This document shows positions 1 to 64,000 of a stretch of 64,000 nt of DNA, one piece after another (positions within the stretch are counted from its first letter, which is position 1; every line of letters starts with the position of its first letter). Under the pieces are notes generated by a model. The model had not been told where the DNA came from. It searched no databases and worked only from the letters and a program-made list of their open reading frames with translations. The stretch lies in assembly GCA_964543705.1 (NCBI GenBank), contig CAZIZP010000018.1:12107-76106 (forward strand). Reading direction: 5' to 3'. The translations under genes and the position numbers were made by a program. The stretch is from an uncultured Chitinophagaceae bacterium. GTDB lineage: Bacteria; Bacteroidota; Bacteroidia; Chitinophagales; CAIOSU01.

Positions 1-747
1 ACTTTCAATTGCTATTGTAGAACCATTAGGCGATATGATTTTTACATAAATTTCTTTTTGTCCTGTTTCAGCAATTTTATTTTCCGGTATATCGAAACAT
101 ACTTTTAATTTTTCAGTTTTCTTTGCCACATTGGTTTCAGTAATTTGATTGCCCGAACGATACCTGACACCTATACCTGTAATGTTGAAGGGCTTAAGTA
201 ACGATGCTAAAGCAACTTTAGCATCTAACATATTTTTGTCTTCCAGTAATATTTCGTTTTCAGAAATTTTATTGTTTACAGCTTCTGTTAAGGAGTCTTT
301 TTCATACTTAAGAAGTAACATTTCTTTATTAAGTTTAGCTAATTCTTCTATGTACTTATTGCTGTCCTCCCTCAAGGTATTTACAAGATTTCTGGCTTTT
401 AAAATTTCTATTGCTGATAGTTCGTTTTTATTAAGCAAAGCAGTTATGTAATCTTGTTTTTCAATAAGCAACTTTTCTTTTTCAATCAGTTTTTTATCAA
501 GCTCAGCATTTTTGCCTTTCATTAAATTCAGTTTTTCTTTGGCTTGTTCTATGTCGTATATAGCAAGTTTATACAAAGAATCTAATTCATTACGCTTACT
601 TTCAGTATGTTGTATTTTTCTTTGCGTTCTGAAATGATTAAAAGCAAAAAATCCATTCAACAATACCAGTAATACAATAATTATCACCAGTATATTTCGC
701 TTCTTATCTTGTCTTTTATCATCTTTTTCTAATTCCTGAGAAGCCAT
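1..747 (-). CDS. Hypothetical membrane-anchored coiled-coil protein (truncated by window edge)
   Basis: Manual translation from ATG at 747: MASQELEKDDKRQDKKRNILVIIIVLLVLLNGFFAF (single TM), then a long K/E/L-rich coiled coil; open to position 1. Not in the ORF track. Confidence 0.75.
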   Translation of the reverse strand, partial: MASQELEKDDKRQDKKRNILVIIIVLLVLLNGFFAFNHFRTQRKIQHTESKRNELDSLYKLAIYDIEQAKEKLNLMKGKNAELDKKLIEKEKLLIEKQDYITALLNKNELSAIEILKARNLVNTLREDSNKYIEELAKLNKEMLLLKYEKDSLTEAVNNKISENEILLEDKNMLDAKVALASLLKPFNITGIGVRYRSGNQITETNVAKKTEKLKVCFDIPENKIAETGQKEIYVKIISPNGSTIAIES

Positions 748-816
748 AAAGCTTTATTTTTGTTTAGCTTGAAAATTAAATATAGTTATCTTTTTAATAA
801 ATAATCATACTTTACT

Positions 817-1539
817 ATGCTTGAAAATGTTGTTCCTGAAAATGCTTTATTTATAGATATTGAAACTGCCCCCGTAGCAGCTACATTCGAAGATTTGAAT
901 GATGATTTTAAATCGTTATGGACAGATAAGTTCACAAGGCAATTAAAAGAGCATGAAACTATAGAGGAACAATTTTTTAATAATGCAGGCATTTATGCCG
1001 AATTCGGTAAAGTAATTTGCATTTCTGTTGGGTATATTCATAAAGAAGGCGTTCATAAAACTTTACGAATTCGTTCATTTGCCGGAGATAATGAAAATGA
1101 AGTTTTAAGAGATTTTGCGGAAGTTTTGAATAAATATTATTTCAATGCTGATAAATTTTATTTCTGTGGTCATAATATCAACGAGTTCGATATTCCTTAC
1201 TTGTGCAGGCGAATGTTAATTCACAATATTAAGTTGCCCAATATTTTAGATTTAAGCGGTAAAAAGCCCTGGGAAATAAAACATATAGATACCATGCAGC
1301 AATGGAAATTTGGCGACTATAAAAGCTATACTTCTTTAAAGCTATTGGCAGCACTTTTTAATATTCCTACTCCAAAAGACGATATAAGCGGCAAAGATGT
1401 GGGGGCAGTTTACTGGAAAGAAAAAAACCTGCAGCGTATTCAGATTTATTGCCAGAAAGATGTTTTAACAGTAGCGCAACTACTTATGAAATTTAAAGGT
1501 TTGCCACTGTTTACACCCGAGCAGGTTGTGTTTGTATAA
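817..1539 (+). CDS. PolB-like 3'-5' exonuclease family protein
   Basis: DEDD-type motifs: FIDIET, GHNINEFDIPYL, YCQKDV. Confidence 0.85.
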   Translation: MLENVVPENALFIDIETAPVAATFEDLNDDFKSLWTDKFTRQLKEHETIEEQFFNNAGIYAEFGKVICISVGYIHKEGVHKTLRIRSFAGDNENEVLRDFAEVLNKYYFNADKFYFCGHNINEFDIPYLCRRMLIHNIKLPNILDLSGKKPWEIKHIDTMQQWKFGDYKSYTSLKLLAALFNIPTPKDDISGKDVGAVYWKEKNLQRIQIYCQKDVLTVAQLLMKFKGLPLFTPEQVVFV

Positions 1540-1541
1540 AA

Positions 1542-3098
1542 CTACTTACTGGTATAAAACGCAAGTGGCACTATCATTTCTTCAAGAGATATGCCACCAT
1601 GCTGAAATGTATTTTTGAAAAAATTTACAAAGTGATTATAGTTGTTGGGATAAACCAGGTAAACATCTTCTTTTGCAAAAACATAGGTAGTGCTAACATT
1701 TGGTGCAGGTAAAAAAGCATCGGCAGGTCTCTTAATTTCAAAAACATCTCTTGGCTCGTAATTCAGATTTTTACCATTCTTATATCTGATGTTTGTTGTG
1801 GTTGTGCGGTCGGCAATAATTTTACTTGGGGTTTTTACTCTAATGGTACCATGGTCAGTTGTGAAAATTACATTCACCTTTTTATCGGCAATTTTTTTAA
1901 GGGCATTTAACAGAGGCGAATGGTCGAACCATGAAAGTGTAAGCGAACGATAAGCAGCCTCATCGCTAGCAAGTTCTTTTAACACTTCCATTTCTGTTCG
2001 GGCGTGAGAAAGCATATCAACGAAATTATACACAATTACTACCAAATCGTTTTTCATGTAATTCAGAATATTATCTTCTAACTGCTTGCCATCGTTGTGA
2101 TTAGTAATCTTTATGTATTCTGTTTTTATATCGCCATGAACAGTACGTTTAATATTATCTTTCAGAAAATCGGCTTCAAACATATTTTTACCGCCTTCAT
2201 CATCATCGTTGCGCCATTTGTCAGGATATTTCTTTTGGATTTCCAATGGCATCATGCCGGCAAAAATGGCGTTTCGTGCATATTGTGTAGCAGTAGGTAA
2301 AATACTGTAAAAGGTTTCTTCTTCCTGAAATCTGAAAAATTCATTTACTAATGGCTGAATTACTTTCCATTGGTCTAATCGTAAATTATCTATCACTACT
2401 AAAAATGTAGGCACATCTTTATTCAGCCTTGGAAATACTTTTTTTGCTAAAAGATTATGCGATAATACCGGTGTTTCATCATCGGGCTTCGATAGCCATT
2501 TAATGTAATTTTTCATTACAAACTTATTAAACTCGGTATTGGCTTCCTGCTTTTGCATTTGCAAAACATTTGCCATTTCGCCTGTGTCAGACTTGCCTAA
2601 ATCTAATTCCCAGCGCACCAGGGTTTTATATACTTCAGCCCATTCTTTGTGATTGCTGCTGTCTTGTATGGTGGCAAAAATTTTCTGAAATTCTTTTTGA
2701 TAATCGGAAGTAGTTTTGGCACTTACCAAACGTTTATTGTCAATTATTTTTTTTAGTGTTAACAGTATTTGATTGGGCTTAACGGGTTTAATCAGGTAAT
2801 CGGCTATTTGCGAACCAATAGCTTCTTCCATAATGTCTTCTGCCTCATTTTTGGTAATCATAACTATGGGCAGGTTGCCATCTATGGCTTTAATTTCCAT
2901 TAACGCCTGCAAACCTGATAGCCCCGGCATAGACTCGTCTAAAAAAACTACATCAAACTGATTTTCCTTACAGGCTTTTACGGCATCGGTGCCGTTGGTA
3001 ACCGGAAATACGGTATAGCCTTTTTCTTTTAAAAACAACATTTGCGGTTTCAGCAAATCTATCTCATCATCGGCCCACAATATATTAATCGAGTTCAT
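1542..3098 (-). CDS. porX: PorX response regulator (receiver domain + PglZ/alkaline-phosphatase-like domain)
   Basis: N-terminal receiver (ILWADDEID...FLDESMPG) and PglZ motifs (VIDNLRLDQW, LPTATQYARNAIF, TTDHGTI, FQHGGISLEEM). Confidence 0.92.
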   Translation of the reverse strand: MNSINILWADDEIDLLKPQMLFLKEKGYTVFPVTNGTDAVKACKENQFDVVFLDESMPGLSGLQALMEIKAIDGNLPIVMITKNEAEDIMEEAIGSQIADYLIKPVKPNQILLTLKKIIDNKRLVSAKTTSDYQKEFQKIFATIQDSSNHKEWAEVYKTLVRWELDLGKSDTGEMANVLQMQKQEANTEFNKFVMKNYIKWLSKPDDETPVLSHNLLAKKVFPRLNKDVPTFLVVIDNLRLDQWKVIQPLVNEFFRFQEEETFYSILPTATQYARNAIFAGMMPLEIQKKYPDKWRNDDDEGGKNMFEADFLKDNIKRTVHGDIKTEYIKITNHNDGKQLEDNILNYMKNDLVVIVYNFVDMLSHARTEMEVLKELASDEAAYRSLTLSWFDHSPLLNALKKIADKKVNVIFTTDHGTIRVKTPSKIIADRTTTTNIRYKNGKNLNYEPRDVFEIKRPADAFLPAPNVSTTYVFAKEDVYLVYPNNYNHFVNFFKNTFQHGGISLEEMIVPLAFYTSK

Positions 3099-3162
3099 GG
3101 ATATGCTTTAAATTTGAACAAAAATAGAATAATTTAATTTTCACTTTTTACACAACCACTCT

Positions 3163-4398
3163 TTGCAAAGTAAAAAACGAAAGATACTAAACGACCCTGT
3201 TTACGGTTTTATTTCAATTCCGGAAGGAATAATATTCAAACTTATTGAACATTCATATTTTCAAAGGCTTAGACGCATTGCACAACTCGGGCTTACCTAT
3301 TATGTGTATCCCGGGGCGATGCACAATCGTTTTCAGCATACATTAGGTGCTTTGCATTTAATGGGGCAAGCGATTGAAGTATTAAGGCTGAAAGGTATAA
3401 GCATAACCGATGAAGAAGCCGAAGCAGTATCTATAGGAATTTTAATGCACGATATGGGGCATGGCCCATACTCTCACACGCTTGAAACGGTTTTAATAAA
3501 AGGTATTAACCACGAGTTTCTTTCTAATCTTTTTATGCTTCAGCTAAATAAAGAGTTTGAGGGCAAGCTTTCGCTGGCTATAGAAATTTTTAACGACCGC
3601 TACCATAAAAAGTTTCTGCATCAACTTATTTCCAGCCAGTTAGATGTTGACAGGCTGGATTATCTGAAGCGCGATAGTTTTTATACCGGGGTTTATGAAG
3701 GGGTTATTGCTTCAGACCGATTACTGAATGTTTTAAATGTAAAAGATGACCAGCTGGTTATTGAAGAAAAAGGTATTTATTCAGTTGAAAAGTTTTTGAT
3801 TTCGCGCAGGCTAATGTATTGGCAGGTGTATTTGCACAAAACGGTGTTAAGTGCCGAATATTTGTTAATTAATATTCTGAAACGTGCCAAAGAACTTTCA
3901 TTGAAAGGTATAAAGTTGCCCGCCTCTAAAGCCTTACAGTATTTTCTTCAGCATACTTTAGATAAAAATACTTTTGAGCAAAACCCCGATGCGCTGCATC
4001 ATTTTGCTCAGCTCGATGATTACGATATGTTTTCAGCAGTAAAAATGTGGATACATGAAGAAGACAATGTGTTAAGCTCTTTGTGCAATATGCTGGTAAA
4101 CCGAAATCTTTATAAAATTGAAATCAGTAACACTGAATTTGAAAGTGATAAAGTAAACATGCTAAAAATTAAAACAGCCAACCATTTGAATATTTCTTTT
4201 GAAGAAGCTGGTTACTTTGCTTTTGCCGAAACAGCCTTTAACAGTGCTTATAATAGTAAAGACGATAACATCAATATTCTTTATAAAGATGATACCATAA
4301 AAGATATTGCAGTGGCTTCAGACCAAATGAATATTAATGTGCTTTCTAAGCCTGTAATAAAATATTTCTTGTGCTACCCTAAAAACATAATTGCTTAA
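3163..4398 (+). CDS. HD-domain phosphohydrolase (dNTP triphosphohydrolase-like)
   Basis: [51 protein letters not shown]; TTG start. Confidence 0.9.
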
Positions 4399-5423
4399 TG
4401 GAATTAACAGCAGCCAAAATTGCCAAACTGGTAAATGGTGCCATAGTAGGTAACCCCGATATTACTGTTACTCAACCGGCTAAAATAGAAGAGGCCACTT
4501 TTACATCGGTAAGTTTTATTGCCAACCCTAAATATGAACAATATGCTGCCACCACAAAAGCAGGGGTTTTAATTGTCAACGATTCGTTTCAGTTTACCGA
4601 TGATATTAATGCCACTTTAATTTTAGTGAAAGATGCCTATGCTGCCTTTACTAAAATTTTAGAAATGTTTGTTAAAGGCAGGTTTAGCAAAACAGGTATT
4701 GAAGAAAAGGCTTCTGTTGCTGCTTCGGCAAAAATTGGTAACGATGTTTATGTAGCCGGTTTTGCATATATTTCTGAAAGAGCAACCATTGGCAACAATG
4801 TAAAAATTATGCCTCATGTATTTATTGGCGAAGATGCTGTAATTGGCGATAACACTATTATCCATTCAGGTGTAAATATTTATCACGATTGTGTGGTGGG
4901 CAGCCATTGTATTTTGCATTCGGGCGTAGTTATTGGCAGCGATGGTTTTGGCTTTGCCCCGTTGGAAGATGGTTCTTACCAGAAAATTCCACAACTGGGC
5001 AATGTAGTTATTGAAGACCATGTAGAAATAGGAGCCAACACTACCATAGACCGTGCTACAATGGGCAGCACTATTATTCGCAAAGGGGTGAAGCTCGATA
5101 ATTTAATTACCATAGCCCATAATGTAGAAATAGGAAGCAACACTGTAATTGCCGCACAAACTGGCGTTTCAGGAAGCACCAAGCTGGGTAACAACTGCAT
5201 AGTGGCGGGGCAGGTAGGTTTTGTGGGGCATATTACGGTTGCCGATGGCTCGCGCTTTGGCGCACAAAGCGGCATAGGCAAATCTATTACCGAACCCAAC
5301 AAAGCCTGGTTCGATTCGCCTGCTTTTGAATACCATCGCAGCCTGAAATCGAGAGCTGTTTACCGAAACCTGCCCGAACTGGAAAAGCGTGTAAGAGCCT
5401 TAGAAAAAAAATCAGACGGCTGA
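4398..5423 (+). CDS. lpxD: UDP-3-O-(3-hydroxymyristoyl)glucosamine N-acyltransferase
   Basis: Hexapeptide repeats, [39 protein letters not shown]; start overlaps the HD gene stop. Confidence 0.96.
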
Positions 5424-5511
5424 TTTATTTTTTTTAAAATGGCGGTTTTTACCTATAAAAACCATAAGCCATAAAGAATACTTATTCTGAAAAAACTTTT
5501 CGCTAAGCAAT

Positions 5512-5550
5512 AAAAAAAGGGTGGGAGCGTCTCGTGCTCCCAAACGCCCT
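5512..5550 (-). terminator. Intrinsic terminator downstream of the 6S-like RNA
   Basis: Minus strand AGGGCGTTTGGGAGC-ACGA-GACGCTCCCACCC followed by T7. Confidence 0.7.
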
Positions 5551-5582
5551 TTGCCTTCGATTCCCTCTTATGCCAATTATTT

Positions 5583-5697
5583 ATGTGAAGCCAGGGTTTA
5601 GGAAACATTTGCTTATGTCCGATGCGTCACAAATGAATCATCGAAGACCTTCAAACTTCACGGGTATGAAGTTGTTTTATGGCTTCATTTCAAGTGC
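5583..5697 (-). ncRNA. ssrS: 6S RNA, Flavobacteria/Bacteroidota type (6S-Flavo-like)
   Basis: Minus strand TGAAATGAAGCCATAAAAC...CCCGTGAAGTTTGAAGGTC...CATAAGCAAATGTTTCCTAAACCCTGGCTTCA: closing stem GAAGCCA/TGGCTTC and motifs I recall from the 6S-Flavo family; has its own TAAATTTG promoter and a terminator. Ends are approximate. Confidence 0.7.
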
Positions 5698-5698
5698 T

Positions 5699-5706
5699 CA
5701 AATTTA
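5699..5706 (-). promoter_or_regulatory. Bacteroidota sigma70 -7 element (TAnnTTTG) for the 6S-like RNA
   Basis: TAAATTTG on the minus strand immediately upstream of the RNA. Confidence 0.6.
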
Positions 5707-5843
5707 AAAACATACTGTAATATTTTTATATGCTGAAAGATAAATTTATTTAAAATTAGCTGTAAAAAAACTGCCATACTTTAGAATGAAATTACACCTA
5801 TAAAATAAAGTCATTTTGGCAGTTTTCAGGGTAGGTATTATTA

Positions 5844-5876
5844 AAGGAAGGCTTCTCTTCGAGAGAAGCCTTCCTT
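5844..5876. repeat. Perfect 15-bp inverted repeat (hairpin or bidirectional terminator)
   Basis: AAGGAAGGCTTCTCT-TCG-AGAGAAGCCTTCCTT. Confidence 0.7.
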
Positions 5877-6030
5877 AATAGATTGGGGGTAAGTTTGTGG
5901 TCGTAGTGTTATTGTTAAAGGCAGAAGAATCTAACGCGCTTTGCCAGGCTACATTCTTGCGCCACTTCGGAAACAACAGGTTTGCGCTAGATTGGGAATA
6001 TCAATATATTTATCAAATCGTTTTAATAAA

Positions 6031-6438
6031 ATGAAATTAATTATGCTTAGAACCTACATTATTTTATTATTTATTTCAACATTAAGAATATCAGATTCAA
6101 AAGCACAATCAACAGTTGATTCTTATTTTCTTGAAATGGAAAGGTTTTTTATAAAACATTCAGAATTAATTTCTGAAAGGTATATTTATTTGAATGGCTC
6201 AGAAAAAATTATTGATATTACAGGTAGTCAAATACCACTAAATGAAGTCAAAGTAACTTACAGATTATATAATAATAGTAAGCATTTAGTTGATTTCTCT
6301 TGTAAAGAAGAAGGTGTGTCTTGTATAAAAAGTGAAGAAGAAAAAACAAGCATAAGCATTGGAATACCCTTTGATACAAAAAAGAGTTGCTACGATTTTA
6401 TTAATATGATTTCGGAATTGAAGAAAAGGTTGAATTAA
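6031..6438 (+). CDS. Hypothetical exported protein
   Basis: ATG at 6031 gives a signal-peptide-like MKLIMLRTYIILLFISTLRISDSKAQ; very AT-rich; no recognisable family. Confidence 0.6.
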   Translation: MKLIMLRTYIILLFISTLRISDSKAQSTVDSYFLEMERFFIKHSELISERYIYLNGSEKIIDITGSQIPLNEVKVTYRLYNNSKHLVDFSCKEEGVSCIKSEEEKTSISIGIPFDTKKSCYDFINMISELKKRLN

Positions 6439-6456
6439 ATTAGATAGATAGGAAAA

Positions 6457-6611
6457 TTATTTTTTGGCAGCTTGCTTTCTTGTGGTTTCTAATTTTTTAT
6501 CCCCTTGGTATCTCTTACGTCCTCATTTCTGATAGTTCCATTAGGAAGTCCATTCTTTTTTTCAAAAGTAGAAACTTTCATATCTGCTCTAGTTTTTTTT
6601 GCTTTAGACAC
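6457..6611 (-). pseudogene. Frameshifted small basic protein (GLPNGTIRNED...DKKLET)
   Basis: GTG at 6611 reads VSKAKKTRADMKVSTFEKKNGLPNGTIRNEDVRDTKG then stops at 6489-6491; a shifted frame continues DKKLETTRKQAAKK* to 6457. The span is 155 nt, one base short of in-frame. Confidence 0.45.
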
Positions 6612-6879
6612 ATCTTTTAACTTTTTCGAACTCCAAATACATTCTTTCTTGTAGTTCTAACGGGATAGATATATTATTTGTGTCAATAACTAACTCAGAA
6701 TTTGTTTTTCCATTTACACCATTTTCATATTTAATTGCCCAAAAACGTGTAAATCCATTAAAGTCATCACTAACGACTGATTTAATATTATCGATTGGAT
6801 TATAGTTGTATTCCGAAAATAATATTTTAAATCTTGATTTTAATTGTTCTTTTAATTTTTTTTGCTCTTCTAAAAACAT
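6604..6879 (-). CDS. Hypothetical protein (91 aa)
   Basis: ORF track 6604..6921; the likely start is MFLEEQ at 6879, just downstream of the hairpin at 6893-6925. Confidence 0.55.
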   Translation of the reverse strand: MFLEEQKKLKEQLKSRFKILFSEYNYNPIDNIKSVVSDDFNGFTRFWAIKYENGVNGKTNSELVIDTNNISIPLELQERMYLEFEKVKRCV

Positions 6880-6892
6880 TGATTTATTATAT

Positions 6893-6925
6893 AGCGATGC
6901 CATCCCTCGGACGGATGGCATCGCT
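6893..6925 (-). terminator. Hairpin following the orphan dnaK-like tail
   Basis: AGCGATGCCATCC-CTCGGAC-GGATGGCATCGCT, a 13-bp perfect stem 15 nt after the tail's stop codon. Confidence 0.65.
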
Positions 6926-6939
6926 GTTTATTTTATTAA

Positions 6940-7044
6940 TTATTTAACCTCCTCATACTCTGCATCGGTAACATTATCGCCATTGCCACCTGCATTGCCA
7001 GCGTTTCCGGCATCGGCCTGTGCACCAACTTGCTCGCCAACACT
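6940..7044 (-). pseudogene. dnaK: Orphan 3' fragment resembling the DnaK C-terminal tail
   Basis: SVGEQVGAQADAGNAGNAGGNGDNVTDAEYEEVK* is preceded in frame by TAA (7045-7047) with no start codon; the ending matches the DxVxDAxYEEVK pattern of Bacteroidota DnaK. Confidence 0.65.
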
Positions 7045-7478
7045 TTAAACAGAATACCCTTGCTGGAAGCAGCTATATCACTTGCAGTATGAGGGCTGGT
7101 ATATTTGTTTTCAGGTAGAAAACCTGCTGTACCTAACAGCAACAACTAATAGTAGTAAGCTAATTTTTTTTGTCTTTCACGCAGGTATAGCCTTGGTTTT
7201 CCAACAGTTCGGAATTTGCAATTTCTTGTTATTTCGAGTGTTTTCATCAAGCAATGAGCGTAGCTGCGGACATTCTGTACGTTTAATGAAATGGCAAGAA
7301 TCCCGACTTACTTTAACCTACTCAAAATGGTAGTTTAGTTCATTCCTAAATTATTTTAGTTTATTACAAGTTTTATTTGGTTACATTCAATAATATCTTC
7401 CTTATAAAGAAACTATTGCAAGGGTCATTTTGTATTTTTAACTAACAATTGAATTTTTAGCCTCTATCAATCGCTATC

Positions 7479-9710
7479 ATGAATAAATTAATAATGCTTT
7501 TTTCGTCAATAGTTATGTTTTATTGCAATGCCCAGGCACAGTTTCTTTTCAACAGAATAAATACCGTTGAAGTTAAAGACACTAATGATGTATTGTATAA
7601 ATTTCCCTGGGTGGGAGGCCTAAATAACCCGCAGTTTTCTTCGGCCGATTTAAATAATGATGGCATAAAAGATTTGGTTGTGTTTAATAAAACCTATACG
7701 GTAAATAACGACCAGGTATTAACTTTTATTAATGGCTCTAATGGTTATGAATATGCTCCCGAATATCAGGCTGGCTTTCCTTATACCGAAATCGATTCTC
7801 CGAAAATTGAGTTTTTTATGCTGATGTATGATTACAACTGCGATGGTATAGAAGATGTTTTCTCATGTACGCCCGGCTACATTCAGGCTTATAAAGGCCG
7901 CTATGATGCCAACAATAAACTTACTTTCGATTACCAAACCTTTTTACAGTTTAATTCCTTTTCGGGCCTGCTGAATATTTTTGTTTCGTCTATTGATATT
8001 CCGGCCATAGTAGATGTAAATGGCGATGGAGATTTAGACGTGCTTACCTTTAATATTTTTGGTTTTGTTATTGAATACTACGAAAATCAGTCGGTAGAAC
8101 TTACCGGCACTTGTGGCGATTCTCTTGTATATGAACTTGTTGATGATTGCTGGGGCGACATTTTTGAAGATGGCTTGCGCAAAGCCGTTCAGTTTAAAGA
8201 TACCTGCGGAACTTTAACAGGCAAAGGGCAACCCCGCCATTCGGGTTCAACTGTTTTGTCGTTTGATGTTGATGCCGATGGAGATAAAGATGTGATGTTG
8301 GGAGATATTTCTTTTACCAACCTGAATATGGTAATTAATGGCGGTACTGCCGATTCGGCAAGAGGCGTTGCTCAGGATACTATTTTCCCATTCTACGACA
8401 CTTCTATTAATGTTCCTATTTTTCCGGTGGGCTTTTATATAGATGTAACCAACGATGGCAGAAATGATTTAATTGTTGCACCCAATACTCCAAAAAATTC
8501 TGAAAATTATTATTGTGCCTGGTTATACGAAAACTATAGTTCCACAGCCGAAGATTCTTTCAGACTTGTAAAAAAGAATTTTCTGGTAGAAGATATGATT
8601 GATGTAGGAGAGGGGGCGCATCCTGTTTTTGTAGATATTAATCAAGATGGTTTAATGGATTTTGTAGTGGGCAATTATGGCTATTATACTACAGGTGTAT
8701 TTTATAAATCGGGATTAGCCTATTTTCAGAATACAGGAACTGCTACCAACCCTTCCTTTAAACTAATCGACCGTGACTTATTCGGTCTTTCAACCCTAAA
8801 CTTTGTAGCCCTGGCACCTGCCTTTGGCGATTTAGATGGCGATGGCGATTTAGATATGATTTTAGGTGAAGAAAGTGGCGAATTACATTATTTTACCAAT
8901 ACTGCCGGTGCAGGTAATTTTATGAATTTCACCTTAACTACGCCCACTTATTTCAGAATAGATATTGGGCAATACAGCACCCCTGTGCTTTATGATGTAA
9001 ATGCTGATGGCTTGTTAGATTTAGTAGTGGGCGAGAGAAGTGGTAATCTGAATTATTTTGTTAACAAGGGTAGTAGTGGTGCAGCCACTTTCTCTCAAAA
9101 TCCTGATAACAGTTTCTTTGGTGAAGTAGATGTTCGCGAGCCGGGCTTAATTACAGGTTTTAGTGCCCCGGTATTTTCAACCTTAGATAGTACGGGTAAA
9201 GTGTATTTGCTTTCCGGCAGCGAATCGAAAGGTATATTGGTATATGACTTTGATGTAAGCAAAGCCGATTCAGGTGTCTTTACCAAATTGTTTGAACGCT
9301 ATTCAAACATAAGAGAAGGCGAAAGAACCAACCTTACCTTGGCTGATATTACCAATGATGGAAAACTGGAAATGCTTACCGGAAACTATAAAGGGGGTGT
9401 GGGTTTCTTTAGCCAAACCGATTCTATTGCCGAACCCCCGTCATCGGTAGCTAATACCGTTTTAAATTTTGTAGATATATATCCCAACCCAACCAGTCAT
9501 AATTTATTTGTAAGGTTTAAAGATATTCCTCAACAAAACTGGGGCATTAATATGTATAATATTTTAGGTAGCGAGGTGTTTACACAAAAAGCTATTGTTA
9601 CACCCGGAACTACTTTGGTAATTAATACTGAAACCTTTGAGAAAGGCATTTATTTCTTAGAGCTTAGCAGCAACAACTACAAAAAAACATACAAAGTCGT
9701 TTTGCAATAA
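7479..9710 (+). CDS. T9SS type A cargo protein with FG-GAP/VCBS-like repeats
   Basis: Signal peptide; repeated DxNxDGxxD motifs; C-terminal YPNPT...GIYFLEL sorting domain. Confidence 0.88.
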   Translation: MNKLIMLFSSIVMFYCNAQAQFLFNRINTVEVKDTNDVLYKFPWVGGLNNPQFSSADLNNDGIKDLVVFNKTYTVNNDQVLTFINGSNGYEYAPEYQAGFPYTEIDSPKIEFFMLMYDYNCDGIEDVFSCTPGYIQAYKGRYDANNKLTFDYQTFLQFNSFSGLLNIFVSSIDIPAIVDVNGDGDLDVLTFNIFGFVIEYYENQSVELTGTCGDSLVYELVDDCWGDIFEDGLRKAVQFKDTCGTLTGKGQPRHSGSTVLSFDVDADGDKDVMLGDISFTNLNMVINGGTADSARGVAQDTIFPFYDTSINVPIFPVGFYIDVTNDGRNDLIVAPNTPKNSENYYCAWLYENYSSTAEDSFRLVKKNFLVEDMIDVGEGAHPVFVDINQDGLMDFVVGNYGYYTTGVFYKSGLAYFQNTGTATNPSFKLIDRDLFGLSTLNFVALAPAFGDLDGDGDLDMILGEESGELHYFTNTAGAGNFMNFTLTTPTYFRIDIGQYSTPVLYDVNADGLLDLVVGERSGNLNYFVNKGSSGAATFSQNPDNSFFGEVDVREPGLITGFSAPVFSTLDSTGKVYLLSGSESKGILVYDFDVSKADSGVFTKLFERYSNIREGERTNLTLADITNDGKLEMLTGNYKGGVGFFSQTDSIAEPPSSVANTVLNFVDIYPNPTSHNLFVRFKDIPQQNWGINMYNILGSEVFTQKAIVTPGTTLVINTETFEKGIYFLELSSNNYKKTYKVVLQ

Positions 9711-9716
9711 TTAATG
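9639..9716 (+). repeat. 78-bp direct repeat, copy 1 (last ~72 nt of the T9SS gene plus flank)
   Basis: GAGAAAGGCATTTATTTCTTAG...AAAGTCGTTTTGCAATAATTAATG matches 10341-10418 with 5 mismatches. Confidence 0.9.
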
Positions 9717-9931
9717 TTAACAGACAAAAATTTTTTTTCAAGTTTTATACTGGAATTAGTTTTTTAAATAAACATTTAATTGTGCTTTTACTATTGGAAT
9801 ACTTTGGTCAATAAAACTTTATTCCCCACCAGCCAGTCTGTAGCTATACATTGAAACGTTCGCGATTAGTGCTATCTATCGAAAACGCTCATTTATTTAG
9901 TTTCAATTTTTTTGTAAACTGAAAATAGGAC

Positions 9932-10225
9932 AAAAATCGTTTTTTGCTGCATTGCTAAAATTTATAATAAAGAAAAAATCGTTTTTTGGTGCATTGTTAA
10001 AACTTGCAACGTATTAAAAATAGGTTTTTGGTACATTCCAAAAATTCGGAATAGGGCAAAAATTGTTTTTTAGTGCATTCCAAAAATTCGGAATAGGGCA
10101 AAAATTGTTTTTTGGTACATTCCAAAAACTCGGAATGGGGTAAAAATCGTTTTTTGTTGCGTTCTGAAAACTCGGAATGGAATAAAAATCGTTTTTCGGT
10201 GTATTCCAAAAACTCGGAATGAGGT
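9932..10225. repeat. Degenerate 42-nt tandem array (7 units plus a decayed flank to ~10260)
   Basis: Units start at 9932, 9974, 10016, 10058, 10100, 10142 and 10184; consensus ~AAAAATCGTTTTTTGGTGCATTCCAAAAATTCGGAATAGGGC; no indels. Confidence 0.9.
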
Positions 10226-10340
10226 AAAAATTAGTTATTGGTTCGTTCTGAATAATAAGAAAAGGGTAGTGGCATACTTGTGGTAATGTGAGGTCTTGTT
10301 AAAAATAATAATTTTGGCAACGGACGATTCGACCAGTTAG

Positions 10341-10418
10341 GAGAAAGGCATTTATTTCTTAGCGTTTAGCGGCAATAACTACAGAAAAACATACAAAGTC
10401 GTTTTGCAATAATTAATG
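10341..10418 (+). repeat. 78-bp direct repeat, copy 2
   Basis: 73/78 identical to 9639-9716. Confidence 0.9.
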
Positions 10419-10439
10419 GTAAAATAATCAATCAGGTTT

Positions 10440-12377
10440 TTACTGTGCTTTTTCATACTCGGCACTGGCCGCTTCCCATTTTTCTATAGCGGCTGTTTGT
10501 TGTTTTTTCAGTGCTTCATATTTCTCGAAAAAATCGGGCTGCTGGGTTAGTTTTTGGTATTGTTCAGCATTTTTCAATTGCTCATCAATGGCAGCAATTT
10601 CTTTATCAATTTTGGCTACTTCTGCCTCTGCTTTTTCAACCGCATTTTTAAGGCGTTTCAGTTCTTTTTCGTCTTCTTTTTTCTTTTCGTATTCGGTATT
10701 ATTTGCTGAAACTTTTTTAATGGTGTTTTTCTGTGCGGCTTCTTTTTCTAATTCTAATGCACGAAAACTTTCCATTTGTTTTTTATCTAAAAACTCATAA
10801 ATATCGCCCAGATGTTCTTTAATTTCTCCGGGTAAAAATTCAAACACTTTATTGGTAAGCCCCTGTAAAAATTCACGGTCGTGCGATACTACTATAATAG
10901 TGCCTTCAAAGGCTTGCATCGCCTGCTTCAACACATCTTTAGCAATCATATCTAAGTGGTTGGTAGGTTCATCGAGAATTAAGAAGTTCAAGGGCTGCAA
11001 TAATAATTTTGCCATTGCCAATCTCGATTTTTCACCACCCGAAAGCACTTTCACTTTTTTATACACATCATCGCCACTGAAAAGAAAAGCACCTAAAAGC
11101 GTTCTTAAATTACCTTCATAATCTGCTGGTGCCGAATGTTCCATTTCTTCCAAAACGGTATTGTTGGGGTGCAGGTTTTCGGTTTGGTGCTGTGCATAGT
11201 AACCCATTAAAACATTATGCCCCAGTTTAATGGTGCCATCATAGGTTAGGTCTCCCGCAATCATGCGCGAAAGGGTAGTTTTACCCATACCGTTTTTACC
11301 TACAAAAGCAATTTTATCGCCACGGTCTATTTCAAAATTGGCGTTATTAATTACATGCTTTTCGCCATAGCTTTTGTTTACGCCTGTTCCTGAAACTACC
11401 GTAACACCTGTTTGTGGCGCTTTCGGAAAACGAATTTTCATGGCTACTACATCTTCTTCCTCAATTTCAATTCTATCTATTTTATCGAGCTTTTTTATGA
11501 GCGATTGCGCAAAAGTGGCTTTCGATGCTTTTGCCCTAAATCGGTCTATATTTCTTTGCAGTTGTGCAATTTCACGCTCTTGGTTTTTTTGAGCGTTTTG
11601 CAACATTTCTTTTCTCTCTGCACGTTGCTCAATATATTTTGAATAAGAGGCGCGGTAGTCATCAATTTCCCCACGCGAAACTTCAATAGTGCGGTTGGTA
11701 ATGGCATCTAAAAATGCTTTATCGTGCGATACCAGCATAATAGCCCCCGGGTATTCTTTCAAAAACGTTTCGAGCCATGTTACCGATTCAATATCTAAGT
11801 GGTTGGTAGGTTCGTCTAATAAAATAAGGTCGGGCTTTTGTAAAAGAATTTTTGCCAGTTCAATACGCATTTGCCAGCCCCCGCTAAATGCCTTTACCGA
11901 TTTACTGAAATCGGCAGTGGTAAAACCTAAACCTCTCAACACTTTTTCAATTTGCTCATCGAGGCTGTAGCCACCTAAATGGCTCAATTGTGTCTCTTTC
12001 TCGCCAAAATCTTCAATCAGCTTCATGTAATCATCGCTCTCGTAATCGGTGCGGGTTTCCAGTTCATGTTGTAAGCGGGCAATTTCTTTTTCCAGTTCCA
12101 GCACTTTGTTAAAAGCGGTGCGGGTTTCTTCGTAAACCGTTTTATCTGAATTGGTAAACAATTCCTGCGGTAGATAACCTATGGTAGTGCCTTTCGGCAT
12201 AGAAACATCAAATTCATCGGCTTTTTGTATGCCAATTAAAATTTTCAGAAGGGTAGATTTTCCGGCACCGTTTCTTCCGGTTAAGCCTATTTTATCGGTT
12301 TCGTTAATTCTGAAGGAAACATCGTTGAACATCGTGCGCCCGCCAAAATGCAGCGCCAGTTTATTAATCATTATCAT
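10440..12377 (-). CDS. ABC-F family ATP-binding protein
   Basis: Two ABC cassettes (GRNGAGKST/FSGGWQMR; GKNGMGKTT/LSGGEKSR), DEPTNHLD, C-terminal coiled coil, no TM segments. Confidence 0.93.
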   Translation of the reverse strand: MIMINKLALHFGGRTMFNDVSFRINETDKIGLTGRNGAGKSTLLKILIGIQKADEFDVSMPKGTTIGYLPQELFTNSDKTVYEETRTAFNKVLELEKEIARLQHELETRTDYESDDYMKLIEDFGEKETQLSHLGGYSLDEQIEKVLRGLGFTTADFSKSVKAFSGGWQMRIELAKILLQKPDLILLDEPTNHLDIESVTWLETFLKEYPGAIMLVSHDKAFLDAITNRTIEVSRGEIDDYRASYSKYIEQRAERKEMLQNAQKNQEREIAQLQRNIDRFRAKASKATFAQSLIKKLDKIDRIEIEEEDVVAMKIRFPKAPQTGVTVVSGTGVNKSYGEKHVINNANFEIDRGDKIAFVGKNGMGKTTLSRMIAGDLTYDGTIKLGHNVLMGYYAQHQTENLHPNNTVLEEMEHSAPADYEGNLRTLLGAFLFSGDDVYKKVKVLSGGEKSRLAMAKLLLQPLNFLILDEPTNHLDMIAKDVLKQAMQAFEGTIIVVSHDREFLQGLTNKVFEFLPGEIKEHLGDIYEFLDKKQMESFRALELEKEAAQKNTIKKVSANNTEYEKKKEDEKELKRLKNAVEKAEAEVAKIDKEIAAIDEQLKNAEQYQKLTQQPDFFEKYEALKKQQTAAIEKWEAASAEYEKAQ

Positions 12378-12462
12378 GGCTGCAAAAATACGTGTATTGT
12401 TACGATTTTGAAGTATGAATATTGAATAGTTGTAATTGAGTTTTAGTATAAGCTGTTTATAC

Positions 12463-13083
12463 TTATATCCATTCGGTAATTATGGCAAAAAACCTTAGCA
12501 ATAATTCGGGCTTAAATAACAAGGGAAATACAAAACCAAATACAGCACCAAAAAAGTGAGCATCGTGTCCAATATTGTCAATATTTTGTTTCGACATGTA
12601 TGCTGAATATGCCAGATACAATGGCCCGAAGATAAACGCAGGTATGCCTATGGGAATGAAAATAATATACAACTTGTTAGTAGGCTCAAATAGTATTGAA
12701 GCAAAAACAACAGCCGATACTGCACCTGATGCACCTAAGCTTGCATAACTATAATTGTCTTTATGCTTTATGAATGAAACCGTTTCTGAAATGGGAATTG
12801 CTAATATATACATGGCTATAAACAAAGCTGTTCCTGCCGGATAAAATACTCCTGAAAAATATTGCTCGGTTATATAACCAAACATCCATAGCACATACAT
12901 GTTCAACAATAAGTGTATCCAACTACCATGAATTAAACCGCTGGTTAAAAATCTGAAATATTGAGAACTATCACGAGCAACGGTGTAAGGCGAGAAAATA
13001 AATTTCCTTAATAAATTTTCATTCTGAAACGCAGCGATGCTTATAATACAAGTGATAATAATTATAATAACGGTTATTGACAT
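12463..13083 (-). CDS. Rhomboid family intramembrane serine protease
   Basis: RFLTSGLIHGSWIHLLLNM, GASGAVSA, AHFFGAVFG; ATG at 13083. Confidence 0.92.
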   Translation of the reverse strand: MSITVIIIIITCIISIAAFQNENLLRKFIFSPYTVARDSSQYFRFLTSGLIHGSWIHLLLNMYVLWMFGYITEQYFSGVFYPAGTALFIAMYILAIPISETVSFIKHKDNYSYASLGASGAVSAVVFASILFEPTNKLYIIFIPIGIPAFIFGPLYLAYSAYMSKQNIDNIGHDAHFFGAVFGFVFPLLFKPELLLRFFAIITEWI

Positions 13084-13214
13084 TGTTTTTTTATTGTGTA
13101 ACAAATGTCATTTAAAAATAGATTTCAACATAACTATATTTTCAACAAATAATTTACTCTATTAACTATACTAATTTAATAGATTATCTATCTTCGCATT
13201 TTAAAATATTTAAA

Positions 13215-15008
13215 ATGGGAATAGAAGCAATTATAACACTGGTAATAATAGTAATTGCAATAGTGTTATTTGCAACCGAAATACTTACCATAGATTTGGT
13301 AGCGTTGCTGATAATGGTGTCGTTGATTCTGTTCGGAATAATTACACCGGAAGAAGGAGTAGAAGGCTTCAGTAATAAGGCTACCATGACCGTGGCATTT
13401 ATGTTTGTTTTAAGTGCAGCTTTATTAAAAACAGGTGCCCTGCAATTTGTTGCCTTCAGATTATCTAAAACCTTCAGAAATAATTTTAATATGGGAATGA
13501 TATTTATGATGCTGCTTATTGCATTTATTTCAGCATTTATAAATAACACGCCCGTAGTGGCTGTGTTTATTCCTGTAATTATTCAAATTGCCAATGCATC
13601 GGGACAAAGCCCTTCTAAAATGCTCATTCCGTTATCGTTTGCATCTATTTTTGGTGGTACCTGTACACTCATAGGTACTTCTACTAACATTGTAGTAAGT
13701 GGTATTGCAGAAAAATCGGGTATAAATGCTATTGAAATGTTTGATATGACGCCTATGGGCTTATTGCTATTAGTTGCCGGAATTGTTTACATGGTGTATT
13801 TCGGAATTAAAATTTTGCCAAAAAGAAACGAACAAAAAGATTTAAAAGACAAATTCAGCATGAGAGGCTATTTGGCCGAAATTGAATTATTAGATAATGC
13901 TGCATCGGTTAATAAAAAAATAATGGATGCTGATATTGTGAAAGAACTGGAAATGGACGTAATTGAAGTAAGAAGAAATAATACCCGATTTACTTTGCCT
14001 GCCGGAGATTTTGTGCTTCAGACACACGATATTTTAAAAGTAAGGTGTGATGTAGAAAAAATTAAATCGTTAAAAGATAAAGCACGGATTGATATTCACC
14101 CCTCATTAAAAATAGGTGATGATGACTTAAAGGGCAGTAATTCCGTTTTAGTTGAAATGGTTATTACTTCTAATTCTGAATTCGATTCTTTAACGCTTCA
14201 GGAAATTGATTTTAGAAGAAGATTTAGAGGAGTGCCTTTGGCGGTAAGGCAAAGAGAAGAAGTAGTGCACGAAAATTTGTATAAAGTAAAATTAAAAGCA
14301 GGCGATGTTATTCTTGCTGAAGTAAAAGAACATTATGTTAAAGAATTGAAACGATTGGAGAAAGAGCAAGATGCCCCATTTGTTTTGCTTTCTGAAGATG
14401 TAATTGTAGATTTTAATAAAAAGCAATTTGCTATTGTTTTGTCGGTAATATTAGGAATAGTGGTGCTTGCTACACTAAATATTTTAGATATTATGGTGGG
14501 CACTATTGCAGGAGTTTCGCTACTGGTATTATTAAAAACACTAAGTATGAAAGAAGCCTATGAAGCCATTAACTGGAAAGTAGTTTTTCTGCTTGCAGGT
14601 GCACTTAGCATAGGCACAGCTATGAAAAATACACAACTAGACCTGTTTATTGCCGATGGTTTAATAAGTAATTTAGGAGGGTGGGGGCCTTTGGTAATTA
14701 TTTCCGGATTGTATTTGATAACTTCTTTAATAACTGAGATAATGTCAAATACTGCTACCGCAGCACTTTTAACACCTATTGCTATTGCTACCGCACATAA
14801 CTTAAATTTAAACCCAGAGCCATTTATAATGGCGGTTGCTTTTGCGGCTTCAGCAAGCTTTATGACTCCTGTTGGCTACCAAACCAATACAATGGTATAT
14901 AGTGCGGGGCAGTATAAGTTTTTAGATTTTATTAAAGTAGGCACAGCACTCAATATTTTATTCTGGATATTGGCATCATTACTAATTCCTGTTATTTATC
15001 CATTTTAG
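13215..15008 (+). CDS. SLC13/citrate transporter family permease with TrkA-C domains
   Basis: [41 protein letters not shown]; central soluble region. Confidence 0.9.
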
Positions 15009-15011
15009 TTT

Positions 15012-15938
15012 TCAGAATACAGAAACAAAATGGCAATGTGTTATTGCTACTTCATCGACCGGCATGTTTTTATATTTTTCAGAAAGGTTAACAGTGTTTA
15101 ATATGTTAATGTCACCAGGCCTTAAATTTTCTTCTGAAACAGGAATATTTAGCTTGCTATATAAATCTTTGTATTCATTATATCTTAACCTGCTTTGCGG
15201 TTGAATAGCATTATCGATTAGTTGCCACTGTGAATCGGAAAATTTCAGAAAATTATAGATGTTAATGCTTTTATCGAAATGGGCAAAATGGTCGCTCATA
15301 TCAATAAAATGCGATTGAATGCCTTTATTCTTTTTTACTATGCGATTAAATTCTTTTAAAATGCCCGATAATATTTCAGGATAAATATGTTCAAAGGTAT
15401 TGTTAGAATTTACTAAATCAATTGAATTTTCTTTTAAAGAAAGTTTTCTGGCGTCTTCTATAAGATACTCCATGTTTAATTGTGAAATAATTTCTTCAAA
15501 AGAGTATTTGTCATAATTTTTATGAAGGGCTAGAAGTACTAAGTATCTTTCACTTTGCAGCGGTAATTTTTCTTGAAGAATTTTGTTATTATAGGCCTCT
15601 ATAAATCGGTTAATAGTGGTTTTAAGTCGTTCTTTATTGGTGAGCATTGTAATATCTACCGTGTAAGTTTTTTTTACTCCGCATAAAAAAAAACTAATGG
15701 GCACAACCGGATACCAGCCGGTGCCTAATTCAAGACAAGTTTCAGGAATTGCTTTTTCAGTATGTTTTTTATAATAATGTAAATGTTCTTGTGCATGTTG
15801 AAGGCGATCGAAAAAATAGTCGTCATTTAAATAAACCCCTTTAGTTACATGCTTCTGAAAAAAGTAATTTATACGATTGCTGAAAGGTAAGTAGGAAATG
15901 GTTTTTTGTACAATTGCTTTTAAAATCCACTTTTTCAT
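15012..15938 (-). CDS. Class I SAM-dependent methyltransferase
   Basis: LELGTGW motif I; DLVNSNNTFEHI motif. Confidence 0.75.
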   Translation of the reverse strand: MKKWILKAIVQKTISYLPFSNRINYFFQKHVTKGVYLNDDYFFDRLQHAQEHLHYYKKHTEKAIPETCLELGTGWYPVVPISFFLCGVKKTYTVDITMLTNKERLKTTINRFIEAYNNKILQEKLPLQSERYLVLLALHKNYDKYSFEEIISQLNMEYLIEDARKLSLKENSIDLVNSNNTFEHIYPEILSGILKEFNRIVKKNKGIQSHFIDMSDHFAHFDKSINIYNFLKFSDSQWQLIDNAIQPQSRLRYNEYKDLYSKLNIPVSEENLRPGDINILNTVNLSEKYKNMPVDEVAITHCHFVSVF

Positions 15939-16116
15939 GGTGCTGTATGGTAATGCTGCTGAATTAAAGCCAAAAATCGTACAAATAATTTAATATGCTT
16001 TTATGCTGCTAATTTTAAATGTTTAGTTGTAAAAGCTAATCGAAAATTTAGAAGGTTTTTCTTAAAATGAAACAGTGGCTCAGTAACACTAAATAACATT
16101 GCTGATGCTAATTTAT

Positions 16117-16542
16117 TTATGCTGTTTTTATTCTTAAGGTGTTCCCTGAAACTTCAACCGGAAAACTTTGTAAATCGGTTTTTGCAGGTCCATTAAGTAC
16201 TTTTCCTTCTGTGGCAGTAAAGCGGCTGCCATGCAATGGGCATTTCAGTTCATTTCCTTCTACTTTTAATCCGGCACCTTTATGGGTACACTTCATTTTA
16301 AAAGCTTTGTAATTATCGTTTTCCTTAATTACAAAAACATTGTCGCTATAATTTGCTGATTTAATTACCTGAGCATTTTGTTCTTTGAAAAAGTCAACAG
16401 GAACAATAAGATAGCCATTTTCATAACTTGCAGTTAGGGCATTTTTAGCTGTTGAGCAACTTTCAAGTGTAAGAAAACTAGTGCTAATAAATGCTGCTCC
16501 GCAAGCCAAGCACGATTGTTCTAAAAAATCTCTTCTCTTCAT
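16117..16542 (-). CDS. Rieske 2Fe-2S domain protein with Tat-like leader
   Basis: MKRRDFL; CTHKG and CPLHGSRF. Confidence 0.9.
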   Translation of the reverse strand: MKRRDFLEQSCLACGAAFISTSFLTLESCSTAKNALTASYENGYLIVPVDFFKEQNAQVIKSANYSDNVFVIKENDNYKAFKMKCTHKGAGLKVEGNELKCPLHGSRFTATEGKVLNGPAKTDLQSFPVEVSGNTLRIKTA

Positions 16543-16575
16543 AATTGTTTATTTCTGAAAAATTAATTGCAGTTA

Positions 16576-17598
16576 TTATTTTCCCAATCTAAACCTTGAT
16601 TTTTTCTTAGGCTTTTCTTGTTTTTCTGTAGGTTCTTCTTCTGTTTGAATGGTTTCAAAAACACTCATTTTATCAAACTTTTCTATTCTTTTAATAATGC
16701 GCTCTTCTGCTGTTTGCTTATTTAATTCAGCAAGTGTATTAATTAAAGTTTCTTTAAGTGTAGTAGCCATTTCTTCGGGTGCAGCATGGGCTCCACCAAC
16801 GGGTTCCGAAATTATTTCATCTATTAAACCAAAATTAAGCATGTCTTGTGCTGTAAGTTTTAATGCTTCAGCAGCTTTTTCTTTAAAATCCCAACTACGC
16901 CATAATATAGATGAGCATGATTCAGGAGAAATAACTGAATACCAGGTGTTTTCAAGCATCATTACTTTGTCGCCTATTCCAATGCCTAATGCCCCGCCTG
17001 AAGCACCTTCGCCTATAACTACACATATAACCGGCACTTTCAGCTTTGTCATTTCGAATAGATTTCGAGCAATTGCTTCAGCTTGTCCGCGCTCTTCTGC
17101 TTCTATACCCGGATATGCACCTGGCGTGTCAATAAAAGTAATTATGGGCTTATTAAATTTTTCTGCAAGTTTCATTAATCTTAATGCTTTGCGATAGCCT
17201 TCAGGATTAGCCATTCCGAAATTTCTGTATTGGCGCATTTTTAAGTTTATGCCTTTCTGGTGGCCAATAAACATAACTGTTTCTCCGGCAAGTGAAGCAA
17301 AGCCGCCTACTATTGCTTTATCATCGCCAAACAAACGGTCGCCATGTTGTTCAATAAATTTTTCAGCAATTTGTGAAATGTAAAATAATGAATAAGGTCT
17401 TTCAGGATGTCTTGATATTTGAACTTTCTGCCAACCGGTTAAACTGGTGTAAACTTCTTTTTTCTTATCAAGAATTTTTAATTCCAATTCGGTTACAGCC
17501 TTGCTTACATCAACATTGCCTTTTTCACCAACCTGTTTAAGGTTTTCAAGTTGTTCATATAGTTCGGCAATAGGTTTTTCGAAATCTAGAAATACCAT
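16576..17598 (-). CDS. accA: Acetyl-CoA carboxylase carboxyltransferase alpha subunit
   Basis: [44 protein letters not shown]. Confidence 0.97.
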
Positions 17599-17679
17599 AA
17601 TTATAATGGCTGTTTAATGAAACGCAAATTTAGTTTTTTAAATTTTTTGAAAACTATTTACTTAGAAAGAAAAACCTTT

Positions 17680-17687
17680 TATATTTG
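17680..17687 (+). promoter_or_regulatory. -7 promoter element for tRNA-Asp
   Basis: TATATTTG(CAC), with TTTG about 35 nt upstream. Confidence 0.65.
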
Positions 17688-17706
17688 CACTCTCATTTCC
17701 AACCGA

Positions 17707-17780
17707 GGTTCGGTAGTTCAGTTGGTTAGAATGCCTGCCTGTCACGCAGGAGGTCGCGGGTTCGAGCCCCGTCCGAACCG
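17707..17780 (+). tRNA. tRNA-Asp(GTC)
   Basis: GGTTCGG/CCGAACC acceptor stem, AGTTGGTTAGA D-loop, CT-GTC-AC anticodon loop, GGTTCGAG T-loop, G73; CCA not encoded. Confidence 0.97.
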
Positions 17781-17788
17781 CTCGGAAT

Positions 17789-17822
17789 AAAGCCCTGATA
17801 GTTTTCTGTCAGGGTTTTTTAT
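17789..17822 (+). terminator. Intrinsic terminator after tRNA-Asp
   Basis: AAAGCCCTGA...TCAGGGTTTTTTT. Confidence 0.75.
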
Positions 17823-17927
17823 TTTGTGTCTATTTCATTTAGTAAAATATACTTTACTGTTTAGCTTGTGCGATTCATGCTGTGTAATTTATAATTGTCA
17901 AATTAAGGTCATTTCCTTAATACATTG

Positions 17928-17935
17928 TATTTTTG
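17928..17935 (+). promoter_or_regulatory. -7 promoter element for aconitase
   Basis: TATTTTTG about 50 nt before the ATG. Confidence 0.55.
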
Positions 17936-17986
17936 CGCTCTTAATTATCAAAATTATTTTCAAACCCATAAAAACTTTTTTACATC

Positions 17987-20254
17987 ATGGCATTCGATAT
18001 TGAAATGATTAAGAAGGTATATGCTAATTTCCCTTCTCGTGTTGCTAAAGCCCGCGAAGTAGTTGGCAAACCTTTAACCCTTTCAGAAAAAATTTTATAC
18101 ACACACCTTTGGGATGGCAATGCTACTACCGCTTATGAAAGGGGTAAGTCTTATGTAGATTTTGCTCCAGACAGAGTAGCCATGCAAGATGCTACTGCAC
18201 AAATGGCGTTGTTGCAGTTTATGCAAGCCGGAAGAGCTAAAGTGGCAGTACCTTCTACAGTGCATTGCGACCACTTGATTACTGCTAAAACAGGTGCTGT
18301 TGAAGATTTAGATTTTGCCAATAAAGAAAGTAAAGAGGTTTACGATTTCTTAGCTTCAGTTTCTAATAAATATGGTATTGGTTTTTGGAAGCCGGGTGCA
18401 GGTATTATTCACCAAGTAGTTTTAGAAAACTATGCATTTCCTGGCGGAATGATGATTGGTACCGATTCGCATACAGTTAATGCTGGTGGCTTAGGTATGT
18501 TGGCTATTGGTGTAGGTGGTGCCGATGCTTGCGATGTAATGGCGGGCTTACCTTGGGAACTAAAATTTCCTAAATTAATTGGCGTAAAACTAACCGGAAA
18601 ATTAAATGGTTGGGCTGCGCCTAAAGATGTTATTTTAAAAGTAGCGGGAATATTAACCGTTAAAGGTGGTACAGGTGCTATTGTTGAATATTTTGGTGAA
18701 GGTGCTACTTCAATGAGCTGTACCGGTAAAGGCACTATTTGTAATATGGGTGCTGAAATTGGTGCAACCACTTCAACTTTCGGTTATGATGAAAGCATGA
18801 GCCGTTACTTGGCTTCTACAGGCAGGGCCGATGTGGCTGCTTTAGCCGATGGTATTAAAGAACATTTAACTGCCGATGCAGAAGTGTATGCAAATCCTGA
18901 AAAATATTTCGATCAGGTAATTGAAATTAACCTTTCTGAATTAGAGCCACACTTGAACGGGCCGTTCACACCTGATTTGGCAACACCTATTTCTAAAATG
19001 AAAGAAGAAGCCGCTAAAAATGGCTGGCCTACAAAAGTTGAAGTAGGTTTAATTGGTAGCTGTACCAATTCTTCTTATGAAGATATTTCTCGTGCCGTTT
19101 CTTTAGCAAAACAAGTTGCTGAAAAGAATTTAAAAACTAAAGCTGAATTCACTATTACTCCGGGTTCTGAACAAGTGCGCTTCACCATTGAAAGAGACGG
19201 TTTCTTAGAAACTTTCGATAAAATTGGCGCTACGGTGTTTGCTAATGCTTGCGGACCTTGTATTGGTATGTGGGCAAGAGTGGGCGCTGAAAAAGCTGAA
19301 AAAAATACTATCGTTCACTCTTTCAACAGAAACTTTGCAAAGCGTGCCGATGGTAACCCGAACACTTATGCGTTTGTAGCTTCACCTGAATTAACTACAG
19401 CATTGGCTATTGCAGGCGACTTAACTTTCAATCCTATTACCGATACTTTAACTAACGAAAATGGCGAGCAGGTAAAATTAGACCCGCCAACCGGAAACGA
19501 ATTGCCACCGAAAGGTTTTGCTGTTGAAGATGCCGGCTACCAAGCACCAGCTGAAGATGGCAGCAGCTTAGTAGTAAATGTTTCGCCAACTTCAGATCGT
19601 TTGCAATTATTAGATCCATTTGCCGCTTGGGAAGGAACCGATTTGAAAGGTTTAAAACTATTAATTAAAGCTAAAGGCAAGTGTACTACCGACCATATTT
19701 CTATGGCAGGGCCTTGGTTGAAATATCGCGGACACTTAGATAATATTTCTAACAACTTATTAATTGGTGCCGTAAACTACTTTAACGAGAAAACTAACTA
19801 CGTTAAAAATCAGTTAGATGGCAGCTTTAACGAAGTGCCTAAAGTACAACGCGCTTACAAAGCAGCCGGTGTTGGTTCTATTGTAGTTGGCGATGAAAAC
19901 TATGGTGAAGGCTCATCTCGCGAACACGCTGCTATGGAACCTCGTCATTTAGGTGTGCGTGCAGTATTGGTAAAATCTTTTGCTCGTATTCACGAAACCA
20001 ACCTGAAAAAACAAGGTATGTTGGCGTTGACTTTTGTAAATAAAGAAGATTACAACAAAATTCAGGAAGATGATACCATTGATATTTTAGGTTTAACTGA
20101 ATTTTCAGCAGGCAAAAACCTTACAATTCAGTTAACACATAAAGATGGCACTGTTGAAAGCTTTGAAGTAGCACATACTTATAACGACCAGCAAATAGAG
20201 TGGTTTAAAGCAGGTGGTGCATTAAACATCATCAGAAAATCGCAAACTGCTTAA
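17987..20254 (+). CDS. acnA: Aconitate hydratase (mitochondrial-like type)
   Basis: [49 protein letters not shown]. Confidence 0.95.
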
Positions 20255-20280
20255 TTTTTTTTGACTGAAATACTTATAAC

Positions 20281-20315
20281 AAAAGCCCTAGCTATTTAGC
20301 TGGGGCTTTTTTTTT
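20281..20315 (+). terminator. Intrinsic terminator after aconitase
   Basis: AAAAGCCCTAGC-TATTTA-GCTGGGGCTTTTTTTTT. Confidence 0.8.
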
Positions 20316-20420
20316 ATCATATTGATAAAAATCATTTTCAATGGCAATTTTTGTCATAATACCATCACATAATAACAATCAACTTTGTCTTATAATTTTT
20401 TAAACTAAAAATCTCAACAC

Positions 20421-21092
20421 ATGAAAAAAACAATTTTATTCATTTTGCTGGGCGTTATAATACTTGGCAATGGTGCATGTAAAAAAGACAAAAACAACGG
20501 TCCTAATGATTTAGGTGGCGAAACAGACATCCCTTTAACTCAAGTAGGAAACGAATCATCAGTATATTTAACAATTGGTACTGGTGGGTCGTCTGTAAAC
20601 GGAACTATGACCGTTAAGAAAAATGAAGATGGTGTAGTTACTTATGAACTTATAGCTGATTTAACGGGAAATCCTGATTCTGCTTTAATTGCTACTTTGG
20701 TACCGGCAGAATATAAAGATAGTCAAGGTCGAATTGTTGGTGAGTTTAAATTTAAAATTACTTCAGAAGGCATTCAGGATTATTTCCAAAGCGATAAGCC
20801 TTGGACTATAGTAAAATATGACGATGAAGTTGGCGACTCATATTCAATAACTACGGTTAATGGTGATGTATTAACAAGAACCGTTGTTGAGAAAACGGGT
20901 TTGGATGAATGGCCTTTGGGCTTCTTTAATATAAAAACCATTGCTGTAGAACAACAAGTGCCCGAAAGCGATGAATTACTGGAAAAAATTACATATCGTG
21001 CCAATCATCGTTTTGGGTTGGTTTACATTAAAGCAGATTTAAAAAATGGCCAAACAGTTGAGGCCGATATAGTACCTTGGTTTTTGCTGTAA
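20421..21092 (+). CDS. Hypothetical lipoprotein
   Basis: Lipobox-like LGNGAC followed by KKD. Confidence 0.75.
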   Translation: MKKTILFILLGVIILGNGACKKDKNNGPNDLGGETDIPLTQVGNESSVYLTIGTGGSSVNGTMTVKKNEDGVVTYELIADLTGNPDSALIATLVPAEYKDSQGRIVGEFKFKITSEGIQDYFQSDKPWTIVKYDDEVGDSYSITTVNGDVLTRTVVEKTGLDEWPLGFFNIKTIAVEQQVPESDELLEKITYRANHRFGLVYIKADLKNGQTVEADIVPWFLL

Positions 21093-21237
21093 TTTATTTG
21101 TAGATATTTTGAAGCCTATGAGATTTTATTGAAATCTTATAGGTTTTTCTTTTTTCGAAACTTGAGCAGGTAAAAACTATTTAAAAAAAAAGAAATTCTG
21201 AAAAAAAATACTAAGCTTAAATAACACAAATTCGAAA

Positions 21238-24200
21238 CTATTTCAGAATACTGATACTGCCTTTTTGTTCGGCAGTTTTACCGGTTAGGTATGATAACTG
21301 AACTTTATAAACATAAGTATCAGGGTTAAGCAACTTTCCCTTATAAGTACCGTCCCATACACGGGTAATGTCGTTGCTTTCAAATACTTTTTCACCCCAC
21401 CGATTAAAAATTATCCAGTAAAAAGTTTTTACTCCTTTTGCAAAAACTCTAATATCATCATTAATACCATCACCATTAGGTGTAAACACATTTGGAATGT
21501 ATAGTATATACTTTTCGTTTACCGTAACCAAAATTTCTTTTGATGTTGAGCAGCCATTTGAATCAATGGCAGTTACAATATAAGTAGTAGTTTGGTTGGG
21601 ATATGCAAATACTGAATCGCAGTTTGTACAGTTTATATTGTAATCAGGTGAAATACTGTATGAAACACTATTTACTGAATTGCTTGATATAATGAAATTT
21701 ATCGTATCGCCAAAAGGAATATCGAAAATATCTTCAGAAGCATTAATAATAAATGGACTTAAAGGCTGTGTAACGGTAGCTATACCCGAAACTGAACATC
21801 CGTTAGCATCTGTAACGGTTATTTCATAATCACCAGCAGACAAGTTAGTAGCTGTTGCAGCGTTTTGGTTATTCTGCCAGTTGTAATTGTAAGGGGCAAT
21901 GCCACCATTAGGCAAAACGGTTGCAGTACCATTATCTTCACCAAAACAAGCGGGTGTTGATGAAAAGCTAATCATAGGATTTTCAAAAACCAATAAGTTG
22001 CGCTGAATAGTATCTATACAACCACTGGCCGAAATAACAGTTAATTTAACTGTGAAGTTACTTGTAGTGGTGTAGGTATTATTTGGATTTTGATTGTCGG
22101 CAGTATTACTATCACCAAAATCCCATTGCCAACTATTAATAACATCATTGGTTACCGAAGAAGCATCATTAAATTGTGCAGACAATCCTAAACAAACATT
22201 AGTAGTGCTGAAATCGGCTACAGGTTTATAGAAAACGGTAACAGGAATATTGGTAGAATTGGTACAGCCATTATCTGAAGTAACTGTTAAAGTTGCATTA
22301 TAGTTACCACCCGATGTGTAATTATGAGTCGGATTGCTATTATTTGAAGTATTACCATCTCCAAAATCCCAAGCCCAATTTGCAATAGTACCCGAGGTAA
22401 CATTTGAAGCATCAGTAAAAGCGGTAGCATTTCCCTCACATACCGAATCTACAGTTGCTGATGCAACAGGTAATTCATAAACACTTATGGTTTTTGTGGC
22501 AATATTGCTGCAATTATTGGCACTTACAGTAAGTGTTACATCATAATCTCCTGAATTAGCATAGTTATTAGTAGGATTTTGCAATGCTGAAGTACTGCCA
22601 TCGCCAAAATCCCATTGCCAGGAAGTAATACCACCTACTGCAGAAGTTGATACATCTGTAAATGTTGCCACGGTGTTTAGGCAAACATTGCTAAAAACAA
22701 AATCGGCCAAAGGTGATTGATTAACAGAAACTTGTTTTTGAATAGTGGCAGAGCAGTTTGCTGCAGTAGCAACTGTTAATGTTACATCATAATTTCCCGC
22801 TGAAGCATAGCTGTGCGTTGGGTTTTGGTCGGTTGAAGAGTTGCCATCACCAAAATCCCATGTCCATTGTGTAACATTATTGCTTGAAGCATCAGTGAAA
22901 GGAGAAGGAAAGCCAACACAAACATTTTGTGCAGTAAAATCGGCCGTTGGTGGTGCACTTACAGTAATTTGTGCAGTAGTATTATCAGTACAGCCTGAAA
23001 TAGATGTTACTGTTAATGATACTGTGTATGTGTTAGCGGCATTATAAGTGTATGATGGATTTTGTTGAGCCGAAGTACCAATACCATCGCCAAAGCTCCA
23101 TGACCATTGTATAATATTGCCTACAGGTGCTGTTGTTGAGGCATCTGTAAAGCTTGCCAAAGTATTTAAGCAAACATTATTAAAATTAAAATTTGCCTGC
23201 GGAATACTTACCGGAACTTCAGCAGAATAGTTAATAGCTAAACCTTGTATTTGAGGCTGTGTAAATGTTCCGTTAGCACCATTCTGCTGACCACTTTGTC
23301 CGCCATTGCCACGAGCCCCACCGCTAACATCGGCAGTACCGGAAAAATTATTCTGAATAGTCCAAAGTAATTTAACTCTGCCCCCTGCACCACCACCTCC
23401 TCCTTCTTTGTCATCACTATTCTGGCCATTTCCGCCACGTGCGTTAACAGTGGCGTTTCCGCTTATATAATCACCCACCACTCTTACACCACCTCCGGCA
23501 CCGCCACCGGCAGCTTCAGAAGAATTGCCACAACAACAAAGGTTTGTAATAGTTTGACCTGATACATTAGTGGTGCCATTAAACACAATTTCACACCCTC
23601 TTAGGGTAAATGCGCCACCACCTCTTGCAGAGGCAGGACAATCGGAACCACCACCACCACTTCCCATGTCAATATCGTCTCCGTTTGGTGTTCCATAAGC
23701 TGCACCACCTGAACCTGCGCCACATCCGCCTGTGCCACCTGCTCCGCCATAGCCTCCACCACCACCACCACAGCCCCCGCCATTATCAGTTCCGCCAGCA
23801 CCAGGACCAGAAGCTGGCATATAGCCTAAGTTTGCACCGTTGTAGCTTCCGTTAAATATTATTTTTCTCGCAGATAAAATTACAGGCTGCATTGAAGCCA
23901 TTGTAATAGCACCTCCGGGTTGAACTTCTATCCAGTCATAATTTACTGTACCTGAAAGGGGTGAAGGTGCGTTAATGGTAAGTACGTTAGGAAACATATT
24001 GTTAAAGGTAACAGCAGCTGCCGTAGCACTTGCATTGCCATAGTACATGTAAATTGTTATAGAACCACCCGCAGGAATTGCCGGCATTCTTACCCAAATG
24101 TTAGTTGCATTGGTGTTCAATCCATTTTCAATGTAGTAATCTAAATAGCTTCCGCAGGTATTATAAACGAAACGAATATCGTTGCCATTAGCCTGCATTT

Positions 24201-24414
24201 TTCCTTGAGAAATAGGTATTTGAGTATTTATTTTCAGCAAGGTTTGTAAATTGGCGGTGGTTGCTGCTGTTCCATTGTTGGTAATGGTTATTGGAACTAT
24301 ATAATTCCAGCCGTTAAACGGGCAACATACGCTTGCGCTTTGTGCTGTTGCATATTTAGTTGAGAAAACCTCAACAGCAATAAAAAGCAATATGAAATAG
24401 ATGGTTCTTTTCAT
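21238..24414 (-). CDS. DUF2341-like + glycine-rich + PKD-repeat protein with gliding-motility-type C-terminal domain (T9SS type B)
   Basis: GNDIRF...IWVRMP (DUF2341-like); multiple WxWDFGDG...QNP PKD repeats; IPNVFTPNGDGINDD...IFNRWGE. Confidence 0.88.
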   Translation of the reverse strand: MKRTIYFILLFIAVEVFSTKYATAQSASVCCPFNGWNYIVPITITNNGTAATTANLQTLLKINTQIPISQGKMQANGNDIRFVYNTCGSYLDYYIENGLNTNATNIWVRMPAIPAGGSITIYMYYGNASATAAAVTFNNMFPNVLTINAPSPLSGTVNYDWIEVQPGGAITMASMQPVILSARKIIFNGSYNGANLGYMPASGPGAGGTDNGGGCGGGGGGYGGAGGTGGCGAGSGGAAYGTPNGDDIDMGSGGGGSDCPASARGGGAFTLRGCEIVFNGTTNVSGQTITNLCCCGNSSEAAGGGAGGGVRVVGDYISGNATVNARGGNGQNSDDKEGGGGGAGGRVKLLWTIQNNFSGTADVSGGARGNGGQSGQQNGANGTFTQPQIQGLAINYSAEVPVSIPQANFNFNNVCLNTLASFTDASTTAPVGNIIQWSWSFGDGIGTSAQQNPSYTYNAANTYTVSLTVTSISGCTDNTTAQITVSAPPTADFTAQNVCVGFPSPFTDASSNNVTQWTWDFGDGNSSTDQNPTHSYASAGNYDVTLTVATAANCSATIQKQVSVNQSPLADFVFSNVCLNTVATFTDVSTSAVGGITSWQWDFGDGSTSALQNPTNNYANSGDYDVTLTVSANNCSNIATKTISVYELPVASATVDSVCEGNATAFTDASNVTSGTIANWAWDFGDGNTSNNSNPTHNYTSGGNYNATLTVTSDNGCTNSTNIPVTVFYKPVADFSTTNVCLGLSAQFNDASSVTNDVINSWQWDFGDSNTADNQNPNNTYTTTSNFTVKLTVISASGCIDTIQRNLLVFENPMISFSSTPACFGEDNGTATVLPNGGIAPYNYNWQNNQNAATATNLSAGDYEITVTDANGCSVSGIATVTQPLSPFIINASEDIFDIPFGDTINFIISSNSVNSVSYSISPDYNINCTNCDSVFAYPNQTTTYIVTAIDSNGCSTSKEILVTVNEKYILYIPNVFTPNGDGINDDIRVFAKGVKTFYWIIFNRWGEKVFESNDITRVWDGTYKGKLLNPDTYVYKVQLSYLTGKTAEQKGSISILK

Positions 24415-24650
24415 AGTAGTTGGTTTACGACAAATTTAGCTGATTACACTTAGATTACAACTTAGAATAACGTATCAATTTATTCACAAGAATTAGTTTT
24501 CATAATGCAGCTTGGTATAAAATATTATATTCGGAAATAGAAAGAGTTTATTGTTGTAGGAATGTTATTATTAAATAAATGCATTTTGATACTGAATAAA
24601 TAATCCTCAAGCTAAAAATATGACTAAGCTTTATACTTAAATAAAAAGTA

Positions 24651-25787
24651 ATGGCAAATCAAGAAAAACACCTGCACATTATATCGTTTAACATTCCTTT
24701 TCCTGCCAACTATGGAGGCGTAATTGATGTGTATTATAAAATAAAAGCGCTACACGAATTAGGTGTTAAAGTGCATCTTCATGCCTTTCATTATGGCAGA
24801 GAACAATCGCCCGAATTGGAAGCTATTTGTTATAAAGTGCATTATTATGCAAGAAAAACTTTTTTTCAGGCAATATATAGTAGCGTGCCTTATATAGTAG
24901 GTTCGCGCAAAAGCGATGACATGCTTTCGGTATTAGCACAAGATGACTACCCAATTTTGTTTGAAGGCTTACACACTTGTTTTTATTTGAATCACCCGAC
25001 CCTAAAAAACAGATTAAAAATTGTGCGCATGCACAATGTTGAGTGGGACTATTACAACAGTTTAGGTAAAGCGGAAAAGAATTTTTTCATAAAGTTTTAT
25101 TTGTATTCTGAATCATCAAAACTTAAAAAGTATGAAGAGATACTAAAAGGGGCTAATCTGATAATTGGTATTTCTTTAAAAGACACGGCTTACTTCGATG
25201 AGCGTTTTCAGAATGTACATTATGTGCCGGCATTTCATCCGCACGAAGTAATAAAAAGTAAAACCGGTACTGGCGATTATGCCTTGTATCATGGTAATTT
25301 AAAAGTGCAGGAAAATAATCAGGCTGCTGTGTATTTAATAAAAAAGATTTTCGATGAATTGCCTTATAAACTTACCATTGCAGGCACTTCGCCTTCAGAT
25401 ATGCTGAAGAAAGAAATGAAGAAACAAGAACGATATACTTTGGTTGATAGCCCTTACGATGCACAAATGCAAGAGCTAATTGAAAATGCTCAAATTAATG
25501 TGCTGCCTACTTTTCAGCCTACAGGTATAAAACTGAAATTAATTAATGCCTTATACAATGGCAGATGGGTTATTGCCAACCCATTTATGGTGCAAAATAC
25601 TGGCTTGGAAGAGTTATGTATTGTTGCCAACACTGCCGATGAAATGATTCATGCTGTATTAGAATACATGAACAAACCTTTTCCTGAAGAAATTATTGAG
25701 CTGCGAAAAAGAGTGTTGCACGAAAAATTTTCTAACAATGCCAACGCACTGCAACTTATTAAATTGATATATGGGAATCTTCAATAA
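24651..25787 (+). CDS. Glycosyltransferase (GT-B, family 4-like)
   Basis: PFPANYGGVIDVYYKIKAL, GIKLKLINAL. Confidence 0.8.
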   Translation: MANQEKHLHIISFNIPFPANYGGVIDVYYKIKALHELGVKVHLHAFHYGREQSPELEAICYKVHYYARKTFFQAIYSSVPYIVGSRKSDDMLSVLAQDDYPILFEGLHTCFYLNHPTLKNRLKIVRMHNVEWDYYNSLGKAEKNFFIKFYLYSESSKLKKYEEILKGANLIIGISLKDTAYFDERFQNVHYVPAFHPHEVIKSKTGTGDYALYHGNLKVQENNQAAVYLIKKIFDELPYKLTIAGTSPSDMLKKEMKKQERYTLVDSPYDAQMQELIENAQINVLPTFQPTGIKLKLINALYNGRWVIANPFMVQNTGLEELCIVANTADEMIHAVLEYMNKPFPEEIIELRKRVLHEKFSNNANALQLIKLIYGNLQ

Positions 25788-26448
25788 GATTGCCTTGTTG
25801 CACTTTTACAATTCGTGCAGGATATTTTTCTAATAACAAATAATTATGCGTTGCCATTAATACGGCTGTATTCAACTCGTTGTTTAGTTTTATCATCAGC
25901 CGCATAATTTCATCAGAAGTATCAGGATCAAGGTTTCCGGTGGGCTCATCGGCCAATATTAAAGCAGGCTCGTTTAATAAAGCACGTGCAATAACTACAC
26001 GTTGTTGTTCACCGCCCGAAAGTTCATGTGGCATACGATAGCCTTTAGTTTGTAAACCTACTTTAGTTAAAACCTCATCAATACGCACATCCATATCTTT
26101 TTGGTTTTTCCATCCGGTTGCTTTCAGCACAAATTCTAAATTGTCTTTTACGCTTCTATCGGTAAGCAATTGAAAATCTTGAAAAACTATCCCCAACTTT
26201 CTTCTTAAAAACGGAACTTGTGCGGGTTTTAATTTTTGCAAATCAAATTCATCTACTCTTCCAAAACCATGAGCAATTTGTAAATCGCCATATAAGGTTT
26301 TTAGCAGACTACTTTTACCACTGCCAGTTTTACCAATTAAGAAAATAAATTCTCCTTTGTTTACAGTAAGGCTTACGCCATTTAACAAAAGAGATTTGCC
26401 CTTATATACAAAGGCATCTTTTAGTTCTATGAGTGGTTGTGTTTCCAT
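25759..26448 (-). CDS. ftsE: Cell division ATP-binding protein FtsE
   Basis: [42 protein letters not shown]; likely start METQ at 26448. Confidence 0.85.
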
Positions 26449-26481
26449 GTTTTTTGCTACGAAGGCGCTAAGGCACAAAGT

Positions 26482-27900
26482 TTATTTTATAAGTTTACCT
26501 CTTTCAACTTGCTTGTTTGCGTATGTCAAGTTATAAAAAATCATTCCGCTAAAATCGTTTTTAAACAAAATTATTTCTTCACTATTGTATAAATGCTTTT
26601 TAAAAATTTCTTTTCCGGTGATATCGTAAAAAACAATTTCAGCAGGTAGTAATTGCTCATTTTTAAAAGCAATTTTCACTTCATTTTTTTCTATCGGATT
26701 AGGAAATATTTTAGCATTGCTGAAATCAGTTTCTACATAATCTGCAACAGAAGTAGTGTTGTATGTAGTGTCAAATCTTGCCACGTAAGCATCAGAAATA
26801 AAATTATCGCTTCTTAGCTTAAAGCCCGCTAAAACAAAGCTTCCCAATTCAGGTTGGGTAACTGTTCTTATTGTAGCCGGAAACACTTTGCTCCATAATT
26901 CATTGCCCGCAGTATCGGTTTTTATTAAGGTAGTTTCGCAGCCAATATCGCCACTTGTAATAAAGCTGAAAGCATACGCTTCATCTAAAGTATTATAGGC
27001 CTTGTAGTACGAGCTACCACAAGGAATACCTTTGTTTTTACTCCATAAAATATCGCCTTCAGCAGTAGTTTTCATAATTACAATTTCGCCACTGTTACGT
27101 GTGCCATTAATAATGAAATTTCCATCGGGTGTAGCATCCATACCATATCCTCTGAAATCGCCTGCAATATCAATAATAAATGAACTTATTGAGTCGCCAT
27201 TAGCATTAAACTGTACTAAGAAATATTTACCCAAGTTACTTGTAGTATTGTTTGTCCAACCGAAAGCAGCAATATTGCCATTAGGCATTTCTTTTATCGA
27301 ATAAAATTGCTGATTGCCTGTACCGCCTATAGGCGTTAGCCACACTTCATTTCCGTCTTTATCTAATTTTAATACAAAGGCATCGTATGAGGCATTTTGC
27401 TGGCAATCTTGTATAGAATAAAAACCAGTAAATAAATAGCCGTCATTTATTACTGCAACATCATACACCACATTATTACACACGCCAAGCGTATATTTTT
27501 TCTCCCAATCTTTGCTGAATAAATCGTTCACTTTTGAAAGTATGATGGTATCGTAAACTAATCCTGATTTTTCGCCACCTGCAAAAATAAATTTGTTTCC
27601 ATTAGGCGAATTTTCAAAAGCATAAAAACCACTGCCCTTAAAATTTTGTATTGCTGAAACGCTGTCGCCATTAGTATCTAGTAATACAATACTGCCTTCA
27701 TAATCTCCCGGAATTTGGCTGCAATTAGCATTGCTCGATACTACATACAGCGCATTGCCATACGCAGTAAAGGCTTCTTCATAGCAGTTAGGTTCGCCAA
27801 ATGTAGTTTCAAAAACAATTTGAGAATAGTTTACAATATAGCAAAGCAGTAATAAAATAGTAGTGTAAAGCCTTTTCAAATTCAGCATATATTTTTTCAA
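26482..27900 (-). CDS. T9SS type A cargo protein (beta-propeller-like repeats)
   Basis: Signal peptide, repeated KxDxxGNxxW motifs, C-terminal IFPNP domain. Confidence 0.8.
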   Translation of the reverse strand: MKKYMLNLKRLYTTILLLLCYIVNYSQIVFETTFGEPNCYEEAFTAYGNALYVVSSNANCSQIPGDYEGSIVLLDTNGDSVSAIQNFKGSGFYAFENSPNGNKFIFAGGEKSGLVYDTIILSKVNDLFSKDWEKKYTLGVCNNVVYDVAVINDGYLFTGFYSIQDCQQNASYDAFVLKLDKDGNEVWLTPIGGTGNQQFYSIKEMPNGNIAAFGWTNNTTSNLGKYFLVQFNANGDSISSFIIDIAGDFRGYGMDATPDGNFIINGTRNSGEIVIMKTTAEGDILWSKNKGIPCGSSYYKAYNTLDEAYAFSFITSGDIGCETTLIKTDTAGNELWSKVFPATIRTVTQPELGSFVLAGFKLRSDNFISDAYVARFDTTYNTTSVADYVETDFSNAKIFPNPIEKNEVKIAFKNEQLLPAEIVFYDITGKEIFKKHLYNSEEIILFKNDFSGMIFYNLTYANKQVERGKLIK

Positions 27901-27992
27901 AACTAAGTATTTTCAATGCTACCTTTTCAACAAAGAATCAGACTGTTGTCTGTTTTTGAATTTTGTAGATTTATTATGAAATAAGAATTACT

Positions 27993-29894
27993 ATGACACC
28001 AAGAATACATTCATTAGAAGAATATCAAGCGGCATATAAAAAAAGCGTTAATGAGCCTGAAAATTTCTGGAGCGAAATAGGAGAAACCTTTACATGGAGA
28101 AAAAAATGGGATACTGTTTTGCAATGGGATTTTAAAAAGCCTGAAGTAAAATGGTTTTTAAACGGAAAGTTGAATATTACTGAAAATGTTTTAGACCGTC
28201 ATTTAGCTGCAAGAGGCAATCAAACAGCAATAATTTGGGAAGGCAATAAGCCCGATGAAGCAACAAGAAAATTAACTTATGCTGAATTATATAAAGAGGT
28301 ATGCAAATTCGCCAATGTGTTGCTTTCATTAGGCATTGAAAAAGGTGACAGAGTGTGCATTTATATGCCCATGATACCTGAACTTGTTGTCGCTATTCTG
28401 GCGACAGCACGAATTGGTGCAGTTCATTCCGTAGTTTTTGCAGGTTTTTCTTCTCGTGCATTAGCCGATAGAATTAATGATGCTGATGCAAAGTTGCTGA
28501 TTACTTCCGATGGCTTTTTTAGGGGAGAAAAAAATGTAGCCTTAAAAGATATTGCCGATGAAGCTTTAAAAGATTGTGCAGGGGTGAAGAATGTTATTGT
28601 ATATAGGCGCACATCGCAAAACATACAATGGAACAGCGAAAAAGATTTATGGTGGCATGAATTAATGCAAATTATTTCCGAAGAAAATACTGCCACTGAA
28701 ATCGATGCTGAAGACCCTTTATTCATTCTTTACACTTCGGGTTCAACCGGAAAGCCAAAAGGTATCATGCACACTTGTGGTGGCTATATGGTTTATGCTG
28801 AATATTCTTTCAGAAATGTATTTCAGTATAATGAAGGAGATGTTTATTGGTGTACTGCCGATATTGGTTGGGTAACAGGTCATTCTTATATTGTCTATGG
28901 GCCATTGCTTGCAGGGGCCACTACCTTAATGTTTGAAGGTATTCCAACCTATCCCGATGCAGGAAGGTTTTGGGATGTAGTAGATAAACACCAAGTGAAT
29001 ATTTTTTATACAGCACCAACCGCCATTCGCTCGTTAGAATCGCAGGGCACCGAATATGTTTACAAAAGAAGTTTAAGTTCGCTAAAAGTATTAGGCACAG
29101 TTGGTGAGCCTATTAATGTTGAAGCTTGGGAATGGTATAATGAGCATGTGGGAAAAAAACAATGCCCTATTGTAGATACATGGTGGCAAACAGAAACCGG
29201 TGGCGTTATGATTTCGCCATTAGCAGGTATTACTGAAACCAAGCCGGGCTATGCTACTTTGCCGTTGCCGGGTATTCAGCCTTGTTTGTTAAATGAAAAT
29301 GGAGAAGAAATTACCAATACAGTGGGCGAAGGAAGATTGTGTATCAAGTTTCCTTGGCCATCTATGGCCCGCAGTATTTGGGGCGACCATGAGCGTTTCA
29401 GACAAACCTATTTTTCAACATTTGAAAATAAATATTTTACAGGCGATGGCTGCCGAAGAGATAGCGATGGCTATTATAGAATTACCGGTAGGGTAGATGA
29501 TATTATTATTGTTTCGGGGCACAACTTAGGAACAGCAGAGATTGAAAATGCTATAGACGAGCATGAAGCCGTTTGCGAAACTGCCGTAGTAGGCTATCCT
29601 CATGCAGTGAAAGGCTTTGCGGTATATGCTTATGTTCAATTGTATAGCCATGTGACTACTGATTCTGATGCGCTTCGAAAAGAAATAAACGATTTGGTTT
29701 CAAAAACCATTGGTGCAATTGCCAAGCCTGAAAAAATTCAGTTTGTAAATGGCTTACCGAAAACCCGTTCAGGAAAAATTATGCGTAGAATACTTCGTAA
29801 AATAGCTGAAGGTGATACTTCTAATTTAGGCGATACTTCTACATTGTTAGATCCCTCGGTAGTGGACGATATTAAAAAAGGAGTTTTGAATTAA
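27993..29894 (+). CDS. acs: Acetate--CoA ligase
   Basis: YTSGSTGKPKG, DTWWQTETGG, PKTRSGKIMRR. Confidence 0.96.
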   Translation: MTPRIHSLEEYQAAYKKSVNEPENFWSEIGETFTWRKKWDTVLQWDFKKPEVKWFLNGKLNITENVLDRHLAARGNQTAIIWEGNKPDEATRKLTYAELYKEVCKFANVLLSLGIEKGDRVCIYMPMIPELVVAILATARIGAVHSVVFAGFSSRALADRINDADAKLLITSDGFFRGEKNVALKDIADEALKDCAGVKNVIVYRRTSQNIQWNSEKDLWWHELMQIISEENTATEIDAEDPLFILYTSGSTGKPKGIMHTCGGYMVYAEYSFRNVFQYNEGDVYWCTADIGWVTGHSYIVYGPLLAGATTLMFEGIPTYPDAGRFWDVVDKHQVNIFYTAPTAIRSLESQGTEYVYKRSLSSLKVLGTVGEPINVEAWEWYNEHVGKKQCPIVDTWWQTETGGVMISPLAGITETKPGYATLPLPGIQPCLLNENGEEITNTVGEGRLCIKFPWPSMARSIWGDHERFRQTYFSTFENKYFTGDGCRRDSDGYYRITGRVDDIIIVSGHNLGTAEIENAIDEHEAVCETAVVGYPHAVKGFAVYAYVQLYSHVTTDSDALRKEINDLVSKTIGAIAKPEKIQFVNGLPKTRSGKIMRRILRKIAEGDTSNLGDTSTLLDPSVVDDIKKGVLN

Positions 29895-31180
29895 ACAATC
29901 TCTTGCTTTAAAAACTCTTCTATTGCATCATAAATTGTTTTTAATTCAATTTCATTAATACAATAAGGTGGCATTATATAAACGGTATTGCCTAACGGTC
30001 GAAGCAAAATATTTTTACTTAAAAAGAATTCGTAAATAGTATCTCTTTCAGAATGAAAATATGATTTGTCTTCACTAGTGAGATACTCGAAAGCTATTAT
30101 TGTGCCTTTGCTTCTTGGGTTACCGACATTGTTGTAGGTTTTAAGTTTTGCTACAAACTGCTCGTGCATGGCTCTAATCATTGCAATGCCATTACAAGTT
30201 TCATCTTGCTTAAACAAATCGAGGCTTGCCAGCGCAGCAGCACAGGCTACAGGGTTGGCAGTGTAAGAATGTCCGTGAAAAAATGTTTTCAGTTTATCAT
30301 CGCTCCAAAACATTTGGTATATAGCCTCGGTACAAGATGTTGCACCCAGTGCCATAGTGCCACCTGTAATGCCTTTCGACATGCAAATAATATCGGGCTT
30401 ATGTGCTAAATAATCGCTGGCAAACATTCGTCCGGTGCGGGCAAATCCTGTCATTACTTCATCGGCAACACACAGTATATTGTTTTCTTTGCAAAGGGCA
30501 ATTAAATTATCTAAAGCTTCAGGCTCGTACATAATCATGCCCTCGGCACCTTGCACCAGTGGTTCAAAAATAAATGCCGCTACTTTTTTATGCTGAATAA
30601 TATTATTCAGTTGTTGCAATGCAATAGCTTCTTTACCTGTAACGGGTGTTTCAATAAAATTTACATCGAACAAATTTGGGCTGAACGGATGGGTATATGC
30701 TGAGCGTTGACTTACCGACATTGCTCCAAAAGTATCGCCATGATAGCTGTTTTGAAAAGCAACAATATCATACTTTTCAATACCTTGATTATACCAATAC
30801 TGAAAAGCCATTTTCAAGGCTACTTCTACGGCTGTTGAACCGTTATCTGAATAGAATATTTTACTGTGCTTTTCGGGTAGCAGTTTCAACAGTCTTTCAG
30901 CAAGTCGCACGGCAGGCTCGTGGGTAAAGCCTGCAAAAATTACATGCTCTAAAGTGTTCAGTTGTTCAAAAACTTTTTGCGCAATATAGGGGTGTGCATG
31001 ACCATGCGTATTTACCCACCACGATGAAATGCCATCAATATATTTCGTTCCATTTTCATCATACAAATAAACACCTTCACCTTTTACAATAGGAATGGCG
31101 TTGCTTTCTAATTTCATTTGTGTAAACGGATGCCACACCGATTGTAAATCTCTTTGCTGAAGATTGTTAGAATGATTCAT
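29891..31180 (-). CDS. bioA: Adenosylmethionine--8-amino-7-oxononanoate transaminase
   Basis: WHPFTQM, SSWWVNTHGH, ADEVMTGFART, SKGITGG, HGHSYTANP. Confidence 0.95.
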   Translation of the reverse strand: MNHSNNLQQRDLQSVWHPFTQMKLESNAIPIVKGEGVYLYDENGTKYIDGISSWWVNTHGHAHPYIAQKVFEQLNTLEHVIFAGFTHEPAVRLAERLLKLLPEKHSKIFYSDNGSTAVEVALKMAFQYWYNQGIEKYDIVAFQNSYHGDTFGAMSVSQRSAYTHPFSPNLFDVNFIETPVTGKEAIALQQLNNIIQHKKVAAFIFEPLVQGAEGMIMYEPEALDNLIALCKENNILCVADEVMTGFARTGRMFASDYLAHKPDIICMSKGITGGTMALGATSCTEAIYQMFWSDDKLKTFFHGHSYTANPVACAAALASLDLFKQDETCNGIAMIRAMHEQFVAKLKTYNNVGNPRSKGTIIAFEYLTSEDKSYFHSERDTIYEFFLSKNILLRPLGNTVYIMPPYCINEIELKTIYDAIEEFLKQEIV

Positions 31181-31194
31181 GTGTTTTTATTGTT

Positions 31195-31253
31195 TCCCGC
31201 TAATCTCGCAGATTACCCTAATTATTTCTGCGTTATCTGTGCAATCTGCGGGA
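31195..31253. repeat. REP-like imperfect palindrome (CCCGC..GCAGATT...ATCTG..GCGGGA)
   Basis: TCCCGC/GCGGGA ends with internal GCAGAT/ATCTGT/ATCTGC; intergenic. Confidence 0.55.
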
Positions 31254-31261
31254 GATACTTT

Positions 31262-34200
31262 TTAAAATGTTCTATACAAACCAAACACCCAACGATTCGC
31301 AAAATTGTTTTGCCTCATTATTGTGCCATTGCTAACCCAAAACGGCATATCAAATCTTATGCTGAAAGGTTTAATAGTGCTATTCTTTCCCCAACGTTTA
31401 ATATTGAAAACTATACCCGCACCTGCATCGGCTAAAAGTGTTTCTTCAAAGTTGGGAACATAAGGTAATTCAGGAAGTGCGGCCAAAGTATTCACACCTT
31501 GATTTCTTCCAATTCCTGCATCGGCAAATAAGTAGAAATCTATGTGCAGCCAGTTCTTAAATTTCTTAGGCTGCAATTTTATTAAGCCATCTAAATCTAA
31601 TTCAGCATTTAACGCTGCACCACTTGATGCCAAAGCATAGCCTACACCATTATTTTGAAACGATAATGGTTGCATTCCTGCAGAACCTCTCAAATTCAAT
31701 CCACCACTTTGCTGAAAGCTGAACATAGACTGATTATTAATTGAAGCAGGTGGTACATAACCTTTCGAACGCAACAAGGCATAATCCATCAATTCTTCAT
31801 TATTAGCACCTGTATAGCTTAGTGCCGATTCATAAGGAATATTGTTGCCAAACCCATATCGCGCAAAAAAGCGGGTGCGCAATTCCAGTTTCCAGAATTT
31901 AGTGTAGTTAATTTTGGTAGCTTCTATAAAAGAGAAATCATAATCAGAAGCAATGCTGTTGCTGCGCAAAGTCATATTCAACTTACCGCTACCATGCTCA
32001 TAATTGTATTTATGATTCCATTCTATATTAACGCTGTTATTTATTCTTTCAGTTAACCAAAGACCATTTACAACATAAAAATTGGCATTCACTTTTGGTC
32101 TGATCATCAACTTCATATAAGCTGAAATGCTGCTGTTGCGAATCTTTTGAGTAAAACCGGTTCTATAAAATTCTAAACCTTCTACATACCCTGAAGTATA
32201 AAATACCGATAGCCCTTTAATGATTTTATTTAGTCCTGTTTCATATTCGACCCTATAATTTATAACATCTGTAACGGTGTTGTACTCGTTAAATCTGTAA
32301 TTATATCTTTCGGGGCTTCCTTGTGCCAATGTTGTTGGAAACCAAATACTCATGCTCACTTTGTGTTTGTATTGCATGTAGTCACCATTCAAATGCCAAC
32401 CCACTCTGAAGCCGTCAATAGCATTCCACCACAATTCGGGGCGAGTGTAAACATGATATTTTCGCCAGTTTAACGGTTGGCGCAAACGTTTGTCCCAATG
32501 CCATTGCGTGTGTGAGCGAATGGAATTGTTGGTCATATCAATATCTGCCAAACGATTGCTGGGGTCTATAATAACCTCTTTAATTTTTGCTGAAGTTTGA
32601 ATAGTGGCTGTGTAAGTAGGTTGGAGTTTTTGCCAGCCAATCCATCTTGGTAAAACTGTAGCAGTTGTTTGCTTTTCAAACCAAGTATTAGGAATATGAT
32701 AATGAAGTGTATCGTTGTTTTTTAGCACCACTGCAAAATCAATAGGCATTTGCATTTCGCCTTTTCTTTTAAACACAATTTGCGATGTTCGGTTTGTAAT
32801 ATTAGACTTGTCATCCCCCGTCACTCGCCCTCCGTCACTCGTCCCTTTTTTAATTCGGCTTACTTTATAATCAATAGTCTTAGTAGTCTCCATCCATTGA
32901 TCAAAAAACCAGTTTAAATCTACTTTGGTATATTGAGTGATACTGTTACGAAAATCTTCAGGATAAGGATGTGCCATTTTCCATTGGTTGAAATAATGTT
33001 TCATAGCATTTTGAAAAAGGGTATCACCTAAAACATATTGCAGGTTATAGAGCATAGTAGCCGTTTTGGAATATACATGTCGGTAACCGCCACCTTGCCT
33101 AATAGCACCATTAAACATATCGCTATGAGTATTCAAAGGCATATCGTCATATCTCACTGCATCTACCAAATAACCTAAATACCCACGAGTATCTCTTGCA
33201 GGAAGTTGTGGTACAGTATTCCATTTCTTTTCAGTTACTATTTCTGAAGAATCAGGCGGAATATTTTCTAACGCCCACACCGTAACAAACTGCGTGAAGC
33301 CTTCATCCATCATGGCTCTGTAAGTTTCGTTACTGCCAATCATACCATAAAACCAGTTGTGCCCCACTTCGTGTGCAATTAAACCTTTATTGCCCGGGTA
33401 TAAACCGCCACAAAGCGTAAGCATTGGATATTCCATACCATCGCGCGCATCGGCAACAATCATTTTAGGGTAAGCATATCTTCCGAAATCTTTAGAGAAC
33501 AACTCAATCACTTTTGCAGTATAATCGGCAACGGGCAACCAGTTGGCAGCATTTTGTTCTTGTACTAATGCAATGCACTGAACATCTTCCCAATAAGTTT
33601 CGCCAATACGGTAAGTTGGGTCGGCAGTGAAGGCAAAATTGTGTACGTTTTCAGCATGGTATTTCCATGTTTTACGGGCAGTGCTATCGTAAGGAATAAT
33701 TACTGAAGGCTTAGAACCAATCGGCTTGTCTTTAAAATTGCTGATGTCTAATTTTTCCCGAAGAGAATCGGGTAATACTTCTTCTTTATTTTGCAACACT
33801 CCTGTGGCTTCTACTATAAAGTTCGATGCAAAAGTCAGCTCTACATCAAATGTTCCGAAGTTGGCATAAAACTCTCTGCCTAAGTGTTGGTCGGTGGTCC
33901 AGCCAAATTTGCTGTCATACACACACATAATCGGGTACCAGTGTGTGCCATCAAAATGCTTATTTCCGAAGGTTTTAAAAATTTTATTTCTTCTGCGCAC
34001 ATCGCCACTATCGTAATAAGTTTTAAAATTCACCTCAAAGTTGGTTGCAGTATTAGGCAGAATAGGTTTTTCTAATTTCACTTTGAAAATGGTATTGTCT
34101 AATTCCATTTTCATTTCTTTACCTTCATGCTTAAATGAAGCAACTTCAGTTCCTAAACACTGCGATTCATACTTTCCATATTTAGGATTTTGCTTATTAT

Positions 34201-34504
34201 TTATATGTAAATCATGGTAGTAGCTGCAAGGCTGAAAAGCATTTTCATACAAATGAAAAAACACTTCATACAAAGTGTCGGGCGAGTTATTCCAATAAGT
34301 CAACTGCATTTCGCCTGAAAGAATATCGGTTTTCTCACTGATGTCGGCTTTAATTTTATAGTGCACATCTTGTTGCCAGTAAGCAGCATTTGGTTTGCGA
34401 TTGCCCCAATAAAAAGGGTTTTCTTTACTGCGATAGAAATTATCTTGAGCTGTTAATAAAAGGTTAAATGCAGTAAATAAAAGAAGAAGTGTCGTTTTTT
34501 TCAT
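31262..34504 (-). CDS. M1 family zinc metallopeptidase with C-terminal extension
   Basis: GMEYP, HEVGHNWF...DEG (HEXXH-X18-E), signal peptide. Confidence 0.92.
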   Translation of the reverse strand: MKKTTLLLLFTAFNLLLTAQDNFYRSKENPFYWGNRKPNAAYWQQDVHYKIKADISEKTDILSGEMQLTYWNNSPDTLYEVFFHLYENAFQPCSYYHDLHINNKQNPKYGKYESQCLGTEVASFKHEGKEMKMELDNTIFKVKLEKPILPNTATNFEVNFKTYYDSGDVRRRNKIFKTFGNKHFDGTHWYPIMCVYDSKFGWTTDQHLGREFYANFGTFDVELTFASNFIVEATGVLQNKEEVLPDSLREKLDISNFKDKPIGSKPSVIIPYDSTARKTWKYHAENVHNFAFTADPTYRIGETYWEDVQCIALVQEQNAANWLPVADYTAKVIELFSKDFGRYAYPKMIVADARDGMEYPMLTLCGGLYPGNKGLIAHEVGHNWFYGMIGSNETYRAMMDEGFTQFVTVWALENIPPDSSEIVTEKKWNTVPQLPARDTRGYLGYLVDAVRYDDMPLNTHSDMFNGAIRQGGGYRHVYSKTATMLYNLQYVLGDTLFQNAMKHYFNQWKMAHPYPEDFRNSITQYTKVDLNWFFDQWMETTKTIDYKVSRIKKGTSDGGRVTGDDKSNITNRTSQIVFKRKGEMQMPIDFAVVLKNNDTLHYHIPNTWFEKQTTATVLPRWIGWQKLQPTYTATIQTSAKIKEVIIDPSNRLADIDMTNNSIRSHTQWHWDKRLRQPLNWRKYHVYTRPELWWNAIDGFRVGWHLNGDYMQYKHKVSMSIWFPTTLAQGSPERYNYRFNEYNTVTDVINYRVEYETGLNKIIKGLSVFYTSGYVEGLEFYRTGFTQKIRNSSISAYMKLMIRPKVNANFYVVNGLWLTERINNSVNIEWNHKYNYEHGSGKLNMTLRSNSIASDYDFSFIEATKINYTKFWKLELRTRFFARYGFGNNIPYESALSYTGANNEELMDYALLRSKGYVPPASINNQSMFSFQQSGGLNLRGSAGMQPLSFQNNGVGYALASSGAALNAELDLDGLIKLQPKKFKNWLHIDFYLFADAGIGRNQGVNTLAALPELPYVPNFEETLLADAGAGIVFNIKRWGKNSTIKPFSIRFDMPFWVSNGTIMRQNNFANRWVFGLYRTF

Positions 34505-34561
34505 GGCTCAAAAATCGTTAAAAGTATTGTATTGTTTCAGTTTGAAAATGGGCATAGTGCG

Positions 34562-34594
34562 AAAACAAAAATCCCCGCCTTTTCGGCAGGGATT
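34562..34594 (-). terminator. Terminator after queA
   Basis: AATCCC..GCC-TTTTC-GGCAGGGATT hairpin with a T-tract on the minus strand. Confidence 0.6.
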
Positions 34595-34618
34595 CAAATT
34601 GTATTTTTCAGTTAGTAA

Positions 34619-35665
34619 TTAAATAACCAACATAGCATCGCCATAGCTTAAAAACTTATACTTTTCTTTAATGGCAGTTTCGTAAGCCTTAATTAATAAA
34701 TCGTATCCACAAAAAGCAGCTACCATAATCATTACGCTCGATTTTGGCTGATGAAAATTACTTATCATACAATTGGCTATGCTGAAATCGTAAGGTGGAT
34801 GGATAAAGGTATTTGTCCAACCTTCAGAGGGTTTTAAATATTGCTGTGCAGAAACGGAAGTTTCAATAGCACGCATAACGGTAGTACCCACAGCACAAAC
34901 TTTTTTGTTTTTGTCTTTTGAAGTATTTACAATTTTAGAAGCTTCTTCAGGTATTCTGTAGTATTCAGCATCCATTTTGTGCTTCGATAAATCTTCAACA
35001 TCAATGGTTCTGAAAGTACCTAAGCCAACGTGTAAAGTAAGTTCTGCAAAGTTTACACCTTTAATTTCTAAACGCTTCAATAACTCTTCGCTAAAATGTA
35101 AACCAGATGTTGGCGCTGCCACAGCACCTTCTTCTTTCGCAAAAACCGTTTGATAGCGTTCCATGTCTTCAGGTTCAGTCTTGCGGGTAATGTATTTAGG
35201 TAAAGGACATTCACCCATGCTATATAATAAGCGCTTAAAATCTTCATACTTACTATCGTTTAAGAAGCGAATTGTTCTGCCTCTCGAAGTAGTATTGTCA
35301 ACAACTTCGGCAACCAAATCATCATCGCCAAAGTATAGTTTATTTCCAACACGGATTTTTCTTGCAGGGTCAACCAAAACATCCCAAAGCTTCATTTCGG
35401 CATTTAATTCGCGCAATAAGAAAACCTCAATTTTTGCACCTGTTTTTTCTTTCTTCCCATACATGCGCGCAGGAAATACTTTCGTATTGTTCAGTATTAA
35501 AGAATCACCATCATCGAAGTAATTTAAAATATCTTTAAACTTTTTATGGTGTATTTTTCCGGTGCTTCTTTCAACAACCATCAATCTGCACTCGTCTCTT
35601 TTAGGGTTAGGATACTGTGCAATCAGTGCTTCGGGTAACTTGTAATCAAATTGGGATAATTTCAT
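34619..35665 (-). CDS. queA: tRNA preQ1(34) S-adenosylmethionine ribosyltransferase-isomerase
   Basis: [46 protein letters not shown]; start at 35665. Confidence 0.96.
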
Positions 35666-35988
35666 GCCCGTAAAAAGTTTTGGAGGGCGAAAATACAATA
35701 ATTTGACTTTAAACAAGAAAATATTTTTTTCGGATAGAGCATTACTTTAAGCTCTAATAATATTTAAAGCCTGAAAAAAAGCTGTTTAAATTACATAGCC
35801 ATGATAAATTCGAAAAAATAATTTTTAACACAATGCGGCTATAAACAACTAAAGAAACAAAGGCTTTCAATAATAACTAACAAGTGTTAACTAATAAATA
35901 TTGTAACATTATTTGGCAGTATCAAAAATTCTGCTTTTTTTGCAAAAATTATAACTAGTAGTAACACTTAAATACATCTATCATATAT

Positions 35989-36897
35989 ATGGCAAAGTCA
36001 ACAGCAAAAAAAACTGTAAAATCAGCTGCTACCAAAAAAATAGCTAAGCCTGAAAAACCGGCAACTAAAAAGGTAACAGCAAAAAAAGCTGTAAAGAAAG
36101 AGGAAAAGAAAACTGCTGTTTCTAAAAAAGCCTCAGCAAAAGTTTCTGAAAAAGAAACAGTAAAAAAGGACAAATTATTAAAAGCCGAAAAAGACACTGT
36201 TGCAAAGAAAGCAAAGGCAACCAAGGTTGAAAAGCCGACATTAAAAGTTGAAAAAACTAAAAAAGCAGATAAAGAAGTTTCAAAGAAAAAAGGCAAGTCT
36301 AAGAAAGACGATGATGAAGAAGTTGAACCCATTGAAGTTGATGTAGATGTTGATGCTGTTGCCGATACCGATGATGATGAAGATATTGCTCCTGTAAAAG
36401 AAGTTGCTAAGCCAAGCAAAAGAAATAAAGGTAAACAGCCTAAGGTGAAAACTTTAACTGCTGTTACTATGCCTACTAATTATGTTATAGATGAAAATCC
36501 GGTAATTGAACGTAGTATTAGCGGCAGAAAATCATACAAAGTTGAATACACCATTAAATCTTCACCAGCAATACTATTTGATTTTGTTACTACCCCTTCC
36601 GGCTTAGTATTATGGTTTGCCGATAAAGTGGATATAAATGGCGATGATATTACATTTACCTGGAATGGTGCAGAAGAAAATGCCATTATTTTAGAATGGA
36701 TTGAAGAATATAGAGTAAGGTATCGCTGGGAATGGATGGAAGAAGATGAGTTTTTTCAGTTCAGGATTTACAAAAACGAAGTTACAAGAGATACAATTCT
36801 TGAGATTACCGATTTTGCTGATGAACGTGAAATTCCTGATCAAATTCGATTATGGGATAGCCAGATTAAACGCTTAATGCACTCTATTGGCAGCTAA
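35989..36897 (+). CDS. START-like (SRPBCC) domain protein with an N-terminal K/A-rich histone-H1-like tail and acidic linker
   Basis: aa 1-105 are K/A/T-rich; DDDEEVE...DTDDDED linker; C-terminal YTIKSSPAILFDFVTTPSGLVLWFADKV...LEITDFAD. Confidence 0.8.
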   Translation: MAKSTAKKTVKSAATKKIAKPEKPATKKVTAKKAVKKEEKKTAVSKKASAKVSEKETVKKDKLLKAEKDTVAKKAKATKVEKPTLKVEKTKKADKEVSKKKGKSKKDDDEEVEPIEVDVDVDAVADTDDDEDIAPVKEVAKPSKRNKGKQPKVKTLTAVTMPTNYVIDENPVIERSISGRKSYKVEYTIKSSPAILFDFVTTPSGLVLWFADKVDINGDDITFTWNGAEENAIILEWIEEYRVRYRWEWMEEDEFFQFRIYKNEVTRDTILEITDFADEREIPDQIRLWDSQIKRLMHSIGS

Positions 36898-36956
36898 TTT
36901 AACAGATAAATGCAGATTTATTTATAAAAATGTTTTACCTATCCAAAAGTAATTGC

Positions 36957-36964
36957 TATTTTTG
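36957..36964 (+). promoter_or_regulatory. -7 promoter element for rpsO
   Basis: TATTTTTG(CACC) about 35 nt before the ATG. Confidence 0.65.
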
Positions 36965-36999
36965 CACCTCTAAAGAAATAAAATAAAGATTGTATTAAA

Positions 37000-37269
37000 A
37001 TGAGTCTTACAAAAGAAAGAAAGATTGAAATCTTTAAAGAATACGGTGGTAAAGATGTAAATACCGGTTCAACAGAAGCACAAATAGCCATGTTTAGTGA
37101 GCGTATTGCTCACATTACACAGCATCTTAAAGGAGCAAAGAAAGACTATTCATCTACTCGTGCGCTTATAATGCTGGTTGGAAAAAGAAGACGCTTATTG
37201 AATTATCTCGCCAAAAAAGATATCAATGCCTATCGCGCTTTAATAGCCAAGCTCGATTTGAGAAAATAA
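37000..37269 (+). CDS. rpsO: 30S ribosomal protein S15
   Basis: NTGSTEAQIA, LVGKRRRLLNYL. Confidence 0.97.
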   Translation: MSLTKERKIEIFKEYGGKDVNTGSTEAQIAMFSERIAHITQHLKGAKKDYSSTRALIMLVGKRRRLLNYLAKKDINAYRALIAKLDLRK

Positions 37270-37277
37270 AAAAAGAT

Positions 37278-37306
37278 AAAAGCCCAAAAGGGGCTTTTTC
37301 TTTTTT
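37278..37306 (+). terminator. Hairpin between rpsO and pnp
   Basis: AAAAGCCC-AAAAG-GGGCTTTTT. Confidence 0.65.
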
Positions 37307-37336
37307 ATCACATTTGTAAAAATTACCTTAGAAATT

Positions 37337-39472
37337 ATGAGTATTAATTTAGGAATAAAAAAGTCGTTCGACTTAGGTGACGGTCGTATGGTTGAAATTG
37401 AAACCGGAAAACTTGCAAAACAGGCTGATGGTTCGGTTGTTTTAAAAGTGGGTAACACAATGTTATTAGCTACAGCTGTTTCGGCAAAAGACGCAAAAGA
37501 TGGCGTGGATTTTATGCCACTTACGGTTGAGTACCAAGAGAAATATGCTTCATCCGGAAAATTTCCGGGTGGTTTCTTTAAAAGAGAAGCCCGTCCTTCA
37601 GAATATGAGATTTTAATCTCTCGTTTAATTGATAGAGCATTAAGACCTTTATTTCCAGATGATTATCATGCCGATACTCAAGTAATAGTTACACTTATTT
37701 CAGCAGAAAAAAACATAATGCCCGATGCTTATGCTTGTTTAGCAGCCTCGGCAGCATTAGCAGTTTCTGATATTCCTTTTAACGGGCCGGTTTCTGAGGT
37801 TAGGGTAGGACGTGTTGATGGTAAGTTTAAAATAAACCCTACCATTTCAGAAATGGAGCAATCTGATATAGATATGATCGTTGCTGGCTCTATAGAAAAC
37901 ATTGTAATGGTAGAAGGGGAAATGAAAGAAGTATCTGAAGAAGATATGGTAGAAGCCATTAAATATGCACATGAAGCCATTAGGGTTCAGTGTAATTTTC
38001 AATTAGAACTAGCTGAAGCCGTTGGAAAAAAAGATGTTTTCAGAGAATACAGCCACGAGAATAATGATGAAGAATTAAGAGCAAGAGTGAATGCTGAAAC
38101 TTCTCAAAAATTTTTTGAGGTTGCAGCTAAAGGCATTGCATCAAAATCTCAACGTAAAGAATTATTTGCCAAAGTAGAAGAAGAGTTTTTAGCATCATTA
38201 ACAGAAGAAGAATTAGCAGAAAAAGGTGGTTTGGCCAAAAAATATTTACACGATGCCCAAAACCAAGCCTGCAGAAATGCAATTTTAGAAACCGGAGTAA
38301 GATTAGACGGTAGAAAAACAAAAGATATTAGACCCATTTGGTGCGAGGTTAACTATTTACCTTCAGCCCACGGTTCGGCAATTTTTACACGTGGAGAAAC
38401 ACAATCGCTTACTACTGTTACCTTAGGAACCAAGTTAGATGAGCAATTAATTGATGGGGTAATTTTCGAGGGCACTAACAAGTTTATGTTACACTATAAT
38501 TTTCCGCCATTTTCAACAGGAGAGGCTAAGCCTTTAAGAGGAACGGGCAGAAGAGAAGTAGGACATGGTAATCTTGCGCTGAGAGCACTTAAAAATATGA
38601 TTCCAGAAACCCCCTATACTATTAGAGTAGTTTCTGATATTTTAGAATCAAACGGCTCTTCATCTATGGCAACTGTTTGTGCCGGAACTTTAGCTTTAAT
38701 GGATGCAGGTGTTCAAATTAAAAAGCCTGTTTCAGGTATTGCAATGGGGTTGATTACTGATGAAAAAAGTGGAAAATATGCTGTGTTATCTGATATTTTA
38801 GGCGATGAAGACCACTTAGGCGATATGGATTTTAAAGTGTGCGGTACTGATAAAGGTGTCACTGCCACACAAATGGATTTAAAAATTAACGGGCTTTCAT
38901 TCGAAACACTTACTGAAGCATTGCATCAGGCAAAAGAAGGCCGCTTACATATTTTAAGTAAGCTTACTGAGACTATTGCACAGCCTAATCCTGATTATAA
39001 ACCACATGCGCCAAGAATTATCTCTTTCAAAATTGATAAAGAATTTATTGGTGCTGTAATTGGTCCGGGCGGAAAAGTTATTCAGGAAATTCAAAGAGAA
39101 ACGGGTACTGTTATAACCATTGAAGAAGAAGGGAATTATGGTAATGTTTCGGTTTCTGCAGATAACAAACCTTCAATTGATAAAGCAGTTTCTTGGATTA
39201 AAGGTATAGTTGCACAGCCTGAAGTTGGCGAAACTTATGAAGGAAAAGTAAAGAGCATTCAGCCTTTTGGCGCTTTTGTAGAATTTATGCCAGGCAAACA
39301 AGGTTTGTTGCACATTTCTGAAGTTTCTTGGAGTCGTTTGGAAAATTTGGATGGAGTGTTAAGCGAAAATGATACCGTTAAAGTTAAGCTACTTGAAATT
39401 GACAAGAAAACAGGTAAGTTTCGCTTGTCAAGAAAAGTATTAATGCCAAAACCAGAAAAACCACAGGCATAA
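37337..39472 (+). CDS. pnp: Polyribonucleotide nucleotidyltransferase
   Basis: [36 protein letters not shown] and S1 domains. Confidence 0.98.
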
Positions 39473-39495
39473 TAATAATTTGTGCTGAATACATT

Positions 39496-39530
39496 AAAGC
39501 CGTAGTTGTTTAGCTACGGCTTTTGTTTTT
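39496..39530 (+). terminator. Terminator after pnp
   Basis: AAAGCCGTAG...CTACGGCTTTTGTTTTT. Confidence 0.75.
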
Positions 39531-39542
39531 TCATAAAAATCC

Positions 39543-39576
39543 GAAAGCCCCTAGTTGCAAGCAATGTCGGGGCTTT
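39543..39576 (-). terminator. Hairpin downstream of the tRNA-like RNA
   Basis: GAAAGCCCC...GGGGCTTTC. Confidence 0.55.
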
Positions 39577-39603
39577 CTTCACAATCAACCAACTTCTTCG
39601 TTG

Positions 39604-39716
39604 CTGTTGGGGAAGGGTTCGAACCTTCACGAGGCGGTTAGACCATATTTGGCTTTGTCCCAAGCTCCTCACCCTCGAGACCGGAGGGCATGTCTGCCTG
39701 TTTCATCACCCAACAG
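39604..39716 (-). ncRNA. tRNA-like RNA: GUC anticodon on a Leu/Ser-type body with a 43-nt variable arm
   Basis: Acceptor (C)TGTTGGG/CCCAACA(G); D arm ATG-AAACAGGCAGA-CAT; anticodon arm CCCTC-CGGTCTC-GAGGG; 43-nt variable region; T arm GAAGG-TTCGAAC-CCTTC. Confidence 0.8.
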
Positions 39717-39737
39717 TATGTTTAACTATTGATACGA

Positions 39738-39745
39738 CAAAGGTA
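39738..39745 (-). promoter_or_regulatory. -7 promoter element for the tRNA-like RNA
   Basis: TACCTTTG on the minus strand about 22 nt upstream of the acceptor stem. Confidence 0.6.
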
Positions 39746-39842
39746 AAAATAGGATGCATTTTTTGCAAATAATTTATTGATTATACTTAAAAAATACAGT
39801 ATTTATAATTTATCTTTGTTTTTTTTAAAAACTATTTAAAAA

Positions 39843-40322
39843 ATGAGTTTAAAACAACCTGAAAATTTCCAAATTGATAATGTTGACAGGCAAATAATTG
39901 CTTTACTAATGGAAGATGCGATGATGCCTTACACAGAAATAGCCAAAAAACTGTTTGTTTCAAGTGGAACAGTACATGTTAGAATGCGTAAAATGCATGA
40001 GATGGGTGTTATAAAGCGTTCAGAATTAATTATTAACCCTACTGCGTTAGGTTATGATATTACCGCGTTTCTGGGTATTTATCTGCAAAAAAGTTCTTTA
40101 TACAATCAAGTAGTAAAGGCTTTGCAAAAAATTCCGGAAGTAGTAGAATGTAATTACACAACCGGCAATTACAGTATGTTTGCCAAAATTATTTGCAGAG
40201 ATACAGCCCATTTAAAAGAAGTGCTGTCAGATAAAATTCAAGGTATTAATGGCATTGAACGCACTGAAACTTTTATTTCTTTAGAAGAAAGTTTTGACCG
40301 ACCGTTGAAAATTACTGATTGA
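39843..40322 (+). CDS. Lrp/AsnC family transcriptional regulator
   Basis: IDNVDRQIIALL...YTEIAKKL.VSSGTVHVRM HTH; YTTGNYSMFAKI. Confidence 0.92.
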   Translation: MSLKQPENFQIDNVDRQIIALLMEDAMMPYTEIAKKLFVSSGTVHVRMRKMHEMGVIKRSELIINPTALGYDITAFLGIYLQKSSLYNQVVKALQKIPEVVECNYTTGNYSMFAKIICRDTAHLKEVLSDKIQGINGIERTETFISLEESFDRPLKITD

Positions 40323-40339
40323 TAACGATAGTAAGTAAA

Positions 40340-41293
40340 CTACTTTCTTGCTTGTATTCGTGCTAAAGCAGCTACAATATTTTTTTCAATTCGCTCGTTG
40401 ATGTTGGTATTATCCTCTTTAATAAATTTTCTGCCTGTAACCTGTTCATACAGTTCGATATATCTGTTAGTAATGCTATCTACTACCTCATCTGTCATTT
40501 CTGGCACGGTTTGTCCTTCTTTACCCTGAAAATTATTTTCTATTAACCACTCTCTTACAAATTCTTTCGATAAATGTTTTTGTGGTTCACCTTTCGCCTG
40601 GCGTTCTTCATAGCCTTCAGCATAAAAGTAGCGCGATGAATCGGGTGTATGTATTTCATCCATTAAATAAATTAAACCATTTCTTCTTCCGAATTCATAT
40701 TTTGTATCAACTAATATTAACCCTCTTTCAGCAGCCATTTCGGTGCCTCTTTTAAATAAAGCACGAGTATTTCTTTCCAATTCTTCCCACTCTTTTTCAG
40801 TAACAATTCCTTTGGCTAAAATATCTTCTTTGCTAATGTCTTCATCGTGGCCTTCATCGGCTTTTACGGCAGGCGTAATTATTGGCTGCGGAAATTTATC
40901 ATGTTCTTTCATGCCTTCGGGCAGTGCTACGCCACATAGTTCTCTTAACCCGCTTTTATAAGTGCGCCATGCATGACCGGTTAAATATCCTCTAATTACC
41001 ATTTCAATTCTGATAGGTTCGCAACGATAACCAATAGCCACATTCGGATCGGGTGAGTCAATAAGCCAGTTTGGGCAAATATCTACACAAGCTTTCAAAA
41101 ATTTTGCTGCAATCTGATTTAGTACCTGCCCTTTATAAGGAATTGGGCGCGGAAGAATTACGTCAAAAGCTGAAATTCTGTCGCTGGCAATCATAACCAA
41201 CAAATCGTCATTTATGGTATACACATCGCGCACTTTTCCATGATACACACTCTTTTGACCCGGAAAATTGAAGTTGGTTTTGTAAATACTCAT
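40340..41293 (-). CDS. purC: Phosphoribosylaminoimidazolesuccinocarboxamide synthase
   Basis: [38 protein letters not shown]. Confidence 0.96.
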
Positions 41294-41405
41294 TGCTGAA
41301 AAAGTTATATTGCAAATTTAAGCCTAATTCTAGCAGAAATTTTATTCAGCGCTGTTAGCTTGTGAATATCATAATTTAATTACAAAGCAGAAAAATATTT
41401 CTTTA

Positions 41406-42902
41406 TTAAGACAATTGTCCTCTATTTTTCTTCCACTTGGAAATACTCGGTGATGAAGCGTTAAAATTGTTACTGATGTTTTTTTCATTACTATTATCAA
41501 ACAACTGGGAAGCAATTAAAGCTGCAATTATGGCTTCGTCTTCGTGGTAATTCTGTAAATATTCAGGCTTAAAATACTTGGCTATGAAACCGGTGTCTAA
41601 ATTTCCTTTCAAAAATTCTGGATGCTGCATTACCCATTTGCCAAAATCTAAAGTAGTTTTTATGCCTTTAATATCATACTCATTTATTGCTCTCACCATT
41701 TTTTGAGCAGCTTCTTCTCTGGTAGCAGCATGAACAATTAGCTTGGCAATCATTGAGTCGTAAAAAACGGGTACGGGCATTCCTTGTTCAAAACCATCAT
41801 CAACTCTTACGCCTGCGCCTAATGGTGGTTGATACACATTTAGCGTTCCGGTATCGGGTAAAAAATTATTTAACGGGTCTTCGGCACAAATGCGCAATTC
41901 AATGGCATGTCCATTAATTTTTAAATCGTCTTGTGTAAAAGCAAGTTTTTCACCACGGGCTACATTAATTTGCTCACGTACTAAATCTATACCTGTAATT
42001 AATTCTGAAACCGGATGTTCTACCTGCAAGCGAGTATTCATTTCCAAAAAATAGAAGTTCAGATTTTCATCTACCAAAAACTCTACAGTACCTGCGCCAC
42101 TATATTTTGCTGCCTTAGCAACATTTACAGCAGCTTCGCCCATTTTTTTTCTTACTTCAGGTGTTAACACTGCAGAAGGCGCTTCTTCAACTAATTTCTG
42201 ATGTCTTCTCTGAATAGAACATTCTCTTTCAAACAAATACACACTGTTACCATGGTTATCGGCCAGCACCTGTATTTCAATATGTCTTGGGGCAGCAATA
42301 TACTTTTCAATAAATACTGAACCATCGCCAAAAGCAGCCAATGCTTCGCTTGAAGCACGTTCCATCTGCGATTCAAAATCTTCGGCTTTATCTACCACGC
42401 GCATACCTTTACCGCCACCGCCTGCAGCCGCTTTTAACAAAATAGGGAAGCCAATTTCAATAGCAATTTTTTTAGCAGCCGGAACATCGCTAATAGCTTC
42501 AGCTGTGCCAGGTACTAAAGGAATATCAAAATCTTTCACTGCTTCTTTGGCAGTAATTTTATTGCCCATTACTTTTATAGAAAATGGCGATGGGCCAATA
42601 AACGTAATACCTGCTTCGGTTACTTTTTTAGCGAAAGTTTGGTTTTCAGAAAGAAAGCCATAACCCGGATGAATACCATCTACACCCAATTTCAAGGCTT
42701 CTTCAATTATTTTATCGCCTAATAAATAAGATTGGTTAGAAGGAGGCGGGCCTAAGAATATAGCTTCATCTGCAAAACGTACATGTGGCGATTTTCTATC
42801 GGCTTCAGAATAAACGGCAACTGTTTTTATACCCATTTCTTTAGCTGTGCGCATTACTCTTAATGCAATTTCTCCTCTATTAGCAACTAGTATTTTTTTC
42901 AT
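41406..42902 (-). CDS. accC: Biotin carboxylase (acetyl/acyl-CoA carboxylase subunit)
   Basis: ILVANRGEIA, HPGYGFLSEN, ERECSIQRRHQK, EMNTRLQVEHP. Confidence 0.92.
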   Translation of the reverse strand: MKKILVANRGEIALRVMRTAKEMGIKTVAVYSEADRKSPHVRFADEAIFLGPPPSNQSYLLGDKIIEEALKLGVDGIHPGYGFLSENQTFAKKVTEAGITFIGPSPFSIKVMGNKITAKEAVKDFDIPLVPGTAEAISDVPAAKKIAIEIGFPILLKAAAGGGGKGMRVVDKAEDFESQMERASSEALAAFGDGSVFIEKYIAAPRHIEIQVLADNHGNSVYLFERECSIQRRHQKLVEEAPSAVLTPEVRKKMGEAAVNVAKAAKYSGAGTVEFLVDENLNFYFLEMNTRLQVEHPVSELITGIDLVREQINVARGEKLAFTQDDLKINGHAIELRICAEDPLNNFLPDTGTLNVYQPPLGAGVRVDDGFEQGMPVPVFYDSMIAKLIVHAATREEAAQKMVRAINEYDIKGIKTTLDFGKWVMQHPEFLKGNLDTGFIAKYFKPEYLQNYHEDEAIIAALIASQLFDNSNEKNISNNFNASSPSISKWKKNRGQLS

Positions 42903-42910
42903 AGTATAAG

Positions 42911-42965
42911 CCTTTAGCTTTTAGCAGTTAGCTATTAGTTTATTTTGTCCCGATAGCTATCGGGA
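42911..42965. repeat. Heptamer tract (TTTAGCT/TTTAGCA/GTTAGCT/ATTAGTT) plus a perfect 18-bp palindrome TCCCGATAGCTATCGGGA
   Basis: Read directly; the palindrome is at 42948-42965. Confidence 0.8.
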
Positions 42966-42971
42966 TTGAGT

Positions 42972-43751
42972 TTACTTATTCTTAAACTCCGGTCTTCTTT
43001 TTTCAATAAAGGAATTCATGCCTTCTTTTTGGTCTTCGGAAGCAAATAACATATAGAAGTTTTTACGCTCGTTTATTAAACCCTCATCTAAACTGCTGTT
43101 AAATGCATTTAAAACAGATTCTTTCGCTAATCTTACTGCCAATGGCGATTGCACAGCTATTTCTCTCGCAAATTTTATAGCCTCAACAAGATAAATTTCT
43201 TCGGGTACAATACGATTAACTAAACCTGCTTTTAAAGCTTCTTCTGCTGAAATGAATTTTCCGGTAAGCACCATTTCCATAGCTAATGCTTTACCTACAG
43301 CACGGGTTAAACGTTGTGTACCACCTGCACCCGGCATAACGCCAATTTTAATTTCAGGCTGCCCAAATTTTGCTGTTTCAGAAGCAATAATCATATCGCA
43401 GGTCATAGCTAATTCGCAACCACCGCCCAATGCAAAACCCGAAACAGCAGCAATAATAGGCTTCTTGGTTTTCTTTATTTGATCCCAGGTAGAAAACTGG
43501 TCTATCTTCAACATGTCTATTGCCGTTCTGCCTGCCATTTCTTTAATATCGGCACCTGCTGCAAAGGCTCTTTCATTTCCGGTAAGAATAATTACACGCA
43601 CATTTTCGTCTTCATCTAATGCTTTTAATGCATCGCGTAGTTCTTGCATTAATTTCAGGTTAAGGGCATTAAGTTCTTTGGGACGGTTTAAGCGAATAAG
43701 CGCAATATGCTTGGCAACTTGTGGCTCTACTAATATGTTTTCAAAGTTCAT
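42972..43751 (-). CDS. Enoyl-CoA hydratase/isomerase (PaaF-like)
   Basis: LNRPKELNAL, AFAAGADIKEM, GGGCELA, GQPEIKIGVMPGAGGTQRL. Confidence 0.92.
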   Translation of the reverse strand: MNFENILVEPQVAKHIALIRLNRPKELNALNLKLMQELRDALKALDEDENVRVIILTGNERAFAAGADIKEMAGRTAIDMLKIDQFSTWDQIKKTKKPIIAAVSGFALGGGCELAMTCDMIIASETAKFGQPEIKIGVMPGAGGTQRLTRAVGKALAMEMVLTGKFISAEEALKAGLVNRIVPEEIYLVEAIKFAREIAVQSPLAVRLAKESVLNAFNSSLDEGLINERKNFYMLFASEDQKEGMNSFIEKRRPEFKNK

Positions 43752-43786
43752 TGAGAAATTATTTTATTGAGAGTTAAATACAAAAA

Positions 43787-44428
43787 TTAAACACCCCATT
43801 TATCGGGTGCAACACGCCATGTCTTTAATACTTCCAAGTCGTTTTCAGCAACATAGCCCGAAGCTACTGCCGCTACTAAAAGATTATCGTAATCTGAAAG
43901 TGAAAAGAAAGGACAATTGGCAGCCGCAAAATTATCGGCAGCATTCTGAAATCCGTAATTGAAAATTGCAGCAACACCTAATACTTCACAACCCAATTCT
44001 CTAACCGGTGTTACAGCTTTTAAACAACTGCCACCAGTTGAAATAAGGTCTTCTATCATTACTATTTTTTGTCCGGCTTCCAATTTTCCTTCTATTTGGT
44101 TACCCATGCCATGTTTTTTAGGCTCGGGGCGCACATAAGCAAAAGGAAGGTTTAAATATTCGGCCACCAAGGCTCCTTGTGCAATGCCCGCAGTAGCAAT
44201 TCCGGCTATGGCTTCAACTTCAGGATATTGCTTTGAAATAGTTTTAGCCAAGTGTTCTTTTACAAAAGTTCTAATGTGCGGATATGACAACGAAACCCTG
44301 TTGTCGCAATAAATGGGCGATTTCCAACCCGATGCCCACGTAAAGGGGTTTTGTGGTTGTAGCTTAATTGCCTTAATTTGCAGTAGGTAAGCAGCCACTT
44401 TTCGGGCTATTTCAACATCTAATATCAT
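43787..44428 (-). CDS. pyrE: Orotate phosphoribosyltransferase
   Basis: FTWASGWKSPIYCDNR, MIEDLISTGGS. Confidence 0.96.
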   Translation of the reverse strand: MILDVEIARKVAAYLLQIKAIKLQPQNPFTWASGWKSPIYCDNRVSLSYPHIRTFVKEHLAKTISKQYPEVEAIAGIATAGIAQGALVAEYLNLPFAYVRPEPKKHGMGNQIEGKLEAGQKIVMIEDLISTGGSCLKAVTPVRELGCEVLGVAAIFNYGFQNAADNFAAANCPFFSLSDYDNLLVAAVASGYVAENDLEVLKTWRVAPDKWGV

Positions 44429-45071
44429 GGTTCAAAACTATACATTTTTTATAGAAGGCAGGTTGTTGAAGCTTGTGAAAAACCCCAAATACAAGCATAC
44501 TGTGTTTGCTGAAACCGATAGTACCTCTAAAGACCTTCATTTATTCGATATAGTTCATGAATTAAAAAAGCTGATTGTTGCGCTACAAAATGGAAAAATT
44601 GAAACACTAACCCTGCATTTCAATGAACCCGATAATCTGCTTCAATATGTTGTAAAATGTTTTAAGAAACATATTGTAGCAGCCGGTGGGGTAGTGCGCA
44701 ATAGTAACAACGATATGCTTTTTATATTTCGCAATGGCTTTTGGGATTTACCAAAAGGTAAAGTAGAGCCTGGTGAAGATATTGCAAACACCGCAGTAAG
44801 AGAGGTTATTGAGGAAACCGGTATTAATAATATAGAGTTAAAGAAAACACTCAAAACCACGTTTCACACCTATAAAGAATTCAATATTTTGGTTTTAAAA
44901 GAAACACGTTGGTTTGAAATGTTTTCTGACGATACCAACCTGCAGCCCCAGACAGAAGAAGGTATTACCGAACTAAAATGGGTGGCAGCAAACGAAATAA
45001 ATAATTATTGCAATAAAAGCTACCCCAATATACAGGTATTGCTTTATGATTATTTGATGCAAAACAACTAA
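44427..45071 (+). CDS. NUDIX hydrolase
   Basis: AAGGVV...WDLPKGKVEPGEDIANTAVREVIEETG Nudix box. Confidence 0.92.
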   Translation: MVQNYTFFIEGRLLKLVKNPKYKHTVFAETDSTSKDLHLFDIVHELKKLIVALQNGKIETLTLHFNEPDNLLQYVVKCFKKHIVAAGGVVRNSNNDMLFIFRNGFWDLPKGKVEPGEDIANTAVREVIEETGINNIELKKTLKTTFHTYKEFNILVLKETRWFEMFSDDTNLQPQTEEGITELKWVAANEINNYCNKSYPNIQVLLYDYLMQNN

Positions 45072-45086
45072 ATACATATTCCCGAT

Positions 45087-46178
45087 TTGAAGCCCGCTAT
45101 TAAAATTTTAGTAGTAAGTAATTACACTTTTTTTTCTTCAACCCGTCCTGAAGCTTCTATTTTTCTCGGTTTAAAACAAATGGGGGTTGATATTACCATT
45201 ATGACCAACGGCTCGTGCGAACATGCTGAAAATTTCAGAAAGGCAGGAATCAATGTTATAGATTTTATGCCCGATAAAAAGTTTAGCAACTCAGCAACTC
45301 AAGCTATTAAAAATGAATTGCTGAATGGTAATTATGATGCATTATTGCTTTTTAATAGCAAAGCCATTATTAACGGAATTAATGCTGCAAAGCATTTGCC
45401 CGTAAAGGTAATTTTATACAGAGGCTATACAGGAAATATTCATTGGTGGGACCCTACGGCATATTTTAAATACCTGCATCCGCGAGTAGATAAAATTGTA
45501 TGCAACTCAAAGGCTATTGAAGAGTTATTGCACAGGCAATTATTTTTCAAAAAAGAAAAGGCCATTACCATTCATAAAGGACACGATTTGCAATGGTATA
45601 AAAACATAGAACCATTAGACTTATCGGAATTTGGTGTGCCGAAAAATGCTTTTGTTGCCGTATGTGTTGCCAATGCCCGCACCATGAAAGGCATAAAATA
45701 TTTGTTACAGGCCACACATTATGTACCTAATGATTTGCCTATTTATTGGTTGTTGGTTGGGAGAGGTTTAGATGACGCAGAAGCCAAAAAAATACAAGCC
45801 AATAGCCCCAATAAAAACAAAATAATTTTCACAGGTTTTCGCCCCGATGGGTTGCGTATTGTAAAAGCGTCACAAACATTTGTGCTTGCATCTATAAAAG
45901 GCGAGTCTATAACTAAATCGGTAATGGAAGCCATGTCTTTAGGTGTTGCCCCGGTTATTACCAATATTCCCGGAAACCGAGAACTGGTAGTTCATGAAGA
46001 ATCGGGTTTGGTAGTGCCTTATAAAAACCCAAAGGCTATTGCCGATGCCGTTATAAGGTTATATGATAACGCTGAAATACGCTGCACTTATGCAGAAAAT
46101 GCATGTAAGCGTATCCATCAACATTTTAATACCTCTAAAACTGTTTCAGAATATTTTAATATGCTGATTAATTTATAG
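45087..46178 (+). CDS. Glycosyltransferase family 4
   Basis: GESITKSVMEAMSLGVAPVITNIPGNRELV. Confidence 0.88.
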   Translation: MKPAIKILVVSNYTFFSSTRPEASIFLGLKQMGVDITIMTNGSCEHAENFRKAGINVIDFMPDKKFSNSATQAIKNELLNGNYDALLLFNSKAIINGINAAKHLPVKVILYRGYTGNIHWWDPTAYFKYLHPRVDKIVCNSKAIEELLHRQLFFKKEKAITIHKGHDLQWYKNIEPLDLSEFGVPKNAFVAVCVANARTMKGIKYLLQATHYVPNDLPIYWLLVGRGLDDAEAKKIQANSPNKNKIIFTGFRPDGLRIVKASQTFVLASIKGESITKSVMEAMSLGVAPVITNIPGNRELVVHEESGLVVPYKNPKAIADAVIRLYDNAEIRCTYAENACKRIHQHFNTSKTVSEYFNMLINL

Positions 46179-46262
46179 GCATTATGCCATTATAACCTCA
46201 CATCTGTTTAAAATGCTTTTTTATAAAATCATTATTTTGCAGCCAAATTTAATTTTCTCTTT

Positions 46263-47651
46263 ATGAATTATGATGTAATTGTTATTGGCAGTGGCCCCGG
46301 TGGCTATGTTGCCGCTATACGTGCCGCGCAATTAGGCTTAAAAACTGCTGTGGTTGAAAAAGCTGAACTAGGGGGTATTTGTCTTAACTGGGGTTGTATT
46401 CCTACCAAAGCTTTATTGAAAAGTGCACAAGTGTTTGAATATATTCAGCATGCAGAAGAATATGGTATTAAAGTAGATAAAGCAAAGCCCGATTTTGCCA
46501 AAATGATTTCGCGTAGCAGAGAAGTGGCAGGCGGCATGAGCAAAGGCATTCAGTTTTTAATGAAGAAAAATAAAATTGATGTTATTACAGGGCATGGCCA
46601 GTTAAAGGCAGGAAAAAAAGTAGCCGTTACCGATGCAACAGGAAAAGTTGCTGAATATTCAGCAAAACATATAATACTGGCAACCGGTGGCAGAAGTCGT
46701 GAGGTGGGCGCACTAAAACAAGACGGCAAAAAAATTATTGGCTATCGCGAAGCTATGACATTGCCCAAGCAACCTGAAAGCATGATTATTGTAGGTGCAG
46801 GTGCAATAGGGGTGGAATTTGCTTATTTCTATAATTCTATTGGCACTCGTGTTACTATTATTGAATATCAAAACCGTTTGGTACCGGTTGAAGACGAAGA
46901 CATTTCTAAAGAATTAGGCAGGCTGTATCGTAAAAACGGTATTGAAGTGTTAACTGAAACATCTGTTGAAGCCGTAAATACTACGGGTAAGTTGTGTAAA
47001 GTAACTATTAAAACAGAAAAAGGCACACAAGAGCTAGAGGCCGAAGTGGTGCTTTCTGCGGTGGGTTACACACCCAATTTAGAAAATTTAGGGCTGGAAA
47101 CTTTAGGTGTAAAAGTTGAAAACAACAGGGTAGTGGTAGATGAATTTTACCGTACTAATATAGAAGGTGTTTATGCCATAGGCGATATAGTAAAAGGGCC
47201 TGCACTGGCACACGTTGCTTCTGCCGAAGGTATTACTTGCGTTGAAAAAATTGCAGGCATGCATGTTGAGCCTATCGATTATAACAATATTCCGGGCTGC
47301 ACTTACTGCCAGCCCGAAATAGCCTCAGTAGGCTACACCGAAGCACAAGCAAAAGCCGCAGGCTACGAAATTAAGGTAGGCAAGTTTCCGTTTACCGCTT
47401 CAGGCAAAGCTTCTGCCGCAGGTGCAAAAGCAGGCTTTGTAAAAGTTATTTTCGATGCCAAATATGGTGAGTGGTTAGGCGCACACTTTATTGGTGCCAA
47501 TGTTACCGAAATGATTGCCGAAGTAGTGGCTGCCCGCAAACTGGAAACTACCGGACATGAAATTATTAAGTCTATACATCCACATCCTACCATGAGCGAA
47601 GCCGTAATGGAAGCTACTGCTGCCGCCTATGGTGAGGTGATACATTTGTAA
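46263..47651 (+). CDS. lpdA: Dihydrolipoyl dehydrogenase
   Basis: GSGPGGYVAA, GGICLNWGCIPTK, HPHPTMSE. Confidence 0.97.
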   Translation: MNYDVIVIGSGPGGYVAAIRAAQLGLKTAVVEKAELGGICLNWGCIPTKALLKSAQVFEYIQHAEEYGIKVDKAKPDFAKMISRSREVAGGMSKGIQFLMKKNKIDVITGHGQLKAGKKVAVTDATGKVAEYSAKHIILATGGRSREVGALKQDGKKIIGYREAMTLPKQPESMIIVGAGAIGVEFAYFYNSIGTRVTIIEYQNRLVPVEDEDISKELGRLYRKNGIEVLTETSVEAVNTTGKLCKVTIKTEKGTQELEAEVVLSAVGYTPNLENLGLETLGVKVENNRVVVDEFYRTNIEGVYAIGDIVKGPALAHVASAEGITCVEKIAGMHVEPIDYNNIPGCTYCQPEIASVGYTEAQAKAAGYEIKVGKFPFTASGKASAAGAKAGFVKVIFDAKYGEWLGAHFIGANVTEMIAEVVAARKLETTGHEIIKSIHPHPTMSEAVMEATAAAYGEVIHL

Positions 47652-48077
47652 CCACTATTTAAGTCTGATTTCCGGAATTATATTTTTACAGCTTAAGCTT
47701 ACCATTATGGAGACTGAAAATATTAATATTGATAAAGAAAATTATCAGGAACAAATTGAATCTTTATCAGATTTTAAAGTATTAAATTAAAAACAATATA
47801 TAGAAATCTTACCCGGCAGGAGGAGTCATTTTTTGTGTGCCTGGCGAATAGCCAGTTCGCGCGAAAGGTTGCTTTTCGGTAATCTTCTGTTAATACTTGA
47901 TATAATTGGTTTGTTTTAGAGTTAAGGAATAAATTTATTTATAAATGTTTGTTTATCATTCTGGAAGGGCATCCCCGCTATAGCCTGAAAGGGTTGTCTT
48001 GTCCTAAATTAAAAGTCTTTTAGCTTTTTAAATTTCAGTTGCTAAAGCTTAAACTTAATGCACATAGCAACTCCTTC

Positions 48078-48806
48078 TTACTTCAAAAACTTTACCCTGC
48101 CAAGCAATTCATCTTTATAACTTTTTCCTATGGGCAAACTTTGTTTGTTAATTATCACATTTGAGGCGTCTATACCTTCAATATGTTGCCAGTTTACCGC
48201 ATAGCTTCTGTGAATTTGAATAAAGTTGCTGTTAGAGAGTTCATTTAAAAATTCTTCTATTTTGGCTCTTATAACAAAGCGTTTATCTGTTGAAGTATAA
48301 ATATTGAGGTACACATTTTCACATTCTATGTACAGTATCTTTTCGGTTTCTACTTTCTCAAACAAATCTCCATTTTTTATAAAAATGGTTTTATTAGAAT
48401 CAATGGGTTGAGTTGTTTTATGTCTCTTTTGAGCATTAAAATTAGTTAAAGCCACTTCTATGGTAGCATACAAATCGCCTTCACTGAAGGGCTTTACCAA
48501 ATAGGCATAGGGATTGGCTTTTTTAGCTTTATCAATAGTGGCACTATCGCTGAAAGCTGTAAGAAAAATAAATGGTAGTTGATAATTTTCGTGTATATGT
48601 ATGCCCACATCTATTCCGGTTTTTTCTCCATGTATTTCAATGTCTAACAAAACCAAATCGGGCGATTGTGTTTCTATCATTTGCAAAGCATCATCAAAGG
48701 TTCTTACCGGTTCGGTAGTGTCGTAACCAATTTGCGTTAAGGTTTCTACCAAACTTTCAGCAATTAAAAAGTCGTCTTCTACTATACCTATTTTTAAGTT
48801 TTGCAT
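48078..48806 (-). CDS. LytTR family response regulator
   Basis: Receiver (IVEDD...LLDI...FLTA...KPF) plus LytTR domain (FIQIHRSYAVN). Confidence 0.92.
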   Translation of the reverse strand: MQNLKIGIVEDDFLIAESLVETLTQIGYDTTEPVRTFDDALQMIETQSPDLVLLDIEIHGEKTGIDVGIHIHENYQLPFIFLTAFSDSATIDKAKKANPYAYLVKPFSEGDLYATIEVALTNFNAQKRHKTTQPIDSNKTIFIKNGDLFEKVETEKILYIECENVYLNIYTSTDKRFVIRAKIEEFLNELSNSNFIQIHRSYAVNWQHIEGIDASNVIINKQSLPIGKSYKDELLGRVKFLK

Positions 48807-48841
48807 AAATGTTGGGTTTTCTGTTTCAGTATTTAAGTTAG

Positions 48842-51800
48842 CTAAATATTAAGGTTAAATGTAAAGGTGTATTCACTTCTTTTAGCATTATTATATTCCA
48901 AACTTGCCCCAATTTGCTTCGATAAAACGTGTATAAGCCTTAGCCCTAATGTGGTGGGTTTTTCTTTTGAAAAAGCATAACCTTTCCCATTATCAGAATA
49001 TTTCAGTACCATATTTTTAATTGTTGCCTGGCTATTCAATTCCTTTAGTTCAATGATTATCTCTCCATTTTCTACTTCATTAAAAGCATATTTATAAGAA
49101 TTGGTCAGTAACTCATTTAATATTAAACCCAAAGGAATGGCAATGTCAATTAATAAATGGGTTTCAGGAATATTAATGTGAATGGTTACCTGTTGTTTTT
49201 GCCTGTTAAACAACGATTTTATTTGAACCGTTAAGTCTTTTACAAAAGCATTTAATTCTACCTTTTCAATACCTTCATTTTGATATAATTTTTGATGTAC
49301 CAAGGCAATTGAACTTACCCTGCTTTGGCTTTCCTTAATGGCTTTTTTAGCTTCTTCATCTTTCAATCCGCTGCTTTGCAGCATTAAAATACTCGAGATG
49401 GTTTGTAAGTTATTTTTTACTCTATGATGAATTTCTTTCAACAGTATTTCTTTCTCTTGCAACAGCACTTCTTTTTCTTCCAGCGTTTTTTCTACTACTG
49501 CTTTTTGTTGTGCAATTTCCTGTGTGCGCAGTTGCACCGTTTTCTCAAGCTTCAGGTTTTGTGTTTTTAATATTTGTTCTCTTCTTTTTATGTAAATAAT
49601 TAATGCTGAAAAAACTGAAACAATCATAAGTAATCTAAACCACCAGGTATTCCACCATGCGGGTTTAATATTGAAGTTGTATTGAATAATATCATTACTG
49701 AAATTGCCCTCGTTATCTATTGCCTTAGCCAAAAAAGCATAGCTTCTTCCGGGCTCAATATTGCTGAAAGTTATTTCCTGATTGGTAGTGGGCGAAGACC
49801 ACACATTGTCTTGCCCTTCCAGTTTAAAAACATACTGAACCGGGCGTGTAGTTAATGCCTGTATATCGAATGTTAAATGATTTTTGTGGTAGGGTAGGGT
49901 AAGCTGTTGAGGCAATTCATTTTTATTGCTTTTTGCATATTTGCTCCAATCGGTTTTTTGATAAAACAGCCTTATATCTTTAAGATGAAGGCGAGGCGAT
50001 ATGTTTTCATTTCGGAAATATTGATAATTAAAGTTCCATAAGCCATTTACCGTTCCCAGCCATACACTGTTTTCTAAAGTATCAATATAAATGGCATGTT
50101 GGTTTATACCTTTGGGGGTAAAGCCATTGTTTTCATTAAAAACCTCAAGTTTTTCTATTTCATTTTTTTCTGAAAGCTGAACAAGTTGCAAGTGCGATTC
50201 GTTGCCTGCCCATAAATAATTGCGTGTTGCATCGTAAGCTAAAGAAGTAATGTTATCGGGCAGTTTTTTTTCTTTGCTGGTAATAGTTTTAATGTTAGTT
50301 CCATTATAAGTCATTAACCCTTTTTCTCCGCTGCCAAAAAATATTTGGCCTTGCTTGCCTTCGGCAATACTCCATACCGAAATGTTTTCAGCAATTAGCT
50401 TAAAGGCATTGTTTTGTATAACGCCAATGCCATTATCATAAGCCCCGATAAAAATTCGGTTTAGATGGTCTTCATATACGGTAAGCAATTTGGTGCTTAA
50501 TAAAGGGTATTGGCGGTTCAGGTTTTCAGCTTTATTGTTTTGTATTTTAAACAAACCCGAACCAAATGTAGTAAGCCAAATTTCGCCATTACGGGTACAA
50601 ATTATTTTGGTAGGGCTTATAATTTTTTCCTGTTCACTTTTTAAGAGTGCTTCATTTAAAATAAAACCCTTTTGTGTTTTGCTGAGTGTGTAAATACCTT
50701 CGAGGGCAGCCAGCCATAATTGGCTTTCAGCATCTATGGCAACCGATACAATATTTAGGTTTAATGTTTCATCTACCGGGGCTATTTTTTTATCAGTTTT
50801 ATTTAAAAAATATAAGCCGTTGTTGGTAGCAATATAATACAGGTTATTTTTCTGGTCGAAAGTAATATCGGTTACTTTTTTGTTGTACAGCCCGCTTTTC
50901 TCATTATAACTTACAAATGCTTCGTTGGTTAAAACATCTACGCCACCACCTAACGAACCCGACCATATATTTCCTTCATAATCGCACATTACGGTTTGCA
51001 CCATATCTACCGAAAGCCCTTCTTTTTCAGAATACAATTTAAAATTGCCTTGCTTATATTTTAGCAGCCCATGGTCGGTAGCCAGCCAGTAATACCCATT
51101 ATGGTCTAAGGCTATACCACCTATAAAATCATTTTGACATTTTGAAGGCAAGGGTATTTCGGTTACTTTTTGCAAGCTGTCTATTTTTATAAAACGGCCC
51201 GAAGTGGAGCCAAAGAATAACGCTCCCCGTTTATTATTCAGGCATGAGAAATAGGTTTCGTTTGTCGCCTCGTTGCTAAGTGTAAATTTTTCTAAATAGC
51301 CCTGCTGTAAAATGTAAATGCCTTCTGAAGTGCCTGCCCATAATTTCCCCTTGTTGTCTTCTGCCAAACAAAAAGTTTCAACCACATTTTTTTGTTCTTT
51401 TGAAGTAATCCTGTGGAAATGTTTCCCGTTGAAAAAAAACAAGCCACTATTGCCCGCAGCAAAGTAAATACTATCGTCAGCAGCAATATAAATACTATAA
51501 ACTGCACTGTTGGTAAAGCCTTGTTTTTGGTTGTAATTTGTAAACGTATTGTTTTTCAGCAACGAGACTCCGCTCGCAGTAGCTATCCATTTATCGCCTT
51601 TACTGTTTTCGGCAATGTAGGTTACATCATTATCTATTAGGCCATTCTGTTTAGTGTAGGTGGTAAAGGTTTTTCCATCAAATTTTGAAACACCACCCCC
51701 TTGTGTGGCCAGCCAGATAAAGCCTTTTTTATCCTGAAAAATGTGATTGATATTGGCACTACCTACGCCTTCTGAAACAGAATAATTTCTGAAGCTGTAT

Positions 51801-51871
51801 TGTTGAGCTATTACCGATACAGATAAGAGCACTGTTGCTGCAAGAAATGCTATAAACTTTATCTGCTTCAA
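48842..51871 (-). CDS. Sensor histidine kinase (periplasmic beta-propeller + Y_Y_Y + HisKA_2/HWE-type kinase)
   Basis: Reg_prop-like repeats, LEGQDNVW, TM segment, EIHHRVKNNLQ, NELLTNSYKYA, LGLRLI. Confidence 0.92.
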   Translation of the reverse strand: MKQIKFIAFLAATVLLSVSVIAQQYSFRNYSVSEGVGSANINHIFQDKKGFIWLATQGGGVSKFDGKTFTTYTKQNGLIDNDVTYIAENSKGDKWIATASGVSLLKNNTFTNYNQKQGFTNSAVYSIYIAADDSIYFAAGNSGLFFFNGKHFHRITSKEQKNVVETFCLAEDNKGKLWAGTSEGIYILQQGYLEKFTLSNEATNETYFSCLNNKRGALFFGSTSGRFIKIDSLQKVTEIPLPSKCQNDFIGGIALDHNGYYWLATDHGLLKYKQGNFKLYSEKEGLSVDMVQTVMCDYEGNIWSGSLGGGVDVLTNEAFVSYNEKSGLYNKKVTDITFDQKNNLYYIATNNGLYFLNKTDKKIAPVDETLNLNIVSVAIDAESQLWLAALEGIYTLSKTQKGFILNEALLKSEQEKIISPTKIICTRNGEIWLTTFGSGLFKIQNNKAENLNRQYPLLSTKLLTVYEDHLNRIFIGAYDNGIGVIQNNAFKLIAENISVWSIAEGKQGQIFFGSGEKGLMTYNGTNIKTITSKEKKLPDNITSLAYDATRNYLWAGNESHLQLVQLSEKNEIEKLEVFNENNGFTPKGINQHAIYIDTLENSVWLGTVNGLWNFNYQYFRNENISPRLHLKDIRLFYQKTDWSKYAKSNKNELPQQLTLPYHKNHLTFDIQALTTRPVQYVFKLEGQDNVWSSPTTNQEITFSNIEPGRSYAFLAKAIDNEGNFSNDIIQYNFNIKPAWWNTWWFRLLMIVSVFSALIIYIKRREQILKTQNLKLEKTVQLRTQEIAQQKAVVEKTLEEKEVLLQEKEILLKEIHHRVKNNLQTISSILMLQSSGLKDEEAKKAIKESQSRVSSIALVHQKLYQNEGIEKVELNAFVKDLTVQIKSLFNRQKQQVTIHINIPETHLLIDIAIPLGLILNELLTNSYKYAFNEVENGEIIIELKELNSQATIKNMVLKYSDNGKGYAFSKEKPTTLGLRLIHVLSKQIGASLEYNNAKRSEYTFTFNLNI

Positions 51872-51904
51872 GAAAGATTTTTGTGAATTTAAAATTATTC
51901 AGCG

Positions 51905-54172
51905 TTACTGAACAATAAACCTTTTTTGAACCGTGCCTGCTTTGCCTGCTTCAATCGTTAAAATATAAACCCCTTTTGCATATGGGCTTACATTTATCGG
52001 TTTAGCATATTTACCTGCTTCTTTTTCTAAAACCTCATGGGTTATGGTTTCGCCTAGTATATTGGTTATTTTAAGTGAAACCGGTTCTTTCAGGTCGGGT
52101 AAATACACTTCAGCTTTTAACACACTACTGGCAGGGTTAGGATACAACATTACCGATGAAGCATTTAGTAAATTATCTGATGGCTCTGAAGTAATTAGCG
52201 CATTGGGTTTTCTAATGTTAGAACGGGTAGTATTTACCGTTGCTCTTACAGGCGAGCAGGAAATGCCCCAGTTTACATCTACTACATATTCTGCATCGGG
52301 AAAAGAACTATAAGATATATCGGAGAAAGTAGCGTTGGTGCCCGGAATATTGCCAATAGGGAAGAAGTCGCCATTGGCAAAAGCATCTCTATTCATATTA
52401 AAGGATATAACCGGATTAGGCTGACCTTCTATTTGGTAAAAAGTCCATTGAAAATTACCATTACCTAAGTTTTGCAGGTGTATGGTATTATGAAAAGGGC
52501 TTAATGCCGATTCAGCACCGCAGGTATCTATAATAGACATTTTGTAGCGATAAGAAGTAGTGTTGGGGTTAGCGTCATAATCGTGATACTCGCTTAAAGA
52601 ATCGAAAGGAATAGTGGCAATTTTGGTATAGATATTAGAAGTGGTTTCGCGATAAATACAAAAGCTGTCTATTAAGCTGGTGGGCTGCTTTTCCCAGATA
52701 ATGATGTTGTGGGTGGAAGCAGTATCAACTGTTACTAAGCAAATATCAATACCCGGTGGTTGCAAGGTGGCAATAGTAAGGGTGGTAGCATAGCTAAAAC
52801 CACATTGTGGGGTAAATGCTTTTACCGAAATAGTGCCTCCGCTGCCATCAGATACTACAGTAATAGAAGTGCTATCGCTGCTGCCGGTCCACCCGCTGGG
52901 CAATGTCCATTCATATTTTGTCGCTCCGGGTATGGGGGTAATAGTATAGGTTTGCAAGGTGCCCCTGCATTCGGCATAGGGTAAACCTAAAATAGTATCG
53001 GGTTGTGGGGAAAGGCAGTTGTAAAGGCGGGCAATGCGGTTTCTCGCTACGCCATCGAAAGAAGTAAATCTTCCGCCTACCAAAACTTTATCATCGTTTT
53101 GTAAGGTTATGGCTAAAATATCATCATCGGCTCCGCTACCGGGATTAAAAACAGTATCTACATATCCATCGGCAGTTATTTTAGCCAATCTGTTTCTCGG
53201 AATATTATAATACTGCGTAAAGCTGCCTCCCGCAAAAAAACTGCTGTCTTCCAGTAGTTTTAAAGCATAAACCGGCAGGTTGGCACCGGGGTTTTGGCGA
53301 AAAGTAAAATCTATAGTGCCGTTAGCTCTGGTACGCACTACATAGCCTACCGTAGAGCCATTGTAAAAGGTAAATTCACCGCCTAGCATTATTTTACCAT
53401 TAGGCAATAACTGAGAGGTGTAAATATTAGAGCCTGCGCCCCCAATGCCGGGGTTTAGGGTTACATCGGGCGAGCCATCGGTATTGGCCCTTGCAAGCCG
53501 AAAACCCTGCACCCCAAAAAACGAAGTAAATGAGCCGGCAAGTAGCACTTTTCCATCGGGTTGTAGCGAAATCGTTTCAACCGAACCGTTTAAGCCATTC
53601 AGTGTGTTAAAAGTGGTGTCAATATCGCCATTGCTATGCAGGCGGGTTAAGTGTCCGTAAGGCAGGTTGTTTATGGTGGTATGATTACCTCCAATAATTA
53701 ATTTACCATCGGGCTGTAGTATTACATTTTTAAGACCCCCAAAAAAGTCGGGTTGTTTAAAAGTGGTATCTCTTAATCCATTAGGTAACAAGCGCATTAA
53801 ATAATATAAAGTGTCATTATTACCATCTATAAAACCATAATCACCGGCTATTAATATCTTGTTATCGGGCTGAACCAATATTTTATAGAGTCTGTTTTCA
53901 AAATCTCTAAATTGGTAATTAAAGGCATTAAATAAGAAACTGGTATCTGTAGAGCCGTCAGGGTTAAGTCTGGTAAGAAGGTTGGCAGGTGTGCCATTAA
54001 AATTAAAAAAATCTCCGCCCACTAAAATTTTTCCATCGGGTTGTACTGCAATCGCTCTTATGTTGTTATCAGCCCCTGTGCCAATATCGAAACTTAAATC
54101 TAAAGCTCCCGGCTGGGCTTTTAGTTGTAAAAAAAGGCAACTACATATAATCGCCAAAAAAATATTTCTCAT
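51905..54172 (-). CDS. T9SS type A cargo with delta-60 (DUF5122-type) repeats and PKD-like domain
   Basis: Repeated LQPDGKILxGGxF...RLxxDGxxDxxF; YEWTLPSGW; LYPNPAS...GVYIL. Confidence 0.88.
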   Translation of the reverse strand: MRNIFLAIICSCLFLQLKAQPGALDLSFDIGTGADNNIRAIAVQPDGKILVGGDFFNFNGTPANLLTRLNPDGSTDTSFLFNAFNYQFRDFENRLYKILVQPDNKILIAGDYGFIDGNNDTLYYLMRLLPNGLRDTTFKQPDFFGGLKNVILQPDGKLIIGGNHTTINNLPYGHLTRLHSNGDIDTTFNTLNGLNGSVETISLQPDGKVLLAGSFTSFFGVQGFRLARANTDGSPDVTLNPGIGGAGSNIYTSQLLPNGKIMLGGEFTFYNGSTVGYVVRTRANGTIDFTFRQNPGANLPVYALKLLEDSSFFAGGSFTQYYNIPRNRLAKITADGYVDTVFNPGSGADDDILAITLQNDDKVLVGGRFTSFDGVARNRIARLYNCLSPQPDTILGLPYAECRGTLQTYTITPIPGATKYEWTLPSGWTGSSDSTSITVVSDGSGGTISVKAFTPQCGFSYATTLTIATLQPPGIDICLVTVDTASTHNIIIWEKQPTSLIDSFCIYRETTSNIYTKIATIPFDSLSEYHDYDANPNTTSYRYKMSIIDTCGAESALSPFHNTIHLQNLGNGNFQWTFYQIEGQPNPVISFNMNRDAFANGDFFPIGNIPGTNATFSDISYSSFPDAEYVVDVNWGISCSPVRATVNTTRSNIRKPNALITSEPSDNLLNASSVMLYPNPASSVLKAEVYLPDLKEPVSLKITNILGETITHEVLEKEAGKYAKPINVSPYAKGVYILTIEAGKAGTVQKRFIVQ

Positions 54173-54270
54173 AGATAAATGGTTGCTGAAATACGATTAA
54201 TAAAACCGTTGCGGAAATTAACAACTTTTAGCACAAGATAAAATACTTACGTTATCGGGTAAGTATTATC

Positions 54271-54283
54271 ACCGTTTTCGGGG
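54271..54283 (+). promoter_or_regulatory. ACCGTTTTCGGGG motif, copy 1 (candidate regulator site)
   Basis: Exact 13-mer also at 55612 and 55649; CCG-N4-CGG dyad. Confidence 0.5.
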
Positions 54284-54354
54284 GGGGTAGAAGTGAAATC
54301 TTAAATTCTAAGTCCTAAACAAATTCAAAACACAAAACTCTAAATCCTAAACCC

Positions 54355-54506
54355 TAAATCCTAAACAAATTCAAAAATCGAAATTCAAAATTCAAAAACT
54401 ATTACCCCTCTCTGTCATTCTGTCCACGATAGCTAATGGGAGAAACTTTCCAATAAATATCCCCAACAAAACAAAGATGCCTACGGCATGACAAAATACT
54501 CTAAAC
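54355..54506 (+). repeat. ~150-bp direct repeat, copy A (heptamer tract + REP-like TGTCAT...ATGACA element)
   Basis: Near-identical to 55219-55372 in the same orientation. Confidence 0.9.
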
Positions 54507-54583
54507 AAATTCAAAAATCGAAATTCAAAATTCAAAAATCTAAACATTAAAACCATAGAAACAATATAACTACTCAAACAAAA

Positions 54584-54961
54584 TCACATTTCCTCGAATA
54601 TTATGCACTGTAACCCCGGAATTTTAGCAAAAGCTTTGTCTGCTGTAAGAAGAGGTATGTTTTGAGTAATTGCAGTGGCAGCTATAATAGCATCGGGTAT
54701 TTTTATTTTACGATGTTGCTTAATCGAAATCGCACAATCGCCAATAGTTTGGTCATACATTACTTTTCTTTGAAATGAAAGAATTTCTTTCACCAAATTC
54801 TGTTGTTTTCGGTCAATCAAATTGTTTCCCAACAGTTCAATTTCAGTAATAAAAGAGTAAATAATTTCTTTATTAAAAATAGCCTCAGCTGCACTTCGCT
54901 TGCCTTCAAGTAAATAAACAAACAAGTTAGTATCTAGCATTATTCTATCAATCCCATTCAT
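54584..54961 (-). CDS. vapC: PIN-domain toxin (VapC-like)
   Basis: MLDTNLFVY, ITEIELL, KIPDAIIAATA, LLTADKAF. Confidence 0.9.
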   Translation of the reverse strand: MNGIDRIMLDTNLFVYLLEGKRSAAEAIFNKEIIYSFITEIELLGNNLIDRKQQNLVKEILSFQRKVMYDQTIGDCAISIKQHRKIKIPDAIIAATAITQNIPLLTADKAFAKIPGLQCIIFEEM

Positions 54962-55130
54962 TTCTTACTTTTTTTTGGTAGGCTAAACCATCGCCATAAA
55001 CACCCTTTAATTTGCCTAAATACTTAAATGGGTCGAATTGTTTTTTTGTTTTTCTGTTAGCATTCAGCACCTTATCTATTTTACGCTTTATTTCTTCTGC
55101 CGAATCAGTTTTTTTAATGTAAACTGTCAT
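54948..55130 (-). CDS. Putative antitoxin partner of the PIN toxin
   Basis: 60 aa, basic, overlaps the toxin start by 14 nt; ends YQKKVRNEWD, a pattern typical of small PIN-associated antitoxins. Confidence 0.75.
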   Translation of the reverse strand: MTVYIKKTDSAEEIKRKIDKVLNANRKTKKQFDPFKYLGKLKGVYGDGLAYQKKVRNEWD

Positions 55131-55218
55131 ATTTTAAATGTTTAAGCTAAGATAAACAAAATCCAAAACCCCAAACTTAAAACTCTAAACCCAAAACCCA
55201 AAACCCAAAACCCTAAAC

Positions 55219-55372
55219 TCTAAATCCTAAACAAATTCAAAATTCAAAAATCGAAATTCAAAAACCATTACCCCTCTCTGTCATTCTGTCCACGATAGCT
55301 ATAGGGAGAAACTTTCCAATAAATATCCCCAATAAAACAAAGATGCCTCCGGCATGACAAAATACTCTAAAC
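55219..55372 (+). repeat. ~150-bp direct repeat, copy B
   Basis: See copy A. Confidence 0.9.
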
Positions 55373-55462
55373 CCAAAACTCCAAACTCTAAACTCTAAAC
55401 TCCAAACTAATGGCTAACGGCTCTGCCAAAAACTGAAAACTGATGACTGATTACTGAAAACT
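55373..55462. repeat. Degenerate heptamer tract (AAACTCC/AAACTCT...AACTGAA/AACTGAT/GACTGAT/TACTGAA)
   Basis: 7-nt periodicity read directly. Confidence 0.7.
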
Positions 55463-55502
55463 TTTTACAAAAACCACCATTTTTCAGAAGGGCAAAATTA
55501 CG

Positions 55503-55554
55503 TTCACAACATCCTGAGGCACTTTCACAACATCCTGGGGCACTTTCACAACAT
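55503..55554. repeat. 21-nt tandem repeat, 2.5 copies
   Basis: TTCACAACATCCTGAGGCACT / TTCACAACATCCTGGGGCACT / TTCACAACAT. Confidence 0.85.
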
Positions 55555-55611
55555 TTTCCATTTTCGAAACGCCCGCTATACTACTTTTAAAACCGAAATA
55601 CTATTGAAACA

Positions 55612-55661
55612 ACCGTTTTCGGGGGTTTTTAAGCGCAAGCTAATTTCCACCGTTTTCGGGG
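55612..55661 (+). promoter_or_regulatory. ACCGTTTTCGGGG motif, copies 2 and 3, upstream of the LuxR gene
   Basis: Exact 13-mers at 55612-55624 and 55649-55661. Confidence 0.55.
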
Positions 55662-55704
55662 TTACATAGTAAACTATTAATTAACATTTTTGACCTACTT
55701 AAAA

Positions 55705-56004
55705 ATGATTAAGAAAAACAAGAAACCTAAAATGATTTCTGTTAGCGGCATCCAATCGTTTCAGCCTGTAAATCTTAAAAAACTTGCCAATTCAGTTAAT
55801 GGCAAAAATTCGCCCCTGTCGCAGCGCCAGGCCGAAATACTGCAACTGGCAGCCAATGGCTATACCAGCCCTAAAATTGCCGCCCATATTTATTTAAGTA
55901 AAGACACCATAGAAGGCTACCGGAAAGATATTTTGCGTAAGCTGAAAGCCGCCAACATAACCCATGCCGTAGCCATTGCCCTTAGAAATAAATGGATTGA
56001 ATAA
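55705..56004 (+). CDS. Stand-alone LuxR/NarL-type HTH regulator
   Basis: LSQRQAEILQLAANGYTSPKIAAHIYLSKDTIEGYRKDILRKLKAANITHAVAIAL; no receiver domain. Confidence 0.9.
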   Translation: MIKKNKKPKMISVSGIQSFQPVNLKKLANSVNGKNSPLSQRQAEILQLAANGYTSPKIAAHIYLSKDTIEGYRKDILRKLKAANITHAVAIALRNKWIE

Positions 56005-56022
56005 CCCCAAGCCCCTGTAACC

Positions 56023-56181
56023 ATGCAACCCACAAAAAAGCATATAAACCCCACTTCGGTAGCCTTTACGCTTACCTGCGCGGTATTGCTGTTGCTCATT
56101 ACCTTTTTTGGGCTGTACAGCATGAAACAAGTAAAAAAATACGATTACACTAATATAAAAACCACAAAAACTAAACCCTGA
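56023..56181 (+). CDS. Small single-TM protein (52 aa)
   Basis: Manual translation: MQPTKKHINPTSVAFTLTCAVLLLLITFFGLYSMKQVKKYDYTNIKTTKTKP; below the ORF-track cutoff. Confidence 0.5.
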   Translation: MQPTKKHINPTSVAFTLTCAVLLLLITFFGLYSMKQVKKYDYTNIKTTKTKP

Positions 56182-56191
56182 AACAAAACCC

Positions 56192-56671
56192 ATGACCTGC
56201 CACGGCTTCGACATACCGCCTCATTTAATAATGGTGGCCCTGCACACCAGCAAAACCGCTGCCGTGGTGGGTAGTTTTTCTTCGGAAGGGGATGAAACAG
56301 CCTTCCCAAAAACGGGAATACAAGCGGAACAAGTTTCGGAGGCCTTCCCAAAAACGGGAATAGGAGCGGAACACGTTTCGGAAGCCTTCCCAAAAACGGG
56401 AATAGGAGCGGAACACGTTTCGGAGGCCTTCCCAAAATCGGGAACCCGGGCGGAACACGTTTCGGAGGCCTTCCCAAAATCGGGAACCCGGGCGGAACAC
56501 GTTTCGGAGGCCTTCCCAAAACCAGGAACCCGAGCGGAACACGTTTCGGAAGCCTTCCCAAAAACGGGAACCCAAGCGGAACACGTTTCGGGGGCCTTCC
56601 CAAAATCGGAAACACTATTCAGTTACTTATTTTTTCACCCAATAAAATCAAAACACTATGTTCAACCTTGA
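56192..56671 (+). CDS. Possible 14-aa repeat protein read through the 42-nt array (coding status uncertain)
   Basis: A-rich upstream context and overlap with the next start; repeats of EHVSEAFPKxGxxA. Two minus-strand frames are also open. Confidence 0.35.
   Translation: MTCHGFDIPPHLIMVALHTSKTAAVVGSFSSEGDETAFPKTGIQAEQVSEAFPKTGIGAEHVSEAFPKTGIGAEHVSEAFPKSGTRAEHVSEAFPKSGTRAEHVSEAFPKPGTRAEHVSEAFPKTGTQAEHVSGAFPKSETLFSYLFFHPIKSKHYVQP
56300..56613. repeat. 42-nt tandem array, 7 units plus a partial, each with two short palindromes
   Basis: Units at 56300, 56342, 56384, 56426, 56468, 56510, 56552 and 56594 (partial); consensus GCCTTCCCAAAAACGGGAA-nnnn-GCGGAACACGTTTCGGAG. Confidence 0.95.
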
Positions 56672-57617
56672 AAAATTAGTCGAAGATTTTTTTGATGATA
56701 AAAATCTTTCTGACACCAACCTGCAAGCTTTTACCGATGATGCCTTACTGCGCTTATCTATACCCGATAACAATCCCGGAGGGATTTACAGCCAGTTAAT
56801 AACCGATACCCTTACAAAATACAGTGCTTTTTTTGGTAAAATGACCAATTTGGCTTCTAAAAAAGCCATTAGCGAAGGCTTAACCATTACTATGGAAGCC
56901 ACTAAAAAAGACGTTATAGATTATTTAAGCGATTTGCAAAACCTGGTGAAGTTTAAGTTTAATGAAACCTCGGCTACCTACCAGGAGTTTTATCCGCAAG
57001 GCATGAGCGAATACCACGATGCCAACCTGCCACAGTTGCCCACCTTGCTGCAACGGTATGTAACAGCCGCTACTGCCCATTTGGTAAGCAGCAATGCTGC
57101 CGAAGTAACCGCCTTAACCGATAAAGTAGGGGCATTTAATACCGCCCGAACAGCACAACTTACCGCATTTGGCGAGGTAGAAAACCTGCAAACCGGCAGG
57201 CGACAAGACCGCAAGGCACTTACCCTGCAACTAACTACCAACCTGCTTACCATAGCTATTAATAACCTCGAAAACCCCGATAACTTTAATAACTACTACA
57301 ACCCCAGCTACCTGCCGCTTACCGATAAAGCATTTAGCGTAAATGGCGTTATTGCGCCCGGTGCTATTATAAGTGCCGTAGCCGAAGGCACCATAATCCG
57401 CAGCAGCACGCTTACCCTGTATAACCAAGGCACCGATGAATTAATATTTGCCATAAGCGACCGCCCCGAATTTATAGATGAAGTAAACCGGCTAACCATA
57501 GCCCCCGGCAACAGCCAGCGTATAGAAGGCACCCTGCCCGTGTTTGAACAATATTTCCTGAACATCCAAAACCCACACCCCACCCAAAACGGCAAGTGGA
57601 AGGTGGTAGTGGGGTAG
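56658..57617 (+). CDS. Uncharacterised protein: helical N-terminal domain + beta-rich C-terminal domain, no signal peptide
   Basis: Amphipathic helices (aa ~10-205, FYPQGMSEY motif), then a beta-strand-like tail; A-rich start context. Confidence 0.85.
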   Translation: MFNLEKLVEDFFDDKNLSDTNLQAFTDDALLRLSIPDNNPGGIYSQLITDTLTKYSAFFGKMTNLASKKAISEGLTITMEATKKDVIDYLSDLQNLVKFKFNETSATYQEFYPQGMSEYHDANLPQLPTLLQRYVTAATAHLVSSNAAEVTALTDKVGAFNTARTAQLTAFGEVENLQTGRRQDRKALTLQLTTNLLTIAINNLENPDNFNNYYNPSYLPLTDKAFSVNGVIAPGAIISAVAEGTIIRSSTLTLYNQGTDELIFAISDRPEFIDEVNRLTIAPGNSQRIEGTLPVFEQYFLNIQNPHPTQNGKWKVVVG

Positions 57618-57641
57618 ATAATATAAACTAAATAAACAACC

Positions 57642-58499
57642 ATGAAAAACATAGTTTTATTCTTTTTGGTAATTGTTATTTCAACTTTTACTATTAAATC
57701 ACAAGAAAGAGATTATTTAAATGATACGTTAGGATTTGTAATTGAAAAAGGAGGGACTAATTTGATTATCTACTTTCATGATGCTACAAAAGACATTCCA
57801 GATACCATTAGATACAAGTCATTTGATTCTAAATACTATTTTCAAAAAACAGGAAAAACACTTATCATAAATGAAACCAAGTTCATTCAAATTATTATTC
57901 CAGGTGAGCCGAACCTGAATAATCTAAATGAACAAATTAAAAAAGATTCTTTAAGAGGTAGTAATGATGGTAGTGCGTTGATAGTTTCAATTCGCGATTG
58001 GGGAAAGTTATACTGGATTAAGGAAAGTGATTTTAAAGATAAAACCAAACCACGCTATTACAGTTTCAAAAATGATTACACTTCAGGATTGTTAACAGCA
58101 CCATTCAAATTCAGGCCCAATACAAAAAATACAGATGGTACTATTGTTGAAGGTGATTTAAATCTAGGTGCTTTTGTCGGCTGGAAAATGCGCCTTTCAA
58201 AAGTACAACCATACTTTATAAGTTTAAATGGTTTTTTATCCTTTGGGAGTGTAGAACTTAATAGCACAAATGATAAAAGTATAACTGACCCCAAGGAAAG
58301 TAATAATGCATTTGCTTTTAACTATGGAAGTGGCTTAGTATTTGAATTCCATAACTTTCAAAGTGGCGTAATAGTTGGGTTTGATGGTGCCACAGGTAAT
58401 AATGCAAAAAACTACCTGTTTCAAAATAAACCCTGGCTGAGTTTCTCACTCAATTACAATTTTGTTAAACCTAAACAATCTGAAAATTCTAATCAATAG
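57642..58499 (+). CDS. Hypothetical exported protein, possible C-terminal beta-barrel
   Basis: Signal peptide; alternating aromatic/Gly strands in the C-terminal half; AT-richer than its neighbours. Confidence 0.7.
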   Translation: MKNIVLFFLVIVISTFTIKSQERDYLNDTLGFVIEKGGTNLIIYFHDATKDIPDTIRYKSFDSKYYFQKTGKTLIINETKFIQIIIPGEPNLNNLNEQIKKDSLRGSNDGSALIVSIRDWGKLYWIKESDFKDKTKPRYYSFKNDYTSGLLTAPFKFRPNTKNTDGTIVEGDLNLGAFVGWKMRLSKVQPYFISLNGFLSFGSVELNSTNDKSITDPKESNNAFAFNYGSGLVFEFHNFQSGVIVGFDGATGNNAKNYLFQNKPWLSFSLNYNFVKPKQSENSNQ

Positions 58500-58550
58500 T
58501 TCAATGCTAAAGTATCATTACGTAACTTTTATAATAATAAATTATTTATC

Positions 58551-58793
58551 ATGAAAAATTTAATATTTGCAATCACAACTATTCTATTTTGTGCATCAGC
58601 CTGCACCAAAACACGAGATAGCTACTGCGCTTCTTGCATTGGCGAAATTGGCGGGGTAATTCAAAACCACCGGGTGCAGTGCAGCGATTTAAAATCAACC
58701 ACCGACAACTTTGCTGCCGATTTTATTAAAGATGCCACCCTCAAAGGGCAATCTTCCACCTGCTCAAAATACATAGTAGAAGATAAGTATTAA
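58551..58793 (+). CDS. Small Cys-rich lipoprotein
   Basis: FCASAC lipobox-like; YCASC...C...C pattern. Confidence 0.65.
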   Translation: MKNLIFAITTILFCASACTKTRDSYCASCIGEIGGVIQNHRVQCSDLKSTTDNFAADFIKDATLKGQSSTCSKYIVEDKY

Positions 58794-58831
58794 GCATAAA
58801 CAATTTTATATAGAAAGTAAAACAACTCAAT

Positions 58832-61800
58832 ATGAATAAGCTAACACTGTTTATACACCGCAATAGAAAAAGCATTTTTATCCTGCTTTTATGCACACTG
58901 CTCAGCAGCATGGGTATTGCCCAGCCAGGTGCTATTGATCTATCTTTTAACCCAGGCTCAGGGGCGAATGATGAAGTAAAGTCAATAAGCCTACAGCAAG
59001 ACGGGAAAATCATTATTGCAGGCTATTTTACTTCGTATAGAGGGGTTGGGCGAAATCGTGTTGCACGAGTTAATAATGATGGAACAATTGATAACACCTT
59101 TAATCTAGGGACAGGTGCAAATAGCAATATTTGGTCTACATCAATACAACCTGATGGGAAAATCCTTATCGGGGGGGAGTTCACTAGTTACAACGGCACA
59201 GCACGAAATTATATCGCTCGTTTAAATGCTGACGGTAGCATTGACCCTTCATTTAATACTGGTAGCGGTCCAGGCAACTTTGTAACTAGTATTTCCTTAC
59301 AATCTGATGGTAAAATTATTATTGTAGGAGGATTTTCTAGTTTTAATGGTACATCCCGAAACGGCATAGCCCGATTAAATTCTGATGGAAGTTTAGATGC
59401 AACTTTTAATCCAGGTACTGGTGTAAATTTCACTATTTGGACTTCATCAATACAGGCTGATGGGAAAATCATAATCGGGGGAAGTTTCACTTCATTCAAT
59501 GGTGTTGGAAGAATTCGAGTTGCTCGGCTTAATACGAATGGTAGTCTTGATAATACATTTAATCCTGGTTTAGGAGCAGAACATTCTTTCAACCCAGCTT
59601 ATATTTTAACAACTTTAATACAACCGGATGGAAAAATAATAATAGGAGGCTATTTTAACAGCTACAACGGTACGGCACGCAATTATATCACACGCTTGAA
59701 TGCAAATGGCAGTCTCGATGCCACTTTCAATACAGGTACCGGGACGGATTGGCAAGTTAATACCACCGCCCTGCAGCCCGATGGTAAGATCATTATTGGA
59801 GGACAGTTTACCAGCTACAACGGCACAGCACGCAGCCGCATAGCCCGCCTGAATGCCAATGGCACCCTTGATGCCACATTCAACTCAACAGGGACGGGTT
59901 TTATTAATGCAACTGCGCTACAGCCCGATGGGAAAATCCTTATCGGAGGCTCTTTCACCAGCTACAACGGCACAGCACGTAACCGTGTTGCCAGAGTGCT
60001 AAACCCTCCCCCCTACCAAGCCACTTTCACCGCCATGAGCACCGGCAGCGCCACCTGGTGTGCCGGAGAAACCCGCACCGTAAGCGTAACCGTAACCAAC
60101 ATCGGCAGCGCCACTTGGACCAACAGCGGGCCCGATGTAAACATTGGTGCTACCTGGAGCAATGATTTAAGCTACCCATGGCGCGTAAATGCCAATAACC
60201 TGGCACCCGGCCAAAGCCAAACCTACAACATTACCGTAACTGCCCCGGCAAGCCCCGGCAGCTACACCCTGCAATTTGATGTAGTAAAAGAAGGCGATTG
60301 CTGGTTTGGCAATAACAACGGCAGTTGCGGCCCCGGCAATGCAGCTTATGTAAGCGCAGCGCAAACCGTAAGCGGTAGCATCGCCACCGCCACCCTCACA
60401 GGCGGCAGCATCTGCCCACCCGCCACTGGGGCTGATGTTACCTTGGCTGCTTCAGAAACAGGCGCAAACTACCAACTCTACAAAACCATTTTTAAAGACG
60501 ATTTTGAAACCTACACGGGCTGGAGCACCTATGGCACAGGCGTGGTGGCGCAATCCTCAGCACAGGCGCAGCAGGGCACTTTCTCCCTCCACAAAACCAC
60601 CAACGGAGACCCCAACGGAGGCATCAAAGCCATTGGGCAAACGGTGGGCAATACCTTTTTGTTTGAGGGGTGGATGTTACAGGCTTCAGGCACACAAAGC
60701 AACCGCATAGCCTTTCTTGATGGCAGCGGCAATGGTTATAGTTTAAGGGTTACCAATACAACCATAGGAGTAGAAAGAAGAAATGCAGGCGTTGCCACCG
60801 TTATCAGCAGCAATGTAGCATGGGCACGTCCTGCAGGTGTTTGGTTCCGCTTTGTGTTCACCGGCAATGGCAACGGCACCTACACTTTAAATATTTATGA
60901 TATTGCAGGCACTTTACAAGCCAGCGTAACCAGCAATACCGATAATACATTCAATAGCTTTACCCAAATTGCGGTAGTAGGCGGCAACGATTATCATGTA
61001 GATAATATCCGTTTATCTATACCACAAGGCGGTGCCGTTGCAGGCACAGGCAGCCCTTTGGTGTGGAGCAATATACCTGTAGGCGAGTATCAGGTGTATA
61101 GTGGGGTTACAAGCAATTGCTCAAGAGTATTAAGCAGTGTGGCTACCGTAGAACAACTTACCGCCAGCACCTGGTATTTAGATGCCGATAATGATAACTA
61201 CTATACAACCACCCAAAGTGCCTGCACCAGCCCGGGCGCGGGTTGGACCAGCACCTTACCCGCTGGCGGCAGTGGCGATTGCGATGATAACAATGCAGCC
61301 ATTAACCCCGGGGCTACAGAAATTTGCGGCAACAGCATAGATGAAGATTGCAGTGGCAGCGATTTAACCTGCCCAACCTTCACCTGGACCGGCAACTCCA
61401 ATACCCTTTGGAATGAAAGCGGCAACTGGAGTGGCGGCAATATACCCACCGCTACCGATAATGCCATTATACCCGATGTAAGCGGGGGCAGTGGTAATTT
61501 CCCAACCATTAATACCGCAGTAAGCATTGCCGATATTACCATAGCAACCAACGCCACCTTAGATATTTCTGCTAACCAGTCGCTTACCGTAAGCGGAGTA
61601 TTAACCAATAATGGCACCATAACGGTAGCCAGCGGAGGCAGCTTAGTACAGGAAGATGGCAGCACTTTGGCAGGTAGCGGCACTTATATAGTAGAAAGAG
61701 CCATTACTGCAGGGCAACGCTTCATCGGCTCGCCCATAGAAAGCCACAGTGTAAACGGCTTTGGCATAGCACCTAGTGGCACCAACGGAGGGCAAATAAT

Positions 61801-63049
61801 ACCTGTAACCAACCCGCTATACCGTTGTAATGTAGATTCTGTATCGGCCACCTCGCCTTATGGCAACATATTAGAACTAATAGAAAATGCTGCGGTAATA
61901 GATAATTGTGCCCAATCACTATGGCATGTAAAATCTACCGGCAACCTTACCGATGCCAGAGGCTATGCCGTAAACGCAGCCGCCAACACTACCTTAACCT
62001 TTACCGGCACGGTAAACAACGATGATAAAACCTATGGCCCATTAGGCCGCCAGACAGGCAGCTTAGACCAATGGAATGGTAACAACACCACTACAAGAGG
62101 CTGGCACTTGGTAAGCAACCCCTACCCAAGCCCCATTACCTTTACCAATGGCAGCTTAGGCGGCAGCTTCGATAATCAAATACAATTATTCGATGGCAGC
62201 AGCTTTACACCGTTTACTTTAAACAGCGGACCGGTAACCGTAGCCGTAGGGCAGGGCTTTCAGATAAGAGTAGCTACTGAAGGCGGCAGCGGCACCTTCT
62301 CGGTAAACAATAATATGCGTGTAGCGGGCAACCCTACTTTTTATCGTCAGCAATCGCCATTCAGCCAATATGTAGATATAACGCTAAGCAATAGCCAATA
62401 CAGCGATAAATCTACTGTGTACTTTGAAGACGATGCTACTACAGCATTCGATTCAAAATACGATGCCAACCGATTGTTTGGTGCAAAACACATTCCATTG
62501 CTCTACACTAAGGAAACCAATGGAGAATACCTGGCCTATAATGCTTTGCCGTTATTAGAAGCGGGCAATACACAAACCGTACCTGTAGGCATATATGATG
62601 GCAGTACCCCGGGCGAGTTCACTTTAAGCTTTGATGGTATTACTACCTTAAATGCAACGGTAATGTTAGAAGACTTAAAGCTAAATACCCTACAACAAGT
62701 AACCGAAGGCAGCACTTACACCTTCACTACCGAAGCAGGTGATAGCAGAGACAGATTCTTGTTACACTTTGAAGCCAATTTGGCTACAGGAATAGCATTC
62801 TCAACTAAAGAAGGGGTAAGGCTATTCCCTAATCCTACCACAGGCGAAACCAATTTAATATTGAATGAAAACCACGGTTACAGCAAAGCAGTAATTGTAG
62901 ATATTTCAGGCAGAATGGTTCAAACCTACGAGTTGAATAAAACCAACACTAAAGAGACCTTGAACACTGCATCATTGAATAATGGTATTTATTTTATTCA
63001 GCTAACAGGCAGCAATAGTAACCAAACGTTGAAACTGATTAAGCAGTAA
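58832..63049 (+). CDS. Large modular T9SS type A cargo: delta-60 repeats, Ig-like, lectin-like, putative metal-binding (DCDD...DEDC) motif
   Basis: Seven LQPDGKIIIGG repeats; WYLDADNDNY...GDCDDNNAAINPGATEICGNSIDEDC; LFPNPTT...NGIYFIQL. Confidence 0.9.
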   Translation: MNKLTLFIHRNRKSIFILLLCTLLSSMGIAQPGAIDLSFNPGSGANDEVKSISLQQDGKIIIAGYFTSYRGVGRNRVARVNNDGTIDNTFNLGTGANSNIWSTSIQPDGKILIGGEFTSYNGTARNYIARLNADGSIDPSFNTGSGPGNFVTSISLQSDGKIIIVGGFSSFNGTSRNGIARLNSDGSLDATFNPGTGVNFTIWTSSIQADGKIIIGGSFTSFNGVGRIRVARLNTNGSLDNTFNPGLGAEHSFNPAYILTTLIQPDGKIIIGGYFNSYNGTARNYITRLNANGSLDATFNTGTGTDWQVNTTALQPDGKIIIGGQFTSYNGTARSRIARLNANGTLDATFNSTGTGFINATALQPDGKILIGGSFTSYNGTARNRVARVLNPPPYQATFTAMSTGSATWCAGETRTVSVTVTNIGSATWTNSGPDVNIGATWSNDLSYPWRVNANNLAPGQSQTYNITVTAPASPGSYTLQFDVVKEGDCWFGNNNGSCGPGNAAYVSAAQTVSGSIATATLTGGSICPPATGADVTLAASETGANYQLYKTIFKDDFETYTGWSTYGTGVVAQSSAQAQQGTFSLHKTTNGDPNGGIKAIGQTVGNTFLFEGWMLQASGTQSNRIAFLDGSGNGYSLRVTNTTIGVERRNAGVATVISSNVAWARPAGVWFRFVFTGNGNGTYTLNIYDIAGTLQASVTSNTDNTFNSFTQIAVVGGNDYHVDNIRLSIPQGGAVAGTGSPLVWSNIPVGEYQVYSGVTSNCSRVLSSVATVEQLTASTWYLDADNDNYYTTTQSACTSPGAGWTSTLPAGGSGDCDDNNAAINPGATEICGNSIDEDCSGSDLTCPTFTWTGNSNTLWNESGNWSGGNIPTATDNAIIPDVSGGSGNFPTINTAVSIADITIATNATLDISANQSLTVSGVLTNNGTITVASGGSLVQEDGSTLAGSGTYIVERAITAGQRFIGSPIESHSVNGFGIAPSGTNGGQIIPVTNPLYRCNVDSVSATSPYGNILELIENAAVIDNCAQSLWHVKSTGNLTDARGYAVNAAANTTLTFTGTVNNDDKTYGPLGRQTGSLDQWNGNNTTTRGWHLVSNPYPSPITFTNGSLGGSFDNQIQLFDGSSFTPFTLNSGPVTVAVGQGFQIRVATEGGSGTFSVNNNMRVAGNPTFYRQQSPFSQYVDITLSNSQYSDKSTVYFEDDATTAFDSKYDANRLFGAKHIPLLYTKETNGEYLAYNALPLLEAGNTQTVPVGIYDGSTPGEFTLSFDGITTLNATVMLEDLKLNTLQQVTEGSTYTFTTEAGDSRDRFLLHFEANLATGIAFSTKEGVRLFPNPTTGETNLILNENHGYSKAVIVDISGRMVQTYELNKTNTKETLNTASLNNGIYFIQLTGSNSNQTLKLIKQ

Positions 63050-63060
63050 ACCCAGACACA

Positions 63061-63095
63061 CAAACCCGCAAGGTTTTCAAAACCTTGCGGGTTTG
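63061..63095. repeat. Perfect 17-bp inverted repeat (REP-like or terminator)
   Basis: CAAACCCGCAAGGTTTT-C-AAAACCTTGCGGGTTTG. Confidence 0.8.
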
Positions 63096-63157
63096 TTTAA
63101 AATAATTGAAAACTAATCCCGATAGCTATCAGGACTGATTACTGAAAACTTAGCATA

Positions 63158-63388
63158 ATGAAAAATATACTTTTTAAAATAGCCCTAACCATCATAGTTG
63201 CAATATGCAGCATTACTATAGCACAGGCACAAATATTTCCACCACCACAGCCCCCGCAACAAAATAATAATGTACCCTTAGACCCCTTAAGCTGGACATT
63301 ACTGGCAGCCGGAGGTGGCGTAGCAGCTAAAAGGTATTATGATAAAAAGAACAACAGAAAAGAAAACGATAAGAATACAGAAGAATAA
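63158..63388 (+). CDS. Minimal PID-CTERM-like sorting-signal protein
   Basis: Signal peptide, Pro/Gln spacer, VPLDPLSWTLLAAGGGVAAKRYY (motif + TM + basic tail). Confidence 0.7.
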   Translation: MKNILFKIALTIIVAICSITIAQAQIFPPPQPPQQNNNVPLDPLSWTLLAAGGGVAAKRYYDKKNNRKENDKNTEE

Positions 63389-63479
63389 ATTCATTCTCAG
63401 TTTTTGCGGCTATTAAATTGAGAACCAACAGGCAGCGAGCAGTACTACTGCTCGTTGCTACTTTTTAAATGGGTAATTA

Positions 63480-64000
63480 ATGCAACAAATAGGCACCTAC
63501 TACGGAACCGTAAAACATAAAAAGAAAGTAAAAGACCGCTGGTATCATAAAGCAAGGCGTGTATTATATTCAGCATTAATTTTTACAGTATGCTACATAG
63601 CGGTAGTAGTGTTATATCAGCAGTTATTAAAAACCTTTTTTGTAATGTATGGCTATACCGAAGCCGAAGCCACTTACAATCAGTTAAACAACCTTCCTGT
63701 AGATCCCTTTCAGTGGAACAGAAAAGTAGTTACGCTCATATTTGGTGGGGTTCCTTCTATATTTTTCATTTTAGGAATTGTTTTTGTTTCGGTATTATGG
63801 TGGATGGAAGAAGTATATAATAATATAAGGCTGGTAATATTGTGGCTGGCTGTCTTAAGTTTCAACTTATTTTACACTTCGGTAATTATTGCACCGGCAG
63901 GAAATGCCAGTTATATAACCGGCTTATACAATGGCTTTGCAGTGGTAGCAGCATGGTGGTATGTAAAAAATATATTTCTAATACCGGCTGTAGTTTTTTT
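63480..64000 (+). CDS. Hypothetical polytopic membrane protein (runs off window)
   Basis: Manual translation MQQIGTYYGTVKHKKKVKDRWYHKARRVLYSALIF..., several hydrophobic segments, open to 64000. Confidence 0.7.
   Translation, partial: MQQIGTYYGTVKHKKKVKDRWYHKARRVLYSALIFTVCYIAVVVLYQQLLKTFFVMYGYTEAEATYNQLNNLPVDPFQWNRKVVTLIFGGVPSIFFILGIVFVSVLWWMEEVYNNIRLVILWLAVLSFNLFYTSVIIAPAGNASYITGLYNGFAVVAAWWYVKNIFLIPAVVF

Follow-up and report, generated by a model that had tools for sequence, protein, structure and literature searches.

Between the convergent 3' ends of a T9SS cargo gene and an ABC-F type ATPase gene, the window (the whole 64,000-nt stretch of contig C18 analyzed here) carries 620 bp of non-coding DNA that was probably inserted into a tight gene junction with duplication of an 82-bp target, a rearrangement of the type called "insertion with long target duplication." The duplicated target would comprise the last 24 codons of the T9SS gene, including the stop codon, plus 10 bp, and neither an integrase nor a transposase seems to have taken part (the insert has no ORF, and the contig lacks PF00589). 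The cargo would be a fragment, copied from a paralogous locus, of an intergenic module that is specific to the lineage and consists of leader A, a 42-nt double-palindrome array, and motif B. Table 1 lists the features of the junction.

Table 1. Features at the T9SS/ABC-F gene junction, in window coordinates
Feature	Position	Strand	Remarks
FG-GAP / VCBS-repeat T9SS cargo gene	7479..9710	+	intact, ends with repeat copy 1
Repeat copy 1	9639..9720	+	72-nt functional tail of the gene up to and including TAA (9708-9710), then 10 nt 3' of it
Left insert end, 105 nt, AT-rich, unique	9721..9825	+	GC 0.27-0.28; BLAST of 9721-9923 gave no match for the left end
Module A ("leader"), ca. 110 nt	9826..9935	+	nhmmer E-values of 1e-28 to 3e-33 for its copies
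42-nt array without spacers, 7 full units and a truncated last unit	9924..10259	+	TRF, unit table
Truncated start of module B (GGGTAGTGG)	10264..10272	+	B is the "GGTAGTGG" motif
Right insert end, 68 nt, unique	10273..10340	+	closes with TAG (10338-10340), in frame with the pseudo-tail
Repeat copy 2	10341..10422	+	orphan pseudo-tail, original context kept, 27 nt from the ABC-F stop
ABC-F type ATPase gene, 645 aa	10440..12377	-	Pfam ABC_tran (two domains) and ABC_tran_Xtn

Filled and empty sites at the gene junction

The T9SS gene encodes 743 aa counting from its first ATG (738 aa in the public-record annotation) and matches the Pfam profiles FG-GAP_3 (6.9e-30) and Por_Secre_tail (6.4e-13, profile positions 1 to 74 of 75); its orthologues have 92% and 80% amino acid identity. 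The two copies of the repeat, each corresponding to the final 72 nt of this gene with its TAA and the 10 nt 3' of the stop, are identical at 76 of 82 positions (93%), with 6 mismatches. The duplication that a sequence-only reading of this DNA had put at 78 bp with five mismatches is thus real and slightly longer. Either copy, when searched by BLAST against the whole 3.72-Mb assembly, retrieved only these two copies (E = 4e-29). Both boundaries of the repeat are sharp, and no larger old duplication shows in the next 140 nt, where local alignment was no better than for shuffled sequence. There are no N bases in the region of the repeat and insert. Along the same lines, Logan contigs from three independent assemblies of near-identical strains (L066-L068) all stop at window base 9712, the end of the last 31-mer holding the copy-1-specific base 9682. 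Since a k=31 graph must branch at 9712 if both copies exist, these breaks argue against an assembly artefact, which the sequence-only reading had already considered unlikely given the mismatches.

The same reading proposed integration at the 3' end of a protein-coding gene and a search of relatives for an empty site, and both were borne out by two sister-lineage contigs (L054 and L065, 88% nucleotide identity), found by protein search and contig look-ups. In both, the orthologous T9SS gene has a single tail, and 30 to 31 nt separate its stop from that of the ABC-F gene, which is the convergent right-hand neighbor at the filled and the empty site alike. Window positions 7392-9712 and 10341-12636 both align to these contigs via one common 74-nt tail, matching 9639-9712 and equally 10341-10414. 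To judge from these alignments, the sister contigs hold the empty site and the window holds an insertion; the sole lineage with the empty site is 12% diverged from the window. When the T9SS gene was compared to L054 in sliding windows in search of a recombination breakpoint, identity fell from ca. 0.90 to 0.80 over the last 500 nt, which coincide with the less constrained linker/CTD region. Regarding the occupants of the junction, near-identical strains were filled, the two sister-lineage contigs were empty, and no other occupant was seen. The sample series SRR144921xx-SRR14492200 contains near-identical strains. Scans of genomes and metagenome contigs for an empty site returned only a truncated contig of the same genus and distant homologues, and the synteny of the T9SS gene is not conserved in G001 and G002, of the same genus. 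When an empty site was sought for another tail duplication, that of lysA on contig C25, synteny was found to be broken in the relatives.

Compared with the outgroup tail, the two copies have 15 derived bases in common, while only 5 of the 72 coding nucleotides distinguish one copy from the other; therefore, the duplication post-dates the split from the sister lineage. A precise deletion between the repeats in the sister lineage, in place of an insertion, is improbable in that the shared derived sites argue against an old duplication. Copy 1, which completes the gene, has only 2 or 3 lineage-specific changes relative to the outgroup, all synonymous or conservative, and appears to remain under constraint at the protein level. 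Copy 2 has an in-frame TAG directly 5' and is contained in no ORF. Relative to copy 1, five of its codons have changed, four nonsynonymously and one synonymously, while the functional orthologous tails show 4 nonsynonymous and 12 synonymous changed codons (P = 0.016 for at least four of five nonsynonymous under the functional-tail ratio). With mismatches between the two copies of 2, 2, and 1 at the first, second, and third codon positions, copy 2 looks like a dead, drifting pseudo-tail that has decayed, and not like a diverged allele.

Composition of the insert

The sequence-only reading had seen no real gene between the two copies, only a 7-unit array, and a closer look agrees. None of the 620-bp insert is credibly coding (its sole ORF, minus strand 9997-10209, is the array read through), no coding remnants were detected in six frames, and a longer version of the insert did not turn up. 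Its GC content is 0.28 to 0.31, compared to ca. 0.40 in the flanking genes. Taken piece by piece, it appears to be a mosaic (105 unique nt, module A, the array, a truncated module B, and ca. 70 unique nt) and not a discrete mobile element. The two ends match nothing elsewhere in the genome or in 18 genomes of the family, and no donor of the 620 bp was found. Terminal inverted repeats were not seen either; the ends CAGACAAAAATT... and ...CGACCAGTTAG are not complementary.

Module A recurs at C11:91276-91395, at C25:45949-45828 (minus strand), and on contig C10 of the same-genus genome G001, in all three cases with module B directly 3' of it. Module B, truncated in the window, goes on as GGTAGTGGTAAAAGGCACAAGAACC... 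in these copies and on C1. An RNA function for the leader finds no support in the alignments: module A showed no covariation favoring an RNA fold and no Rfam match, and for leader A together with B the structure z score was -0.77, with 0 compensatory pairs among 4 copies. Rfam searches (at the gathering threshold over the whole window, at E of ≤10 for 9600-10500, and at E of ≤0.1 for the four paralogous loci) returned one tRNA only. A multicopy double-hairpin module, C, was also present in at least 18 copies.

TRF gave a period of 42 and 7.3 copies with 79% match for 9924-10231, and the truncated eighth unit runs to about 10259. Each unit contains two dyads ca. 21 nt apart, CAAAAA-TYG-TTTTTG and ATTCC-N8-GGAAT, with centers at unit positions 15 and 36.5, that is, about two helical turns from one another, and the units covary between ATTCC/GGAAT and ATTGT/ACAAT. 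Together with its 3' flank (9910-10270), the array is 79 to 81% identical to C1:174895-175274; both arrays open with two units of the ATTGT/ACAAT type and close with the same truncated unit. The unit of the 56.3-kb array is homologous to that of the window array at about 24 of 42 positions, as counted by eye. The 56.3-kb array has as its neighbor a gene for a 319-aa protein, of which tblastn found only the gene itself in the genome; the window array is followed by no gene, and the C1 array by one unrelated to this protein. This 42-nt double-palindrome array family of the Bacteroidota is undescribed, and a member located between two convergent genes, apparently inert, bears on the need for a partner gene.

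The neighboring region 5795-7312 is a patchwork of 85- to 180-nt pieces from other loci, two gene tails among them. Within this region, the minus strand of 6940-7039 matches the 3' end of the true dnaK gene (contig C2) at 92% identity, and the second gene-tail duplication within 4 kb that the sequence-only reading had mentioned is thus confirmed.

Orphan gene tails and the origin of the insertion

Genome-wide, we found 15 orphan gene tails in non-coding DNA, 7 in cis and 8 in trans, a ca. 20-fold enrichment over internal gene fragments per available position, with the gene set being a crude longest-ORF call and the counts small. In the 7 cis cases, the repeats downstream of the gene are 47 to 164 nt long and the inserts 0.45 to 4.1 kb, with cargo ranging from none up to pyruvate carboxylase, and the six loci besides the T9SS one bracket quite different cargo. 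The insert ends share no motif across the seven cases. Of the 7 PF00589 recombinase genes in the genome, none is on contig C18 or adjoins any tail duplication. An eighth cis candidate (C30, with a 55-nt perfect repeat) turned out to be a 100-N scaffold gap between overlapping contig ends and was dropped. The pooled mismatches by codon position were 16/12/53 (chi-square p = 6e-9), and synonymous and nonsynonymous changed codons numbered 11 and 1 in lysA, 8 and 0 in ruvB, and 6 and 1 in the dnaK orphan. Because the differences lie mainly at third codon positions, most orphan tails would stem from recombination with diverged relatives, that is, from functional alleles.

From this pattern at the other loci, we infer that incoming or ectopic DNA most likely recombined through a homology anchor in the gene end and an illegitimate second junction. 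The route could have been homology-facilitated illegitimate recombination or the Campbell-type single crossover of a circle with a "tail" arm. The allelic codon signature is absent at the T9SS locus itself (2, 2, and 1), so that a mechanism of recombination with a relative is extrapolated here from the other loci. Given that the two copies at this locus began nearly identical, the donor DNA would have come from this genome itself or from a very close strain; alternatively, template switching or a staggered break produced the duplication in situ.

A purely in situ origin, in which the 620 bp were copied from the same chromosome and the 82 bp re-copied during a replication template switch or the repair of a staggered break, with neither foreign DNA nor a homologous anchor, would explain why the copies were near identical at the start (the 15 shared derived sites) and why copy 2 has acquired decay-type changes only. 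The cargo consists of module types native to the genome, and the patchwork next to the gene was copied from other loci. However, no present-day locus holds the unique ends of the insert, and the other orphan tails have diverged like functional alleles, which is unexpected for in situ copies; we consider this origin fairly unlikely. We regard as unlikely that the insert is what remains of an integrative element whose tyrosine or serine recombinase used an attP mimicking the T9SS gene end, with its genes lost, the two tails as attL and attR, and the 620 bp as debris. Integration followed by loss of cargo was the proposal of the sequence-only reading; the classical att signature is a direct repeat restoring the 3' end of a gene, and the low GC of the insert would fit, but no recombinase gene or fragment appears in six frames or, as PF00589, on the contig, and the insert is made of the genome's own resident intergenic modules. 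Moreover, seven duplications with repeats of 47 to 164 nt, one of them around the housekeeping gene for pyruvate carboxylase, would require many different integrases, and the substitutions fit a copy initially identical to the host tail and not a foreign attP arm.

The inference that the arrays move, drawn by the sequence-only reading from the flanking duplication, is weakly supported. If leader, array, and B formed a non-autonomous element that is moved in trans and duplicates gene ends, its presence at 4 or 5 loci, intergenic every time, would be accounted for, as would the fact that leader A, in two of its three copies, lies within a tail-bracketed insert (that of the window and the 4.1-kb one behind lysA on C25) and that the C11 copy begins exactly at a stop codon. 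Yet the copies are merely 70 to 80% alike and have no common ends; the module lies 105 nt and 68 nt inside the window insert, and in the 4.1-kb C25 case it is mid-insert and on the opposite strand. The other arrays, predicted to be flanked by gene-end duplications as well, did not follow: those on C1 and C11 have none, and the 56.3-kb array has no orphan tail beside it in the genome-wide tail scan. An array of the U1 type is missing from 17 other genomes of the family, and 5 of the 7 tail-bracketed inserts lack such a module. With unique ends, no terminal inverted repeats seen, and other cargo at six loci, a mobile array element seems quite improbable. Least credible by far is the remnant of a tandem paralogue, in which the T9SS gene was duplicated with an array in the promoter region of the second copy, most of which was then deleted. 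An array of the same family does lie 112 nt upstream of another FG-GAP/T9SS gene on C1, and an in-frame TAG stands at the junction. Against this, the C1 array points away from its T9SS gene, no A-array-B-like sequence is found upstream of the existing T9SS gene, similarity stops 10 nt past the stop with the original context resuming there, and three events are needed instead of one.

A broader conjecture, to which we assign little probability, goes beyond the insertion with long target duplication favored for this locus. Leader A, the phased array, and B would be a functional cis-element, a putative lattice with four helical turns per unit on which a dimeric DNA-binding protein could dock. Such an element would need no partner gene and might have reached new intergenic locations, convergent gene ends among them, through integrase-free insertion with long target duplication. 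In addition, this route might be a major general means of gene gain in the lineage, anchored at the 3' ends of resident genes and drawing on DNA from diverged relatives.

Comparison with known systems

Like a CRISPR locus, the window has regularly spaced palindromic repeats after an AT-rich "leader," but its array lacks spacers, the period of 42 being the unit length, and no cas genes were among the flanking ORFs scanned against Pfam. The best Rfam match to a CRISPR repeat (CRISPR-DR56) reached 19 bits versus a threshold of 35 (E = 0.8), and this assignment was rejected. A transposon or MITE was discarded since the ends are not complementary, both are single copy, and the length of the duplication is not fixed (82 bp here and 47 to 164 bp across loci). 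For an integrase island at a gene 3' end, the recombinase gene expected at the element end is absent (six frames, and PF00589 on the contig). The BIME/REP-type extragenic repeats of enterobacteria are mosaics of short palindromic modules. The window cargo is likewise a mosaic of short palindromic intergenic modules in varying combinations, often at convergent gene ends, but its 42-nt units are in strict head-to-tail register with two dyads each, and there is no sequence similarity.

Homology-facilitated illegitimate recombination, reportedly treated by de Vries and Wackernagel in 2002, would join one homologous anchor and one illegitimate junction and give the order gene, donor tail, donor flank, and recipient tail. 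Repeats of variable length, arbitrary cargo, and tails differing mainly at synonymous sites (lysA, ruvB, and dnaK) would all be accounted for; the difference is that the two tails at the T9SS locus are unlike diverged alleles. The process is known from naturally transformable bacteria (PMC3240628).

The closest counterpart is the "insertion with long target duplication" of Furuta, Abe, and Kobayashi (2010, Nucleic Acids Res 38:2428, PMC2853133), a kind that goes back to Nobusato et al. (2000), as cited there (ref. 37). That study considered direct repeats of >30 bp and inserts of <20 kb and reported repeats of 46 to about 420 bp, with the repeat overlapping the 3' end of a gene in the Haemophilus influenzae cases. 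The T9SS locus agrees in its empty orthologous site in a relative, where a single sequence aligns with both repeats, in the size of repeat (82 bp) and insert (620 bp), in a repeat that is unique in the genome, in the lack of any mobile-element gene (no ORF in the insert and no PF00589 on C18), and in the overlap with a gene 3' end. It differs in its cargo, which is non-coding repeat DNA here and was originally a restriction-modification gene complex; such cargo defines the original data set and not the rearrangement type. Other differences are that the event is old (the repeats are 7% diverged, and the downstream copy is decaying) and that seven such events occur in one genome, of an uncultured member of the Bacteroidota (Chitinophagales-like).

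With both an empty and a filled site at hand and a pseudo-tail that can be dated, this is a clean, if fairly ordinary, natural case of long target duplication, a known route of DNA gain in bacterial genomes. The mechanism of such insertions has been unexplained since they were described for restriction-modification genes, and a purely non-coding cargo implies that the process is independent of cargo-encoded functions, for example, cleavage of the target by a restriction enzyme. The strong third-position bias among the 15 orphan tails of this 3.7-Mb genome, for its part, favors recombination anchored at gene ends over an element-encoded enzyme.

The duplicated gene end and its empty site

The duplicated gene end that the sequence-only reading had reported around an insert is real. 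It is a direct repeat of 82 nt (9639-9720 and 10341-10422, offset by 702 nt from start to start) with 76 of 82 positions identical and two copies genome-wide; when the 3.72-Mb, 55-contig assembly was searched, each copy matched solely the other (E = 4e-29), and similarity broke off sharply at both edges. The repeat comprises the final 72 nt of ORF 7479-9710, including its TAA stop codon, and 10 nt 3' of it. The product of this ORF is an FG-GAP protein of 743 aa with a full type-A T9SS sorting domain (Por_Secre_tail match, profile positions 1 to 74 of 75). The downstream duplicate, copy 2, is part of no ORF, has an in-frame TAG just 5' (10338-10340), and is 27 nt away from the stop of a convergent ABC-F ATPase gene (10440-12377). 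The 620-bp insert between the copies (GC content of 0.28 to 0.31) showed no coding remnants in six frames and carries an array of 42-nt units (7.3 copies).

A protein search found orthologues of the T9SS gene at 92% amino acid identity. Two orthologue contigs from different samples, L054 (Logan ERR6201900) and L065 (ENA ERZ4756921), carry the same gene pair with one tail, and the T9SS and ABC-F stops are 30 and 31 nt apart, respectively. Beyond the ABC-F gene, L065 continues with rhomboid and CitMHS-type transporter genes, as does the window. Window segments 7392-9712 and 10341-12636 (up to 14400 in L065) are each 87 to 88% identical to these contigs, and both alignments meet on one common 74-nt tail. 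This arrangement, found in one outgroup lineage, is the empty site, and the window carries an insertion; the single tail bears out the earlier proposal of integration at a protein-gene 3' end.

An assembly artefact, the alternative raised in that reading, is ruled out by three Logan contigs of near-identical strains, drawn from additional runs (L066 to L068; 99.6 to 100% identity to the window), all of which end at base 9712. Both tails share an exact 34-mer (9683-9716), and the base just before it (9682) differs between the copies; a k=31 unitig running out of the gene therefore has to stop at 9712 when the sample also holds a second copy, and only then. The duplication does not stem from an error of this one assembly.

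Composition of the insert

The insert is a mosaic of pieces (see table). On contigs C11 and C25 of the same assembly and in the same-genus genome G001, module A runs straight into module B (...TGAAAGTTTTGGTAGTGGTAAAAGGCACA...), and the array in the window occupies the exact A/B junction. Contig C1 has an array of this family, followed by B and then by a double-hairpin module C, which is multicopy (at least 18 copies). The window and C1 arrays share unit order, the first two units having an ATTGT...ACAAT-like second dyad and the later ones ATTCC-N8-GGAAT, as well as the same truncated final unit (...TTCTGAATWATAAGAAAAGGG); they are paralogous as entire arrays, one unit apart in number. Every 42-nt unit contains the dyads CAAAAA-TYG-TTTTTG and ATTCC-N8-GGAAT, with centre distances of 21.5 and 20.5 nt, and the change from ATTCC/GGAAT to ATTGT/ACAAT between units is compensatory, which is compatible with a hairpin or with a dimer-binding site.

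By eye, the unit resembles that of the array at 56.3 kb of the window at ca. 24 of 42 positions. A third array type follows the A-B module on C11: it is a spacer-less 42-nt array of 21+21 subunits (GGAACGTACGCTCGGAGTTTTGG / TACGTACGCTCCACAAAAT; C11:91480-91815, L027 4481-4816), ca. 60 nt past A-B, which itself begins where a DUF4276 gene has its stop codon. The insert and its array matched no Rfam family, A-B showed no covariation, and no partner gene lies beside this array. The genome encodes no paralogue of the 319-aa protein whose gene follows the 56.3-kb array, and the gene that comes after the C1 array bears no relation to it. Arrays of the type found in this insert were absent from the 17 other family genomes searched. 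The sister array on C1 (174895-175387; L029 4396-4887) lies 112 nt upstream of an FG-GAP/T9SS gene (438 aa) and points away from it. The genome contains at least 150 T9SS-tail genes, which puts the chance adjacency of an array to one of them at ca. 10% per locus, and the association may be real.

Parts of the insert (window coordinates) and cis orphan gene tails (coordinates on contigs, C, of the same assembly); gene names other than the AbiU2-like protein were assigned by reading the sequences
Feature	Position	Duplicated gene	Repeat (nt)	Insert (nt)	Content or copies elsewhere
Insert, left part	9721-9825				no copy anywhere
Module A (~110 nt)	9826-9935				copies at C11:91276, C25:45949 (minus strand) and in G001
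Array and 3' flank	9910-10270				79-81% identical to C1:174895-175274
Module B, truncated start	10264-10272				
Insert, right part	10273-10340				unique
Cis tail	C5:113341-114408	large alpha-2-macroglobulin-like gene (from sequence reading)	129	810	231-aa ORF
Cis tail	C12:79925-80464	406-aa gene	47	446	no ORF of at least 150 aa
Cis tail	C14:100199-103042	252-aa gene	118	2,608	IS3-type transposase and 200-aa ORF
Cis tail	C18 (this locus)	T9SS cargo gene	82	620	A-array-B module
Cis tail	C19:38508-42425	294-aa membrane protein	153	3,612	pyruvate carboxylase
Cis tail	C25:43606-48068	lysA	164	4,135	3 ORFs including AbiU2-like HEPN protein, A-B module, 21-nt arrays
Cis tail	C28:10053-11366	ruvB	105	1,104	no ORF of at least 150 aa

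Orphan gene tails across the genome

Short, solitary copies of gene pieces in noncoding DNA were counted over the whole genome, using a crude gene set of 2,451 longest-ORF calls (minimum 150 aa) and excluding contig-end k-mer overlaps and N-gap artefacts. One such case, C30:10301-10400, is a 100-N scaffold gap between perfect 55-nt repeats (a contig-end k-mer overlap) that mimics a gene-tail duplication; it was rejected as an assembly artefact to be left out of censuses. Defining an orphan tail as at least 40 nt of coding sequence running through a stop codon, we found 15 orphan tails and 21 internal gene fragments. Given that internal positions are ca. 28 times commoner than tail positions, tails are enriched roughly 20-fold. 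Seven of them are in cis, on the same strand and 0.45 to 4.1 kb downstream of their own gene. All seven PF00589 recombinase genes in this genome lie away from the cis tail duplications, and the insert ends of the tail duplications have no motif in common.

Pooled over the seven cis pairs, mismatches at codon positions 1, 2, and 3 numbered 16, 12, and 53 (chi-square p = 6e-9). Synonymous and nonsynonymous codon changes stood at 11:1 in lysA, 8:0 in ruvB, and 14:4 in the C14 gene. Since mismatches are mainly at third positions or synonymous, most orphan tails probably diverged at a time when both versions still served as functional gene ends; they would be alleles of diverged lineages joined by recombination, rather than in situ copies that later decayed.

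The T9SS locus is the exception. Its copies differ at 5 of 72 coding nucleotides, and each differs from the outgroup tail at 17 to 18 positions, 15 of them shared-derived; the duplication is therefore younger than the separation from the L054/L065 lineage and started from a window-like sequence. Between the two functional orthologous tails, changed codons were 12 synonymous and 4 nonsynonymous, compared with 1 and 4 between copies 1 and 2 (under the ratio of the functional tails, 4 or more nonsynonymous codons out of 5 have P = 0.016). Polarised by the outgroup, copy 1 changed only by AAT>AAC (synonymous) and R>K, and copy 2 by E>A, S>G, and probably L>F. Copy 1 is the working gene end and copy 2 a pseudo-tail that has drifted by ca. 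4%.

Upstream of the T9SS gene, two orphan tails lie back to back (6940-7117), their inner ends overlapping by 18 nt. One, on the minus strand (6940-7039), is a trans tail of dnaK, 92% identical to the true end at C2:100742-100841, with 7 of its 8 differences at third codon positions. The other, on the plus strand (7022-7117), is the tail of a 292-aa gene and matches the ends of C18:75586-76464 and C1:41908-42786 at 86 to 88% identity. The entire stretch from lpxD to the T9SS gene (5795-7312) is a patchwork of 85- to 180-nt pieces also present elsewhere and looks like a recombination hotspot. Pieces 5795-5970 and 7227-7312 adjoin at C2:103113-103381, ca. 2.3 kb downstream of dnaK, but are separated by 1.26 kb in the window, where one of the two is inverted. 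In the usual operon order, lpxD is followed by lpxC/fabZ. The window lacks them at this place, and an 80% relative (L055) has lpxC/fabZ upstream of its T9SS orthologue. L066 (Logan SRR14492200) joins the C1 sucC region (99.7%) to the T9SS gene (99.6%) at 2430-2569 through a 140-nt repeat found at window 7063-7201 and C1:258270-258409; either the region upstream of the T9SS gene is arranged differently in that strain, or the repeat has given rise to a chimeric contig. The intergenic DNA of the lineage (L054 1-527 and many contigs of this genome) is full of 7-nt and 21-nt tandem repeats, such as CTGTAATCGGTGCAGC... (period 21) and AACTTAAAACTTAAAGC heptads, on dozens of contigs.

Origin of the insertion and relation to known classes

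The sequence-only reading had suggested that the arrays move and had asked whether others, too, are flanked by gene-end duplications. No flanking direct repeats were found at the C1 array, the C11 array, or the C11 A-B copy; the duplication is not a property of the arrays. Their mobility is at most weakly supported, since the array came inside an arbitrary fragment via a generic process. The insert ends are single-copy and are not inverted repeats, and a transposon or MITE was rejected on these grounds. An integrase island was rejected as there is no recombinase, and a CRISPR also failed.

Homology-anchored recombination with a diverged relative, by one crossover within the gene and one illegitimate junction, could produce such structures; alternatively, a single crossover would integrate a circle carrying a tail arm. 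Selection would retain just the products leaving the gene whole, and this would be why tails are duplicated. The codon-position bias at the other loci would be the expectation of recombination of this kind. At the T9SS locus, either the donor was this genome itself or a strain very near to it, or the event was an in situ template switch. Synteny is strongly scrambled among close relatives (an 80%-identical contig maps onto five different contigs of this genome), which is compatible with a lineage where homology is often one-sided.

At this locus, DNA has been inserted where a relative has an empty site, the target duplication is long and unique, the cargo is a noncoding mosaic, and no recombinase is present; the same signature recurs with variable repeat length and arbitrary cargo. 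The class of "insertion with long target duplication" was set up by genome comparison for restriction-modification genes; it calls for a repeat of >30 bp, the absence of other mobile elements, and a relative in which the site is empty, and its mechanism was left open by the authors (PMC2853133). The genome-wide pattern and the noncoding cargo contribute something to the understanding of how these insertions come about, and the T9SS locus itself fits the class as so defined.

Follow-up and report, generated by a model that had tools for sequence, protein, structure and literature searches.

Location and setting of array 1

The stretch of DNA analysed here, called the window, comprises 64,000 nt of the genome (3.7 Mb, 55 contigs) of an uncultured Chitinophagaceae bacterium. 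A tandem repeat of 42-nt units, array 1, lies in a 730-nt gap between the 3′ ends of two convergent genes. The features of this region are listed below.

7479–9710, plus strand: gene of an FG-GAP protein with a T9SS sorting tail (Pfam)
9639–9720, plus strand: left copy of an 82-nt direct repeat, the genuine 3′ end of the FG-GAP/T9SS-tail gene with 10 additional nt
9721–10340, no strand assigned: 620-nt insert consisting of an AT-rich lead-in of about 200 nt, array 1 and an 80-nt tail
9826–9928, plus strand: segment of the lead-in with weak similarity (70–73%, blastn) to segments of contigs C11 and C25
9924–10260, no strand assigned: array 1, about eight head-to-tail 42-nt units, delimited by Tandem Repeats Finder (TRF), the register layout and the dyad centres
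10341–10422, plus strand: right-hand copy of this 82-nt repeat, a duplicate of the gene end with no function, 18 nt from the stop codon of the ABC-F gene
10440–12377, minus strand: ABC-F ATPase gene (Pfam)

The two copies of the direct repeat are 93% identical and have a spacing of 702 nt (repeat search). As they bracket the insert, the array-bearing segment is considered to have arrived as an insertion that duplicated target DNA. No terminal inverted repeats were detectable around array 1. The segment of C11 that resembles the lead-in lies 145 nt upstream of a different 21/42-nt array.

The array is absent from the corresponding position in relatives. In the nearest genome (G002), the ABC-F orthologue is 90% identical, no array is found beside it, and synteny ends at its stop codon. 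Nor is there an array beside the ABC-F gene of the next genome (78% identical), where synteny likewise breaks off at this gene. A DNA search among 40 relatives retrieved array-1-like DNA from none of them, only from the window's own genome. There, a sister array on contig C1 (C1:174905-175290) aligns with array 1 over 361 nt without a gap, with 79% identity. The characteristic end units of array 1, two at its start and one at its end, recur in the sister. The flanks are unrelated, and homology stops at the ends of the array (window 9910–10270; blastn). Since the end units are kept between unrelated flanks, whole arrays have evidently been copied.

Repeat unit and coding status

TRF reports a period of 42, 7.3 copies, 79% matches and 0% indels at 9924–10231. 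The unit starts found by the repeat search are separated by seven successive spacings of exactly 42 nt each, which confirms the indel-free register described in a first-pass annotation of this DNA. The divergent units are those at the ends, namely the first two and the last. When the unit is numbered from AATAGGG, it contains a dyad B centred at 15.5 and a dyad A centred at 36.5, and the distance between the centres is exactly 21.0 nt either way round the repeat. Dyad A is CATTCC-N8-GGAATG, with six pairs and an 8-nt loop; its last base is variable (CATTCC-N8-GGAAT followed by G or A). Dyad B is CAAAAA-TCGT-TTTTTG, with six pairs and a 4-nt loop. Both halves of the unit thus show dyad symmetry, as had been noticed in the first pass.

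Array 1 is non-coding. Each of the six frames carries at least one stop. In the frame that reads AFQKFGIG, the three stops noted previously (10015, 10021 and 10141) are all present, and additional ones occur at 10165, 10183, 10225 and 10249. No open reading frame contains the array, and no frame is open through it into a longer gene.

Several other candidate identities were rejected. A CRISPR-like locus would have unique spacers, and all 42 nt of the unit repeat. No terminator-like site was found in array 1. A role as a sigma-70 promoter was dismissed, with one promoter-like site against 3.5 expected. At gathering thresholds, the Rfam matches in the window amount to a single tRNA, with none for the arrays.

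Array 2 and its kinship to array 1

A second array of the same period occurs in the window, upstream of a gene encoding a 319-residue protein, p319.

56192–56671, plus strand: 159-aa open frame over array 2, most likely spurious
56300–56613, no strand assigned: array 2, period 42, 7.5 copies, 92% matches, 0% indels (TRF)
56658–57617, plus strand: p319 gene (319 aa), beginning 45 nt after array 2

The dyads of array 2 are TTCCC-N6-GGGAA (A) and CGGAAC-AC-GTTTCG (B), with centres placed as in array 1, and both dyad centres coincide in the best ungapped alignment of the two arrays. The consensus units agree at 22/42 positions in the best of 84 registrations (p ≈ 0.004 against shuffles). However, the best pairwise match among the 42-nt arrays of the genome has a median of 19 and a 90th percentile of 23. 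The value of 22/42 therefore falls within the bulk of the comparisons, and arrays 1 and 2 are not specially close. The nearest kin of array 1 are the arrays of C1 (38/42) and C24 (28/42), followed by those of C2, C47 and C52. The arrays of C24 and C33 have dyad A as in array 1 but CAGACGTCTG at the B centre. The proposed homology between array 1 and the array at 56.3 kb is upheld by the common period and the shared A dyad, but not by any particular pairwise resemblance. Dyad A places the two in one superfamily, as distant relatives.

The 159-aa open frame has no credible Pfam match. Across array 2, stops are missing from five of the six frames, which makes the openness a composition effect, and the differences between its units are mostly non-synonymous.

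Other features of this part of the window were recorded. A 21-nt repeat, TTCACAACATCCTGAGGCACT, is present at 55503–55554 (2.5 copies, 96% matches). It is followed at a distance of about 135 nt by a gene for a small LuxR/GerE-type regulator (55690–56004), which lies shortly before array 2. Heptamer microsatellites (AAACCCT, AAATTCA, CAAAACC, ACTCTAA, AAAACTG) form a mosaic from 54335 to 55462. The mosaic includes two near-duplicate blocks, at about 54335–54540 and 55157–55400, on either side of a PIN-domain toxin gene (54584–54961, minus strand, Pfam E = 2.4e-14); an overlapping upstream ORF of 60 aa is the likely antitoxin. The region of array 2 and p319 is flanked by genes of two large T9SS cargo proteins with DUF5122 beta-propeller repeats (58832–63049 and 51905–54172). 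T9SS cargo genes also adjoin several arrays in other genomes (L073, L074, L084, L088).

Repeat landscape of the genome

The genome contains 64 loci with periods of 21, 41/42, 63, 84 or 126, among them about 40 arrays of period 42. The TRF rows for repeats of at least 19 nt with at least 2.5 copies, over the whole genome, are distributed as follows.

Period 21: 48 rows
Period 42: 40 rows
Period 41: 8 rows
Period 63: 8 rows
Period 84: 7 rows
Period 99: 4 rows
Period 126: 3 rows
Period 198: 3 rows
Every other period: at most 2 rows each

The arrays occupy mosaic intergenic zones that have many short modules in common, and several are located at contig ends. Open frames that contain arrays stop within tens of nucleotides of them, indicating that such frames are by-products of the repeat. 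A separate set has a period of 41 (C4:129543-130025, C23:51-576, C21:1313-1579 and C27:24386-24647), with up to 12.8 copies and 87–92% matches. Irrespective of length, the commonest tandem-repeat periods genome-wide are 7 (114 TRF rows) and 14 (113 rows). Heptamer repeats have been described in Bacteroidetes, cyanobacteria and Beggiatoaceae (PMC4679880).

Dyad geometry and covariation

The spacing of the two dyads recurs in the family much more often than expected by chance. Of the 33 arrays that have an A dyad, 17 have their best B dyad at a distance of exactly 21.0 nt from it, and the two best dyads show this distance in 20/39 arrays of this genome. The same distance was found in 22 of 50 distinct arrays linked to p319 in metagenomes, versus 1.6% of shuffles. 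In these metagenome arrays, the two halves of the unit have no sequence relation to each other. Across arrays, dyad A is conserved (ATTC..AAAA..GAAT), and dyad B is free in sequence and fixed in position. An exact 42-nt period was observed in about 130 arrays from several phyla, mostly without indels. A working definition of the 42-bp double-dyad array was drawn from these traits: an exact 42-nt period, non-coding status, dyads 21.0 nt apart and the motif ATTC-N-AAAA-N-GAAT. Array 1 displays all of them, and it matches the A-dyad motif at 18/18 specified positions. A description as two dyads separated by two helical turns, with centres at a distance of 21.0 nt, is preferable to the spacing of four helical turns emphasized in the first-pass annotation.

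Covariation was examined in 28 arrays from at least five phyla, against 500 shuffles. The proportion of paired cells was 74.5%, compared with 59.8 ± 1.5% in shuffles, and 68 cells were changed on both sides, compared with 30.5. The covariation score was 0.369 instead of 0.138. None of the 500 shuffles reached the observed value for any of the three measures. When the partner was slid by 1–3 columns, pairing dropped to 31–48%. All six pairs of dyad B show two-sided changes. This result gives strong support, rather than proof, that the pairing within the dyads has been conserved, as the shuffles ignore relatedness among arrays.

For array 1 and its C1 sister taken alone (15 units), 86.7% of the cells pair, and a swap from C:G to G:C is seen at one pair in the positionally homologous first units. 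The covariation is not significant in this comparison, 38 of the 500 shuffles being as high. The compensatory changes that had been suggested as a check are thus evident across the 28 arrays but not between the two sisters. Likewise, the proposal that constraint acts on spacing and dyad structure rather than on a protein is supported for the family but not as an ongoing constraint on the copy at array 1.

Occurrence in other genomes

A pattern of two consecutive A dyads in the 42-nt register, with 23 specified bases, was searched for in one genome per species; the estimated number of chance matches is well under one. It was found at 25 loci in metagenome-assembled genomes (MAGs) labelled by their depositors as Chitinophagales, Bacteroidia/Bacteroidota, Ignavibacteria, Calditrichaceae, Verrucomicrobia/Akkermansiaceae and Candidatus Brocadia. 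TRF detected 22 period-42 arrays at these loci, of which 21 are indel-free. Their A dyad is conserved and the B palindrome is different in each.

Arrays of period 21 and 42 are also present in samples of complete genomes of the same order. None was found in draft genomes of the same genus and family, which may reflect assembly. A phage origin was rejected, as neither the array pattern nor p319 homologues occur in 2.9 million viral contigs. An incomplete search of the literature returned no description of a 42-bp double-palindrome array, which does not by itself make the family undescribed.

The p319 genes downstream of the arrays

The p319 protein has no Pfam or PHROG match. Its homologues adjoin A-type arrays in a Calditrichaceae MAG and in a Verrucomicrobia MAG. 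Among 400 sampled Bacteroidota genomes, p319 was present in only two others, one with 5 copies and the other with 3. Each of these eight genes has a 42-nt array 80–210 nt upstream, and the arrays all differ in sequence. A survey of metagenomes yielded 59 homologue loci with at least 300 nt of upstream sequence. A tandem array ends within 450 nt upstream of the p319 start in 55 of them, with a period of 42 in 53 cases, 43 in one and 21 in one. One of the p319 leader arrays (L103, genome G128) has the unit type of array 1, that is, an A dyad and a B dyad made of an A-run and a T-run.

In the genome of the window, a weak p319 paralogue on C2 has a 41-nt array upstream. Two 315-aa paralogues (G000 C35:21962-22909 and C37:23009-23956; L105, L106) are 67% identical to each other and have no Pfam match. 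Each is preceded by a long 21-nt array, and both appear to be distantly related to p319 (hhalign probability 72%, E = 3.5e-5). This pair is the only common gene family to emerge beside the other arrays of the genome, the remaining neighbours being ordinary enzymes. About 60 of the 64 loci with 21/42-nt arrays are not beside a p319-like gene; the family may therefore have other roles, or none.

Four loci of G128 (L097, L099, L101, L103) contain a p319 paralogue and a 42-nt array that are flanked on both sides by runs of heptamer repeats. The runs are inverted at L097 (AGCAAGA downstream, TTCTTGC upstream), and upstream of the array there is a conserved segment of about 60 nt. This arrangement hints at a mobile cassette.

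The gap between array and start codon is 33–70 nt in many p319 loci and 33–55 nt in some. Where it is 33–55 nt, the promoter may lie within the array, or transcription may run through the array. The −7 box of Bacteroidota (TAnnTTTG) is not recurrent between array and start codon (7/41 loci).

An AlphaFold2 model of p319 (pLDDT 88) consists of an N-terminal bundle, in which two helices are about 55 residues long, and a jelly roll at the C-terminus, the latter predicted to be closest to PirA, Ena pilus subunits and cupins. The protein is acidic (pI about 4.8; family median about 5). With such a charge, and a predicted fold without any nucleic-acid-binding match, p319 is unlikely to be the protein that binds the arrays. 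No feature of the protein suggests that it binds DNA, and the array is therefore more likely to act in cis on the gene than to be targeted by the gene product. The possibility that p319 has a conserved downstream partner gene was also considered and rejected, as the 285-aa gene of the window has no homologue in 80 metagenome loci.

Array 2 is placed upstream of a p319-family gene; array 1 is not, and no p319-like sequence was found near it. With no gene start nearby, inside an insertion and absent from relatives, array 1 is an orphan member of the family. The identity between its units (79%) is at the low end for its family, and it is probably a decaying stray copy of the 42-bp arrays.

Proposed action of the arrays

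With respect to the direction of p319, the arrays occur either way round (14 versus 11 by linker polarity, 12 versus 5 by loop polarity). Among the mismatches of the motif strand, A·C (42) is commoner than G·T (14), and wobble pairs show no strand bias. The two orientations and the unbiased wobble pairs speak against an RNA that is specific to one strand. As A and B alternate in equal steps of 21 nt, an inverted array keeps its geometry, which fits an orientation-independent action at the DNA level. Stems that are free in sequence yet conserve their pairing are more readily explained by a hairpin or cruciform, or by a structure-reading protein, than by many sequence-specific binders.

The explanation we prefer, with moderate confidence, is that array 1 is a non-coding, displaced copy of the 42-bp double-dyad family, which would act at the DNA level and usually sits upstream of p319. 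In this scheme, the usual position of the arrays would be 35–400 nt upstream of p319-family genes, array 2 being such a copy. The evenly spaced, alternating dyads would form a phased, orientation-independent scaffold beside a promoter. The scaffold could fold into hairpins or cruciforms, bind a structure-reading protein, or both. Whole arrays would be copied to new sites now and then. Array 1 would have come to rest in its 620-nt insert between convergent genes, with no gene start to serve, and would now be drifting, with a unit identity of 79%. The data directly show the non-coding status, the period and geometry of the dyads, their covariation, the spread of the family over phyla, its link to p319, and the insert and sister copy of array 1; the DNA-level action, the promoter-proximal role and the loss of function of array 1 are inferred.

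It is also possible, and suggested only tentatively, that array and p319 form a module that spreads horizontally. The array would be a cis element read by structure and not by sequence, with dyads that form hairpins or cruciforms in a phase of two helical turns. It would control or mobilise p319, and orphans like array 1 would be traces left by the module. The range of such a module would cover the FCB and PVC groups (Bacteroidota, Ignavibacteriota, Calditrichota, Verrucomicrobiota and Planctomycetota).

Alternative explanations and known systems

The closest known kinds of repeats are REP/BIME clusters and minisatellites borne by MITEs. The REP clusters and BIME-2 of enterobacteria, with REPs tagged by GTAG or CGTC, are likewise short extragenic palindromes with a regular intergenic spacing, and tandem head-to-tail reiteration of single REPs or dimers has been described (PMC3733652, PMC2817692). 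A first alternative is that array 1 is a REP/BIME-like cluster, the single-stranded hairpins of which are read, copied and amplified by a REP-associated tyrosine transposase (RAYT), and that it is selfish DNA with at most side effects on its neighbours. The likeness is one of structure, found in mosaic zones among other repeats in a genome that has RAYT genes and REPs. The unit of array 1 is indeed a short imperfect palindrome able to form a stem-loop, and covariation with free stem sequence is what base pairing of REPs would produce. Three intact RAYT genes are present in the genome (G000 C3:203644-204009, C20:46740-46958 and C12:77228-77446; L011, L013, L014), above the curated cut-off of NCBIfam NF047646, each with flanking inverted hairpin repeats; a broken fourth copy was noted on C24. 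Of 47 sites with copies of these REPs, 21 are no more than 600 nt from a 21/42-nt array, versus 1.2 expected, and GTAG or CGTC is found beside the stems of some other arrays of the genome (C4:25548; C24/C6/C23).

However, neither array 1 nor array 2 shows any similarity to the hairpins beside the RAYT genes. The GTAG/CGTC tag is absent from all units of array 1 and of its C1 sister; a single GTAG occurs near array 1, in the flank just beyond the last unit. In contrast to BIMEs, in which orientation alternates, the units are all direct, with a fixed 42-bp period and two unlike dyads at a distance of 21 bp. At 33 external array loci, the search for a RAYT was negative. The sequence of dyad A is conserved across phyla, whereas REPs are normally lineage-specific, and the tight link to one gene family, p319, is left unexplained. 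A RAYT-driven origin is thus considered unlikely.

The second known kind is represented by the BrickBuilt repeats (23 nt) and the 41-nt repeats of MITE464/PgRS in Porphyromonas gingivalis (PMC4596501). They form tandem arrays without spacers in a member of the Bacteroidota, always intergenic, with tens per genome and with a lead-in and a tail, and promoter activity in both directions has been reported for them (PMC4596501). They are species-specific and reside inside MITEs with IS5-type terminal inverted repeats (PMC4596501). Array 1 instead lies between two direct copies of an 82-nt piece of target DNA, and nothing beyond the array itself recurs in its sister; the 42-bp family extends over several phyla, with a defined geometry of two dyads. 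In sum, array 1 lacks the features that define REPs and MITEs, namely the tag, a cognate RAYT, the alternating orientation and the terminal inverted repeats.

Two further systems bear comparison. The MIRU minisatellites of Mycobacterium tuberculosis are tandem repeats of 40–100 bp at tens of dispersed intergenic loci, with variable copy number. They carry small ORFs that overlap neighbouring genes and are not known outside one genus, nor are they known to have a double-dyad structure. The sopC centromere of plasmid F consists of 12 tandem units of 43 bp, each with an inverted repeat bound by SopB. Together with plasmid iterons, it exemplifies DNA-level protein-binding arrays made of spacer-less tandem units of about four helical turns, each containing a dyad. 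In contrast to these systems, no partition (ParA/ParB) or replication gene lies beside array 1 or 2, about 40 arrays of many sequence types are present per chromosome, and the acidic p319 is predicted to have neither a winged-helix nor a ParB-like fold.

The arrays could also be transcribed RNA elements, such as leaders, 3′ UTRs or sRNA precursors, that control stability, termination or translation and are perhaps cut into 42-nt pieces. Leader arrays that end 33–70 nt before the p319 start may lie within the 5′ UTR, and array 1 is situated where the 3′ UTRs of the two convergent genes would run. The single strands fold better than shuffles (z = −4.8 for the plus strand and −3.75 for the minus strand), and the covariation of the stems would suit an RNA. 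These points are countered by the occurrence of both orientations relative to p319, the absence of an excess of G·U pairs on the sense or motif strand, and the lack of Rfam matches and terminator-like sites. Moreover, in the predicted minimum-energy fold the units pair with one another over long distances instead of forming hairpins of their own, which any palindrome array would be expected to do. An RNA role appears quite unlikely.

Neutral filler made by slippage, in which the regular period is a by-product of the gain and loss of whole units, was considered as well. Array 1 is degenerate, located between gene ends and absent from the nearest relatives, the genome is rich in heptamer and other simple repeats, and several arrays end contigs as unstable repeats do. 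Slippage alone does not account for the dominance of periods 21, 42, 63 and 84 among repeats of at least 19 nt. Neutrality explains neither the 42-nt period and A dyad in five phyla, nor the covariation of the dyads, nor the 42-nt arrays at 53/59 p319 loci. As an account of the family, it is very improbable. Present-day neutrality of array 1 by itself is compatible with the preferred explanation.

Finally, a protein repeat of 14 residues per unit, with array 1 as a pseudogene, is effectively refuted: although the period is divisible by three and array 2 lies inside an open frame, array 1 has stops in all frames, the differences in array 2 are mostly non-synonymous, no credible Pfam match exists, and in 14 of the 55 p319-linked arrays none of the three sense frames is free of stops. 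The homologous arrays, 10 of which (out of the same 55) have stops in all six frames, are thus not always contained in intact reading frames with synonymous-biased variation, the observation that the first-pass annotation had named as evidence against its own proposal.

Significance

Array 1 alone is of modest importance, since it is probably a decaying stray. The family to which it belongs explains the abundance of 21-, 42-, 63- and 84-bp repeats in this genome, which break assemblies. Intergenic repeats of bacteria are usually lineage-specific and poorly understood. Here, an exact 42-bp geometry with two dyads is found across at least five phyla, with a sequence that is mostly free. The tie to p319, at about 93% of the loci examined, provides a testable handle on the role of the arrays, as their copy number and orientation can be varied in front of a single gene.

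Follow-up and report, generated by a model that had tools for sequence, protein, structure and literature searches.

In the indirect pathway of asparaginyl-tRNA formation (ND-AspRS and GatCAB; Thermus, Deinococcus, Bdellovibrio), tRNA-Asn is charged by ND-AspRS and carries a U1-A72 pair (PMC4206432). This pair confers amidation of Asp-tRNA-Asn, while G1-C72 blocks it (PMC9976931; PMC4206432). The extra D-loop base U20a of tRNA-Asp is a known antideterminant for amidation (PMC9976931). The strong aspartate determinants of AspRS are G73, G34, U35, C36, and C38, and the bacterial Asp identity set also lists G1-C72, G2-C71, and G10 (PMC9976931). Why dozens of genera, Bacteroidetes included, keep GatCAB despite possessing both AsnRS and GlnRS has been raised as a question (PMC4206432). 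Use of tRNAs outside decoding is described for Staphylococcus, in which non-proteinogenic tRNA-Gly species act as donors for peptidoglycan bridges and their charged form escapes translation (PMC7826273).

The stretch of DNA analyzed here (the window, 64,000 nucleotides) encodes a tRNA-like RNA with an L-shaped fold. This RNA is genuine and conserved, and is best interpreted as a stable, tRNA-derived species that undergoes processing (Table 1). In a cultured relative it is very abundant.

Structure and conservation of the tRNA-like RNA

A cloverleaf of 112 nt, described in an earlier note on this DNA, was found on the minus strand. All 24 modelled pairs were formed in 29 homologues (24/24; 696 cells, 100%), with compensatory changes on both sides at 11 of the 24 pairs. 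This is far above what chance would give: neither the 500 shuffles nor any slid register approached such pairing support. The tRNA core was complete, with a 7-bp acceptor stem, D, anticodon, and T arms, and the tertiary nucleotides U8, A14, G18 G19, T54-A58, and C56; U8, A14, G18 G19, and GGTTCGA were among the invariant columns. Single-sequence folding of the locus was not significant (MFE z = -0.76 and -1.24), so that the fold is established by comparative data only.

Table 1. Features of the tRNA-like RNA locus, with the canonical tRNA-Asp of the window for comparison.
Feature	Position in window	Strand	Remarks
tRNA-like RNA, U1 (39715) to discriminator G73 (39604), 112 nt	39604..39715	-	Covariance model R1 score 127 bits
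Acceptor stem, 7 bp	39709-39715 with 39605-39611	-	
D arm, 3-bp stem AUG/CAU, loop AAACAGGCAGA	39690..39706	-	tRNA-Leu-like architecture: A14, A15, G18 G19, A21
Anticodon arm CCCUC / CGGUCUC / GAGGG, 5-bp stem; GUC at 39681-39679	39672..39688	-	
Expanded variable arm, 40 nt between stem bases	39631..39670	-	GAGG/CCUC base stem, conserved GGGAYAAA and CUAAC, short apical hairpin
T arm GAAGG-UUCGAAC-CCUUC	39612..39628	-	Canonical T loop; pairs 49-65 G-C, 50-64 A-U, 51-63 A-U
C74 after discriminator, CCA not encoded	39603..39603	-	C in 122/123 copies
Candidate -33 TTTG element, Bacteroidota-type promoter	39766..39769	-	Read from sequence; 20 nt upstream of TAnnTTTG box
Candidate -7 box TACCTTTG (TAnnTTTG type)	39738..39745	-	Likewise read from sequence; ends 22 nt upstream of U1
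Short 5' leader, presumably cut off by RNase P	39716..39732	-	
3' trailer with terminator hairpin (39543-39577) and U run (39535-39540)	39535..39602	-	Hairpin folded computationally
Divergent AsnC-like regulator gene, 159 aa	39843..40322	+	Pfam: HTH_AsnC-type and AsnC_trans_reg domains
Canonical tRNA-Asp(GUC), comparison only, outside the element	17707..17781	+	ARAGORN and Rfam; G1-C72, U33, A37, strong predicted EF-Tu T stem

Over 123 copies of the RNA, U1-A72, G2-C71, U3-A70, and G73 were near-invariant (U1-A72 and G2-C71 in 117/123 each, G73 in 121/123). The eighth acceptor pair considered in the earlier note was not supported: the invariant G on its 3' side is the discriminator G73, and the base facing it varies between C, U, and A. 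Nearly all genuine tRNA genes of the window's genome share the layout of N73-C74 followed by a non-CCA sequence, which suggests that the RNA may undergo ordinary tRNA 3' maturation and then CCA addition.

The 3-bp D stem of Leu/Ser style with its GGCAGA loop, also reported before, was recovered as an AUG/CAU stem in a tRNA-Leu-like architecture, the GGCAGA of its loop including G18 G19. Its first pair covaried (A-U, U-A, or G-C), and A15 can pair with the invariant U48. The D loop is of the long tRNA-Leu type, with extra bases 20a and 20b and with A instead of U at 20a.

The anticodon loop of the family reads Y-U-G-U-C-U-C (CUGUCUC in 56 copies, UUGUCUC in 46, and other forms in 21 of the 123). 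Positions U35, C36, U37, and C38 were near-invariant, G34 was present in about 118/123 copies, and position 37 was U or C in 120/123. As the only anticodon variants were UUC and AUC, the family stays in the acidic NUC boxes. All five strong AspRS determinants were present in the window RNA and near-invariant in the family; the proposal that GUC and G73 are Asp identity elements was upheld, and C38 and G2-C71 are likewise near-invariant elements of this kind. Compared with the bacterial Asp set, G2-C71 was present, pair 1-72 was U-A, and position 10 was A, U, or G. The window RNA has G33 and U37 in place of the U33 and purine 37 of a decoding-type loop. Both bases had been singled out in the earlier note, and U37 proved to be conserved, whereas G33 is a minority state: U33 occurred in 102/123 copies, and G, C, or A in about 17%, the window's G33 among them.

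The length of the variable arm ranged from 36 to 138 nt over the family. Of two helices proposed for it, GAGG/CCTC at its base covaried strongly (GAGG/CCTC, GGGG/CCCC, GAAG/CUUC, GGAG/CUCC). The other, TTGGGAC/GTCTAA, was not supported: its two outer pairs held in only 13 and 10 of 29 homologues, and only the G-C and G.U next to CUAAC were compatible. Regex scoring of the apical helix was unreliable, and the claim of a foldable arm is limited to the base stem. Most members carry a hairpin with a GGUYGACCA loop in this arm, which is absent from the window's genus.

With the Table 2 values of PMC3239215, the T-stem affinity for EF-Tu was predicted as -9.4 kcal/mol for the window RNA and -8.0 kcal/mol for the commonest form in the family, against -11.2 (tRNA-Asp), -9.7 (tRNA-Asn), and -9.0 kcal/mol (tRNA-Gln) for tRNAs of the same genome. 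The T stem of the RNA is thereby predicted to be 1.8-3.2 kcal/mol weaker for EF-Tu than that of the genome's own tRNA-Asp. Based on U37, the 36-138-nt variable arm, and the weak predicted T stem, the RNA is probably not used for codon reading, in agreement with the non-translational role suggested earlier. It is very improbable that the RNA serves as an extra, AsnC-regulated tRNA-Asp isoacceptor which, if amidated by GatCAB, would cause conditional Asn-for-Asp mistranslation. The complete L-shape core, the canonical T loop, the U33 of most members, and the calling of a short-arm relative in genome G209 as tRNA-Asp(AUC) would all fit such a decoding tRNA. However, U37 is conserved at a site that holds a purine in elongator tRNAs, and the minority of copies given above, with the window's among them, lack U33. 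Variable arms of up to 138 nt occur, and the predicted EF-Tu affinity of the T stem ranks with the weakest, while a real tRNA-Asp needs the strongest. Moreover, a normal tRNA-Asp, listed in the earlier note and confirmed by ARAGORN and Rfam, is present in the window (Table 1).

Family distribution and expression

In Rfam 15, searched with gathering thresholds and at E <= 10, only chance-level matches with bits far below gathering were found at the locus on the strand of the RNA. The earlier note had left room for an already characterised Rfam family; none matched above this level. RF00005 did not match the window RNA even at E <= 10, nor did ARAGORN predict a tRNA there. In contrast, the short-arm relative in G209 passed both Rfam (40.8 bits) and ARAGORN, which indicated that the window RNA is missed by tRNA finders owing to its inserted variable arm. 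The Rfam models for Y RNA and YrlA gave zero matches, and the UUGACC-like motif behind the idea of a Y RNA/Rsr system was absent from the window RNA. A paper describing the tRNA-like RNA was not found in the literature searched.

Mapping with a covariance model, a check named in the earlier note, gave matches across Chitinophagales, Cytophagales, and neighbouring lineages, often as 2-3 tandem copies. Family copies scored 90-135 bits in dozens of genera and several families, and the R1 model cross-matched tRNA-Leu and tRNA-Ser genes at 50-68 bits. These results newly define a widespread RNA family that is absent from Rfam, skipped by tRNA finders, and highly abundant in the one relative examined. 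Its covariance model would improve the annotation of Chitinophagales and Cytophagales genomes.

Both the promoter and the downstream hairpin proposed for the RNA were located, as a -33 TTTG element with a -7 box and as a hairpin followed by a U run (Table 1). The promoter fits Bacteroidota spacing, and a TTG(C)..TAnnTTTG arrangement was also present upstream of homologues. A sigma-70 scan found nothing at this promoter, as expected for the phylum. In the window organism, transcription would start from these elements.

Expression data were taken from RNA-seq contigs of a single relative, a cultured Chitinophaga-like isolate. In this isolate, sequencing depth over the tRNA-like RNA was about 1e5, compared to 150-650 in its flanks (>100-fold). 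Depth over the leader was about 5,000, versus about 100,000 for the RNA body. At the 3' strand of the acceptor stem, depth dropped from about 67,000 to 183, indicating that the abundant species in the isolate lacks trailer and terminator. 'RNA-Seq' metagenome runs that contained the window locus were rejected as evidence of transcription because their contigs, of 60 kb and more, behave like DNA.

The lack of calls by tRNA finders and Rfam and the unremarkable single-sequence folding energy would also fit a tRNA pseudogene in decay, or the scar of an integration event, with no function of its own. This explanation does not account for 100% paired stems with compensatory changes over several families, for copies of 90-135 bits in dozens of genera, or for the high expression and trimming in the relative and the tight co-occurrence with other genes described below. 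Covariation and expression data effectively refuted it, leaving it a negligible probability, and the earlier description of the RNA as an independently transcribed tRNA mimic held.

Association with an AsnC-like regulator and GatB

The earlier note had placed the RNA between pnp and an Lrp/AsnC regulator. The regulator side of this arrangement was conserved: an AsnC-like gene was adjoining and divergent in 59/85 RNA loci, at a distance of 122-253 nt from the RNA. Linkage to pnp was found in the window genome only and was not kept even within the genus. The top PDB match of the window's regulator was E. coli AsnC (2cg4, 1e-34; Lrp, 1e-13). With the NCBIfam AsnC model NF008384 it scored 171.2 bits, below the equivalog cut-off of 227, and with the Lrp model 58.5, so that AsnC was by far the best-scoring family. 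It is best described as AsnC-like and as no more than a putative orthologue.

Presence of the AsnC-like gene followed that of the RNA, with 31/31 RNA-positive versus 4/30 RNA-negative relatives containing the gene (Fisher p = 2e-13; phylogeny ignored). In genomes that were RNA-negative or in which gene and RNA were non-adjacent, a filter-off search beside the regulator revealed zero hidden RNA copies; its neighbours there included amino-acid transporters, an M20 peptidase, and others. At RNA loci without an adjoining asnC, neighbour conservation was confined to Cyclobacteriaceae, with either an AraC regulator or a pseudouridine synthase of RluD type beside the RNA, and was uninformative.

Neighbour genes also bear on the idea of a non-ribosomal transfer, in which a transferase would take Asp or Asn from the charged RNA and attach it to a lipid, cell-wall component, protein, or metabolite. 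The features expected to allow escape from translation (weak predicted EF-Tu T stem, U37, large arm), the conserved acceptor end of an abundant RNA, and the S. aureus precedent (PMC7826273) are consistent with such an aminoacyl donor. However, zero conserved transferase genes were found beside the RNA among the neighbour genes examined, and neighbours other than asnC vary (AraC regulator, pseudouridine synthase, transporters, pnp). A donor role of this type is considered quite unlikely.

A second association was found with GatB. Among GlnRS-positive genomes of the order and class (n = 96), the RNA was present in 44/48 GatB-positive and in 0/48 GatB-negative genomes (Fisher p = 8e-23, phylogeny ignored; 92/96 concordant). 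At least seven nested co-losses of RNA and GatB were observed, for example in G046 compared with its congener G021 and in G308 compared with its congener G194. Of the strongly RNA-positive genomes, 57/59 gave a GatB match; in the window genome (G000), GatB was located at C2:230313-231161. The two RNA-positive genomes without a match (G007 and G016) also lacked GlnRS, which points to assembly gaps.

GatB was present in 21-22 RNA-negative relatives without GlnRS, which showed that GatB does not depend on the RNA. GatB as a sufficient condition for the RNA was rejected because many GlnRS-negative genomes encode GatB but not the RNA. Beyond the class, many genomes that were scored for GlnRS, GatB, and RNA were positive for the first two and lacked the RNA.

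AsnRS was universal among the relatives (61/61). AsnA occurred in 13 genomes, 0 of them RNA-positive; G046 and G186 are AsnA-positive, RNA- and GatB-negative members of clades that are otherwise positive for both. Homologues of the AsnB-type asparagine synthase were found in 59/61 relatives, so that a second asparagine route is not obviously needed by the cell. Absence of AsnB as the driver, or a strict need for an alternative asparagine route, was rejected because of this near-universal presence. The only three genomes without a strong AsnB match were all RNA-positive, which is weak evidence.

Redundancy with AsnB would be sidestepped if the RNA were a regulatory mimic, decoy, or sensor of the indirect Asn pathway, binding AspRS, GatCAB, or a transamidosome-like complex as a scaffold, titrator, or reporter of Asp/Asn/Gln status and not itself being a substrate that is turned over. 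The linkage to GatB and AsnC and the conserved recognition nucleotides for AspRS and GatCAB would be the same, the very high abundance suits a titrating RNA, and the GGUYGACCA loop of most members resembles a putative binding site. Yet the window's genus lost that hairpin and kept the RNA, and the invariant G73-C74, U1-A72, and 3' layout of tRNA type suggest a functional acceptor end. In addition, AsnA is present in two lineages from which RNA and GatB have disappeared, and this looks like the replacement of an enzymatic function. Such a regulatory role is regarded as unlikely.

A candidate asparagine carrier and its relation to known systems

The comparative data point specifically to the GatCAB/asparagine pathway, which was not among the several roles listed without preference in the earlier note. 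The fold, the conservation of identity nucleotides, and the linkage to AsnC and GatB were observed, and so, in a relative, were high abundance and trimmed ends. All biochemical steps are inferred, from charging and amidation to the avoidance of ribosomes and what becomes of the product. The best reading, to which an about even chance is assigned, is that AspRS charges the RNA, GatCAB amidates the bound aspartate, and AsnC controls the RNA. The intergenic region shared by the two divergent genes would be the site from which the AsnC-like regulator controls transcription, in the way that AsnC controls asnA in E. coli, and the transcript would be trimmed like a tRNA before CCA is added. Ordinary AspRS would then load aspartate by means of G34-U35-C36, C38, and G73, and GatCAB, reading U1-A72, would turn it into asparagine. 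The resulting Asn-RNA would stay out of translation, where asparagine would enter at Asp codons, with U37, the very large variable arm, and the weak T stem as candidate barriers. Finally, asparagine may be released from the RNA or handed to some acceptor.

Several features sit less easily with charging and amidation. The tRNA-Leu-type D loop, with 20a and 20b, is unlike that of tRNA-Asn, and the RNA is missing the G1-C72 and G10 of bacterial tRNA-Asp. AspRS approaches tRNA from the side of the variable loop, where it could collide with the large arm. Both RNA copies of one genome carry the anticodon UUC, which an AspRS should read poorly.

In its general form, the asparagine-carrier model would mean that a dedicated RNA, descended from tRNA-Leu and not used in decoding, is where many Bacteroidota produce asparagine or an Asn donor. 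This RNA would be recognized by the housekeeping AspRS via GUC and by GatCAB via U1-A72, and its gene, instead of asnA, would be the target of an AsnC homologue. This generalization is put forward tentatively, with somewhat less than even confidence. If true, tRNA-dependent synthesis of an amino acid would for the first time be seen outside translation, and the retention of GatCAB in bacteria with both AsnRS and GlnRS would be explained. A tRNA scaffold would then have evolved from decoding to metabolism, with U37, the large arm, and the weak EF-Tu stem as safeguards against mistranslation.

The tRNA-like domain of tmRNA and the YrlA Y RNA are, like this RNA, stable L-shape mimics that do not decode. 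In those mimics a true anticodon arm is missing or the ends lie elsewhere, whereas the RNA is a complete cloverleaf with an acceptor end of tRNA type; Rfam models of such mimics do not match the locus. Bacterial class II tRNA-Leu is closer in architecture, having in common with the RNA the 3-bp D stem, a D loop of GAAYNGGYAGAC type, A15-U48, and a variable-arm stem preceded by a single unpaired base and followed by two. It differs in the Leu determinant A73 and in G1-C72, for which the RNA has G73 and U1-A72, as well as the GUC anticodon; the variable arm of the RNA is 2-6 times longer and has conserved motifs of its own.

Non-proteinogenic tRNA-Gly of Staphylococcus (PMC7826273) is likewise tRNA-derived, with synthetase recognition kept and EF-Tu binding weakened, as predicted for the RNA. 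These tRNAs have the usual length, tRNA finders recognize their genes, and their acceptor system, the Fem transferases, is known, while the RNA shows linkage to GatCAB and AsnC and no linked transferase among its neighbours. In the divergent asnC-asnA pair of E. coli, the partner of the regulator is asparagine synthetase A. The RNA locus also has a divergent AsnC-like gene, here below the NCBIfam equivalog cut-off and with the RNA as its partner, and AsnA does not occur in any RNA-positive genome.

The tRNA-Asn of the indirect pathway (PMC4206432) shares U1-A72 and G73 with the RNA, has a similarly weak predicted EF-Tu T stem (-9.7 kcal/mol, versus -9.4 for the RNA), and provides a parallel to the occurrence of the RNA in GatB genomes only, apart from the two genomes with assembly gaps. 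Unlike tRNA-Asn, the RNA has a class II, tRNA-Leu-like body with U37 and a 36-138-nt variable arm and is missed by tRNA finders. It also has GUC (Asp) instead of GUU, such that charging by an ordinary, discriminating AspRS would be possible and Asn codons could not be served by the product. The RNA is kept in genomes with AsnRS and GlnRS, where GatCAB is otherwise unexplained. With its near-perfect tracking of GatB in the GlnRS-positive genomes of the class, it offers a concrete, testable answer to the question of GatCAB retention (PMC4206432).

Cloverleaf structure and extent of the RNA family

Standard tools did not call the 112-nt tRNA-shaped RNA. ARAGORN left its locus uncalled and returned only the ordinary tRNA-Asp gene mentioned in the earlier note, Rfam gave no match at this locus with gathering thresholds, nor with a cut-off of E ≤ 10, and single-sequence folding was no better than that of shuffles. 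Sequence alone would therefore not establish a structure. Of 60 relatives searched by BLAST, 27, belonging to several families, had homologues, and 29 aligned copies were compared with an explicitly written cloverleaf of 7-bp acceptor, 3-bp D, 5-bp anticodon, 4-bp variable-arm base and 5-bp T stems. Standard pairs occupied all 696 cells (29 copies × 24 pairs), and 11 of the 24 pairs had changed on both sides. The observed pairing values were reached by 0 of 500 column shuffles, and every slid register gave only 50–59% pairing. These results confirmed the observation in the earlier note, with corrections. Its eighth acceptor pair was rejected, as the invariant G that would complete it is the discriminator and faces a 5' C, U or A, and its TTGGGAC/GTCTAA helix was not conserved among homologues. 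G33 is present in the window but is a local peculiarity of its lineage rather than a family trait. The promoter and downstream hairpin that it had assigned to the RNA were both found on the minus strand, but its suggested link to pnp was discarded, since pnp is not a conserved neighbour among relatives.

Features of the RNA locus and of the ordinary tRNA-Asp gene in the window
Feature	Position	Strand	Remark
Ordinary tRNA-Asp gene	17707-17781		sole tRNA-Asp from ARAGORN
pnp	37337-39472	+	neighbour on one side of the RNA
Studied interval	39543-39745	-	flanked by pnp and the Lrp/AsnC-family gene
Downstream hairpin, then U run	39543-39577	-	
Trailer, 25 nt		-	3' of the cloverleaf; GUUGGUUGAUUG within 39581-39597
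Cloverleaf, 112 nt	39715 (U1) to 39604 (G73)	-	
Leader, ~17 nt	between promoter and U1	-	
Promoter box TACCTTTG	39738-39745	-	Bacteroidota-type
Promoter TTTG element	39766-39769	-	Bacteroidota-type
Lrp/AsnC-family regulator gene	39843-40322	+	neighbour on the other side of the RNA

A covariance model of the family, searched against 301 genomes of the phylum, placed family members above 90 bits (112-215 nt) and ordinary tRNA-Leu and tRNA-Ser genes at 50-68 bits (85-89 nt). A pattern scan of named genomes located members in Chitinophagales (for example Chitinophaga pinensis, Hanamia, Ferruginibacter, Sediminibacterium, Terrimonas and Saprospiraceae) and Cytophagales (for example Dyadobacter, Spirosoma, Cyclobacterium, Algoriphagus, Belliella and Flectobacillus), as well as in a few MAGs labelled Flavobacteriales. 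Two tandem copies occurred at 20 of 97 loci and three at 3 of 97. Among 123 model-aligned copies, the anticodon loop consensus was Y-U-G-U-C-U-C (CUGUCUC in 56, UUGUCUC in 46), U1-A72, G2-C71 and U3-A70 were each present in 117, G73 in 121 and C74 in 122. In genome G190, both tandem copies (L056:1279-1391, 1501-1612) carried the loop CUUUCUC, corresponding to anticodon UUC of the Glu box, with an unchanged acceptor stem, and one copy in genome G268 had anticodon AUC. All anticodon variants seen (UUC, AUC) fell within acidic NUC boxes.

Across the family, the variable arm measured 36-138 nt; constant in it were a base stem that covaries, GGAYAAA on the 5' side and CUAAC on the 3' side. In most members it contained an extra hairpin with a near-invariant single-stranded GGUYGACCA(C) loop (e.g., L065:3195-3215), whose closing stem covaried (CAG/CUG, CUGG/CCAG, CGG/CCG). 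Partly palindromic (GGUCGACC), this motif might serve in kissing-loop formation or in protein binding; window positions 39631-39670 lack the hairpin, which the window's genus has lost. In its D arm and in the junctions that flank the variable arm, the RNA follows tRNA-Leu genes from the same genome, A15 with U48 included, whereas the discriminator is G as opposed to A73 in tRNA-Leu. A 79-nt relative in G209 (L192:1337-1415), a genome from another family of the same class, shared acceptor UGUGGGG/CUCUACA, G73, C74 and the D arm with the family, had a variable region of only 4 nt and the loop C-U-A-U-C-U-C, and was recognized as a tRNA by Rfam (40.8 bits) and as tRNA-Asp(atc) by ARAGORN. Since this short-arm relative is a tRNA to standard tools, the family is a tRNA derivative, and variable-arm expansion is what hides it: in the window, the RNA forms a complete cloverleaf yet gets no tRNA-finder or Rfam call. 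G209 lacked GlnRS, contained GatB (the subunit marker for the GatCAB amidotransferase) and AsnA, and had no asnC adjacent to the RNA relative.

Expression and maturation

Expression was read from the homologue L065 of Chitinophaga pinensis YS-16, with transcriptome runs of a near-identical cultured organism rather than of the window's own. Summed word depth was 40,000-228,000 over the RNA and 150-650 over flanking genes in run X25, and ~410 versus 35-65 in run X26. Along the 3' strand of the acceptor stem, depth dropped from ~67,000 to 183, indicating that trailer and terminator are not in the abundant species, and the leader of roughly 100 nt showed ~5,000 versus ~100,000 for the body. In this relative, contig depth, a crude measure that resolves neither exact ends nor CCA, points to a tRNA-like product that is stable and trimmed at its ends.

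Of the 32 tRNA genes that ARAGORN called in the window's genome, most end in N73-C74 followed by a non-CCA sequence, and only three (Lys-ttt, Arg-ccg, Phe-gaa) encode full CCA. The RNA gene has the same N73-C74, non-CCA layout, a match which suggests that the RNA shares the 3' maturation pathway of genuine tRNAs. Pairing of GUUGGUUGAUUG with the leader was possible in the fold. In genus g8 (L005, L007-L010), 2-4 tandem copies of its complement CAAUCAACCAAU lie immediately upstream of the RNA. Such elements could pair into a helix used in precursor processing, or the repeats could bind a regulator.

Recognition signals and co-occurrence with GatCAB

Aspartate identity comprises five strong determinants, G73, G34, U35, C36 and C38 (PMC9976931). 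All five were near-invariant in the family, including the GUC anticodon and G73 that had been proposed as Asp identity elements. U1-A72 confers GatCAB amidation of Asp-tRNA-Asn, and G1-C72 and U20a of tRNA-Asp prevent it (PMC9976931, PMC4206432). With both sets conserved, the RNA joins an Asp anticodon with the acceptor signal of the amidotransferase. EF-Tu affinity predicted with an additive T-stem model (PMC3239215, Table 2) was -9.4 kcal/mol for the RNA (window and family median) and -8.0 kcal/mol for the commonest family form, compared with -11.2 kcal/mol for the genome's tRNA-Asp, -9.7 kcal/mol for its tRNA-Asn and -9.0 kcal/mol for its tRNA-Gln. On these predicted values, the RNA groups with weak-binding amidation-pathway tRNAs and not with tRNA-Asp. 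U37, a position occupied by a purine in elongator tRNAs, was conserved, and together with the oversized arm argues, at the level of sequence, that the RNA is not meant for decoding. Against recognition by AspRS and GatCAB, the length of the D loop may be an obstacle for GatB, and one genome has anticodon UUC in both copies. In the AspRS-tRNA complex, the large arm may also hinder AspRS.

Among 61 relatives, AsnRS was found in all 61 and GlnRS in 31; in a high-quality sample of the order and class, GlnRS was present in all but four genomes. GatB distribution was patchy. In the combined set of 96 GlnRS-positive genomes of order and class, GatCAB is not needed for Gln-tRNA, nor for Asn-tRNA where tested. 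The RNA occurred in 44 of the 48 GatB-positive genomes and in none of the 48 GatB-negative ones (Fisher p = 8e-23, in a test that ignores phylogeny), with G101 and G117 counted as positive because a copy, truncated or divergent, is present in each. The co-occurrence was repeated inside families and down to the genus level: G046 and G308 lacked both RNA and GatB, while their respective congeners G021 and G194 had both, and further nested co-losses were found in G005 (f1), G093 and G138 (f26), G186 and G260 (f25), and G075 (f28). Two RNA-positive genomes (G007, G016) had no GatB match and no GlnRS, a combination impossible in a complete genome and thus indicative of assembly gaps. GatB without the RNA was common only in genomes missing GlnRS, where GatCAB has its ordinary job. 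Outside the class, the RNA was missing from many GlnRS-positive, GatB-positive genomes, counted irrespective of AsnRS. None of the 13 genomes with AsnA, among ~354, contained the RNA; they included G046 and G186, which have lost RNA and GatB. AsnB homologues were nearly universal, and the three genomes without a strong match (G019, G057, G058) were all RNA-positive. The window's own genome has GatB and no GlnRS; it therefore depends on GatCAB for Gln-tRNA, and GatCAB is available to act on the RNA.

The AsnC-like regulator and a proposed function

The divergent neighbour of the RNA resembled AsnC more closely than Lrp, with E. coli AsnC as best PDB match (2cg4, 1e-34 versus 1e-13 for Lrp) and NCBIfam scores of 171 versus 58 bits, and it is the only Lrp/AsnC-family gene in the 3.7-Mb genome (tblastn, E < 1e-3). 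Its designation as a suggestive partner was borne out: among 85 loci whose flanks were long enough, 59 had a divergent regulator beside the RNA, with 122-253 nt between its start codon and the RNA 5' end, and among 61 relatives an orthologue was kept in 31/31 RNA-positive versus 4/30 RNA-negative genomes (p = 2e-13). The two were unlinked in families f4 and f25, which still kept both; regulators without the RNA faced amino-acid transporters. In a different class, 2 of ~60 f50 genomes (G179, L036; G325, L060) had the RNA with an adjacent AsnC-like gene 57-66% identical to that of the window, which suggests horizontal transfer of a two-gene module as a unit. RNA genes of Cyclobacteriaceae (L085 Algoriphagus, L090 Lunatibacter, L094 Cyclobacterium) were not beside asnC and lay directly downstream, on the same strand, of a gene for an RluD-type pseudouridine synthase (S4 and PseudoU_synth_2); in two Cyclobacterium species the divergent neighbour encoded an AraC-family regulator.

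The earlier proposal of a non-translational tRNA mimic was supported and sharpened. In the proposed mechanism, the simplest one to connect these observations, AspRS would aspartylate the RNA, GatCAB would amidate the bound aspartate, the non-decoding features would keep Asn out of Asp codons, and the AsnC homologue would regulate the RNA gene in the way that E. coli AsnC regulates asnA. We give this complete scheme an even chance of being correct; that the RNA is functionally tied in some way to the GatCAB/asparagine pathway is likely. The functional hypothesis is strong and experimentally tractable. No description of the RNA was found in the literature searched; among tRNA-derived RNAs, it is a variant both new and undescribed. 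AsnRS, GlnRS and GatCAB are encoded together in 67 genera, Bacteroidetes among them, and this retention of GatCAB has been called possibly vestigial (PMC4206432); the linkage between the RNA and GatB offers, in this class, a specific candidate answer to that puzzle.
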